Below, piece by piece: positions 1 to 64,000 of a DNA stretch of 64,000 nt. The translations under genes were made by a program, and so were the position numbers. The notes below the pieces were generated by a model. That model made no database searches. It saw only the letters and a list, made by a program, of their open reading frames with translations, and was not told the origin of the DNA. Source of the DNA: the human T2T-CHM13v2.0 reference genome, Homo sapiens; the NCBI RefSeq assembly GCF_009914755.1, contig NC_060928.1; one strand, given 5' to 3'. How positions within the stretch are numbered: the first letter of the stretch is position 1; every line of letters begins with the position of its first letter.

Positions 1-209
1 ATATAGAAGGCACTCTTTTAGTTATTGGACATACTAAAGTAAGAAAAATACCCTGCTTTCCTAGTTCTCAAAATTCAGTGGGGAAAAAAATGTTTTTAAA
101 TAAATTGTACCTAAAGTAACAAGGAAAATGGTGGTGGTAAGAGCCATGCAGAGAATTAAAATGGTGTGATGTGAAAAAGACAAGGTAGCTCCTTTAGGGG
201 TCACAGAAG

Positions 210-620
210 GTGTCTTAATTTTTATTCCCCCAGAAGTAGATCTTGCAACAAGATTAAAATGCAAAAAGTTTATTAGGGAGGGGGAAGAAATGTCGGTCAG
301 GAAAAATTGGGCAATGAAATGAAGTAACCAGTGAAGGGTCCCTTATCATGAACAACCACCATTGTGAGCAACTTCAGTAAATCCCACTGGGAAGATTCTG
401 GGACACATTTCTGAGCTATGCACCTAAGGGGTGGGGAAGCTTTGGGATAGTTATACACCAAATACTATTGGTCACTAGTTCAGAACTAAAAGGGGAGAAG
501 GATTCCCCAGTTAAGTCTGGGCAATCTTTTTGCTGCCCTCTTTTTGCTGGGCAGCAAAAAAGAGGCTCAAGCCAGGAAGAGACAGGATGCAGGCAAAGAA
601 ATACAGGTGCTGGCAGCTGT
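210..620. mobile_element. Degenerate ERVL-class LTR fragment (LTR16/LTR33-like)
   Basis: tgtcttaattttta-ttcccccagaagtagatcttgcaacaagatt...aagtttattagggag resembles an old ERVL LTR terminus. The right boundary is approximate. Confidence 0.35.
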
Positions 621-859
621 CCTCACACAGTGAAAGAGTCAGGGCAGCACATAGGGCTGGGCCTGCAGGAGGCTTCAGGAAGGAGGAGAACTTTATGCTG
701 GAATCTAAATTGAAAGAATAATCAGAGATAAAAGATTCCAGACTGAGGAAATCATGAGAACAGGATGGACTGAAAAACTTGCCAGACAAGCTGGAGCTCC
801 ATGTGTTTTCAGGAAGGAAATGTCAGTTGGCCAAAACTGTATGGGCAAAGGCAAAAACT

Positions 860-1400
860 AGTATATAATCTTGTCAGTAAAGCAGGTAAAGGCCAGATCA
901 CCAAAGGCTTCAGAAACCAGGGTAAGAAAGGCTGGACAGGCTCTTATGTGCATTTTTTTAAAGACTCTCTGGTCAAAGTGAATAATGGCAATCATGAGTG
1001 GAAGCAAACAATTCAGGATGCTCAAGATGCTACTGTGGTGTAGTAGTGGTGGTGGTAGTCAATATGAAGGAAGTTCACTGGCTTGTTGATGAACTGGGAT
1101 GCAATCAGGGCAGATACAGAACCACTGAGACTTTCTTCATTAGCAACTCTGCACATGGTACTGGCGGGTACCTTTAAGAAGGCAGAAGAATAGGGGAAAA
1201 GCACATTTGAGGAAAGAAAATGAAGAGTTTGTTTTGGTCATGTTGAAATTAAGATGCCTATGAGATCTCTGCAGATAGATAATTATACAGGTTTGGAATT
1301 AGAGAGAAACATCAGAACTCTAGATATAGATACATGGAGATCATCTACATACATACAGTATTTGAAGGCAAGAGATTGGCTGTAGTGTCCTAGAGGCAGT
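860..1400 (-). mobile_element. L2 LINE fragment
   Basis: Typical antisense L2 phrases (aggccagatcaccaaaggc; ttttggtcatgttgaaattaagatgcctatgaga). Confidence 0.6.
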
Positions 1401-1434
1401 ATTATTCTAAAAAAAAAAAAAAAGAGAGAGACGG

Positions 1435-1739
1435 GGGATGGGCATGAGGGCTCATGCCTGTAACTCCAACGCTTTGGGAGGTCGAGGCGGGTAGACTGCC
1501 TGAGCCCAGTAGTTTGAGACCAGCCTGGGCAACAGGGTGAAACCCCGTCTCTACAAAAAAATATAAAAATTAGCCAGATGTGGTAGCACATGCCTGTAAT
1601 CCCAGCTACTCAGTAGGTTGAGGTGAGAGGATCACCTGAGCCTGGGAAGGTCAAGGCAGCAGAGAGCCATGATCACACCACTGCACTCCAGCCTGGGTGA
1701 AAGTAAGATCTGTCTCAAAAAAAAAAAAAAAAAAAAAAA
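1435..1739 (+). mobile_element. AluJ-type SINE
   Basis: Dimeric Alu with gagcccag..agtttgagaccagcctgggcaac (J diagnostics) and a poly(A) tail at 1717-1739. Confidence 0.92.
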
Positions 1740-2027
1740 GACAGAAAGACAGGGATCCACTACACTACACTATTGACTAATGTCAATAATCTTTTCTTGT
1801 CTGACAGTAATCACTACTACAGCTAATTCATTCTTTTGTTCATTCAATGAATGCTTATTTAATATCAAATCAATTTACTGCATTACACTGGAAACTGTGG
1901 GATAAATGAATTATCATTCCTAAGTGCTTAGGATCTTAATGACCCTTAAAGGTTAAAGACTGACCATGATAGAACCAAGAAAACTCAGGAAAAAAGAGAT
2001 TATTTTCATGTGACAAAACCATAAAAA

Positions 2028-2175
2028 TGATACAGGAGGGGAGGAGGGAAGTACTGGGTAGATAAAGGCAGGGTCCCTGGCAAGGGCTCCACTCTCTAGC
2101 CTCTTCCCTCGGACTTCTTCCCTCAGACTTATGTGAGGACAGGCACTCCTATTTTCATGCCCAAATGTTGCATTC
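2028..2175 (+). mobile_element. 5' fragment of an ERV1-class LTR (LTR1/LTR27/LTR28-like)
   Basis: Starts TGATACAGGAGGGG..GGGAAGTACTGGGTAGA..GGGTCCCTGGCAAGGGCTCCAC..GTGAGGACAGGCACTCC..CCCAAATGTTGCATT. Confidence 0.6.
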
Positions 2176-2194
2176 CAGCAACATTTGGAACAAA

Positions 2195-3534
2195 ATCCCA
2201 AATGGGGGTAATTGGCCAAAACAAAGGGGCGACCAGCCCCATGCATGTCCAAAATTCACTGGGCAGTCAAATTTTAAAGCTCCAAAATGATCTCCTTTGA
2301 CTCCATGTCTCACATCCAGGTCACACTGATTCAAGAGGTAGGTTTCCCTGGTCTTGCGCAGCTCCGCCTCTGTGTTTTACAGGGTACAGCCTCCCTCCTG
2401 GCTGACTTTGTGGGCTGGCGTTGAGTGTCTGTGGTTTTCCAGGCACCCGGTACAAGCTGTCAGAGGATCTAGCATTCCAGGGTCTGGAGGACAGTGGCCC
2501 TCTTCTCACAGCTCCACTAGGTGGTGTCCCAGTAGGGACTCTGTGTGGGGGCTCTGACCCCACATTTCTCTTCCACACTGCCCTAGCAGAGGTTCTCCAT
2601 GACAGCCCCACCCCTGCAGCAAACTTCTGCCTGGATATCCAGGTGTTTCCATACATCTTCTGAAATCTAGGTGGAGGTTCCCAAACCTCAATTTTTGGCT
2701 TCTGCACACATGCAGGCACAAAACCATGTGGAAGCTGCAAGGTTTAGGGACTGCACCTTCTGAAACCATGGGACAAGCTGAACCTTGGCCCCTTTTAGCA
2801 GTGGCCCGAGTGGCTGGAGAGCAGGGCACCAAGTCCCTAGGCTGCACACAGCAGAGAGACGCTGGGCCTGGCCCAGGAAACCATTTTTTCCTCCTAGGTT
2901 TCCAGGTCTGTGATGGGAGGGGCTGCCATGAAGACCTATGACATGCCCTGGAGACATTTTTCCCATTGTCTTAAGGTTAACATCGGGCTGCTTGTTACTT
3001 ATGCAAATTTCTGTAGTCAGCTTGAATTCCTCCTCAAAAATGGGTTTTTCTTTTCTATTGCATTGTCTGGCTGCAAATTTTCACAACTTTAATGCTCTGT
3101 TTTCCTTTTAAAATTGAATGCTTTTAACAGCAGCCAGGTCACCTCTTGAATGCTTTGCTGCTTAGAAATTTCTTCCACAAGATACCCTGAATCATCTCTC
3201 TCAAGTTCAAAGTTGCACGAATCTCTAAGGCAGGGGCAAAATGCTTCAGTCTCTGCCAAAACATAACAAGAGTCACCTTTGCTCCAGTTCCCAACAAGTT
3301 CCTCATCTCCATCTGAGACCACCTCAGCCTGGATTTCATTGTCCATATCACTATCAGCATTTTGGCCAAACCATTCAATGAGTCTCTAGGGAGTCCCAAA
3401 CTTTGCCATATTTTCCTACCTTCTTCTGAGCCCTCCAAACTGTTCCAATCTCTGCCTGTTACCCAGTTCCAAAGTCGCTTCCACATTTTTGGGTATCTTT
3501 TCAGCAGTGCCCCACTCTACTGGTACCAATTTAC
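2195..3534 (-). mobile_element. THE1 (MaLR) internal sequence, 3'-truncated
   Basis: Minus strand begins GTAAATTGGTACCAGTAGAGTGGGG next to the LTR. Typical THE1-int pseudo-ORFs are present (MDNEIQAEVVSDGDEELVGNWSKGDSCY...). Confidence 0.92.
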
Positions 3535-3889
3535 TATATTAGTCCATTTTCATGCTGCTGATAAAGACATACTCAAGACTGGGAAGAAAAAGAGGTTTAA
3601 TCAGACTTACAGTTCCACATGGCTGAGGAGGCCTCAGAATCATGGTGGGAAGTGAAAGGCAATCCTTACATGGTGGTGGCAAGAGAAAAATTAGGAAGAT
3701 ACAAAAGCGGAAACCCCGATAAAACCATCAGATTTCATGAGACTTATTCACTACCATGAGAACAGTATGGGGGAAACCGCCCCCATGATTTAAATTATTT
3801 CCCACCAGGTCCCTCCCACAACACGTAGGAATTATGGGAGCACAATTCAAGATGAGATTTGGGTGGGGACACAGAGCTAAACCATGTCA
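3535..3889 (-). mobile_element. THE1 5' LTR (THE1B/C-like, about 355 bp)
   Basis: Minus strand reads TGACATGGTTTAGCTCTGTGTCCCCACCCAAATCTCATCTTGAATTG...GCAGCATGAAAATGGACTAATATA. Confidence 0.93.
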
Positions 3890-3931
3890 GTAGGTCATTT
3901 AATAGCACCCATTTATCTATCCGTCTATGTG

Positions 3932-4035
3932 ATTTTTTTAAGAGATGGGTCTTGCTATGTTGCCCAGGATGGTCTTGAACTCCTGGGCTCAAGAGATCCT
4001 CCCACCCCAGCCTTGCAAGTAGCTGGAACTGCAGC
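3932..4035 (-). mobile_element. Monomeric Alu fragment (FLAM-like)
   Basis: T-run followed by gagatgggtcttgctatgttgcccaggatggtcttgaactcctgggctcaag. Confidence 0.8.
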
Positions 4036-6251
4036 TCTACCTGATTTTAACTTTAAAGATTGAAAATTCACGCATTGCACTTAGATCTGTAACCGTGGGA
4101 TTACTAGCTACTGCATCAGGATAAAAGAAATGAAAAAGACCTGGCTGGGTAAGGCACAGGTGAAACACAGGCTCAGAACAGCTGGCTGAACAGTAAAATA
4201 CCCGGGTACTTGCTGCTAGGAAGAATGGCTGAGGCCTGAATGGCAAATGGAGGAGACTGGAAGATGCATAGATTGCAAAGAGATATTGCACCCCAATCCA
4301 CGCTCTATACTTGTCTCCAGAAATCCCTGAATTTAAATCCATTGCTTCAGTTTCTTTTTACCATTTTTAAGAGACTATGAGAAATATCCTTTTATGGTGT
4401 TAAAGACTGTTTAGTATACAACTCCTGAAGAACAGAATTTAGCCATAATAGACTTTTGGAAAACATTGCTTACAAGAGATTCCACTTTTTCTCATATTGG
4501 TTATCCTAAGAATAAAGTTTATAGTTACTGAAGGACTGTTTATCTCTATGATGTTGGTTCTTAAGAGAACTGTCTGTTAACAATACACGATTGTACTTAC
4601 ATGGGAGCTAAGCAAAATAATAAAACACAACGGTCAAAGAAATGATAAAGAGTATGCATGAACTCTTCCAAATAGAAGGAATACTTAGAAACAATCTCTA
4701 TACATGAATCTATAAGGGGCAATGTAGGAGGGTCAGCTGCGAGCAATAGTCAAAGAAGCAGTAACACCCTTGCTATTTAAATACTCTGAAATAGACTGAG
4801 ACCTCAATTTGGAAATAGTTTTAAAAGAAAAATTGTGCAAAATGGCAACCAGCAAAAAGATACAATATACAAATCAGTCAACTTTTTGGGAAATGACTCA
4901 ACAATAATAAAAGTCTTAATCAAATACTCAAGTATCTACATATTTGTAAAGAAATTTTATCAGTATCTGTTCAAACCTTAGAAATTACAGAACAAAAATG
5001 CATTCTATATCCCAACCTATCTATGTGAGATATTAGTTGGGAAGAAAAGAGAAAGGAAATAAAAGGGAGAAAAGTGGCATATCTTATAATGACCATTTTC
5101 ATAGTTCATAAAATCAGCATTCGTAGCAAAAAAAAAAAAAGGCCAATAAAAAAAACAGAACTACTCTCCGTTTAAAAAAACAAAACTCATTTTGCTCCAT
5201 GGAATCTGCACATGAAATCTCTCTTCTTACAGCCTTCCGGAATATACCAAAACACAAAAGAGTTATCCAAAGAGACAAAATCTTTCCTCTTCCCCTCTTC
5301 TTCCTTCAGTGAATGATTTACTGTTCAGTAAGGGTTAACTCAGGTCAGCTAATAAGAAAAGAGGGAGCTAGCACTCAATCTTTATGCAGAGTAGAATGGA
5401 AAATATTCTCTGGCTATTTATCCTTTAGTGACTTATGGATATTAGAAATAGTTGATAACATTCTTAAATATTTGATTTCACAAGTTACCTCTCCTACTTT
5501 CAAATGGTCCTTTCAAGATGCCTGTGTTGACAGGCCAGAACTTGTAGTGTCCTGAGAAGTGTGCAGCCCTGCTCAAAGGCCCACACAAGTAGAAATGTTA
5601 AAAAAAAAAATCTTTGGGTCACACATGGTGATATGCCAGATGTTACAACACCAAATGGGTTGCCATTCAATTCTGGATTTAAGCTAAATGAACTGGTTGA
5701 CTAACTGGATTGATTTGTCATTAGACTTACATGTTTCTAACTTCTTAAAAGCATACTTTAATTTTCATCTCCCTTATATGCCATTGTGTGAATACTGGGT
5801 AACTCGCCTACATTGTAAGCAGATTTTAAGAAATCTGCATTTAAGAGATTTTTGTTCAAAAGTAGATTTAATTCACAAAATCCTATATAGTTTGTCGTTA
5901 TTGCTATATGATTTTTCCAGGCAGACCTGTGTAAAAATAATTTCAGGCAGTGGGAAGAGCATGTGCAAAATCAGGCAAACATCATCAAATCTGAGGAACT
6001 GAAAGGATATCCAAAGACTGCAATAAGATTTTTGAGCTTAATCAATCTGTAGGATCTGTAGGCTAGCAAATCCTAATATCACATTTTTTGGCGGGGACCA
6101 ATGTGGAGAATGAATTGTTTACACTACCTTAAAAGACATTTTATTAAATAAGGCATCTCCACAACAACTATGTAATTGAAAACAGAAATGAAATCCCATT
6201 ATAAAGTTAAGACTCCTTATACTCAAGACAATTATTAAGAATCTAGGTTTA

Positions 6252-6556
6252 GGCCGGGCGCAGCGTCTCACGCCTGTAATCCCGGCACTTTGGGAGGCCG
6301 AGGTGGGCAGATAACCTGAAGTCAGGAGTTCAAGACCAGCCTGGCCAATATGGTGAAACCCTGTCTCTACTAAAAAAACAAAAATTAGCTGGGAGTGGTG
6401 GTGCACGCCTGTAATCCCAGCTACTCGGGAGGCTGAGGCAGGAGGGTCGCTTGAACCAGGAAGGCCGGAGGTTGCAGTGAGCCAAGATCATGCCATTGCA
6501 CTCCAGCCTGGGTGAGTGAAACTCTGTCTCAAAAAAATAAATAAAAATAAAAATAA
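6252..6556 (+). mobile_element. AluS SINE with 15-bp TSD (AAGAAT[C/T]TAGGTTTA, 6237-6251 and 6557-6571)
   Basis: Full dimer, A-rich tail and flanking direct repeat. Confidence 0.96.
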
Positions 6557-7978
6557 AAGAATTTAGGTTTAAAATGTATAAATCTAGGTTTATACATAAA
6601 ATTCAGCCTCACCTGCTTTCCCTTATCATCTTATTATTGGTTTTAATTTCCCTGCCCAGTAATCCCATAACTGTATTTTAACTTCTTTTTCCTGCTACCT
6701 ATTGTTGGAGGTAGGGGCTGAGGGGATGGAGGGTAGCCAGCCAAGTGTGGAATGCAGTAAAATCATTCTGAATAGACAAAACTGACAAAAAATTGTGAAA
6801 GCAAAAGGCGTGACAGCCTCAGAATCCTGACCTTCCAGAACTTGAAACTGATAAACATGAATTCTTTTGTATTAGGGGTAAAATGGCAGGTATTTCCTGT
6901 TATTAAAACTTTTTTGGCTTACCTTCCGAAGGCTAATGTAGAGTTTCTGAAAAGATAACAGTGACAATAAAAAGATTGTTAAGAGTGCCTCCAAGCTACA
7001 GGACAAAGAGTATTATATTTCTACTGGGAAGGAAACTTAAATTATAGTCAAAGATCCATGAAGGCTTAAGTCACCCAGGATTGCATTCACGTCTTCGGTT
7101 ATTGCATGTGCTTTGGAACACTTGACAATCACAGAGCTGGCCTGTGGGGGAGGTGAGTCAACAGTGATTCTCTTTCATAACTATCCAAGAAAAACAACCC
7201 ACAGTAATCTTCAAGAGCATCACACCTTAACTGTTTATTAGAGCTGGGACAACTAAGGCCAAGACAATAGACAAATGCAAGGCTGTTAATATTAGAAACT
7301 AAGTTTACTGGCCCCTACTCCCTAGAATGTTCAAGCTTCATGAAACTTTGGACCACCCAGACATTTGCTATGTTAACTATCCTCTTAAACTGAAGTGGAG
7401 ATATTTATTCAGAATTATGGTTTATACTTACAGTGGAACATATCTTTGCATGGATTTTAAACACTACATTTATAGGAGTTTTTTTTTTGTTAAACTACAT
7501 GTGTTGAACAGAAAACTTAGGTAGTGGAATGTACTTTTATCTTTTTTATTTTAAAGACTTCTTTCTTTTGAAAATTGTTCTATACATTACTCATAAGAAA
7601 TATATTACAGCAACATTTAAAGAGCATCTGCAATACTAACCCTGACATTTATAGTATATGATTTGAGGTAAAAATAGCTCAAAGTTTTAGAAAATATATA
7701 AACAAAAGAGGTAAGAGATGGATATTTACTTACTAATGTAATGCTAATTTAATCTATTATTAAGAACATTTAATGTGCTCTGTTTTGATCAGGAGTCTAA
7801 TTCACCTTCACATTTCCTACAATTTACACTTTTAAGGGATTTTTTTTTAATTTTCTAAGTGAATACACTTGAGTTTACCTTTCAGCAATCAAAGCAAGCA
7901 TAATATTCACTTTATGTAGTTAAAGGAAGTATAAACTCAGGAACAACACACTCTGTTTGTGTTCAAAGAGTGAAGTAA

Positions 7979-8610
7979 GGCCATTTTCACGATATTGATT
8001 CTTCCTACCCGTGAGCATGGAGAACTAGAAATACCATTTGACCCAGCCATCCCATTACTGGGTATATACCCAAAGGATTATAAATCATGCTGCTATAAAG
8101 ACACATGCACACATGTGTTTATTGTGGCACTATTCACAATAGCAAAGACTTGGAACCAACCCAAATGTACAACAATGATAGACTGGATTAAGAAAATGTG
8201 GCACATATATACCATGGAATACTATGCAGCCATAAAAAATGATGAGTTCATGTCCTTTGTAGGGACATGGATGAAGCTGGAAACCATCATTCTCAGCAAA
8301 CTATCTCAAGGACAAAAAACCAAACACAGCATGTTCTCACTCACTGGTGGGAATTGAACAATGAGAACACACGGACACAGGAAGGGGAACATCACACACC
8401 GGGGCCTGTTGTGGGGTGGGGGGAGGGGGGAGGGATAGCATTAGGAGATATATCTAATGATAAATGACGAGTTAATGGGTGCAGCACACCAACATGGCAC
8501 ATGTATACATATGTAACTAACCTGCACGTTGTGCACATGTACCCTAAAACTTAAGGTATAATTAAAAAAAAAAAGAAGTTTCTAACACACACACACAAAC
8601 ACACACACAC
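7979..8610 (+). mobile_element. 5'-truncated, 5'-inverted L1PA (about L1PA3/4) with 14-bp TSD AAAGAGTGAAGTAA
   Basis: ORF2 C-terminus (LEIPFDPAIPLLGIYPKDYKSCCYKDTC...), 3'UTR and poly(A). An antisense ORF2 piece occupies 7979-8021. TSD at 7965-7978 and 8611-8624. Confidence 0.95.
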
Positions 8611-8659
8611 AAAGAGTGAAGTAAACAAAAGTATGGGATGAAAGTTAATCATCATCACA

Positions 8660-8860
8660 TGGTAGAGGCAGGCTTGTCTGTTGAGAACCTAGTCTCTGCC
8701 GCTCCCTACCTGCCAGACCTTGGGCAAATCCCATGCCTTCTCTGAATCGGGGTTGCCTCACCTGTACAAGAAAGTCAGCTAATTCATAGGGTTCTTTAAA
8801 GACCTAAATGAAGGAAATCTAATGAAATGCAGTCCCACAGTAGATATCACTAGCTATTAG
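8660..8860 (+). mobile_element. MIR SINE remnant
   Basis: gaccttgggcaaatc..ccttctctgaatc..ctcacctgta core. Confidence 0.65.
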
Positions 8861-9297
8861 CTGTATGTTCTTGTCATAAAGTGAAATGAAATGCTGCTTA
8901 TATATTTAATAAGATATCCAAACTTAACTACAGTAGATCCTTACTATTTGTAGATTCCATATTGGTGAATTCACCTACTGGCTACAATTAATTTGCAACC
9001 CCAAAATCAATACACGGCATCTTTTGTGGTCGTTGGCAGACATGCACAGACACAGAGCAACACAAAACTTTAAGTCACCCAAGATGATGCTGTTCACAGC
9101 TGAGGTGGAGCAAAGATATGCTCTGCCTTCTTGTTCCAACTCCCAAACTGTAAACAAGCATCCTTTCTGCAGCATATTTAGTGCTAGGTTGTTCTCAATT
9201 TTTTGCTATTATTTGGTAATTTTGCTGTTTAAAATTTCCCAAAGCATAGTGCTGAAGTGCTGTCTAGTGTTCCTTGACACAAGGCTATGATGTGCCT

Positions 9298-9679
9298 TGA
9301 TATGGTTTGGCTCTGTGTCCCCACCCAAATCTTATCTCAAATTGTAATCCCCACATATCAAGGGAGGGACCTAGTGGGAGGTGACTGGATCATAAGAGCA
9401 TTTTCCCTCATGTTGTTCTTGTGATAGAGAATGAGTTCTCCCAAGACCTGATGGTTTAAAAGTGTAGCACTTTCCCCGCCTCTCTCTCTCCTACCACCAT
9501 GTAAGACGTGCCTTGCTTCCTCTTCACCTTTCACCTTTTGTTTTCTGCCACAATTGTAAGTTTCCCAAGGCCTCCCCAGCCATGTGGAACTGTGAGTCAA
9601 TTAAATCTCCCTCCTTTATAAATTACCCAGTCTCAGGTAGTTCTTTATATTAACAGCAGTGTGAAAATGAACTAACACA
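9298..9679 (+). mobile_element. Solo THE1D-like LTR with 5-bp TSD (TGCCT/TGACT)
   Basis: TGATATGGTTTGGCTCTGTGTCCCCACCCAAATC...GAACTAACACA, 382 bp. Confidence 0.9.
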
Positions 9680-9771
9680 TGACTTTACAGAGAAAATATG
9701 TGTGTTAGATAAGCTTCCTTCAGGCATGAATTATAGTGCCTTGTGCTTAATGTTAATGAATCACCAATATA

Positions 9772-11301
9772 CAGTCATGAGTCACTTAACAACTGGGATA
9801 TATTCTGAGAAATGTGTCTTTAGGCGATTTTGTCATTGTGCTAACATCATAGAGCATGCTTAAACAAACCTAAATGGTATGGCCTATTGCACACGTAGGC
9901 TACGTAGTACAGCCTACTGCTCCCAGACTACAAACCTGTCAAGCATGTTATTGTACTGAAAACTGTAGACAATTGTAATACAACGGTAAGTATTATATAT
10001 CTAAACATAGAAAAGGTACAGCAAAAATACAATATAAAAGATTTAAAATGGTACACCTGTATAGAGTTCCTACCATGAACAGAGTTTACAGGACCGGTAG
10101 TTGCTCTCAGTGAGTCAGTGAGTGAGTGGTGAGTGATTTTCAGGCCTAGCACATTACTGTACACTTTTGTAGAATTTATAAAGGCTAAATGCTTATGCTA
10201 CACTAAATATATTTGTTAAATATTTTACTTTCTTACATAATATACTAGCCTTAGCTTACTGTAACTTTTTACTTTATAAACTTTTTAAATTTTTTAACTT
10301 GACTCTTTTGCAATAACATTTAGTTTAAAATACACATTGCACAACTACACAAAAGTATTTTCTTTCTTTATATCCATATTCTATGTGCTTGTTTCTAATT
10401 TTAAATTTTTTTTATTTTGTTTTACCTTTAAACTTTGTTAATGAAAAACAGAAGAGACAAACACACCCATTAGCCAAGGCCTTCACAGGATCAGGACCAT
10501 CAATATCACTGTCTTCCACCTCTATATTTTATCCCACTGGAAGGTTTTCAGGGGCAATAATAGGCATGGACATGTCATCTCCTATGATAATAATGCCGCC
10601 TTCTGGAATCTGTCCTAAAAACATACCTGAGGCTTTCTTACAGTTAACGTTTTTTTGTTTTGTTTTGTTTGTTTGTTTTTCAGATGGAGTCTCGCTCTGT
10701 CCCCAGGATGGAGTGCAGTGGCATGATCTCGGCTCACTGCAACCTCTGCTTCCTGGGTTCAAGCGATTCTCTCCTTCCTCAGCCTCCCGAGTGGCTGGGA
10801 CTACAGGCGTGCACCACCACGCCCAACTAATTTTTGTATTTTTCATACAGACGGGGTTTCACCATGTTGGCCAGGATGGTCTCGATCTCTTGACCTCATG
10901 ACCTGCCCGCCTTGGCCTCCCTAAGTGCTGCCATTACAGGCGTGAGCCACCATGTCTGACTTACAGTTAACTTTTTAAATATGAGTAATAGGAATATACT
11001 CTAAAATAATAAATAGTATAGCAAATACAAAAATCAGTAACACAGTCATTCATTATCTTTATCAAGTATTATGCACTATACATAATGTTATGTCCTACAC
11101 TTTTACAGGGCTGGCAGTGCAGGAGGTTTGTTTCCACCAGCATCACCACAAACATGTGAGTAATACACTGCACTACAACATTACAACAGCTACAACCTCA
11201 CTAAGGGATAGGAATTTTTCAGCTCCATTAAAATCTGATGAGACCACTGTCATATATGTGGTCCATCATTGACCAAAACATGGTTATGCAGCACATGACT
11301 A
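9772..11301 (+). mobile_element. Tigger3b-like DNA transposon, apparently full length, inserted at TA and interrupted by an Alu
   Basis: TIRs CAGTCATGAGTCACTTAAC...GTTATGCAGCACATGACTA with TA duplication; about 1.2 kb once the Alu is removed. Confidence 0.88.
10650..10960 (-). mobile_element. AluS (AluSc-like) with TSD TTACAGTTAAC
   Basis: Antisense dimer with a T-rich tail; TSD at 10638-10648 and 10961-10971. Confidence 0.95.
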
Positions 11302-12289
11302 TATATTAAATAAGATGTCTTTATACAGAAACACACATAAAATAAGGTTTGTATTGATCAGCTGACGAATATGTTGTGACCAGGAACTCGCAGGAACCTA
11401 ATCTTGTAAGAGCCATAGCAGCAACAGTTCATTATTCATTAATTTAGTGTTTGCAATGGCTTTACAGACCATCAATACCATGAAAAATGAGACTACACTG
11501 TATATGCTAGATCTTGTGTTAAACAACATGAATACAAAATTATACAAGGTCCCTGCCCTCAAGGAAATTAAAATGTCAAGTACACATTTTATAAAATCTA
11601 TATACTGACTATTTAGGGGTCATAGACAGGGGAGGAAAAAACCTGACAATTGCTAGAACGAAAATACATGTGAAGTTGTAATTACAAATCAGTATCTTTC
11701 CTCTTCCTGTTATGGTCATTGGAGATTAATATTAAAATATAAATAAGCACTCTCTTTGGTTGGTGTCAGAAAATACTAAAAACACCTTGCTACTTGCTAG
11801 CTCTGTGACTTCCCATCACAGTTGGATCTGTCTTTTAGTGAAATCAGTATCCACCCAACGTCGTAATAGAATGAGTTTCAAAAAGTATCTTTCTTCAGGT
11901 ACTATGAGGAGGACCTTGTTCCCCTAGAGAGTATTCAAACTTCAAACCTTGACTGCATCTCAAGAATGGATCAAAATTGGGAGAAATGGAAACTCTCAGA
12001 GGAGAATTTCTACCACATTTCAGGTCTCTCTCCCCCTTGGCCTCCACCTCTCAACTCATTCCTAACCAAAGGAGAGGGAAGAACTAATACAATTAGTTGG
12101 TTTAATAAATGATTACTTTGTCTTAAAAAATACAACAACAACAGTTTTTTACCCTTTCTCTGGAACCTACCAATCCCAGCACTCAGCTTTCTGTTCTTCT
12201 CCATGTATTTAGATCATGAGGTAGATGAAGAGTGTAGGATAGAAGAAACACTAGAGAAGAATCAGGAAAAGGCAATTGGAAAAAGAGGA

Positions 12290-12910
12290 AATATTTGAAA
12301 AGTCTTGCAAAGGAACTTGAATTTATCCAAACGCAAAGCAGAGCTGTGAAGAAATTTTAAAAGACTGACATGTCGGACACCATTGTTGATGGATGGGATG
12401 GAGTAGACGAATGGAAGAAGAATGACAAATTAGAGATTACTGCAGTAATCAGGAATACTATCGTATTGCCTTGAACTAAGCAGCAGAGGGGACTGAAAGG
12501 AATGCCTAAGGTATGTCAACGAAGCAGCAAAAACAGATCTTGGAAAACATTTGAAAATAGGAACGAAGAAGAGGGACTCAGGTTTCTGATGTGAACAATT
12601 TGATGAAAAATATTATGCTCTATGCAATGGAATTCATGACCAGAACCAAATTTAAGAGCTGAGAAATAAGATCAGTTTTGAACATGTCAAACTTGAAGCA
12701 CTAAGGGAACATCCACGTAGACAGCACTGCACGCATATGGACAGATGAGTCTGAGTGAAAAAAGCAAGGTGTGTGCTGAAAAAAGAGATTTGAAATTATC
12801 AATAAATACATGGTTATTGAAGCCATAGTGATAGAAGGCATTTCTGAAGAAAAGGATATACTAAGAGAATGGATCAAGGATGCAATCTTGGAAACATCAT
12901 CATTTAAAGC
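12290..12910 (-). mobile_element. L2 LINE fragment
   Basis: gagattactgcagtaatcagg..gaactaagcagcagagggg; agatcagttttgaacatgtcaaacttgaag. Confidence 0.65.
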
Positions 12911-13085
12911 ATTGATTCTTGTTTCTCAATAATTTGAACGCATAAAATTATGTCTAAAGCTGGAAAAAATCTTGTTATCTTTCCACCGCAAACCCAATAT
13001 GAGGTATTTCTTCTGGAGACCACCACAATGAAACCCTAAGTGAAGATTCAAAGAAATTACTTGAATAATTAAAAATAAGAAAGGT

Positions 13086-13372
13086 GGTCAGGCACGGTGG
13101 CTCACTGGTAACCCCAGCAATTTGGGAGGCTGAGGAAGGCAAATGGCTTGAGCCCAGGAGTTCAAGACCAGCCTGGGCAAAATAGTGAAACCCCATCTCT
13201 ACAAAGAATACAAAAAATTCATCTGGGCATGGTGGCAGTTTTTAGTCCCAGCTACTCAGGAGGCTTGAGGTGGGAGGATCACATGAGCCCCAGGAGGTTG
13301 GCGCTGCAGTGAGCTGTGATCGTGCTACTGCAACCTAACCTGGGCAACAAAACAAAACTTTTCTAAATAAAT
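13086..13372 (+). mobile_element. AluJ SINE with TSD AAATAAGAAAGG
   Basis: Diverged dimer with gcttgagcccaggagttcaagacc; TSD at 13073-13084 and 13373-13384. Confidence 0.92.
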
Positions 13373-16274
13373 AAATAAGAAAGGCATATTCACCTATCTG
13401 AACATGGTGGAAACATATTTTCTAAAGTGCCTGAAATCTCTAAACTATTTCCTGTGTTTACACAATACAATACAACCCTAATATTGGTTGAAAGGCAAAT
13501 GTATTTCAGTAGCAACTTGATTCATGGTGGAAAAAAAAATTACCTTAAGATAAAGTTCTTTAGAGAATAATGAAGAAATTACAGAGAAACAAAACCAGGG
13601 ACTAAAAATTCTTCTCAATTTTAATAATGTGCTTAATATTGATACATTTACAACCTACTAAATTAATATATTAAATTTGTGTAGTATCAGGTTGGCAAAG
13701 ATTGGGAGAATTATGCCAAATGAGGTGAAACAGTACTTTTACATACAGATTTCTTACGAAAGGACAAATTTTTACAATTTTAAGTTAGTTTGTTATATGA
13801 AAATACACACACACACACATACATAACATACTAGGAAAAAAGGTAAAATTTTGATCCAATCATTCAAGTTCTAGGAAGTCACTCTAATGAAAGAAATATA
13901 GAGATATGTAAAAGGTATGTAGATACCAAGGTATTCACTGTAGAGCAGATCCTAAGCGCTAAATAAAAAAATCCTAGAATCCAATCATAACGTGCTGATT
14001 AAATAAAACTTAAGCTGTGTAAACTTAAGTTAGAATCCATGAAGCAGTTAAGAACTGATGACATGACCAATGGCTCTTGATCAGAGATTCATGGTCCTGG
14101 GACCCATAAAACTTTATACATTTTCTTGCAGATACATTTTTTGAGGGAAGGAAATATTCCATAGATTTCTTTATAATATCAAATGATCTAAAACAGTGTA
14201 AGAACCATGGCAATAACAAGTCAATATTTATATTTAAAAAACTGACAAAACTCAGATTTTAAAAAGCATGTTTAATAACATACATATAAAATTTCATGTT
14301 TGTAAAAAATAAAGATATGAGTAAGTATTCATATGTAAAAAGTTATAAAAAGCTGTGTAAGAAAATATTAAAAGTGGTTATTTGCAAGTGAATTTTAGGC
14401 ACTTTATTCAAAAGGAAAAATCTAAAAGTTATCTATGATCTGTATATTTAATACTTTAATGAACATACTAATATAATAGCACAACAACATTATAAATAAT
14501 ATAAGTAAACTATTATTAATATAAATACAATTTATTTTATATTGTTCAATCCTTAGAAAAATAATCTAAGTATTAAAATAGGTATAGTAATTTTAAATTT
14601 TAAAACCAAATTCACTTGGAGTAAAAACCACAATCCCATCAAATATCATAATTCCTATTAACAAGAGGTCAAAACCAGTACAGAATACAGCCCTCCTTGG
14701 GTCTGCAATTTGTGATTCAGTATTGTCCATGAATGCATCCAAACAATATAATGGCTTCTCTCTCAGCCTTAAGATGAATAAAGGCTGGGCCTCTATTATT
14801 AATTAACTAAAGAACTTTGGCTATTTAATTTACATATCGTTTTTTAGGCTTAATGGTATGCCAAGCTCTACCCTAAAGCTCTACTGTAGTTACTAGATCA
14901 CCGCTTTAAAGTTATATCTTTTTCTGATTATCTTACATTGTATTATACAATAATATGTGCATAAACTTGCAATACTGACATCATGAACAATGTGAATTCA
15001 CTAGAAAAATAACTCGATGAGTCAGATATAGAAACAAGAAATAACAGGCAATTTCAACCTTACATGAAATAAAATCCTATAGTCAGCAAGGCCTTATTCT
15101 CAGTTACTGGATTTTCTCACATAAACCTAAAAAACAAAATTAGGCTCATAAAAGTGGGCTTGAAGAGATGAGTCTATACAAATCTTATATGTAAGAAAAC
15201 ACATTTTTCACTTAAATGACAATGTGGAATTCACATCAGACTTGTATTATTAGCCAAATGAAATATATGCACAAAATGTTTTATCGTTTTATATTTAAAT
15301 TGTGGCTTGTTACATAAAATGCCTTTCAAAATCAAGTTGACATCAATGTGTCCTCAGCAGAAATTAAATGAACACCCCCTTCTAAGAAGTGTTAATTGAT
15401 TTCTAACTCTGATCATTCCTCTACAAGCCTTATGCCTTAAATATTACCCAGATAATACAAAACTTCTAAAACTGCTACCAGCCTCACGTTGACAGAATGC
15501 AACATAAAAATGGAAATATAACTACTTGGGATTACAGTATATAAAGTTAACAGAAGCTTACTGTAAAGGAAGTTACTGAAATTGGTAAACAATTGCAGTT
15601 GCTCTGCAACACTAGTTTCTAGAAGCACTGTTCCCTACATAGAATGACATGCAAAGGAAAAAGCTGATTTTCTCATTTCCTCAGAATATCTGAAGCAATC
15701 AACAATAATTCAAGTAGATTAGTCACATATGAAAGCGTTTAATTGCTCAACAATGTGAATTACTAAAAATACATATTTAAAGAATCAAACTACTGGTTTG
15801 AAGTCAAAGAACCATATTGAAATCTACCTAGTTATTACATCAAATCAATTGTTTTCCAATTTCAAGATCAGCCTTTCCTTCCTGGGTACTTAAATATTTC
15901 CAAGTATCCTGAAAAAGTTCAAAAATTACAGTACTTAATCCAGAGAGTTAAGCCAGTCTTTTCTAAAATTTTGGAATCTTGTCTATATTATTAAATAGTA
16001 AAGTAAATGCCCTAAATATAGGTTATGAAATATATATTCAACACTCTGGACAATTGATTTTATCTATTTACTCAATAAATGTTTAATAATGGAGATCAGA
16101 AAAGTAAAACAATGCGTGAAATTCAAAAACAAGTCCCTGACATTTCTGGAGACTACCTTGCCATGGGAAAATTAAACTATTAAAAAGGGAAATTGCCTGG
16201 TACTCTTAGAATAAACAGAGGCCCTCAAAGGAAGAGATCTGTGCCTTTTTGTGCACTGATCGATACCCAATGTC

Positions 16275-16769
16275 TAAGGTTCTCAAAGTGTGGTCTGGGA
16301 ATTTCTGGGTGTCTGTCCAGAATATCCTTTTGTGGGTCTGTAACATCTAAAGTATTTTCAGAATAATAATAAGAGGTGTTTTTTTGCCTTTTTCACTCCC
16401 ATTTTCTTATAAGTGTACAGTCAAGTTTGTCTGGGGCTACCTACTGTGTGATATCACTGAATGCAGAGACAGATATGACAATTCAGTTGTCTTCAAGTAA
16501 GCCAGACATAAGCAAATTTCAAAACTATAAAATAATACCACACTCCTCACTAATTGTTTTTACTTTGGAAAATATTTTTTCATAAATATGTTAATGTGTT
16601 TATCCTTGCCATTTCTAAATGAATAACAAATAAATATGTTTGAACTTTCTTGGCTCTAACGTCAATGTGGTAACTATCAATAGATATAATGTATGCAAAC
16701 AAAAGCTCTTTGGCATCTTCAACAGTCTTCACAGGTGTAAGAGACTCTTAAGACCCAAAAGACCAATGG
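16275..16769 (+). mobile_element. hAT-Charlie DNA transposon (Charlie1b-like) inserted into an L2 3' end
   Basis: ggttctcaaagtgtggtc...tgaatgcagagacagatatga...aagccagacat...aacaaaagctctttgg. L2-tail phrases lie on both sides (16225-16274 and 16770-16820). Confidence 0.75.
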
Positions 16770-18339
16770 CTTAGCACATAGTTAGTGTTCAATAAGTATT
16801 TGTAAACTAAATTGTGAATTAATAATGAAGACCATACTGACGCAGTGATCACTGAGCTGAAATCTGAAGGGATAGATAGAGATCTGTGAGGTAAGTGAAA
16901 CATAATGAAGGGGTTCTTCAATAACGTATACAGTTTAAAAGTAATGCTATTTAACATTTTTTCCCATGCAATTAAGCAATTTATAGAAAATGATTGAAAA
17001 TGAAATATCCTCTTACAAATGAGAAACTGCACGGGATGACGGTCAACAACCATGAAAGGTTATTGCCTCTCCACAAACTTTATTCTGTAATTTTAGACAG
17101 AACATTTGTTTTAGAGCTGGACATCCAAACAGCTTTCACAGGAATACTGTGCTGAGAGAAACAAGGTGGTTTATCATTAGCTTTATCATTTTCTAGAATG
17201 CATCAGTTTTAAAATAATGTTATTGTAATCAATGTTATTATTATTTGCTATTTTTTAAATGCCAAGGCAAAAGAAAATACCAAATAATGTGTTTGCTCAA
17301 TGCTGTTTCCAAACACTACCCACTCATGATCCTTCTTTCAACTTTTGGGCCGGTTAACGATTTCTTTTTGGTATATGAATACGTGAGACTTCATCAAAGA
17401 CAAAATTTGAAGTTACTTACATGATAAAATAAGATACCATATATTCGTTGAAGGAATACCAACAATTCTGAGAGTCCTGAGATATGTGATCAAAATAATA
17501 AGGTGATATGGTCTATTTTGCAAGAAGAGCCTGTTAATAAAGTAAAAATTGAACAGGAACAGAGGTGGCTTAGAAAAAAAATAAAATAAAAGAACTTTGA
17601 CGTTTTACATGAAAGTCTTCATAAGTTCCTGGATGATCTATTAGTGAATAAAGGCAAGTATAACAAAGTCATTTCCAAGATTTTATAAAAGGGAGGCAGA
17701 TTATGAAAGCATTCTGATGGATGGCATCAAAAATACACTCTTGAGCACGTAGCCCTGTGGTCTGCCTAAAGACGAGAGGGAAAACCCCTTGTTGACCATA
17801 AAAGGGCCGCCTGCATGTTCTCAGTGGAGAGCATACAGGATCGTATTTACACAAGTATAAATACATGCCATTCCTTTGTGCTCACAGGCGCTCCAGAAGG
17901 CTGGCCAGGGGAGGAGGGTCCAAGAGCTCAACGCAAACAGGATTCAAAAAGCCTGTAACATTTTTCCAACATCGAATGTACTTTATTTTTCTAGCTTATC
18001 TTCTTTCATGATTAAAAAATATCTACAAAGCATAGAATCACTATAATTTAACAGGTGGCAGCTCTAGAAATACTTGAAAATAAGCCTTTAAGATTCCACA
18101 GGAGAAGAGAAAAACACTTCCCATAAATAGATACTTTTTTCTAGTAACACTACAGCTGTATGAAAATTGAGGGGAAAAGAAGAATGTATTTGTGTCAATA
18201 ACCATGCCCTATCCATTTACATTTCTTAGTAACTTACAGGCTAAATTTTGAAAAATTCTGAGAAACAGTAAGAGCACAAATCACCAAGACCTAAAACAGA
18301 CAAAAAAAATACTGCTACCAATACACTAAAGGAATAGAT

Positions 18340-18466
18340 GTATATAATATACATGTATATTATATAATTATAATATTATTATATTGTAATTATATATGTA
18401 TAATTATAATTATATTGTAACAACATGTATAATTACAATATATAATTATGTATAATTGCAATATTG
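18340..18466. repeat. AT-rich low-complexity tract
   Basis: tatataattataatattattatattgtaatt... arrays. Confidence 0.8.
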
Positions 18467-19024
18467 TGATTAGAGAGCAATCAAATGGATATGAATGATT
18501 ATGAATACAATGAATAATTTCCTCTTAAAACCTTTAAGGAATTCTGAGATTTCTGCTTAGTAATATGTGTTAGACAGATACCATACAGATCTCAGATTAT
18601 CCCTCTCGGCTAGAGTATGTGTGACTTAACGTCCTATCCCAAGGTTAAAATGAGCATTAGTAGTCATTTAATCTGATTATCTTTTCAGTGAGTGAATTCC
18701 CTCGAAAAAATCTGTGCTTGGTGCCCTATAGCCCAGGAACCTATGTAACTAATAATGCTTAAATGCTCTACTCACTTCTATTTAAGGGTAACCCCTACCA
18801 ATGAGTAACAGAAAATTCAAGTCTGGCTCAACCCCCCGGTGTATCAATATATCAACAGCACAGATCAGAAATGACGCAAATACAGCCTTAGGCAGGGAAT
18901 TAATACCTATGATGTAGCTCATTTCATCTCTGAGAAGCTCTGTTAAACTGTTTTACTGGTATCAACCTTGATATTATTCGCTCTAAATTCCCATGGTACT
19001 TCTTCATAAATCTATTTTCATATG

Positions 19025-19192
19025 TCCTTGCTAGTAAAAGTGTGGTGCACAGGCCAGCAGGATCAGCATCACATCAAATTATTAGAAATGCAGAATCTCA
19101 GGCCCCACCCGCAAGCCTACTGATGTAGAATCTGCATTTTAACAAGATCCGGGAGGATTCAAATGCACTTTCAACTCTGACAAGCACCACTA
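19025..19192. mobile_element. MER5A (hAT-Charlie MITE)
   Basis: aagtgtggt..cagcatcac..ttagaaatgcagaatctcaggccccacc..agaatctgcattttaacaagatcc. Confidence 0.88.
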
Positions 19193-19409
19193 TAAGTGCA
19201 CAAAACCTCTTGCTTTAAATGTTCTCCTGTGGAGCTACATTGGAGTGTTTTATTGGCCTCCCTGCATCAAACCTTTTTTTTTCACTCGACCCAATTTGTT
19301 TTCAGAAACCCCTACATTCATTTTCAGTCTATCTAGCCAAGAAGATGGGCAGAGAAACTAAAATCTATTAAGCAGACCAAGCATGTTGCCAGAAGTCCCT
19401 GTGAACTAG

Positions 19410-19550
19410 TTCTTAATGTTAACATTTTACAAATTAGAGAATTAAGTGCTCAGAAGGGTTAAGTGGTGAAGTCAAGATCATGTAACTAAAAAGTGAATAA
19501 ACCAGAATTTAAACCTAATTTCACTAAGCCATATTTTCACACTCTGCCTT
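19410..19550 (-). mobile_element. MIR remnant
   Basis: cattttacaaat..gctcagaagggttaagtg..caagatcat. Confidence 0.6.
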
Positions 19551-19754
19551 TTCTTCCACTGTGGATTTTCCTCATCCCAAACGTCCAGGCTTTCCCTTAA
19601 AACAAATATGTTGTGTTAGTAAGAATAAACTCCAAGGTATTTAAGAACTCTCGTTGACTTGTCTACATTTAAGAAATGAAACTGTAAATTGAGCAAGTCT
19701 GCTTAGCACCTAGCCAAATTAGAGCTTTAGTTCTAACAAATTAAAGTGGCTATT

Positions 19755-19975
19755 AGAGGCACTGTAACGATTAAAGGCATGTGCCATGGAGCCAGACTGC
19801 CCTTGCTGAAAACCACATGACCTTGGCTTGTGGCTTAAATTCTTCTTAGATTGGGATTAATGCTAGTAATTTCACTCAAATGTCTTCTGTGATCATTAAA
19901 GGTATCAATATGTGTTAAGAGCTTACATGCATGTCTAGTAGATGGTAAACACTGAGTATGTCTTAGCTATATTTA
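19755..19975 (+). mobile_element. MIR remnant
   Basis: gaggcactgtaacgattaaaggcatg..tggagccagactgcc..atgaccttgg. Confidence 0.6.
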
Positions 19976-20379
19976 TCACTAAATGGAATTCTTTATTCTG
20001 GCACATCTTCCTCTGTAAATAAAAAAAGGGCCTGTCTTCCACTAGGCATTATTTATATGCTTCCAAATCAATGCAATGTTTGCTTCTTTCTCTTCTATTG
20101 ATCTACTCACATGCACTGACTTCTTATCATGATTAAAAATGAAAAATAAAATCCATCACCAATGTGTGTCTCTTACATACTTTCACCATCACAATCAATT
20201 CATGTGTCCACTGTTAGCACGCTAGGGCAATTAACAAGTAGCTTGAAGATTTTCAAGACAAAAACTGCATGTGAAGACAAAAATGCCTGCCAAGTCCCAC
20301 AGGTGGCACCTTCAGGCTGGCGCCTGACAATCCATCTCAACTCCCAATTTCCAGTCCGCCAGCAAATACCAACAGCTCT

Positions 20380-20945
20380 CATTTCAGAATAAATCCAAAA
20401 CCTGACCACTTACCTACTTTGCTCTGGCCTAAGTCACTATCACGGCATTTGCTCCCTTGCTCCCCTACAGTGTATTCTCACTCGGCAGAAATAATCATCT
20501 CTATATAAAATTCATCACTCATCTACATGACCCCCTCCAGAACACAATCCCCCTTGCTGATCCTCAATCTTGCTAGGCACATTCTGACCCAGGGCATTTG
20601 CCTCTCCCCTTGGCCCTGTCTGTGAAGGCCTTCTCTGCCATCTCTGCAAGATCTGTGCTCAAAGTCACCTTCTCAGTCAGCCCTCGGTGACTTATTTCGA
20701 ACTGCAACAATGTGCCCTATCCCCACACTCTCTAACCCCCAAAACACAGCACTGACCATTTTCTATCATACCAATAGTTTACTTATTTATATGTTATTTG
20801 TCCTTTTTTCTCCCCTCAATAGAAATGTAAACTCCAGGAGACCACAAGTTTTGTACATTCTGCTCATTGCTTTTTAATCTGTGACTAGTATCTTGCTGCA
20901 TATGTCATAAATGCTAACTAAATAGTTGTTAAATGAATAATAAAC
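20380..20945 (+). mobile_element. L2 3' portion
   Basis: CT-rich sense L2 ending ...aatagttgttaaatgaataa. Confidence 0.7.
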
Positions 20946-20977
20946 AGATTTTATAGACATCTCTTAATATTTTAAAT

Positions 20978-21000
20978 TATATATATGTGTATATATACAT

Positions 21001-21055
<55 letters not shown>
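20978..21055. repeat. (TA)n microsatellite with a TACA/TG-interrupted 5' part
   Basis: More than 20 uninterrupted TA units at 21009-21055. Confidence 0.97.
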
Positions 21056-21057
<2 letters not shown>

Positions 21058-21264
21058 CAGTAGGGAAAATTCACAACAGTAATATGCTTTCTTCTAGACA
21101 GAAGTCTAAACCAAAAACCAAAGATTTATAAGAAAAAAGGAAAAACAGAAAAAATATAGCTCCTATTTATAGATGCTAAGCAACTACTGTCTCTTTTCCC
21201 AAAGCAGGGGGGCAAATGAATTTGTGAATTAAAGAGATCACTCTCTCTCAAAGAGGCTACTCTC

Positions 21265-21600
21265 CCTTAATGTGACAGTTTAGCTCAGGAAGTGGATGCA
21301 ATGACCTTGTACAAATGAAATTGCAGGAGCGATTGGCAGAGCAATTACTCATTTGGTCAGGATGCTGGCTAAAAACTCATAATCTTGCAAAAAGCACCTT
21401 GGGAATTTTAATGACCAAAGAGACTCAGCAGTTTAGTTTCAATTCTCTCTGAAAAACATCCAACATTGTACCACTCTCTCCCTCTATTATAATATTCACT
21501 CATGGGCCCAATCTGACTCCTAAATCACCAGGCTCATTATCAGAAGGATTTCAGCCCTTTGCTGCCAGGAGCTGATCGCGTCTGATCCAAATCAACTACT
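21265..21600 (-). mobile_element. AmnSINE1 / Deu-domain SINE relic
   Basis: Minus strand TGGTCATTAAAATTCCCAAGGTGCTTTTTGCAAGATTATGAGTTTTTAGCCAGCATCCTGACCAAAT...CCTGCAATTTCATTTG...CACTTCCTGAGCTAAACTGT matches the recalled Deu-core consensus. The 5S-derived head (toward 21600) is only weakly visible. Confidence 0.7.
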
Positions 21601-22319
21601 GGAACTAAGAAATTAGAATTCATATTCTATCCTCTTCCCATATTTGATTTGGCAATAGTTATCATGCCAACAAGAGGCTTTAGCCTTGATATTTCTTCTT
21701 GTAAACTATGTAACATTTGTTATATTTATGAAAAACTGAATGAAAGTAGGTTATGTCCTGCCTATTAAAAACAGCCTATGGAATATGCAGACAGAACTGT
21801 GAATCCTACAGAAAGTACTAGTTGTTAGTATTACTCACATCTGGCAGAGAAGATAGAGAGGAAACAACTTTAAAAAAACAAGAATTTTAAGGTAAATGCT
21901 GAAATATTTCTTTATCTACCACCTAGAATATGGACTATGTTATCAGAATGAGGCAAAAATAATAGCTTTGGTTTCACAGCATATGGTAAACAGAAATATA
22001 AAAAGTATAACTTAGGAAAAGCAACCAACCCACTTTAACGTATACTATATATTATTTCATCCAAGATGATTTCATTTATCAATAAAAATTATAAACAAGC
22101 ATGCTATAGTGAGGTTTCCACCTTTGTGATGAAAAATGGCCTTGGTATTATTTTATTTAATGAGCATGGCATTAGAAATTATACAGGATTTTAAACAACA
22201 ACCCCTTTTCTGAGGTAATAGTGAGCTCAAATTTGCCTAGGTCCCCGAAGGAAGAGCTACTGTCTTTTCTCCAGAGTTTATCTATTTATCATCAAGACCA
22301 CAGGAACAGAAAGACACGT

Positions 22320-22485
22320 CATGATGAGACAGACAGAGCCCGGGACTGAGAGTTGGACTTGTGTTCTAGTCTTGCTGCCAACAACATACATGACTAAGAT
22401 AATGACTTCACCTCCTAGAAAATGACCTCACTTAGACCAGAAGGAGAGGGCTAGGCAACACAGTATCTCAATCACTCCCAGTTCA
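22320..22485 (+). mobile_element. MIR remnant
   Basis: acagagcccgggactgagagttggacttgtgttctagtcttg..catgact. Confidence 0.5.
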
Positions 22486-25083
22486 TGTTTTCATATGTGT
22501 TAAGACTTTCTTGCCCTTGAAAATTTCCAGACCAAAAGCAGTAAGAAGACATCACCCAGTTTACTTAGGAATGCTTGAAATAATTTTTAATGTTACTTCA
22601 GGGAAAAAGAAGCAGGAGCAGAGAAATCTCAGTTGCAGTGTTAAGAAGGCTGGAAGCAGAAATGGGAATCTCTCTGCTCAGCTAGCCTAGTAAAGCAGTG
22701 TTAATGAGTCAACATTACAAACCTCAAATGACATAAAGAAGGGAGGTCAGCAGAATGGACCAAAGAGATCGCCCTCTCATCTGCTGGGATTCTAGCTCCT
22801 AAGAAGTAAACAAGATAAAAGACTAAAAGGGGTAAAAGCAGGAACGCACACAAGCCCTCTGCCCAGCCATCTCTTATTCAGGATCTGTGTGTATGAACAG
22901 CTGTGGTTCTGTAACCCTCTGCTATGGATGGACTAGCTGCAGGTTACACAGAGGGTTACTTTGGCACTTATTTCCCTACTCAAAAGACTCCACATTTACT
23001 TTTCTACTCAAAACTCTCTTTTAATTTAAAGTTCTCCCCTGACATGGCCTAGCTAATGCACTTTCAGGGGTTCTAGACTCTGCAGACAGTAGTTTTCATT
23101 TGAAACATGGAATTAAACTAAGTAAACATCAAAATGAAGGATGACAATGAAAGACAGGACAACAAGAAAAACTGAAATTCAGGAAATAAAACTGTGTGGT
23201 TTTGTTTCCTTGTTTATTTATTTGTTGCTTAGTTCCTTATTTATGTGTAGATAAATTAATGAGAGGTGGTATCACAAAACAACTGCCTTAGTTGAGGTAT
23301 AACAGCAAAAAGAGGTCTAAGAAACGAGATTGTCACTATCAGCCTTTTCCCCTCAATCCTTTAAACTGAATCCTTGATTCAGTTTAGTGTCATAAGCACA
23401 ATCTGCAGTGTTTCTTCCAAAAACTAAATAATATTTCCTAGGACAAAATATTCTACATTGACTATGATGTCCATATACTGTGGAGAGTGTGAATGTGCAG
23501 CCTTAGGGTAAAAGCAAAGTAGCAATAAAATCAGAAACTGCCTGACTTCAATAAGAGACAGGTTCTGGTATGGTTGACGGACATTCTATGCCTAGAAAGG
23601 GAAATTAATTTACAGTTTCTCGATCTGCTAGTCTCAATAAGTGTGAATAGCAAGTCTCTACGGTCTACACACACACTGTGGATGGTGTGCCATAGAATGC
23701 AGCTGCAAAGCAGGGATTTTCTTTCCATGTTTTTTATCTCACACACTTGTCTATAAATGAAGTCCATGGTGTGCAACCTAATGGCATTTTCCAGATGTTT
23801 CCAACAAGTGTACTAAAAAAAAAAAAAACCTCCCAGAATATTGTCTTGATCTTCAAGGCTCAAGAGGGGATGTACAGCTAAAAAAAAAAAAAAAAGGAAA
23901 AGACGAAAACCCCATATGGTGCCAAATGTTGGCAGCTATCTTCTTTCTTCCCAGACAAAACTCTTAGGTCTTGTGAAAACAACATTTCTTATAAACTGCC
24001 AAAAACAACATAGATAATTGTTGTGATGGCTCTCCTGCACCGACTGCTGCGGCCGCTTTGACTATATCCACATCGAGCTCTGGGATAAAATTAAGAGCCA
24101 ATTTTAAATCTTAAGCCTGAAGGGCCACCTTTAAGAATGCCACCTCCTAGGCTTCTAAAAAAAGTCTTGGCATATTAAGGTGCTTTCCGTTACAATAGGA
24201 GAAAATGCTATTTGTATTTGCCTTCCCTGAACCCTCTGTTTAAATTAGGTTTAAGGAATTAGCACAGCATTGTTTCTAATATAGTAGTAATATAAGCTTA
24301 CTATAGGAAATTTGGAAAATACTATGTATTTTAGAAAGGAAAGTACCAACACCCCCACCGCTGCCCTACAGCCTTTATAGATGAAATACTTACAACATTT
24401 TAGTGTATTTCATTCTAGTTCCTCTACATACATAGAAATATTTATGGGGGCATACATAAAAATATTTAAAATCTTATTCTCACCCTGCTTTTTCACTTAA
24501 CATTAGAGTGTGAGCATTTCTCTGTGGAGGCAGCATTTTGATCATTGCCCCGTATCCCCTGAGTAATGACAGCTCTGTGTAATTCACAGCATTTCTCATG
24601 GGAGGTTTATTGCTCTACTGGCTAGCCAAGGGACCAGTGTGAAATTCACCGAGGTCCTGTGCTGCTGAAATATGAGAAAGGTGAGAAAGGATTATAGCGC
24701 AGGAGAGTGGAAGCCCAAATGTCCATCTCTGAAAACATCCAGTTCCTTGGTGATTTCTTCAAGAAAAGAGAGACTATCTCTTTTGTTAAGAACCAAAAAG
24801 AGATAAATTTACTCACCAACGGTCTCCTACTATTAAGAATTCTTTGAAAGATTCATGATTATTCTTTTAAATACTCAAAGCATTTAAATATGTGTATAAT
24901 ATAGAAATGAGCCATTTATTCTGAATAACAGAGAGAAGTTGAAAAGTATTTATTACCTTCTGCCTAAGGGGGTGATCTCCTTGATTAACGTGCAAAGTAA
25001 TGGGGAAAAAGTCTAATGTGTACTTTTTTTTTTATTTCTTTCAGAGCATTAACCCCATTCTAGTTGGTCATTAAAAAGTAGTA

Positions 25084-25145
25084 TGTGTGTGTGTCTCTCT
25101 CTCTTTCTCTCTCGCTCTTTCTCTCTCTCTCTCTTGCTCACACAC
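25084..25145. repeat. (TG)n-(TC)n compound microsatellite
   Basis: tgtgtgtgtgtctctctctctttctctctc... Confidence 0.9.
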
Positions 25146-25730
25146 TGTCTGTGCTGCAATATTTCTTTATAACAAACTGGCCTCAGGAAATTATTAATGA
25201 AGGGTTAAGAGGTTACACAGCAGCTAAGCCCAGAAGAATGTCTGTGCAAAGAGAGAACTACCTATTCAGAAGGGAGGAGAATTGTTTGGGGAGGACTGGT
25301 AGTTTGAAAAGGAATTTCTTCCTAGCCAAGAAATTTTCTACACTGTGCAAAGCCAAAATAAAATGAGTCATAGCACTTCACATTTCCTAAGTGTGTATTA
25401 CTAGAATGACTTTTGACTTTCTATGGAAATCAAAGACTGCACAAATGAGAAAACAGAACTGTTTCCCCTTCCCCTACGTCCCCTTGAGGACATACCTGAG
25501 ATGATATAGGGTCAGTCCTGGCAGAAGCTGTTAAGAATTGGGTCACATATATTTGTAACTTACAGCTTTACCTTCAGGAAAACAAGCAGTAAGCATAACA
25601 GGAAATAAAAATAGCTTCACTCAAAGGTACATAAGCAACAGCATGTCCAACAACCACCAGCACTACCTATGACATTTTTCCTAGGCTATATATGCTATCA
25701 GAAACAGTCATATGTTTTAATCAATGATTA

Positions 25731-26351
25731 TGAAGGGGTCTCGAGTATGACACCCTAAAATATGCCTTTCTGGCATAAGGATTATTTTGAGCTGAAGACA
25801 AGTAAGAATAAACAGATTTGGGAAAAGTTCTCCGTTCTCCAGTTATCTGCCGAAAAGTAGTACATAAATTTTCCTTTTTGAAGATGACATAAATGCCCCC
25901 TTTCCCTCCATTCCAGGATGAGGAAAGTGACCCTTAGCACAGACAAACAGCTGGCGCTGGAATGAGACTGTATATGCAGACTTAACTAAAATAACCTTAC
26001 TAAAATAACATTATCTGTTATGATTAGATAATAATATTAGTTTCCCCATGTTTTTTGGTCACTTTCCCAAACTTCATTGGCGCTAGAAGCTCAAATCCCC
26101 TTTCCATTGTCTAGTCACTCCTCCACAATTTATCACCATTCATTAAAACGGTATAGAAAATCCCAAGTCTAACTGCTTTTTAAGATTTTCACATCCTTAC
26201 TTTGAAGCCCTTATGCACACAAAATTTAAAATATTAATAAAATTAATATGCCTTTTCTCCTGTTACTCTGTCTTTTGTCAGTTTAATTTGTAGTTTAACT
26301 TCTAAACCTAAGAGGTAGAAGAAAAGTTCTTTTTTTTTCCTCTCCACTATA
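25731..26351 (+). mobile_element. Solo ERV1 LTR (MER34/MER39 group)
   Basis: TGAAGGGGTCTC..ACCCTAAAATATGCC..TGGCATAAGGATTATTTTGAGCTGAAG start; AATAAA and the aacctaagaggtagaagaaaag..ttcctctccactat end. Confidence 0.8.
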
Positions 26352-26739
26352 GTTCAATAAGCAATTTGAAAGCAGTGTTAAATCAGAAAAAAAATCTATT
26401 TATACCCACAAATACACAGAACTTCCAAATGTTTATAATTGTTGAATTGCTAAATGACTACAAATTTATGAAATAAATAAGAAAAAAATTCTAGAAATTG
26501 GCAAAAAGAGCAAAAGTAAAATGACAATTGATATAACAGACAAAATCAGCAGTTCACATTTTTCTTCATGTAAAAATTCACTTATTGAATCTTTCAATTT
26601 CAGAGTAACTACCAAGCCCTGATCTAGGCGCTATGGATATGACAGTTTATAACCTAAACAAGGAGAAAGGAAAATATATACTTCTCTTTCACCTCACTGT
26701 ATTTTTATCTCCAGAGGTAGATGCTTCTTACACCCTTCT

Positions 26740-26890
26740 CTTCATTCACTAAACAAATAATGTTAAGAGTACCTACTGCCTGCCAGGCAAGGTTCTAGAT
26801 CCTGAAGATAAAGCAGTAGGAGAAAATAAATAAACCTCCAATAACAACAACTAAAATTTCAGGCTTCATGTATCTTACATTCCAGTGACT
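26740..26890 (-). mobile_element. L2 3' end
   Basis: ttcattcactaaacaaata..gagtacctactgcctgccaggca..gttctag. Confidence 0.7.
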
Positions 26891-29800
26891 TAATAAAACA
26901 ACGCTCGTGATCACAACAGTGTTTAAATTTATTCAATCAGATTTCATTGTGAGGCTTCATTCTCTCTATAATCAATGCAGGCAAATAGTTTAAAGAAAAT
27001 TCATAATATACATGTTCCTGTATTTATATATAATTGCTTGTAAATATGCCAGGATCAATTTTTTTAATTTTTGAAACCATTATTGACCATATAAGTTGTG
27101 ATTGTGGAGTTTTAATATTTTTGTTTCTTACTGAATGGTCTGTTGGCAAAGGCAGGTCTCCCCTTTGAGACTGACGCATGGGGCAGAAATTAACCAGGAT
27201 TTCTGAGTGGTTTCATTTTCAAGGTCACAATATAAATTTATCAAACACAATTCAAATGGTGTATGACAATGAAAAGAGGGCATCCTCTGTCTCTCTTCCA
27301 GAGCCAGTCTTAATTTTGTGATACTATTCTGGACAGAGAAAGGTCCTTCTTAATTTAGCTAAAATCTGAGCCTGAATATCCACTCTACCTTATAGAAAAA
27401 AAAAAAAAAACAAAAAACCCTCGTTTTCTTTGAAAGACTTCATTGCACAAGGGATCAAGTTAAGTCTTTCCTAAACTCACAGATACAATCAGCCTCCAAT
27501 ATGCTCCACATACACAAACTCTGAGCCATTTCAAGCATAAATTTTAGAAGTAAAGAAAGTTCCAGTGAATGCCTAAATAGATAGGAAAAAAGAGTATTCT
27601 TCTTCCAAGAACACTTTTCTGATTCAAACTTTCTTCCCCAAAATTAGGGCAGTGACAACCATTAGTCATATTAGCTTATTTGGGATATAAACTGTTTTAA
27701 TATGTACACTAAAACAAAACAAAATGTGTCCTCTTTATAGCATAAGACACAATATATTTAGGCAAAGGAATGCATCTGCTGGATTTTAAAATACTAGTGT
27801 TTCAAATAATCAAAACTGTATTTCTAGACCTTTTGCTACATACCTGATTCTACCAATATCCTCTTTGTGCTTAAAGAAGTCATGAAACAGTCAGAAACAA
27901 AGAATTTCAAGTCACAAACTAATGATGGAATTAACCTAAATTATAGATTAGCTATTACACACTGGCATTCAATGATACTGCCAAGTTTCTTCAAAATGTA
28001 ATACTTATTTGTTGTTATTAAACCGCTGGGGTAAATGGCAACATTTATCACTACGTAGAAAATCAAACAGAAATCATTAAGAACATTTTAATGAAAGTGT
28101 GGAGTTTTTTTGTTACTCACTGAAATTATTGGCAGCACTGAAACAAAATCTATTAATGTTTTAAGATATGAACTATGCTTTAACCTGGTATCTACTGCAG
28201 TACAAAGAGCTAAGTCACACACAAAACGTGAAAATCAATTTTGGCAACTAGACTAAAATGTAAATACCACAGGCCAATTCTCCCCAATGCCTAAGATATT
28301 TCCTGATAAATGAGATTCCTAGCACTAAACATTTAACAAATTGATCTACTAATGGACTGCAAAAGCCAGTAACCTTCCTCAACCTTCTAGTAACACCAAG
28401 TAAATTTCCTTGGTATTGTTTACTAATCTGTACAGGATTTAAACACCCTAAGTAATCTGTTTTTATTTTTCCAGCACCAAAATTAGACATAAACAGATCA
28501 GTGAAAAATTTGTGATCATTTTCAAATTTGGGGCATAAAAAACACTGAATAACTAGTCTGAAAGAATATGATACAGAAAAGTTTGTTTTCTCTTTCATCT
28601 AGGTTTAAGACAATTATTTACAAATAAAACATAATGAATTTTGTCTTTTTATGAAAACACCAAGGGAAATCTTAATAAAATGTTTGGAGTACCAACAAAA
28701 AGCCTAAGCACAATGTTTAAATAACTGAACTCAAGAAATAAAATGACTTCTTAAATATCTTGGATTCTATCCCTTAAGTAAAAGGATTTACATAGTCAAG
28801 CTTCATTTGCTTACTTGGGAGTTACTCTTCCAAAATGTCTTTTATCCTGTAAACGAGAAAGCCTCCCTTCTTGCACAAAACATTCCTCATTTTCCAGTCA
28901 CCAATTGTTTTGAAAAACTTTCCCTTGACAGAGATATAGGACCACCTCTCAAAGAGCCAAATCAAACAGCCAACTTACTAAAGACACCTAGCAATCTGGT
29001 TACTGTCCAAGTTGTTTTCTAGACTAAAGTCAACTAATGGTAAAGGGATCAGAAGGAGTCTGAGATTCTAAAAAGGTTCATTAAGAACGTATTCACATTC
29101 AGCAAATGTGATATGCTATTTGGTTTTTCTATTATCTTTCTCATTTATATTGCTGTACAAGTGCATGACGATGTTACTATAATTTAAGTTACTAGATATC
29201 TTTGTCTTGAAAAAGTAGAGAAAAAAAGATGTACTCTCAATAGTGGTTCTGAAACTTCATTGTTCTTAAAATTTTACCGGACGATAAATACTTTAGAATG
29301 ATAATACTTTCAAAGTTTCTATAAAAAGACATAAAACATGACTTCTTACCAACAGTATGTGTGTCTGTTTTTGACCAAAGTGGTGAAACCCAGGTTCTCT
29401 AAGAGCATAAGACGTAAGATACGAACATTGAGCTTTACCCATCTAAGAAGCAGTCTATGTTCACTATCAATAATCAATACCCCCAACTCACCCCAGCTCA
29501 GAAACTAAGAATACCAGGACACAATGGCCTGGATACATTACATATGAAAGCACAAAACCATTCTCTATCCTCACTAAATGCCATTCCTTCTCATTCTGGC
29601 TGACTTCAAATATGAATATAAATTAAGACAATTCACTCTGCCTCATATAGAGAAACAAAATGAACATGAAAATAAATAGTCTGGTCTCTAGGGGTACTGA
29701 ACATTTCTATTGCCTTAAATTTACTGGGAAACATAGGCATAACCTTGTGCAGTCTGGGCACCATACTTACGTAAATAGCAGAGGGTTATGGTTTCAATTT

Positions 29801-31004
29801 GGTTGTGACACCATAAATATTGGCATACCGAACATGTGCTTACTGTCATGAATTTTGAACTCTCTCTCCAGGGTCTGCTTCTGTTTTGTCCACATGCCAG
29901 AACTAAGGACTATTTAGTTCTGCCCATAATCTCATAGGATCAGAGCTGAGAAAATCAACTTTATTTCCAAGGGAAAAAAAACTATATTCTTTGAGTGACT
30001 TTTTAAAAGACTGACTTTTTCAAGATTTTTGCCTTCTCTGGGATAAATCACAGTTGTCAATCTCAAAACCTCAAAGCAAAAGAGAAAAACAAACTAAAAA
30101 TAAGAAAGCACATGAGTTATATCTTATGTTAACTAGAAAGAGCAAAAGGGGAAATAATTCAAAACAAAAAATACGTCAAAGTTACTGAAAATGAACTTGC
30201 GATGGTCATGCTCTTCTCTATAATAAATTGATTGCAATAAAACTTTATCCTAAAGTTCCCTGTTTAAAAATAAGTTTCCTGGAAATGATACATTTTTTTT
30301 TCTTATTGAGGAAATAACATTCTAAGCAGTCATCATTATAATTTTGCCAATCATGTTCTTTGTGCATTCATTTTACTCAGTCTAAGCAAAAAGATTGAGG
30401 CTCTCCAGTTAGCCCCTTGTAGTTCCTTAAAATGAAGCCAGACGTTAGGCGCATCCCCCAGCTGTGAAATAAGGCATATGACTCGTTTAGAACCCATCAA
30501 TGATGATTTATGACACCAGATGCCAAGACTGCAGCAGAACAAGCTGTGTTGGGTCTAAGTGGGCTGTTTTCACTTCACTTAAAAGATCTGCCATCCAGTG
30601 GGGCATTAGGCTAGAGATTATTCAACATTTTATTCTCTGACACTTGAAAATTATGGGAGATTAAAACACATATATAATTAGAATCCAAGGTAGAAAGTGG
30701 TCAATTCTGCACTATTCTGAGAGTTTAGAGAAGAGAGACATATTAGACTGAAGGCAAGAGGGAAGGCTTTATGGGGCGGAGAGGGGACCAGTCAGACAGG
30801 GCCTTAAATCCACGTTGGCTTTGAACACGCAGCATGAAGGAGAGATGATGGTTCCCTTCCATTCCACACCCCAGGCACTAACTCACTTGGCTATTTTTCC
30901 ACTGTCTGGCATCTGAACGGCTGCAAATGCCTTCAAAATGCTGTCCCAGCCTCTAGCTTCTCTGTCCTTTACAATCATCCTGAAGTACCTTTATTTTGGA
31001 AAGA

Positions 31005-31212
31005 AAACAATTATATATTTGAAACTTGTTTAGAGAGTAGGTCTTAAATGTTTTCACCACGAAAAAAAAAGATAACTACGTGAGGTGATGGATAAATTAA
31101 TTAGCTGGATTGTGGTAATCCTTTTGCAATGTATACATATATCAAAACATTCCATTTTATTTGGTAAACATTCAGTTTTTAATTGTCAGCTATACTCAAA
31201 GCTGGGAAAAAC
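31005..31212 (+). mobile_element. Old L1 3'UTR end (L1MA/L1MB-like)
   Basis: gagagtaggtcttaaatgttttcaccac..gtgaggtgatggat..gattgtggtaatc..aatgtatacatatatcaaaacat. Confidence 0.8.
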
Positions 31213-31967
31213 CCTATTTGCTGATAAAATAATAATACGAAAAATGTAAAATGCATTTAAAAAACAAAAATCAAACCTGATTAATTTATGAATATTTAAT
31301 GATCTGTTATAGGTGTAAGAATACAAGCATAAACAAAAAGACACACCCTTATTATTAGGAATTGGCGCAGAAGGCTATAATCATTACCCATCAGCCAAGG
31401 TCCTTCAGTGGTGCCCAAGCATCTCATGAGTTTGCATCTAAACATGCTCTTAGTATGTCTGACACAGCCCTCAAAATTAATGAATAATTTTTCAATCTTA
31501 CTTCTCACCAAAAGTAGTTCATTTTTGAATAGGCTTTGTACTCTCTCACAAGTCCGCACCATCTGCTTAGAACTCTCTCTTCCTTTTCCGGTGAATTATT
31601 TGTCCTTCAAGACCCTACTCAGTGATAACCCCATGAGAAGCCCTTCCTGACCCAAAAGTAGAACATCCCTGAGTCCTTGGGCATTCTAAGCATATGTCTA
31701 GTGTAATACAAACAACACTGATTATGAACATCAAGCACACAAAGGACATTTTGTTTACCTGTTTTCAGGATGTGACACAGTAATCACCACAACACGCACT
31801 TTTGTGTATTGGATTAAATTAATTTATTGTTTGAAAGAGTTGGCAGAGCAATACATGGAGTTAGGAAAGTACAGATCTCTGGGGTGAGCAGAGGTCAGTT
31901 TTGTGTAATTTTTGTATTAGAAGACTGGGGTGACAGCACAGTAGCCATGGAGAACAACAATGTAGAC

Positions 31968-32128
31968 TTTCCTTACTCAAAGTTTGGTCCTCAGTCCGAT
32001 GGCATTAGCATCACCTGTGAGGTGGTTAAAATGCAAACTTTTAGGTCCCACTCAAGACCTACTAAAATAGAATCTGAATTTTAATAAGGTGATTTGTATG
32101 TATATTACAGTTTATGAAGCACCAATCC
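31968..32128. mobile_element. MER5-type MITE
   Basis: tactcaaagtttggtcc..gcattagcatcacctg..aaatgcaaa..agacctact..agaatctgaattttaa. Confidence 0.8.
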
Positions 32129-35100
32129 AAGCTTGACTAGAGTAGACACAACCAGAACTCTATTATAAGAAGATTATCTGACATTAACCTCCTGCAAATG
32201 ATCGATTGTGGGTGACACGGCATTGGAAAAGCCTGAGTCATAGAAGGAAGAATAAGAACACTTTGCCACAGTTTAGGTCATAGGTAACCAGCACCTGGTT
32301 TGGGATGACAGTGAGAATGAGGAAATTTAAAAATGTAAAGATAATTATTTTACCTAAAAATAGCAATGTTAATATGTACTTATTAGCTTGACAATAATTC
32401 CATGCTTACTTAACATACTATATTATATATTTTGAAATATTGTGAAGGAATAATATTTAAGCAGGACAAAATCTATTAGTTTTAAGTTGCTTTCTCAGAC
32501 TTGGAGTGCTAAGAGCAGCCCAGATTATGAGACATAGTAAGTCCTCTAAATATACACGTTAATTGGATGTTCCAATGGAACTGAGGTTTCCACAAGATAG
32601 GTACCAGGACATCAAAGTGGCAATAAGACAGATTTTCAAGAAAAATGGCGAGAAGCTGTTCTGTGAATGCTGAATCCCTCGCTTGGTCAAAAATTATCTC
32701 AAGGATCACTTCCTCCAAAACTTAGTACCTACTTCCCTACCAAATAAGCTCAGTTCTTATTGTGATTATTTGGTATGCGGCTTAATGCTCTACAGTTATT
32801 TCACCTGTGTTCCAATATCAACGGTAGGAGAACTTTCTAAAAATAGAAGGCTTATCTCTTGCTACACATTTAATCTTTTCCTCTCCTCTGGCTCTCCCCC
32901 AAACCTCCAAAACAAGCAAAGAAACAAAACATGTTTCCTTCCATCCTGGAACCACTATCTCCTTCTCTCTTAAAAACGTGATGTCTCACTTCCTCACTTT
33001 ACTCCATGTCCATTCTTCTACACCACTTATTACACTGAAGATTTTTTCTTTGTGTCAACCTGGAAAAATCATAGGCTACTCATTGGTCTTCATTTTTTTC
33101 AGTCTCTGCTGTATTTTATCATCTGGGCCAATTTCTGTGATTTTTCTCTCTCTCCTTCCTTGGCATCCTTCACTCCCCACCTTGTGATAGCACTGACTTT
33201 TTTTCCTTCATGGCTTCCTCTTCAGGGGATTTCTTCCTGTGAGATTTCCTTTTCCTTCTGACTTTATTCTTCACTGTTCAGCAACCTTCATTCTGTTTCT
33301 GTCTTGTATGTGCCATCAGGAATCAGATTTAATTCATAATTTGGCTGCCTGCATAGCTGGGATGGGCGGGTGGATAAAGGAGCTCACAATAAAGCATGAA
33401 GAATCACTCTTCTATTTACTCAAGCCCAAGTCATACATCAATGTTCCTCCCTTTGTGCCTCCCATTTCCAATGACCTTCCCACTGAACCTGCTTCTGAGG
33501 TCTGCCTCAAAACAAACTGCATTTTAGACTGCATGAATTTCCCACACTTCCTTACTGCGCATATCTACTCACCAGGTTTCCAGCTGCCAAAATCCTATCC
33601 CACCTTTGATTCTGCACGTGCAAATGATGCTCATCTTTCCTGGCCCCTTTGTTCAAAAAATATATATCTCCCCTAACAACTTTTCTCAGCCTTTTCTAAT
33701 GGCTCAACTAAATAATCTTGCCTTTCTCTGAATTCCCACCAAACATGATACTATCGCTTTTTATTCTCTAATATACCTAACTGCATGTCTTCTCTCTCCC
33801 TTTGGCTATAAACTACTTGAAGGCAGAGACTAAGCCTAATTTCTCTTTGCATTTTCCACAATGCCTCAGCTTCAGACAGGTACCTAAGGCATAGAAGTGT
33901 GAGTTGTTTTCAAGATCACAGAAAATCCAGTTTAAATGCAGGTCTTAGGTTTATTCACAGACTTAAGGCCATCAAGTTACTCATTTAAAAAAAAAAAAAG
34001 GAACTAGCAAGTCACACATTACACAGAAACTATAATATCCACCATTGTCTGTTGTTTTTTAAGACTGTGAAGCTGAAGCAGTTATTTCTGCTGCCAAACT
34101 TCCAGCAGTAACACTTAAAAGTTGCCAGTGTGGTATGATGCCATCAGTTTTCAAAACTTAGAAAGGCTCATTGATTTTTACTAAGGATTTCTTACACAAT
34201 CACTTCCTTTAAGGCCAAATGAGCCAACCATGTTTGACAGAAGTTACAGAATGAATAAATGTTATGGTATCAACATAAAAATTATTTCGTTTCCTGTGCT
34301 TACTTCAATTTCCAAGTTTATTTCTAGCTCCCATTGCCACTAGTCATCACCATTAATGCGCAGCACAACATATTTTTATACATCCACCCACCCAACTCCC
34401 CTTTACTGAACCATTTTGGCACAATCATCATACCCAATTTCAGAGAAGGTAAATTAATATCCTAATGCAATAAAGTGGCTCTGCTAAAAGCAAGATAACT
34501 TGGATAGGACTTATTGCCCACTTCTCAAGTAAGACAAATGAATCTCACACTAGGGTGGTTATAATAGCAGTTTTATTACAAGACTGGCAGAGTGACAGTA
34601 ACTATAAATCCTAACTGTTGTTAGATTTTTTACTTTACATAGTTGTAGTTATGAGTCTACTCTTGTAAGCCAGAACAATTATTTTACAATTAGTTTAGAC
34701 ATGTCTGAGCCCAGAAGGAAAATTTCTATTTCAATCATCTTATTTTCCTTGAAAAGAACCTAATGATACCAGAAATCAGATCAATTCAATCTTCATACCT
34801 GAGTTTCTAGCCATTTTTCAAAGTTGAAAAGCTTTATAAATGCAATTGCCCAGAATTTTAGGTATGCTTTCCAAGTGCAATACAAAATAGCAATAATGGA
34901 TTTCCACGCACTAAACGAAAACAAACAAATAAACAAAAAATAAGCTTGCAACCTCATTCTCAAGGTAGAACATGGTCACCATCCTATAAAACATAATACA
35001 CACCCCTAAATTTGGACTGCAAATCTATCACTTAAACATCTAGTAAATGACCCAATTTGTTTACATGGCCCTGTAGCTTTTTATGGCCTTTCCATAAAGA

Positions 35101-35956
35101 AGTTATTACATCCATTCCCTTTATTTTGTTTAAGAGTGTTTGAATGAGCCCCAGAACCACAGGCTAGTTAAACAAGCCTTCCTTAGATGGACGTGGTCTC
35201 ATATAATTCACCACTACCGGGGAAATTTTCAGAACAATGTTTGTAGTTTTGAAACACCACACATTCCTACATACCAAAAGTATTTCCAGTGCTTTATGCA
35301 GTTTTAAATGTTCGGCAGATACATTAAATAAGTCCTATTTTTCCATTTTTCCAAGTAAACTTGTGGCATTTACACTTCTTCCAGAAGATTTGCACCTCTG
35401 AGTTTTTGCTACGGTAGGTTGGCCACTTAGAAATGACTGCAAACAAAGATTGCAAGGGAAATGTAAAATCCAGACACCCTAATTGATTTCCTAGGATGTA
35501 AATGTTAGTTCTAAAAGGAAACCATTTTAAAGCTGTTAGTTTAATGGGGTGCCCAACCGATGCCTATTCAAAGTTATCAGTACAGATTAAAGATAAATTT
35601 TTCACCGTGAAGCAAAAACTTCTTTAAAATAAGAATAGAGATGACTTAATCACTAATTTTTTCTTCGTTATCATGGCTTAAAACCTCAAGACTGCTAATA
35701 TTCTCAAGAAAACACAGATTAAAAACCACTTTTTAAAGGGTTAGTATTTATCAATTAGGTATCTCGACTCAGCATCTCTCAGTAGCCTAGCCAGATTGTG
35801 ACCTGGGAAATTGCCTGCTATTTTCAGATTGCTGCTTTTGAAATAGACAGTTTTGACCATAGTGACTAACACAATGCAAAGATACAGTTGAAGCCATTTG
35901 ATATATATATAACTGTTATATATATATATATATATATAAAACTATAAATTTGGAAT

Positions 35957-36244
35957 ATCTCTACAACTATGCATTTTGTTACTGACTTTACTTTTATTTC
36001 TAAACAAAAGTACATTATTTCTGGAGCTCTACATGAAAATGTATTGCCTCTACAATACAAGAGACTAGACCTCATGGCATACTAGTGTTCTTATAACTTT
36101 AGATGCAGACATATATACACACACACGTGTGTGTGTGTATATCTATATATGTGTGTGTTCTTTTTCATTTATAGCTCCAGAAATAGTGAACTTTTGTTTA
36201 GAAATAAAAGTAAAGTCAATAATAAAATGCATAGTTGTAGAGAT
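35957..36244. repeat. Inverted repeat: 83-bp arms (35957-36039 and 36162-36244), 6 mismatches, 122-bp spacer
   Basis: Direct hand alignment of the left arm to the reverse complement of the right arm. Confidence 0.95.
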
Positions 36245-38149
36245 GTCACTGCCTATTGAAAACAAAGAATCCCCTGATGCCTTTTATTATCTACAAAATT
36301 AACGCATTTCCAGCAGAGATCTGTCTCTAGGACACCCCATCTCAGGCTATGGATGTACAGATCTATATTTTTCATACCAGCATTATCCAACTTTTTCCCT
36401 TGTTTTTAGTGTATTCACAAAACCACCAACTACTATAAGAAATTCATCTAAATTTTATCCATCCTTTTAATGGGTAATCCAAAGGCAAATCACACTCTAG
36501 TAAGAGAGAGTCTTTAGCATGCTTCCATAGAGCAATCTGAAAACACTAATCATTACTGTGTTTTTCCTATGTTCTTTACAATTTGCACCCTGCCTGACAT
36601 AAGATCTCAGGTTTAAAGTACAGTAAATTAGAAACGAACACTGCAGGTTTCCCCCTTTTCCCAGACCCAGCAAGAAATTTCCAGTAGGAGAAATGAATAC
36701 TTCTGTCTTCTAATTTGTTCACATCTTATATTTTAAGCAAATGTTTCTTCTTAGCACACTGATTTTAAATATCATCTGCTACCAAAGCAAAATAAATTAT
36801 AAAGCTTTAATGACTCTCAATTTGCATTTCTAATCACCCTAGACTATGAATATATATGGCATTATGGGAAACAAGCTGTGATTTATTCCCCAGCAGAAAA
36901 AAAGATAAATAATTATGACTACTTAAAAGACAGATGTCCTTATAAATACGCAGCAAAATAACTGCCAGAAACAACAGGAGATAAGTACCACGTAAATTCA
37001 ACTTCTGTTGTTAATGGTTTCTGATCTCTGTAGTGACTCAAAGGGCAGGTGCAACGGCCAACTGGGCATATTTAAGCACAGAAGTATATTTCTATCATGC
37101 AAACATTGAAATGCTTAAAATAGTATCCACTCATGAACAAGGATTTCCTAGAATGCAAATAGCAGAGCTTCAAAAAATGGCATGGCATCAAGATAGTACA
37201 TCCACCAAAAGAATTCAGTCATTTCAAATCCTTAAATACCACAAAATCTTTCCAGCATTTATATACACGGGACCCGAATGAATGTCAGTGGAAAAATGAT
37301 GCAGATACTCAATGAAGTGTAACCTCATAGCAATTAATTTTCCACAAACTTGAGATCTTAAAAGTGTTATAACTGTTTTCTTTGCCTGTGATGTAACAGC
37401 TTCATTACTTTAATTCAGTGTCCTGGAAGCTGCCTCCCTTTTATCCCAATTGCGGATCCTTCACCCAGCCTCATTCTGCACGCCATCCGTTTTGTGAATG
37501 AAGTGTGAAAATAGCTCTTTGTTTACATAAAGAAGGCAATATAGAGTAGTGTGGACACAGGCTCAGCTCAGGAGAGTGGAACTGAGGCTGCGCAGCCTGC
37601 CCTTCTAACCTGTTCACAACTTCCAAACATGCCTGATGACTGAAAAACATTCCAGCAACAAGTAGTTATCTGCACACACCAAAGCAGAAATCTGTCACTG
37701 CCTGCCTGCTGAGAAAGGAACTGAATAGAAAGGGTTTTGATGGAATCTTAGACATGAAGACTTTTCTTTTTGTTCTGTTTGTTAACTGTCAACCCTGCAG
37801 GAAGTACACACAGCATCAGGGCCTTTGAATGCATAGGTCTAGGACATCTTTCCACTTTTTCTAGCCTCTCCTCACTCTCAACATTCTCGATGCTTCTTGT
37901 CTCTCGCCCATGATATATGCCTCTTCATGCCTCTATTCTTTTCTTCAGGCTGTTCCCTCAGCCTAGGATCCTTCCCTCTTTTTCTCCCTCTCAGACCCGC
38001 TTCAAAACACATCACCTCCTCTGTGGGAACTTTTCTCCTTCAACTTCCCTTCCAGACAAAACCAACCACTTAGTAAATCAATAGAGGATTTTTGAAGTGA
38101 AATAAAGCACTGTGTTCCCATAGCACTTTGAGCACAAAACTAATAGACC

Positions 38150-38290
38150 ATGAAGTAAAAGGAAGGATCTGCCATCCTCTGACCGAGTTTCTCAAAGGCA
38201 GGTCTGCATCTTCTTCTCTGCATATGCGGCACCTAGGGCAAAGCTTAGCAAAGAGCAGATGCTCATACATATTTGCTGAATGAAAACAAT
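38150..38290 (+). mobile_element. L2 3' end
   Basis: gagtttctcaaaggcagg..gcacctagggcaaagcttagca..atatttgctgaatgaa. Confidence 0.7.
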
Positions 38291-38329
38291 GTTCTAATAA
38301 AACATTAGACCATTTAACTTATGAAGGAA

Positions 38330-38510
38330 GAGGCACGTGGCTCTGAGTCCTGGCTTGGAGTCAGACCAAGGTCCAAACATCTACCAGCTGTGGGACCTTA
38401 GCTAAGCTACTTAGCCAGTGAAGCCCTGGTGTTTTTCCTAATACCTCACGGAGAGTTTATACACTGCATACTATCTGCAAACATTGAGGACACATGTGGC
38501 ACCTAAGAGT
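38330..38510 (+). mobile_element. MIR remnant
   Basis: ggcttggagtcagacc..ctaccagctgtgggacctt. Confidence 0.65.
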
Positions 38511-38849
38511 CACTCCTGGAGAGTCATTATTAAGCAATGCAAAACTAGAAGCTTACTCAGAGCCCTTTAGACCCATCCAACTACCCTCTAAAATGCATCT
38601 AAATCCTGCTGCTCCCGGGTCCTTCCTGGCAGATCATGCTGGTTTATCAGCACATAGTGTATATAGTAGAAATGTAAATCCACATCCTTGCACTTACCAT
38701 TAAAATGCCTTGTTCTGTTTGAGAATGTTGATTTCCTTTAAGGAATCAGACCTCTACTTTGCCTCTGCCCCACAAACCCCAGCAACAACCCAATACATAC
38801 CTCAGTGGACTAAGAAACAACCCAACTACTAGTCTAAAGAAAAAAAGCC

Positions 38850-39160
38850 GGCTGGGCACAGTGGCTCACCTCTGTAATCCCAGCACATTGGGAGGCCGAG
38901 GTGGAAGGATCACTTGAGCCTAGGAGTTCAAGACCAGCCTGGGCAACATAGTAAGACCCCCATCTCTAAAAATAAATACAAATATTAGCAGGGAGTGGTG
39001 GCACACACCTGTAATCCCAGCTACTTGGAAGGCTGAAAAGGGAACATCACCTGAGCCTGGGGAAGTTAAGGCTGCAGTGAGCTGTGATCATACCACTGCA
39101 CTCCAGCCTGGGTGACAGTGAAACCATGTCTCAAAAATAAAACAAAACAAAACAAATACA
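38850..39160 (+). mobile_element. AluJ SINE
   Basis: Dimer with ggatcacttgagcctaggagttcaagaccagcctgggcaacatagtaagacccc and an (AAAAC)n tail. Confidence 0.93.
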
Positions 39161-40046
39161 AAAGGGAAAAAGCTAAGTACAAAAAAAAAATCACAGTCTG
39201 AAAATAAAAGAGGAATTAAGTGGAATAGCAAGAGAGCAAATTTAGTGAAGCCAGCCTGGCAAAGATAGTCTGGTGTGGAAACAGGGCAAATAACCGTCCA
39301 GGGAGGAGCCTACTCAGTCACTAGGGGATGATAAAAAGTGGCTTGAAGGTGGCACATGAATTCTAACGAGAAATCTGATGACAAATAAAATTAACAAAAC
39401 TAAATTTAAAATGCATTCCCATGAGGTAAAAGGCAAAATTAGCGAATGCTACCAAAAGTATCACTTATAACAACTTGGCTTTAATTATAAACGTAGTTAT
39501 TATAGTTCCCCTTTATAATTTTTAGCTCCCTTTGTTTTCAGATTTGGGAACTTTGCAAACCAAAGTTTAAAAAGGTAAATTAATAATATTTTAGGCAAGC
39601 CATTCAAGTTTATAGCTATGAATTTATTTTCTGACGGTCTTGACCAAAAAAAAAAAAAAAAACTTGAACTTCTGAATAGAATATCCCATAGAATATAGTG
39701 TAAATAAAAGTTAAGGTCACTCACTGAATATATTTCAAAAATAATAGGTTATACTTTCTAGCGTTCACTAAACATGCTTATTTATTCATTTTTATGGTAC
39801 TTTTATCATTGAGATGTACTGTTAAATGAAATGTTAAAATTATTACCAGAAAGTTTCCTTGTGGAACCAAGCATGCCAATGTCAGCCATATTATTCATCA
39901 CCATCACTGAATAAGCCAAAATATTAAAATAAACATCCTTCATCTATATACTTGCTTAAAGTACAGTTCTAACATAATGGTAACCATTATAAAGGTAGTA
40001 TTTCCAGTTATTTGCCAATTTGTCAGATGCCTACAGAAACAGAAGT

Positions 40047-40160
40047 TATCACTATATATATATATAGTGATATATATATAACAGTATATATATAGTGATA
40101 CTATATATACTGTATATATAGTACATATATATACAGTATATATATAGTGATATATATATA
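40047..40160. repeat. Palindromic TA-rich minisatellite
   Basis: (TA)n blocks punctuated by GTGA/TCAC and CAGT/ACTG units. Confidence 0.9.
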
Positions 40161-40939
40161 CCATTCCATTTGACTAATGTGATTATTATGAGATTGTTTC
40201 CCTTACTGTTCCCGTAAATATTTCCGAAGCAACAGATTCTTACCTCATCTCCCAATCTGAAAACCATGCAATCCACTAACATAATAAAGAAATGCTTTTA
40301 TAAAAAGTATGTGAATTTTGAAACCAGGATTCCATTTTCCTAATTGGTTCTCACATAAGGAAAAATGTATCACCACATTAGCAGTTTAATAGTGGCTGTC
40401 TAGTGGCCTTGACAAAGTCAAGTCAACTTCTGCTCTCTAGGCCTCAATCTGCACATCAGTGAGGATAAGTTCCTGGGGTCTTTCCAACTCTAACATTCCT
40501 CATACCACACATGTTGCTGAGTTCTAGCCTGTGCAAGTTATCCTTGAGCCACAGGTAAAATATAGAAAGTACACAGATTTTGGAGGCTTGTCATCTATGC
40601 AACATTTTCAAGAGTCCTTGGTCTGCATCACATGACAGTCCCCATCTTCAGAAAATGTAAGGCTATGCACAGCAATGACACTTAAAAGAGTAACCAGTTC
40701 TAGGAAACCTATCCATTTGCCTGGTACCTGCTCACTTGGTAACATAATCTTTATCAAGAGTAAAACGTGGTACTCTGATTGGCACAACCATCACTACCAA
40801 TACATGAACAAGCTATCTTCCTATTTAAGAAGTCAAGTAGTGTGCAAGCTCCAAGACCAAAAAGATATCTTAAAAGATGGCCTGTTGTTAGAGTTAACAG
40901 CATAGTCTTTCTTTAATAAGATACTAACTACCTCCAGAA

Positions 40940-41300
40940 CCTTTCAACAGATACTCATCGGGCACACTCTGCCATACCTGTCTCAGGTGCTGGAGTTCCT
41001 ACAGGAAGCGATTCAAACAAGGTCCACGCTCTCAACAACTTAGATTTTATGGTGGGGGTGAGGGATGTTGGTAGATAATAAATTAATTAATTAATAAACA
41101 AGAATATCAAGGAGTATTAAGTACTACATAATTAATTAATTAACCTTGACAAGACAGTGAGGGGTGGTTAATTTAGATTTAGTGGTCAGAAAAAAGACCT
41201 CTCTGAGGAAGTGAATCATTTAATCTAGATGAAGGGAAGGTGTTATCCATGCAAGAGCAGCTGGTTAGTGTTAGCCAGAGAGGCAGGGGCAAATGACTGG
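40940..41300 (-). mobile_element. L2 3' portion
   Basis: tcaacagatactcatcgggcac..; tttagatttagtggtcagaaaaagacctctctgaggaagtga. Confidence 0.7.
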
Positions 41301-43234
41301 AAGTTGCAATTGTATGCTGAGTGTGCCATGTCCACCATCTCATCACTCCCCCAGCCATAACCCTTGAGGAGCTAAAGCCAAAAGAGCTGCAGGAAGGGAG
41401 CTTGAAAGAAGCCATACCCCTTCTTACTCCAGGTCCTTCAAGTCATGGGTCAGGCCTGAGCTGCCAAGCAGAGAGGAAAAAAGATAGAAATTTTAACCCC
41501 AATATGAACTAAAATTGTCCACAGCTAAAAGTGTCAAAATGCTTAACAATCAGTATGGCAGGAACACTGATCGATCAGGACAGAGGCCAGCAGGGTTGCA
41601 GAAGTATCTCAGAGGCCTTAAGCAGTACCAGGCATTGGAATTTCTGCTTCATCACGTGTTGGTCCATTTGTCTTAGAGGAGTTGCACTAGTCTCTTCCCA
41701 ACTCATTGGAAATATTTCAACATTTCAACATTTTGGTAATCAGTATGGAACTAACACTGGTGCATACTAAATGATTATCAAATATTAGATGTCTCCTTAG
41801 GAGATTTAAAAAATGGGAGATTTGAAAAATAAAATCATAGTTGGAGGCAGTGGTGGTGAAAAATAATATAACATACAGATTGTTTACAACTGATCTTACC
41901 CAAAAGATCAAGAAGCAACAGAGATTGCTTAATAAATGAGTTATATAGAGATTACATAGAGTTACACAGAGTTATATATTCTGATTACGTATAATGCTTC
42001 CAAATTAGAAACATGAAAATCAGAGTAAGTAAATGAAGGGACTTTATGACTTCTACCATTTTGGTTGATACAAACAGAAACCTACGGGGAAAATATCATC
42101 AGTCTTGGAAACTTTTTTTTTTTACTATGAAATTTATGAATGTCTTAATTTGTTATTACTTATTCAACATATCACTTTATCATTAGAATTTTGTTTCCAC
42201 AAAGGGTGCAAAAGTTTATAGATAAAACTTAGAACCTTATCAGTCTAAAGCTTGAAAAAAACATGAAGTGGAAGCTAATATACAGAAGATATTTAAGAAA
42301 TAAGTTTCAGGAAGGGTGAAATACAAGTAGACAAAGCTAAGGCTTCCGTGCCTGAGACAGAACTAGAGGTTGTAGAAGAGATGGCAGCACTGAGGGAAGT
42401 TTAATGTCCAATCCCATCCTCTATTTACAACTATTTAACAAACGATATATTAGTCCCTGAGGCTTCCTACAAACCTCTGTACTTTCTAAACACCTTTCAG
42501 TGGTAAAAGCAAAGTATATCATCCATCCAATATCTATGATTAAAATTGATATGGAAGAAAAATTACCACATAATAGAGCTTTTTAATCACCTACTGTGAA
42601 AAGACAAAATTCATCATTACATAATGGCACTGTACTTGTTCAACTTCCTCAACTATTTCAAACAGCAGAGAACCAGGAGGAAGTTTTTTCTTTTTTTTTT
42701 TTTTTGTAAAAAAGCCTTTAAACAACAAAAATAAATGTCAAAAAGGTCACGCAATAAAACTTACAGGGAAACTTACAGGAAAGTCCCTTTAGTCTGCAGT
42801 TAGAGCCTATTTACTCTTGGACACTGTTCTAAATATTGTGGTTATCTGTTTTTGATAAAACAGAGATTTGAAGCTGCCACCTAAAAATGATGGCGAGGGG
42901 ACTGGGCACCTTTTTTAATTTTCCATTTTTAATTTAAATTTTGTTAGATACAGGAGCATTGACAGTAGGAAGAGAAAGCTGGCACTGATAAAAAGAGATG
43001 GAAAATCCATAAACACAAGATACCGGCAAAAGGGCACGACCAGCAGACCAAAGTAAATTGCCCCACATGCCACAAAAGCCCTTGAGAAAAAGAACACATA
43101 CAATAACTGATGTTAATAAGACCAACCGTAGCGAAGAGCGGCATATTCCAAATCAAAATTCAGAATGGCTAAAGAAAATGAGAAAAAAATGATACGCATG
43201 CTCTTAATCTATGAGTAAACTAAAAATCACTCAC

Positions 43235-43296
43235 CAACAACACAGGTAGAAGAGGCATTCCTCCACCAACAACTTTGTCATTGACATCTCTTTGTG
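43235..43296 (-). other. Candidate 62-nt alternative (frameshifting) cassette exon of PDGFC
   Basis: Minus strand reads ctactttgtctgttgcatacag|CACAAAG...GTGTTGTTG|gtgagt. Confidence 0.6.
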
Positions 43297-46200
43297 CTGT
43301 ATGCAACAGACAAAGTAGGTTTTGTTTTGTTCCTGGGTGTATGATTCTTTCTGCTACAACTCAGAAGCACCGTCCCAGAACTTAATCATTCCACAATAGG
43401 CATTCTCATCTAAAACCAGTGTGCACAAAATATGAGTATTTTTCACCATGGTCATACAACAAGTATACAGGCCAGACACCCTCCAAGCAAGTCAATGTTA
43501 TCTTTTAATCTCTTTCCTCAAGTTAAATCTGAAGACTCTTGTTTTCATAAGTGAGACAGGGTCAGAAGTAAGGTTAAAAATTAAGTATAGTATATGAAGT
43601 CAACTTATAATATTAGAGGATAAAACTTTGTACAGTAAAAGTGGCAAGAATTGCAATCCAATGGTAGGTCAAAAACCAGATACCTAACAATAGTGTAAAT
43701 GACACTAACCCTTCAAAGCTAATTCTGAACCATGTCCACATGATCCAGTCTAAATCCATGTATGCAGCATTGGCTACAGCAATCAATTTCCAATTCTACC
43801 TCCTCTTGAAATACCAAGTTAATATTAAAACTGAGCAGCCCGAGGTACCTGATTGAGTAATCACCATTAGGGACTTTAGAATACTCAAGAAAAGAGAGTA
43901 TCATGAGGAGGGGTCCTTGGAGACAAGAATGAGCTGCTACAGTCATAATATATCAATTTGGACATTTCAGAGTTAGAGAAGACCTGTCACAAAACGATGC
44001 AATGCACAAACTGGGCCAATGGGATCTTCTACGTGGTATCCTCAAGGAGGGTTCGTATTTACAGGACTGTACAACTGTCAAAATTGAGACAGCAACAGGG
44101 CAATCAAAATTCAATCATAATTCAGTATGTGGGCAAAAGATTACCCACATAATGGAAAATTTGAAAGACAAAAAGAAGAAGAAGTAGAAGTAGTAGTAGT
44201 AACGGTAATGGTAGTAGCTCTAACAAATCTGGTTACATTCCAGGGGAATCTTCTTCAGCACCCACCTGTTACCCTCAAATCTTGAAACATTTACGTATAA
44301 AAATCAACCTGAGCATGTGCAAGAAAATAGCTCTATATTGCCCCCTAGTGCTGGCCAGTGCCACTTCTCCTTGGGCTAAAAACTACAAGTAGTTCCTCTA
44401 CTTCTAGTTACTTCCTGCTGCCATCCTTAACATAGACCAACCCCCAAACATAGCCTAATCCTCTACCCACAGATTAGGAAACAAGCAGCAATTTTTAGCA
44501 TCATGCATCTTAGGAATGGAAATGGCCCAGCCTCAGATGGCAACAGAATGTGTGTGGCCTGGCTTAATGAACTCATCTCTCCTGGAGGTGTGAATCTACT
44601 TGGGTAAAGTGGCCTATGACCACATGCTGCATGACAGCTCTGGGACCCTTACAAAGTGATGATAGCATGGGGATCACAAGAGAGAACTAAAAGGAAAGGA
44701 CAAAGAGAAGCACAGGTCAGCAAAGAGATTCGGGCAGATGCCAAGAGAGGCTTGATAAGACAAGGCAATAGGAGAAATGATATGGGACAGGAACAATAAA
44801 AAACAGAAGCCAGGAAGCCAGGAATATTGTGCATTGTTGTCATTATGGAGGAGCTTGGCTAGTAAGAAGCAATATTTTGAACTGGACATTTATTTTACAT
44901 GAGAAAGAACAAAGGTTGGTCTGATGTGTTTCCTGCACGGGTACAGCTGGTGCTGTGGCTCCTTTGATCACTTTCCCCCAGACCTCTGCAGCTACTGTGA
45001 TTAGAGATACATCCCTAGGCTGCCCTTTGATCAGCAGCTCAAGGAGCCTGCAGGTGCCATGTGGCATCACATTAGCAAGTTGTAAGAAGCACCACACTAA
45101 TATTAGCTGATAAATGTGATACTATGTCTTGCTGCGCAACAGCAAATACAAATAACGTTTGCAAAAGTCGGCAGAATCCTTATTTTATCTACTTTTATAC
45201 CCTAAAACTTTCTGTGCTTTCTTAAACATGAACACTTCATAGAGTTTAAATTCAAAGTTGAAGTCTTGAAACACCCCAATATGAAAAGGAAAAAAAATCA
45301 CTCTGACTTAAAACTATAGCACATCCTATCTTAATTTTGTAGGTATGCCACTTGTGTTCATTTTGCATGGTTAATCAAGTGACAGAATCCTTGCATTCTG
45401 AATAGATGATATACAAAGCAGTAAAAACATGTATATTCCTTTTCAAATTACAGTAAGAGCCACCATTTGTAAACAGGGCGTTAAATATTCCAATTTTAGA
45501 CAGCCTAACATGAACATTGTGGTTTCATGTGCAGTATAAAATTTCTATTTACAAAGTATTCTCAAAAATGACTTCATAATGGTAGATGAAGAGAAAAAGA
45601 GTTTAGAAATTGAATGATGTAAATCATATGGGTTCAGAGGCTAAGCAAATTACACACCCTGAAGCTGCCCTGGCTTTATGAAAGGAGCCTTTCTCCAGCT
45701 CTGTGCAATCCCAGCCCAAGGGAACTTGCATCTGAGAGTTTTCTAAACATTTCAGGTACACTTGAAAGCTGAAAGTAATTCTCATTTCCTATGCAGGATT
45801 AAGTCGTTTCCAGCACACACAAAATAGCAGTCATTCACCAACACATACAAAAACACACCACCAGAAAGGTAAGGACTTCAGAGTACAAAGGCAAGTTTAA
45901 AAAACAAAAACTAGGGAGCAAGAGAAATACACTTTTTAATTCCTCTAAAAACGACCACACAGCCTCTTGACCTCTATATTTCCTATCTACTCATTGATTA
46001 ATTGATGACTTCGACCTAGAGTGCTTCAATTAATGCGGCTGATATATTTCCTGACCGACCCCCCTCGCCCTCCCCAAATCTGAGTAAAGTCAAACATGCC
46101 AAGGCTCATTCATTTTGGATTCGTTTTTAGAGGCAGTTCTTGAACTTCTAACTTTAGCAATGAGCGAACCTGCAATGTGCATTTGAAATGACGTTCACAA

Positions 46201-46449
46201 TCGCTCCCAGAATGTCCTCACTCAGCAGTGGCACTCACGTTGCCCTCTTGGAGCTTTGTGGCAGCTCCCGAAGTTGCAAACTACACTTAACCTTTAACAG
46301 TCCATGCCAATGAACGCAGCGCACATTTGCATGTAATGAGAGACCAAAGATACCTTCACAGTCTGGTATATATCACATACCAACGCACAATGCCAACGTT
46401 AACACACACAGCGAGAAACAAGCAGGGGGAGAATGGGGGAAAGACTCAC

Positions 46450-46567
46450 CGTTCTGTTCCTTGTTGCTGGAAAACTGGAATTTACTACTCAGGTTGGATT
46501 CCGCCTGAGTCCCCTGTCTCTGGCCGGCCAGGGCAGATGTCAGCAGGAGAAGCCCGAAGAGGCTCAT
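46450..46567 (-). CDS. PDGFC: Platelet-derived growth factor C, coding part of exon 1 (signal peptide and start of the mature N-terminus); 118 nt, ends in phase 1
   Basis: Translates as MSLFGLLLLTSALAGQRQGTQAESNLSSKFQFSSNKEQN+G, recognised as the human PDGF-C N-terminus. It is followed by a canonical donor AACG|GTGAGT (plus-strand ACTCAC 46444-46449). The ORF-track extension to 46373 is intronic read-through. Confidence 0.97.
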
Positions 46568-46725
46568 TTGGCTGACTGGGGTGAGAGCTCACTCACGGCG
46601 GGCACTTTGGAAGCAGCGACTCCCGAGTCTCTTTCACCACCGCCAGGGGAAGGCTGCACTGGGGTGGAAGCGCCGAGCCTGCTCTGGCAGCAGAGAATCG
46701 CAGGGTAGTTTCCACATAATCCCAT
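46564..46725 (-). CDS. uORF1, 53 aa (MGLCGNYPAILCCQSRLGASTPVQPSPGGGERDSGVAASKVPAVSELSPQSAK*); its stop overlaps the main ATG
   Basis: ATG at 46725 opens a frame to TGA at 46566-46564, which lies within ATGA of the PDGFC start. Translation in vivo is not shown. Confidence 0.5.
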   Translation of the reverse strand: MGLCGNYPAILCCQSRLGASTPVQPSPGGGERDSGVAASKVPAVSELSPQSAK

Positions 46726-47060
46726 CCAAAACTTTTTCCTAGAGCCCTCTTCTGTGTCTCCAGTTTTTGAAAAGGATCAAAGCAAAACCTGGACCTGAAC
46801 CAGTTTCCCAAGGTTTAAACAAATCCTGAGCTGTGGCGAAGTGGTGGGGGTGGGGGTGAAGGCGAGGGAGGAATGAGGGGGTGGGGACGCGGGGGAGCGG
46901 CGAGAAGTCCCCAGCAAGTTGCTGGGAGCACCTGTCAGTTCGGGGGACAGGACAGAGGCGAAAACTCAAGGGTTGCCCGCAGCCAGACTGGAAGCCAAGT
47001 CGGCGGCGAGCAGTTTCTGATCAATAACAAAGCTGCCAATAGATGCGGCTCTCCGGGCGC
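46568..47060 (-). other. PDGFC: PDGFC 5'UTR part of exon 1 (upstream limit uncertain; the TSS may lie further into the CpG island)
   Basis: Contiguous GC-rich sequence upstream of the ATG. The exact TSS cannot be read from sequence. Confidence 0.65.
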
Positions 47061-47830
47061 CCCTCTCCCCCGCCCCACCCCCCACCCCCGAAGGGGGAGG
47101 GGGAAGAAACAAGGCGAGGGCGCCGCGGCGGGTCCCACGGGCCGGGGCGCCGGAGCGGGGCCGGGGGGCTCCGGGCCGACGGCGGCCCGGGCGCAGGCGG
47201 AGAGAGGCCGCGGGGCTCCCGCTCCTCAGCCCGGAGCGCAGTTGGCCCCGGGTTCGGAGCGCCGCAGCACGGATTCCGGCACCTGGCTTGAGTTTTCCGC
47301 GACCAAAGTTCACCTTGTTCGGGCTCGTCCCCCGCTCCTCAAAGCCTGGGGCAATTCGGCCGCTCGGGGTCACCGCGGGGCTCCGGTTGTTCCCCGTCCC
47401 CTCCCCCCACGCCTCGGGCTCCGCGCTAACCTCGGGGCTACGCGCGGCGTCTCCGCACGGGGTGAAGAGGGAAGGCCGGGGCGGCCGGGAGGATCCGGCT
47501 TGTCCCCTCCCCTTCTCTACCTTCCCCCCGCCGGGCGGCAGACAGGAGGTGGGGGCCGTGGGCCGAGCCCGGGCGGAGCGCGCGCCTGGCGAGCGGGGGC
47601 GGCTCAGCGGCTCTCCCGCAGGCGGCCGATGGGGCGGGCGGGGGTCAGCGCCTCTGGGAGGGGCAGCCCTGGGACGCGTCCGCGCGAGCGGGCTTGGCCG
47701 CCCACTGGCTGTCAACAGGTGCTGCGCAGACAGGGGGTGCTGCGGGACTCGCTGTGGGCAAGACCCCGGTGGCCCAGGAGAGGAACGCGGCCAAGGCGGC
47801 CCCTGCTTTCCCTTCCACGGAACACCTCTA
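46580..47830. promoter_or_regulatory. CpG island / TATA-less PDGFC promoter with GC boxes (Sp1/KLF) and an EGR1 consensus GCGGGGGCG at 47593-47601
   Basis: Very high GC and CpG density against an AT-rich, CpG-depleted background. GGGGCGGG at about 47631; CCCCGCCCC at about 47067. Confidence 0.93.
46634..46717 (-). CDS. uORF2, 27 aa (MWKLPCDSLLPEQARRFHPSAAFPWRW*)
   Basis: ATG at 46717 with A at -3; TGA at 46636-46634. Same frame as PDGFC but stops 66 nt upstream of it. Translation in vivo is not shown. Confidence 0.45.
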   Translation of the reverse strand: MWKLPCDSLLPEQARRFHPSAAFPWRW

Positions 47831-48094
47831 ACCCCAAATACAGAGCACGATGGGTGGTGAAGGGTGCTGCAGAAGTAAGTGGGAAAGAACTTCCTGCAGC
47901 TCTCCTTCTCCCGCCCCCTGTCGCCTGACTTGTCATTAGTTTCCAGGAGGGCTCCCCACTCCCTAAGGTCTTTGCTAGGACCCTTGGCCAGAGTTTCAGA
48001 ACAGAAGGAAGAAGGGAAATGAATTCAAAGGCTTTCCTCCAATTTCCAGCTCCGTAAAGCAGGACAAATAAAGCAAAAGTAAAGGCAGCCAAAA

Positions 48095-48225
48095 TAACAT
48101 CCATTTAACAAGTACTATATTTACTGAATGCCTACTATGTCGGGCACTGTTTAGAGGTTGGAGCCGTAGCAGTGAAAACAGACAAAAGTCCCTGCCCTCG
48201 TGAAGCATACGTAGTAGTTGGGCAG
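48095..48225 (-). mobile_element. L2 3' end
   Basis: catccatttaacaa..tttactgaatgcctactatgtcgggcactgtt..aaaagtccctgccctcgtgaagc. Confidence 0.8.
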
Positions 48226-48975
48226 CATTAAGCTAATAGCAAGCTCTTCTGAGAATGGTGTCTAAGGGACTCAGAATGATCCTGCAACCTTGGACTTTCC
48301 TACAATACAGCCTCTAACAAAACTAGGCTGCCCTGAACCCCTGGTGATAGAATTGTTTACATTTACACCAAAAAGGTCGAGAAAGAACTGAAATCTCTTG
48401 TGGCTTGTGTTCAGGCTGACTTGGAGAGAGAGGCCGATGCTTTAAGACCTAAAGTTCTCATGAGGTAGTCTGAAATGAAACACACATGCCAAGCAGGGCT
48501 TATGGTGGTTCCATGTCTGCTAAATATGTCTGTGACAGGATCCAACGTGCTTTCTTTGTGGAGAAGCAGAAAATCATTGTCAATGTGTTAAAGGCACAAG
48601 CAGAGAGTCAGAAAAGTTGAATTTTAAAATGAAGCTATTTTTGAGTAATAATCAAAATGAAAACAAGGAAGTGCCATGGCAGGCAAATCAGCAATATCAC
48701 CCAACTTCTTGTGGAAAAAAAGTCAATGCAAACAATTCGACCATCAAGAACACTTGGGCTGGAACAGAAAACCAAAATAGCAATGTCCCTGAAACTAAGG
48801 AGTGGCATTTGGGCAAGAACATATTCTTACTGGACCAAACCAGGGGCTGATCCTTCTTCAGTGGTGAGGAAAATGCCAAGCCCTCTTCTTATATGCGAAC
48901 ACCAACTGGGGCCAACCAACCAGACCTTTCTGCTTGGAATATCCTAGTCTTCTTGTTTTTCCCTTTTAGAAACCT

Positions 48976-49031
48976 TTGAAAACTTCACCCATCTGTCTCA
49001 TTCTTGAAAATTTCACCCGCCTGTCTCATTC
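48976..49031. repeat. 28-bp tandem duplication (2 copies, 3 mismatches)
   Basis: ttgaaaacttcacccatctgtctcattc / ttgaaaatttcacccgcctgtctcattc. Confidence 0.9.
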
Positions 49032-49454
49032 ATTCATTCTTATCCCTTTACCACTTCTATCTACAGAGTACTAAATATACACTAAAGGCAAATAAGGCCT
49101 GATCTTTGACTTTAAGGCATTTACAGTTTAGTGGACAGAAGGTTTTTTATCAAGTATGGTATTTTATTCGAGTTAGCAGCTCCACAACACCAGTGTGACT
49201 CCATATTTGCATAATGTGTTCCAAAAATATTTTGTAAATTTGTGAGGGTGAAGGGTTATTCCCAATTTTAATAACATAATGGGACTTAAATAAAGGGCAT
49301 GCCTTATGAATCCATTGTAATCTATTTTTCATAAAATTCATTATTCTCCAGTTTTTCTAATTTTGTAAGTTTAGTTTTCTAATCAGCACTTTTCTAAATG
49401 AAAATGTTATATGTCCATATAGTTGAGTTTCCTGACCACCCACATAGAGGTGGG

Positions 49455-49480
49455 GTGTGTGTGTGTGTGTGTGTGTGTGT
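49455..49480. repeat. (GT)13 microsatellite
   Basis: Read directly from the sequence. Confidence 0.95.
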
Positions 49481-50578
49481 CTGCAAATGTAATCCATTTG
49501 CTCTCAGGAGATTGGAAGGGTGATGACTACTCTTTATTTTGTATCATTTCATATTGGCTAGAATATTGCTTGGCACAGGGGGATAATAAATAAACACTCT
49601 TGACTGACTGACAGGTTTCTTTATTGGAGTCACTTACATTCTCCCTGGAATTTCAGTGCGATAGTTGTATTTGAAAAGTTACAGATGATCTAGAATAATA
49701 CTCTACCTCTGCGTTTCACCTCATCCATATTCTACAGATTGATTTGACAATCGCCTTATAAATAAAGTCAGCCAGGTGTTCCTGAATGACCCCTAGACAA
49801 AATCACATCCACATTGGCCAATTTCCTTTCAATGTACTTGCATTGTCATTTCTTGAACTGCTCTTGCCCTTGACGTAGTTGATTCTTTTAACACATTATC
49901 CTCTGCCTGTCTTCCTGCTCTATTTTGCTTGTTAACCTTTTCTAGAAAAATGAAATCTTTGCATTGAAAGTAAATTTTATATAATCCAGAGTCTGTGCAA
50001 TTACTAAACAATATATTTTAAATGAATATGGCTTTGTTTTGGCCAAAGGCATTTTCCTTGATGAAAGGCATCTGTTCCGCCAACCAAGAGAAAATAATTT
50101 CAGACATTCTTTGTGGTTTTCATGTTTTCTTAAACCTTAAGAAGGAGTGCCCATTGCTGCTGCATGCATGAAGAGTATTACCACAAATTCTTACTAAAGA
50201 ATACACTTGGTGGTTAACAATGATAATTTGGGGGAGGGGGTGTCACTACTAAATGTTTTTAAGTGAAATAAGATTTTAAAGCAACCTACTCCTTTAGCTA
50301 GCCACTTAACACTCAAAGGGGCGGGAACCATGGGGACATATTTTTGCCACCAAAAAAAAAAATCTACGTTTTCTTGCTCTTTATTTTTCTGTTTTGATCC
50401 TAACACACACACACACGTGCATGCACACACACACAGAGGCATATGTGCAAAGTTATTTTAAGACTTTTCCTGGAACATTTCAGTATTTTAGTGGCAGATA
50501 ATTGAGCATGATTTCCTGAAGTTCAGAAAGCTTTCTTCTACCTAAATACTCATTGTGTATTGAGAATGGCTGACAAGT

Positions 50579-50583
<5 letters not shown>

Positions 50584-50609
<26 letters not shown>
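50584..50609. repeat. (AT)13 microsatellite
   Basis: Read directly from the sequence. Confidence 0.95.
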
Positions 50610-52734
50610 GGCAGGACTGGAGATATCATTAGTAGTCAAAGTAAACGTCCACAGACCACAGCAGGAATAAAGACTGTGTTAGGAAAAAAATAAATAAATA
50701 AATAAATGAAGTCAGTAGTCTGTCTTAGAGTCATCCTCTTCTCTTTCCACTTTTCCCACTACCTCATCTTGAGAAATACGACCTTGCTATCTCTAGGTTA
50801 TGAAGATATATATCAATACTCTGTTTTTCCAACCAAGAAATGAGACACTTTTCATTACATTTTATTCTTCTAGCATCAGGTAACTTTTACCTCCCCAGTG
50901 TATCAGCTGCTAATCTGAGAAGGGTTTACCTGCTGAGGCTGAGGGTAGAGGGTTTTGCTAAGGCTCTGCTCTAGAAGAAGACACACTTTGTCAGTCTGAC
51001 TTTCCTGGGGAATGGATTTGGAGGATGGGGAGTTAAGAGAAGTGTGGCCTGCAGAAATGGACTTTAGTTGGCTCTCTGTGGCCTTTTCCTTTGAAGTAAA
51101 GCTGCTATTTCCTTATTGAAATCTAAGATTTTCCAAAATCTTAGAAGTGTTTGTCTGACTCTGAACTCAGAGGGAGTAACTAGCCAGAAACAGCCGTAAA
51201 GAAAGAGAAGCCCTAGTAACCTTTGAACCACCACAACAAAAGATCATTTCACTGGGAGATGGGAGGTCAGGGGCTTAGTCTGGCTTTACCACTAATAAAC
51301 AGTACAACCTTGATCTAGAAATCTTCTCTGCCCCTCAGTTTCCTTTTCCTTACATGAGGAATCGCCACTGGCTTCTGTCTTGATCCCCCTACTGCTTTAG
51401 AAATTCTCTGAGCTATTATAGATAATGATGGCAAGACTTTTTCATCTTCAGTGTGCTTCTGTGATAAAAAATTACTAGCACAAGTTTCCTAGCCTCATAT
51501 CAGAGATGTCTTCGTGGCTGGCAAAAGAGATAATGAACAGGTTCTTCTTTCTAAACTTGCTCAACTAGAGCAGTACTATTGTATCTGTTATTGCCATAGT
51601 TTGAAAAACCAAGCTCTAATGGTAATCAAAAAGAAGAGGGGACAGAGTTTGGAAATCACTGGCTAGGGCAAGTATACAGGAATATCATGGAATTCAAGGA
51701 AACCAAATAAATCCCCAGGCCTTCAATAGGTGCAGGTATTCATATTTTACTTTTCAATATTTGGTTGTTATCATGCTAACAGCCTCGAAAGAGGCAAAGT
51801 GCAGTCCTAAGCGGAGTGTCAAGGTAAAAAGAAATAGCTATTGTACATAACTGAGTTGTAAACACTAAGGAAATAATATTGTTGTTAGCCAAGAACAGAT
51901 GGTCAAACTCATACTGTTCTATTGAGTCACACTGGTGGAATGTGAAACAATCTGGAGAGCAAGGGGTATCCCCTAAGAACATGGACAGCAACACTATCTT
52001 TGTCCATATCTTAGAGTCAATGAGGTGTCATTTTTCTCTCTCTTGAAATCATTTGTAGGATATGAAGGCTGTTGTCCCCATTGTGACAAATCATAGTAAA
52101 GAGGTCAAGACACAGCTACAGACCCTCCTTTCTCAGATAGTGACCTTCTTATTTCAAAGGTCATGGGAGAAGGAGCCTTTCACTTTGTGATCATTGTTTC
52201 AAATGCAGTCCTTTCCTTGGCTACTAGCCTTTGTAAAAGAGGTGGATAGTCTCAGCCCACTACTTAACAGTGAACATCAAAAAGTATTGCTGGCTGGCTA
52301 GAAGAAAGGAAAATATGGCTTAACTAATCTAATATTAAAAGTATCCTCAACTGCTTTTGAAGTTCAAGATAGATCAACAGACCCCCCTTTCTATTATGAT
52401 TATTACTATTTGCTTTCCTTATCATCTTTGCAGTAATAAATCTGCTTGTTTTCTTTTAAAGCAGACTTGCAACACTCTTAAGGGATCATTTTCTTTTCCC
52501 AAATTTTGTTTTTATCAGCACAATTTCCCTTTGTGTTTCCCTCATCCTCTGTACCACCTTCTCTTCTTTCTCATCATCTAAATCTTCTTTGAATTGTCCT
52601 ACAAGAAATTAGGAGGACAAAAAGCCATGTTTTCCTCTTGCAGGCTACTCAAAAAGATTTATAGTTATACCAAGGCAAACCAAGGAAAATTAAAGTGAGG
52701 GGAGAATTACTTTTGCTTAAATTTATCTTTAAAA

Positions 52735-52930
52735 GCACCTACTATGTCCCAGGAACTGTAGATTCATTAAAATATATTAATATTTTCTCATTTAATCTTC
52801 CAGCTTCTCCTTTAAGGAAGGTCATGGGTTTCCCATTTTACGGCAGAGAAACTGAACCTTAAAGATGGCATTAATTTTCCCAGAGTGACAATATTAATGA
52901 CAGGTAGAGTTAATATTTAACTCCAGGTCT
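52735..52930 (-). mobile_element. MIR remnant
   Basis: agcacctactatgtcccagg..ctcatttaatcttcc..cccattttacggcagagaaactga. Confidence 0.75.
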
Positions 52931-54289
52931 TCTCCTTTTACTCCTTTTCAATTTGACACCTTTAAGCCCTGGACTTTGGACAAAAACATCTTACCTGAAG
53001 CTTTCTTACATTTCTCTTCTAAGTTTTCTTCACAATGACTGAATGTCTTCCCCTATGTTTAACCTGAGGTGTTCAAGAATACTACTACAACATTACACAG
53101 CTATCTGACTGGACAGCCTAAATAAAATGTTTGAGTCAAAATGAATATGGGTTACCCGAGGCAGTGATAGTGACTAAGGCCTCGGGCAGCTAGCCTTGGG
53201 GTTGAAGCCCACCCAAGGCGTGGGCTAGCGGGAGTATCCTGTTTATCCTGGCCAACGTTAGTCATCCAGCCAATGTCTAAGCCTAGACCATCTGTGGGCA
53301 GTTATTTCAAAGAATCTATCTCCTTGTCTTTGAGGACAAAGGGAGTGAATTATCATTCCTCTTTTTCTACTCATGATTGCTACTGAATTGAAGCATCATG
53401 GCTAGGAAGAAATATGCTGTTTTCCCAGTTACTCCCTTTGAAGAATCAATTTGTGATTAGCTATAGATGTCAGAATCTAGACCTTTCTTATATATGTAAT
53501 TCCTATAGACATCCTTCCACATGTTTCTAATTTAAAATACTTAGTCCAAGAGTTTTTTAAGTGGCATGGTGAGGCAAATTTGCATCCCTATTGATAATTT
53601 TACAAAGGTATTTTAGATTAGTTGGAGTTATTCAAAGCACAAAGACTGCTGCATGAAGGGACTAGTGACTTGTTAAGCCCTCAGGCAAGCAAAAGTCTTC
53701 AATTGAAATTCTAATTCCATAGATACATTCCATTTGTATTTGAAGGGGTATACCATATGAAAAGACCCTATGGTGCCATTTTTGTCCCACTGGACAGCAA
53801 GTGGAAAAAATTCTTTACATTTATTTCCTTCATAAATGGCTTTTAAAACACACGTAAAACTAAATAGAAAAATGTGGACACAGCTAATTGCCATAGCTCC
53901 TATTATTTATTTTTATTGAGGTAAATTATTATGTACTATGCGTCAGTAAAAACAGTACTTTAGGAAGTCAATGCACTTCGTAATATTCTTTCTTTCTGTC
54001 TATCTGGATTTCCATCAGAAGATTATTATCACTGTATACACCCACATCCAGCATGCCTAACTTGCTAACGGGAAGAAATTTCTCATTTTTCAGAATCTAT
54101 TTAGTCTGGTATACAAATTAACTATTGCCTGGTCTGGGAATACAGTAGCCTGCCTACTTTCATTTAATATCTTATAGATCCATCACATTTTTAACTCCTT
54201 TTACTGAAATGTTCACAATGAACTACTCTAGAAAGGGAATCCTGTACTGCATATTAAACAATTGATAAATTAACTACAAAAACTCTGAG

Positions 54290-54450
54290 TAGATATTAAT
54301 AGAATTTCCCATTTTTAACATGAAAAACTGAGCCACAGAGAGGTTTTTGGGCTTACCCAAGGTCACACAGTTCATAAGTATAGAAGCCTGACTTAGAGTT
54401 CAGATAACTGGTTTTAGAACTGGCACTTTAAAGTATCATGTTTGCATTGC
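54290..54450 (-). mobile_element. MIR remnant
   Basis: cccatttt..gaaaaactgagccacagagaggtt..cttacccaaggtcacacag. Confidence 0.75.
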
Positions 54451-55537
54451 CTCATGTCATCTAGCAAGTGATAAATATACCGTGTCTTAAAAAACACATT
54501 TCAAACTTATTAAGTATACATTTATATTAAGCATTTGGTGTTTATTTTATGACTACACACAATTCCAGTCATAAATATGTAACTTAAAATTCTATGGCCA
54601 ATCACAAAAAATAAATCATAGTGATTTTGTCTGATATCCAAAGAAGGATGCCTCAAGCATACAGGAAACAGGCATTCGGTCAATGAAAACGTCGCAATAC
54701 TGTATCTCGATTGAATACTCTCTTTAGTGGGTCTAGAAATGAAAAATTAATCTTCTGAAACCTTGTGAAGGAAAAATGATTATATGGTGCCCTTTGTTAG
54801 CAGTAAAACCTTGCCGTAAAATCACCATTAAAGTGTTGCTGGTTCTGACAACTTATGATGAAGGAAACACAAAAGGTGTATTCAAATACGTTTCTGAAGG
54901 ACAATAACAGGAAAAATCAAAGTTAGTGCGATGACTGGCTATTTTCTTGGTGAAGGTGAGATTGTAAGGGGGAGGCAGTTCTGTTACTACTAACCTTGAG
55001 AGTATCTTGAACTTTATCAAAATAGCTATTTGTCAGAAACATTAAAGCAACCTGTTGAGCCCAAGAAGTTACAGTGGAAGTAAAAATGCATTATTGTTGC
55101 CCTCACCATTTCTCCCGCTTATTTTTGCACATCCCATCAATCTGCATTTGCTTTTTCCCATGTTAAGTATACACCCTATCTTCTCCCATGATCTATCTAT
55201 TCCTTGCACAAAGGCCTCCCAACTGCTTTCTACCTAGGCTACTTTTATGCTTCTCCAAACTGTCATCAGATTATCAGCTTGATCTAGTTAAAACAAAAAC
55301 CTGATCAGGATGCCCTACTCCAAAGTTTTCAGTCTTCCTTTGCCTGCAGAATAAAATCTATACTCCTAGCAATGATCTGCTCTTCCTTAAGTGCCCAAAT
55401 CTCACACTCTCTGAGTGTCTTGTAGTTTCCTGACATACGGCAACTTACATGTTCCTACTTAGTTTTTGCATCTTTTCTTATGCTCCTTCCACAATGATGC
55501 ATAACCCAATATATTATATAAGTCTATTCTATTTTGA

Positions 55538-55832
55538 TTTTTTTTTTTTTTTAGAGTCTCACTCTGATGCCTAAGCTGGAGTGCAGTGGTATGATCTGGC
55601 CTTGCTGACTGCAACCTCCGCCTCCGGGTTCAAGTGTTTCTCATGTCTCAGCCACTGGAGTAACTGGGATTACAGGCCTGTGCCACCACACCCGGCTAGC
55701 TTTTGTATTTTTAGTAGAGGTGAGGTTTGACCACGTTGGACAGGCTGGTCTCAAACTTCTGGCTTCAAGTGATCTGCCTGCGTTGGCCTCCCTAAGAGCT
55801 GGGATTACAGGCGTGATCCACTGCACCTGACC
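55538..55832 (-). mobile_element. Alu SINE (older S/J type) with TSD CTATTTTG
   Basis: Antisense dimer with poly(T); ctattttg at 55529-55536 and 55833-55840. Confidence 0.93.
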
Positions 55833-55889
55833 CTATTTTGCTTTTTATTCATCTTCTTTTTTCCCAGCACTTAACATATTGCACTTATC

Positions 55890-56135
55890 AAATAATAATT
55901 GCTAAGTCTCCCCATGTGCCAGGTACTGTCCTAAGGACTTCATGTATATTCACTGCTTTATTCTCACAACAAACATATGAAATAGATATTATAAAATCAT
56001 AATAGTTTTATAGCGGAGGAAAGTGAGCTACTGAGGGCTAAGCATTTCATTTACAACCACACAAGTGATAAGTGGCAGAGCTGGGTTTTTAGCTTGTATA
56101 GTTCATGCACTTGACCATTACATCACTCTGCCTCA
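55890..56135 (-). mobile_element. MIR
   Basis: atgtgccaggtactgtcctaagg..ggaggaaagtgagc..aagtggcagagctggg. Confidence 0.75.
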
Positions 56136-56164
56136 TGTTACAGAGGGTGTTCAACTAGTATTTG

Positions 56165-56420
56165 GAGGCAGTGTAGACTCCCAGCCAAGATCCAAGCACT
56201 GGAGTCAAACATAGAAGCTAACATCTTAGCCCCTTACCTAAACTGAGGAAACAAATACCAGCAATCATATTCCCCAGCATGAGACCCACCATCACTACAA
56301 ACTGATAATAACAGAATCTACTTCAGATATAATAAGAATTAAATGAGACAAAGTATGTGAAGCCTTTGACACAATGACCTGTGTGTTTTAAACATGCAGA
56401 ACATGTAATGGATTGTGTAA
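56165..56420 (+). mobile_element. MIR remnant
   Basis: gaggcagtgtag..ctggagtcaaac..aagaattaaatgaga..atgtgaagc. Confidence 0.55.
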
Positions 56421-59400
56421 TTGTATTCTTTTTAATTAGGAGATAAACTTTTTTCTGTTTTAACATTTCTGAAATTCAGATAGCTTACATTCAATGTAAG
56501 AAGAAACTTAACAACTATTTTTTTTTCTTCCCAAAAGGCTATTTTAATTAAATGGGGAATTTTATAAGCAATGGTATCTTAAAATCAATATAATACTAAA
56601 TAATTATTTTTACTAAATAAAGAAGCCTTTTTCTATAGTCCATCCTATTTTTTGCCATCACAATACCAGGATGAGTCTCTCTTAACCTTCTAAAAATTTT
56701 GTATGCCAATCCTCAACCTCACTGCCCAATATTATCGTTATATTTTATAGCTTTGCTGATATACCTCCCTGCAATTGATTACAAAATCTTTGACAGCAGA
56801 AATTTTCCTTTCCTCTTTTTGTTTTAATCTGCCAACCATCTCTCCTCCTCCTCCTCCTCACTCCAGTGTTGGACATTGTATATGTGGTGCTCCACGTTTA
56901 ACATGCATTTTAATTATTTTTTGAGTGAAATTAACAAAAATATGAAGTCACCAAAATGCAGATATACCCACGCTAAATCTTCATGGAAGAAAAATAGAAG
57001 GAAGAGCAGCAACATCTGACATAATTAGGGTGACTGGAGCCATGTGGAGTTCATTTTCTTGCTTGGCTGTCAGTCAAAGTTGGGGATCTTGTAAAAGGAA
57101 GCTCTAAATTATGGAAAACAGCAGTCAAGCTGTACTGAACCTCTAAGCTCACACATAAGTGAAAATTATGCATGTAACTCCATTTTTTCGGTGAATTGGA
57201 AAGAGGATCCAGTAGGTACTTTCCAAAATGGAAGCAATGCTGTGTTTGTCTTTTCATAAATACTGTGTTAACATTCTTTCCAATATTACAAGATTATTTC
57301 TCAGGACTGGCAAACAGCCCATGCTCATATTGTCTGACTGGTTTAAATAGAGTTAATTCTTTTTGATAGAGAAATCTTACATAGCAGATGGTTCACAAGT
57401 CTCTGTCTATTTAGTAACCAATCTGTCATATCCAAGATGTCATCATTTTGGAAAATAACTTCTATGAAAGTATCTTCTTCATGTTTTGAAAATATGACCT
57501 CAGATATAATTCTTTTTTATTAGTTTTGAAGTTTTCATGTTACAGTTTAAAATGTATATTTGTGTGTGAATGTGGTCTCTAAATAATTGATGCCTATGGC
57601 TGCCTGGACAGAAGAAATTTTAAGAGCCACGAAGCTCACATGGGATATGAAGTGTTGCGGTTTTATGACTATTCATACCTAAAGTAAATTAGTTAAATGA
57701 CAATTTATTTTACATTTCATGTGCTTTTAGAAATTACTTTTACTATGAAATTAGACTTCAGATCTGAGTTAATGTCAAAAAAATAGAAAAACTGCTATGG
57801 GATGAACCAAACATGCCACTTTTTTCCCCTATCTGGCAATGATTTATTATTTTGATATATTGATATTTTATTATACTGAATAAATAAATTCATTGCAGAG
57901 TAGTAAAAACTACATTAATGAGCTCAGATAAAATATAACTACTTAATGACTTTTCAAGCTCATAAATATTTATTCTATTAAGCATGATATAAAATACTGG
58001 TTATGATGATATTTTTCTTATCCCTTAGCAAGTTTCATCTGATACATTTTATATGCAGAAATGACACATTTGCAGCTGACATGGTATGGAGTTTTTACCA
58101 CTACTCCATTTAAATGTCCCTCATGAAATGATCAGGCAAAAAGCTTCATAGGGAAAAGCTAGCACATATTTTTTAAGTGAGAGTGAGTTTTCATTAGTAA
58201 TTTAATTTTGAAAGTTCAAAAAACGTTTCAAAACATATCAATTGTTGGTTCAAAACAATGGACACCACGGTACCCTGGAGAGTACTCACAAGCAGAAATT
58301 CTGAGTTCTATCCCAATTAGATATGTGACTTTAACAAAAAGAAGAAGAAGACAAAGAAGAACAACAACAAGAACAACAACTTTTCTGGTCCTTGGTTTCT
58401 ATCACTGCAAACATGTAATTCACCCTGGTTGATTTCAAGATGCCTTCCATTTCCAACATCTTCTAATTCAATATGTAATTATTTGTTTTCTACCAAAATA
58501 TTCTCTCATTTTTTTTTGCAGAAAGATAATTGCTAAAGGCAATATTACTTGGGCCTTGAAGACATTTCTGGCCAGACGAAGAGTATAGATAACTCTAAAA
58601 ATATTAAAAATTATTTAAAACAAGGAAATGAACAAAAGCTTATATAGGAGCAGGGAAAAGAATGTGGAATCTAAGAAAGAAGAATGGAAGGAAGCTCTCA
58701 AGGAAGAAGGATAGATTTTCTAGTCAAAATATGCCCTTTTTAAGAAAAATCTGTTATCCCAATTATTCTTTAAGTGTTTAACAATTTAGGATTTTTATGT
58801 TGTCTTTAGTCATTATCCTTTCATAAAAATATGAGTTATGTCAGTGGCCAATTTCTGTTTTGGCCTGTGCTGGTGGCCCTGCAGGAACAAGACTATATTG
58901 TTTGAACTCCACAGAGTAGTGTAAAAGGATATTGATTGATGGATCTGTCTATTCTTCTATACATATGCAAATTATATTTGCATTAATATTAATATTTTCT
59001 AGATACAAAAGAAAATATTTTCTGTATCATTATATGATAATAATAATAAATATTAATCGTTTCTAGATTTAAATGTAAATTAAACACACTACAGTTATTA
59101 AAACTGATCTCATGATGTGCTGCTATGAATTTGTTGTTTGCCTTTCTAACACTGTGCTGTTATTCACATTGATAACACCAGGAGGCACATAGAGGAGACT
59201 CTGCATCTGTTACTATGGTGACTATTAGGCATATTTTAAAAGAAGTGCAACCATCATGTATGCATAAACTTAAAATATTATTGTCCAGCTTCTTTAGAAT
59301 TGTTGAGAATTAGACATCATATTAAAAATATTTTTTGAAGTCATATGTTTTCTGTTTTCCTTCTCAAAGAAAACATAGCTAATTTCAACAATACAGACAA

Positions 59401-59789
59401 ATAAACTGAGTTTTTATGGATAGTAAATCACATCCTCTGTTTTTCTCTAAAAATATTCAAATTATTATTTTGTATGTAGGCTTGGGAGATAGCCACATCT
59501 GTCTCATATCATTAACTTTGCCACTTATTTGATGTGTATTGTAATCTGTAACATAAAAGGAATCATAGACAGGAATTTGAATAAATAAGAGATATATTTG
59601 GTTTGAGTATACTAACCAAAATTATTTTTAGAATGAGGAGACAGATAAAATTTTACTTCGTAGCATCTATTTGAATTAAAGTGTCATTATTAACTTCTTG
59701 GATATTTCTTTTCACATCATGAATCATAATAGCATATTGATACTGATGTATTCTGAGCTTGCATTTCTACTATTTTATTTACTCCTTTT

Positions 59790-60215
59790 CTTCAACAAGT
59801 ACCAACTATGAATATCAGGCGTTGTGTTAGGTTCTGGGAGACAATGGTGATAGAGTAGATGGAGAAAAGAAAAGGGCCCAGGAATAGCCTCGAGAATATC
59901 TAATATGCAGACCTTGGGTCAAGAAGAATGATTAAGTAAAAGGGACTAGGAAAAGCCAACTCTACGGGGTAAAATGAATACAGGAATGTGTTGTAATAAT
60001 AAAAACAGGACAGTGAAAGGTGAGAAAAAAAAGTGCATTTTCAGTAGCCAGAGATGTGGAGTGTATCTAACAGAGGATAGTGAAAATAGAAAAATTATAC
60101 AGTAGATTTGGAAACATAGAAGTTATTGGTGACCTTGACAAAAGATGTTTTAGTGGTAACGTAATAATTGGAGCTAAAATGAAATGAGAATGAAGAGTGA
60201 CTTGCAGATGTTATA
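59790..60215 (-). mobile_element. L2 fragments
   Basis: tcaacaagtac..tcaggcgttgtgttaggttctgggaga; tagatttggaaacatagaagttattggtgaccttga. Confidence 0.65.
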
Positions 60216-60232
60216 AAAATAATTTTAAAAAA

Positions 60233-60553
60233 GGCCGGGCGGGGTGGCTCACGCCTGTAATCCTAGCACTTTGGGAGGCCAAGGCGGGTGGATCACGAGG
60301 TCAGGAGATCAAGACCATCCTGGCTAACACGGTGAAACCCCGCCTCTACTAAAAATACAAAAAAAAATTATCCGGGCGTGGTGGCGGGCACCTGTAGTCC
60401 CAGCTACTCGGGAGGCTGAGGCAGGAGAATGGCTGAACCCGGGAGGAGGAGCTTGCAGTGAGCCGAGATCGCGCCACTGCACTCTAGCCTGGGCAACAGA
60501 GCGAGACTCCATCTCAACAAACAAAACAAAACAAAAAAACAAAAAACAACACA
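60233..60553 (+). mobile_element. AluY SINE
   Basis: Y diagnostics: gatcacgaggtcaggagatcaagaccatcctggctaacacggtg and gagcttgcagtgagccgagatcgcgcc. Confidence 0.96.
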
Positions 60554-60556
60554 TTA

Positions 60557-60891
<335 letters not shown>

Positions 60892-60915
60892 TATGTATAA
60901 TTCAATGAGATTTAA

Positions 60916-61230
<315 letters not shown>

Positions 61231-62371
61231 TAATTTATATATAGCTAAATGCATGCATTTTAAGTGTATAATTTTATGAGTTTTGTCAGATGTATACAAT
61301 GATGACACAGAACATTTCTATCACCCCAACATTTGTTTTTGTCATTTTGTAGTCGTTACCTCCTTTTATCTGATGCCCAGGCAACTACTGATTTGCTTTT
61401 TATCAATATAGATTAGTTTGCATTTTCTAGAATTTTGTGTAAGTAGAATCACACCATATGTATTCTTTTGATTATGGCTTTTTTTCACTCTGCATAATGA
61501 TTCTAAGTTTCATCATTGTTGCTGTGTGTAGCACTTTATTATTTTTCATTACTAGCAGGCATTTGATTTTATCTTTATATTATGTAATTATGTCATGTTT
61601 ATTCATTTACCTGTTAATGAACATTTTAGTAGTTTTCAGTTTTTTTGCTATTATAAATAAAGTTGCTATGTAAAAATCTTCATAAGGACATATATGTTCA
61701 TTTCCAATGGGTAAACAGCTTTGAATGGAATTAGTAGGTTCATTGGTAGATGTATATTTAACTTTAAGAAATTGCCAGTTTTTCAAAGTGATTTACCATT
61801 TTATAATTATATCAGCAGTATATGAGAACTATATTTGCTCTACAATTGGTATTCTCAATATTTTTAATTTTAGTCATTCATACGAATGTGTAGTGATGTT
61901 TTATTGTGGTTTTAATCTGCATCTCTTTAGTGCCTGATGGTGTTGATCATCTTTTCATTTTTCTTTGTTCTTGTCTCTTTCTAAAGAGGATGGAGGACAG
62001 CAGTTATGAGGACCCCATGTGGGGTACCTAACCTTAGCTGTTGAGCTCATTTCACTGAATCCGTTCCAAGCTCTCACTTAGGAGACTTCCCCTGAACTCC
62101 TCCCCAGGGGTGGGGTCTGCAGCATCCCCTGCCCCGTCTGACCTCAAGCAGCTCTGTTTTCTGGGAATTCACCTCCTTGCAACTCAAAGAGAGCCTTGTT
62201 AAGGTTGCTTCTGACCCTAGTCTCTGATCTTCCCAAGGGACATGGGGCTGGAGTGACATGACGCACTCAGCTCATGGCCCCATGACTCTCTAATGAGTTT
62301 CACTCTGCCGTATTTTGTTTTTCCTGCTCTTATTAACTATTTATAACTCTTTCCTGAAGTGTCTGTACAAG

Positions 62372-62781
62372 TATTATGGGCTGAATTGTGTCCCCCCAGA
62401 ATTCATAAATTGAAGTCCTAACCCCAATCCAATACCTCAGAATATAACTGTATTTGGAGATAAAGTCTTCAAAAGGTAATTAAGTTAACATAAGGTCTTT
62501 AGGGTATGCCCTAATCCAGTCTGTCTGGTGTCCTTTATAAGACACTAATACAGACACACTGGAAGATAAGGCTAGAAACATACACAGACAGAGGAATGAC
62601 CATGGGAAGAGGGTGAGAAGGAAGCCATCTGCAAGCCAAGGATGGAAACTGCAGAAGAAACCAAGTCTGCTGACGCTTTGACCTCGGGCTTCACCTTTCA
62701 GACTCTGAGAAAATGCATCTTTGTTGTTTAAGCCACACATTTTGGGTTATTTTGTTATGCCAGCCACGGAAAACTAACACA
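62372..62781 (+). mobile_element. MLT1A/B-type MaLR LTR
   Basis: tatgggctgaattgtgtcccccc..gaagtcctaacccc..gtatttggagata..ccctaatcca..gttgtttaagccac..aaactaacaca. Confidence 0.88.
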
Positions 62782-63329
62782 ACAAGTTTTATTTTATTTC
62801 TTTATGTTTTCAGTAGTTTTCAGTTTGGGTTCAGCCCTGACTCTTAGGGCTTCATTGTCTTATTAAATTGTGAGAGTTTTCTAAGTATTCTAGATATAAG
62901 TTTTTGACAGAAATTTTAATTGAGAATATTTTCTCCCATTCTGTGGTTAGCCTGTTTAGTTGCTTAATGGTATCTTTCAAAATGAAAATGTTTTTCATTT
63001 TGACGAAGTTCTATTTATCATGTTTTTATTTCAGAGTTTTTGTTTTTATGTTAAGATTTTCTTCTATGTTTTCTTCTGAATGTTTTATAGATTAGCTTTC
63101 ATATTTAAGTTAATGATCCATTTCAAGTTGACATTTAAATACGGTCAAAATTTTAAAAATTATTTTTTTCTATATGAATACCTATTTGTTCTGAAACCAT
63201 GTTGGAAAAGATTTTACTTTTCCCATTGAATTGCCTTGGCATCTTCACTGACAATCAAATAAACCTATATATGTAGGTCTATTTCTGAATTATTTGTTTC
63301 CTGGATCTAAACCTATTCTCCTCTGTAAG

Positions 63330-63647
63330 CCCTCCCTGGACTGATGATGGGGTTATATCCCAAAAAACCTATGATAAGTTGAAAATATAGTAAGTTGAAA
63401 ATGCATTTAAAGCACCTAACCTACCAAACATTATAGCTTAGTCTAATCTACCTTAAACATGCTCAGAACACTTACACTAACCTACACTTGGGCAAAATAA
63501 TCTAACACAAAGCTTACTTTATAATAAAGTATTGAATATCTCGTGTAATATTTTAATACTACATATTATGCCAAAATCAGGATGGTTTTGTGCCATCATA
63601 AAGTTGAAAAATTTTAAGATGAACTCTCATAAGTGGGGGACCATTTG
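63330..63647 (+). mobile_element. MER47A (Tigger5-derived) DNA transposon
   Basis: gatggggttatatccc..aagttgaaaatgcattta..cctaacctacc..ccttaaacatgctcagaacacttac..aagtgggggaccatttg. Confidence 0.85.
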
Positions 63648-64000
63648 CATGTCTATTCTTTCCCCAATACCACTCTATTTTTAACTCTTATACCTTTAAA
63701 GTGAGTCTTGAAATCAAATAGTGTTAGTCCTCAAGGTTTGTTCTTTTTCTTTTTTAAAGCTTTGATTATCCTAGATAATTTGAATTAGTTTGTCAAATTC
63801 TATCCAAAAAGTATGCTGAAGTTTTGATTAGGGTTACTTTAAATCTACAGATAAATTTGGGGAGAATTTACGTCATAATAATGTAAAATCGTCCAATCCA
63901 TGAGAGCAGTATGTCCTTCATTTATTTTGGTCTTTAGTTACTCTCAGCAATGTTTGACACTTTTCAGTCTGCAGATTTCATACATATTTGTTAAATTTTC

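What the first reader, a model, noticed from the sequence alone, without database searches (positions are those of the whole stretch)
21265..21600. Ancient AmnSINE1-like relic in PDGFC intron 1: candidate exapted developmental enhancer
Seen: about 200 bp (21270-21460, minus strand) stays colinear with my recalled AmnSINE1 Deu core (GGTCATTAAAGATCCCATGGCACTTTT..GTCCTGGCCAAAT..CTGCAGTTTCAATTG..CACTTCCTGTCCTAAACTGT). Established: AmnSINE1 is a rare amniote-age SINE whose surviving copies are often conserved, and some act as enhancers (Fgf8, Satb2 and Wnt5a loci). Pdgfc loss causes cleft palate in mice. Inference: its legibility implies purifying selection and a possible role as a PDGFC enhancer.
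Basis: partly seen in the sequence, partly recalled or inferred. Interest (0 to 1): 0.72.

Follow-up and report, generated by a model that had tools for sequence, protein, structure and literature searches.

The report
Catalogued ancient SINE with NF-kB peak
A 180-base remnant of an ancient jumping element, already catalogued as AmnSINE1, lies in the first intron of the human growth-factor gene PDGFC; a published map places an inflammation-factor (NF-kB) binding peak on it in blood-vessel cells, so it likely works as a modest vascular control switch, possibly for PDGFC, while a role in face development is untested.

Summary
The repeat is real. A profile of 18 other human copies hits window 21452-21272 (minus) at 49 bits, E 8e-15; the best of 500 shuffles scores 5 bits. 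It is a headless, tailless Deu-domain fragment; the extension to 21600 is unsupported.

It is already catalogued: a published table lists 'chr4 157866852 AmnSINE1' (hg19), which maps to window ~21365. That row is a RELA (NF-kB) ChIP-seq summit in TNF-treated human aortic endothelial cells, one of 33 on AmnSINE1 copies. The copy holds the window's only CAGGAAGTG ETS site and an imperfect kB site.

Best reading: a likely ETS-primed endothelial regulatory element, probably acting on PDGFC 26 kb away; activity and target are unshown. Legibility alone does not show selection: the score fits about 0.4 substitutions per site, and the copy is among the more decayed sampled. Conservation could not be tested. 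Nothing found supports a craniofacial role. No matching mouse or cow AmnSINE1 summit was seen, and PDGFC is absent from that paper's loop table. An ordinary member of a well-studied class.

The parts
21272..21452 (-). AmnSINE1 (DeuSINE) fragment, central Deu domain; inferred to be about positions 220-410 of the 570-bp family consensus; internal deletions of 8, 2 and 6 bp in the central block
   Evidence: Profile hit 49.2 bits, E 8e-15; controls; published label at ~21365. Consensus register inferred from the probable AS3_9 copy, model 238-345 = published 391-501. The 5' ~30 bp (21452-21420) align with low confidence.
21365..21365 (.). RELA ChIP-seq peak summit, TNF-treated (45 min) human aortic endothelial cells; position approximate by any hg19/CHM13 indels over 25 kb
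   Evidence: PMC12212084 Suppl. Table S7 row chr4 157866852-3 AmnSINE1; mapped through PDGFC c.93 = hg19 157,891,963 = window 46475
21286..21294 (+). ETS-type motif CAGGAAGTG, likely inherited from the SINE; predicted ERG/FLI1 site
   Evidence: Only occurrence of this 9-mer in the 64-kb window, both strands; same motif at the homologous place in 1 of 18 other copies, L039. Binding not tested; motif label recalled.
21401..21410 (+). Imperfect kB site GGGAATTTTA (8 of 10 against GGGRAWTTCC), two substitutions away from the family majority
   Evidence: the 8-nt half-site occurs 4 times in the window, but 2-mismatch kB matches occur 172 times; family alignment. No site within 1 mismatch of the canonical motif.
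21342..21347 (-). TAATTG homeodomain (Msx1-type) core; the family majority has TAATTA here
   Evidence: 39 occurrences in the window, about 10% chance per 181 bp; motif named in PMC5065162. Weak.
46450..47463 (-). PDGFC exon 1 and start, nearest promoter (26 kb away), the inferred target
   Evidence: Hub gene table; coding part translated. No contact evidence.

Best explanation
This is a decayed, already catalogued AmnSINE1 fragment that carries a published NF-kB (RELA) binding summit in TNF-treated human aortic endothelial cells and likely acts as a modest endothelial regulatory element, probably on PDGFC. Shown: family identity, truncation, the motifs, the published label and summit. Inferred: an ETS factor (ERG/FLI1) would bind the SINE-inherited CAGGAAGTG and keep the chromatin open; TNF-released RELA would then be recruited to that open site, helped by the imperfect kB half-site about 40 bp from the summit; the element would contact the PDGFC promoter 26 kb away and tune its output. 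My odds: AmnSINE1 fragment 0.97; open, factor-bound endothelial element 0.65; measurable enhancer activity 0.45; measurable effect on PDGFC 0.25.
For: Identity: (a profile of only three copies matched to published AmnSINE1 rows hits the window at E 4e-8). Summit: 1 of 33 human AmnSINE1 rows in Table S7, i.e. about 1-2% of copies; I searched for this coordinate before seeing it. AmnSINE1 is enriched for RELA binding in human and cow, and old RELA-bound TEs carry enhancer marks as a group (PMC12212084). RELA at accessible endothelial chromatin often lacks a canonical motif and is enriched for ETS motifs (PMC7835376); 52-63% of elements gaining p65 were pre-bound by ERG or JUN (PMC5461113). ETS 9-mer unique in the window.
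Against: One summit among 59,735; the source study calls many such events opportunistic or antagonistic. I saw no locus-level ATAC, H3K27ac, ERG or reporter data. PDGFC occurs 0 times in the 9 supplements of PMC12212084, including the HiChIP table of loops to TNF-upregulated genes; only 15% of old-TE RELA sites overlap a loop anchor. None of 9 mouse rows and neither of 2 cow chr17 rows lies at the PDGFC orthologue (orthologue positions recalled; missing TE labels could hide one). Motifs were looked for after the summit was known. IL-1beta lowers PDGF-C in retinal pigment epithelium, so the sign of any effect is open.
Confidence: 0.45

Rival explanations
1. Inert relic: a neutrally decaying AmnSINE1 fragment in the legible tail of its family; the RELA summit is opportunistic binding with no effect on any gene.
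For: Score typical of about 0.4 substitutions per site, close to the recalled neutral depth to the therian ancestor (about 0.4). 18th of 22 in identity, 20th of 22 with seeds excluded. Three deletions in a block that the five copies found by the first motif largely keep. Not among 54 compound conserved loci or 56 SOX2-bound copies. No loop, no mouse or cow match.
Against: If the insertion is amniote-old (recalled depth about 0.6), only 1% of simulated neutral copies score this well. DeuSINE insertions carry more conserved elements than there are insertions (PMC3428314). Loci matched to published conserved copies score 34-40% mismatch on the same measure against 37.7% here.
Confidence: 0.33
2. 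One reading: a mammal-conserved, exapted developmental enhancer that drives PDGFC in palate, face or neural tissue, through homeodomain (Msx1-type) binding at TAATTG.
For: Precedents AS021, AS071 and AS3_9. Pdgfc loss gives cleft palate in mice (PMC8633783). TAATTG at 21347-21342. Family-level conservation prior of roughly 25-40%.
Against: No tissue data found; 0 papers hold both AmnSINE1 and PDGFC in the main text. TAATTG is common (39 in the window). In the palate precedent the AmnSINE1 part alone gave no reporter activity, the Msx1 site lay in another TE, and the knockout had no cleft. No SOX2 or BRN2 row in ES or neural progenitor cells.
Confidence: 0.1
3. Active element whose target is not PDGFC (for example GLRB, about 130 kb away), or which damps PDGFC when TNF redistributes cofactors away from endothelial enhancers.
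For: AmnSINE1 enhancers can act over long distances; endothelial-specific RELA peaks lose ERG and accessibility after TNF; IL-1beta lowers PDGF-C in one cell type.
Against: PDGFC's promoter is by far the nearest; no contact data either way.
Confidence: 0.12

Closest known systems
AmnSINE1 (RepeatMasker class SINE/5S-Deu-L2; DeuSINE superfamily)
   Same: Homologous to the Deu-domain core; labelled AmnSINE1 at this position in the hg19 UCSC annotation used by PMC12212084.
   Different: Only about 180 of 570 bp; no detectable 5S head or 3' tail; central block eroded by deletions.
RELA-bound AmnSINE1 copies in aortic endothelium (PMC12212084)
   Same: It is one of the 33 human rows.
   Different: Not discussed in the passages read; not in the HiChIP target table; no AmnSINE1-labelled summit seen at the mouse or cow orthologue.
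Exapted AmnSINE1 enhancers AS021 (Satb2), AS071 (Fgf8), AS3_9 (Wnt5a)
   Same: Same repeat family, near a developmental gene, retains a TAATT homeodomain core.
   Different: Those are shown conserved non-coding elements with transgenic activity; here neither conservation nor activity is shown, and no neighbouring old TE was detected (weak test).
MER81-derived NF-kB enhancer of IFNGR2 (PMC12212084)
   Same: Ancient TE with a TNF-induced RELA summit near a signalling gene.
   Different: MER81 carries canonical RELA motifs and was validated by deletion; this copy has only an 8/10 site.

Membership tests
AmnSINE1 fragment (RepeatMasker family) | Homology to copies published as AmnSINE1 | tested here: met
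   Profile from L034, L039, L041 hits the window at E 4e-8; L039 alone E 9e-5. These were matched to published hg38 rows by strand, length and recalled build offset. Blind fetch around three published loci: top three hits on the expected strand at E 7e-5, 0.04, 0.15. A fourth prediction (L048) missed.
AmnSINE1 fragment (RepeatMasker family) | Annotated as AmnSINE1 at this position | tested here: met
   Table S7 row maps to window ~21365; PDGFC is also in a gene list of AmnSINE1-containing loci (PMC12015672 Table S1).
AmnSINE1 fragment (RepeatMasker family) | Dispersed multi-copy family | tested here: met
   19 distinct other loci fetched; pattern hits against reversed-pattern controls 2/0, 5/1, 6/0, 17/0, 5/0.
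AmnSINE1 fragment (RepeatMasker family) | Direct match to the Dfam/Repbase model, and better than to AmnSINE2 | not testable with these tools
   No repeat library is held; the published consensus alignments are picture files.
Full-length AmnSINE1 | 5S rRNA-derived head and tRNA-derived segment | tested here: not met
   No Rfam 5S or tRNA hit at E<=5 in 19000-24000; human 5S against 21200-21900 best E 0.46, on the opposite strand; z 0.1-0.5. Weak 5S-like signal (z about 3) upstream in 2 of 20 family loci, L035 and L017. Filed as a fragment only.
Full-length AmnSINE1 | 3' part and L2-related tail | tested here: not met
   Alignment ends at model position 256 of 367 and 375 of 557.
Exapted AmnSINE1 conserved enhancer (AS021/AS071/AS3_9 type) | Constraint across mammals | not testable with these tools
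   No other mammalian genome is held; the divergence proxy is ambiguous.
Exapted AmnSINE1 conserved enhancer (AS021/AS071/AS3_9 type) | Tissue-specific enhancer activity in embryos | not testable with these tools
   No report found.
Exapted AmnSINE1 conserved enhancer (AS021/AS071/AS3_9 type) | Transcription-factor occupancy shared between species | tested here: inconclusive
   Human RELA summit present; no AmnSINE1-labelled summit at the recalled mouse or cow orthologue; unlabelled peaks would not be listed.

The most novel reading that the evidence does not exclude
An amniote-age SINE supplied a ready-made ETS site, later gained a kB half-site by two substitutions, and now is a TNF-responsive endothelial enhancer of PDGFC. 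Since PDGF-CC induces Tnfa and Il1a in brain vessels (PMC7759579), it would close a TNF-PDGFC feed-forward loop at the blood-brain barrier.
Probability: 0.1. Interest if true: 0.55.

Novelty: already known. Interest (0 to 1): 0.25.

Why it matters
What I did not find in print is the link between this copy and PDGFC regulation. A review says the factors governing PDGF-C expression remain to be identified (PMC8633783), and PDGF-CC matters for palate formation and blood-brain barrier opening. A 200-bp element with named motifs is a cheap CRISPRi and reporter target. If active, it would add one more case to an established class and would not change the field.

Tried and rejected
Whole-segment DNA search of the genome found only the locus itself (too insensitive). 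A 14-nt resemblance to 5S rRNA at 21574-21587 was rejected: wrong strand, E 0.08-0.46. Extension of the element to 21600 was rejected; the z 3.8 pairwise score with L040 is a long gappy alignment of AT-rich DNA. A check of anchors by neighbouring MIR elements gave nothing. The predicted published locus 37 was not found at its expected place in a 2-kb stretch, which weakens the L041 anchor. L044 was dropped from the profile as weak (E 5e-4), leaving 18 of 19 loci. A covariance model was built but not used. The founding papers (Nishihara 2006, Sasaki 2008, and one further id recalled as Xie 2006) could not be read, so the list of 124 conserved loci was not seen and may include or exclude this copy. 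Supplements of PMC3234267 were not available. Those of PMC7835376, which hold peak modes and cross-species status and bear directly on this locus, were not read. Percent mismatch to my profile overstates true divergence (L039 35.5% here against 21.5 published; probable AS3_9 38.3% against 28.6%), so it serves for ranking only; the comparison copies are biased towards high identity by the seeds.

Full report
Observation. The minus strand holds four colinear blocks between 21416 and 21275. The first, as a 28-nt pattern with up to 3 mismatches, occurs only here and at one chr2 locus in the 3.1-Gb genome, with 0 control matches. The likeness to that locus continues for 161 columns at 64%. Further motif searches found more copies (5, 6, 17 and 5 matches against 1, 0, 0 and 0 controls), giving 19 distinct fetched loci besides the window. 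One weak locus was dropped. A profile of the other 18 hits 21452-21272 at 49.2 bits, E 8e-15, and nothing else in the window under E 0.27. The best of 500 shuffles scored 5.0 bits; the hit survives masking of the seed (E 2e-5) and restriction to the 13 copies found by a motif that did not retrieve the window (E 4e-12).

Identity. Three collected loci correspond by strand, length and recalled build offset to published RepeatMasker AmnSINE1 rows (PMC5065162 Table S3; PMC13063735 Table S1). A profile of those three alone hits the window at E 4e-8. In 200 kb fetched blind around three other published copies, the top three of five listed hits lay on the expected strands with fitting lengths (E 7e-5, 0.04, 0.15); a fourth prediction missed. 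The direct proof is a published row: Table S7 of PMC12212084 lists 'chr4 157866852 157866853 AmnSINE1' in hg19. PDGFC c.93 is hg19 157,891,963 (PMC10539090) and window 46475, which puts that row at window ~21365, inside the copy. PDGFC is also among 1,416 AmnSINE1-containing loci taken from UCSC (PMC12015672). The copy is therefore already annotated.

Anatomy. The fragment covers the central Deu domain, inferred to be about consensus 220-410 of 570. No 5S head or tRNA segment is detectable, the upstream 21455-21700 gives no hit, and the 3' part is absent. Deletions of 8, 2 and 6 bp fall in the central block. It lies in intron 1, in the sense of PDGFC, 26 kb from the start of the gene.

Selection. 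I could not test conservation. Against my profile the copy shows 37.7% mismatch, 18th of 22; loci matched to published conserved copies show 34-40%, apart from one 37-column hit at 22%. The measure therefore does not separate constrained from neutral copies. In a simple simulation (star tree, uniform rates, 120 runs per level and training setting), neutral copies reached 49 bits in 39-50% of runs at 0.4 substitutions per site, 10% at 0.5 and 1% at 0.6. Recalled neutral depths of the human lineage are about 0.4 (therian ancestor), 0.5 (mammalian) and 0.6 (amniote), so the answer depends on the unknown insertion date and on the bias towards finding the best-preserved copies. Family-level priors favour some constraint: 626 copies overlap conserved elements of about 1,500 to 2,710 (column read without its header), and DeuSINE insertions are rich in constrained segments (PMC3428314). 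I put constraint on this copy at roughly even odds.

Function. Table S7 lists repeats under RELA ChIP-seq summits in TNF-treated aortic endothelial cells. There are 33 human, 9 mouse and 48 cow AmnSINE1 rows; I saw 14 human, all 9 mouse and 40 cow rows, including both cow chr17 rows. None of the mouse or cow rows seen lies at the recalled PDGFC orthologue. The copy contains the only CAGGAAGTG in the window (21286-21294), shared with 1 of 18 other copies at the homologous place, and an 8/10 kB site at 21401-21410; no near-canonical kB or exact AP-1 site lies within 21150-21650. This fits the described mode in which RELA binds chromatin already opened by ETS or AP-1 factors without a canonical motif (PMC7835376; PMC5461113). 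The same source warns that many such events are opportunistic. PDGFC is absent from all 9 supplements of PMC12212084, including the loop table. The copy is not among the 56 SOX2-bound copies in ES or neural progenitor cells nor the 54 compound conserved loci: found in 1 of 3 tables searched. I commit to a likely ETS-primed, RELA-visited endothelial element acting modestly on PDGFC (0.45), against an inert relic (0.33), another target or a repressive effect (0.12) and a craniofacial enhancer (0.10).

Craniofacial reading. Pdgfc loss causes cleft palate in mice (PMC8633783), and the copy has a TAATTG core, but that hexamer occurs 39 times in the window. In the Wnt5a precedent the AmnSINE1 part alone was inactive and the knockout had no cleft. 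No paper held both AmnSINE1 and PDGFC in its main text; the listings of searches on PDGFC enhancers showed nothing on this locus (25 of 113, 20 of 24 and 20 of 15,588 listed).

What I saw of each paper. PMC12212084: outline and abstract, passages, section 5, supplement rows. PMC5065162: passages, section 18, whole Table S3. PMC13063735: passages, all 58 AmnSINE1 supplement rows. PMC12015672: passages, supplement rows. PMC3428314: passages, section 8. PMC3234267, PMC3427154, PMC4824008, PMC3649676, PMC13738879, PMC8633783, PMC10539090, PMC7759579, PMC7835376, PMC5461113: passages only. Nishihara 2006, Sasaki 2008, Hirakawa 2009: nothing, known through citing papers. Recalled and from no call: hg38/CHM13 offsets, mouse and cow PDGFC positions, neutral branch lengths, the ETS/ERG label of the 9-mer.

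Verdict. Real, correctly identified, already catalogued; a fair but unproven regulatory candidate whose evidence is vascular and not facial. Interest 0.25.

Noticed in passing
window 19063-19157 (-): Rfam mir-544 match below the gathering score (49.1 bits, E 6.5e-8); likely a MER5A-type DNA transposon relic (recalled), not in the hub's list of longest masked stretches.
   Followed up: no
window 2207-2305 (-): Second, weak hit to the AmnSINE1 profile in every version of the model (E 0.11-0.62); chance or a far more decayed Deu fragment.
   Followed up: partly
window 20978-21056: (TA)n microsatellite about 215 bp past the 3' end of the fragment; source of the spurious miRNA matches. The DNA between does not match the profile.
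   Followed up: partly
window 21464-21469 (+) and 21537-21542 (-): SOX-type CATTGT and GATA-type TGATAA motifs just 5' of the fragment, completing an ETS/SOX/GATA set typical of endothelial enhancers; both are common in the window (53 and 131).
   Followed up: partly
L003/L033, L006, L040 (G000:C2:144.17, 144.25, 144.57 Mb): Three well-preserved copies of the family cluster within about 400 kb on chr2, probably the GTDC1/ZEB2 region (recalled).
   Followed up: no
L035:~1196-1249 and L017:~1740-1795: Weak 5S rRNA-like stretches at a similar distance upstream of the Deu core in two copies (z about 3), as expected for near-full-length AmnSINE1.
   Followed up: partly
hg38 chr4:155,999,897-156,000,066 (outside the window): Another AmnSINE1 about 0.95 Mb away (by recalled offset) carries a SOX2 summit in both ES and neural progenitor cells (PMC13063735).
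   Followed up: no
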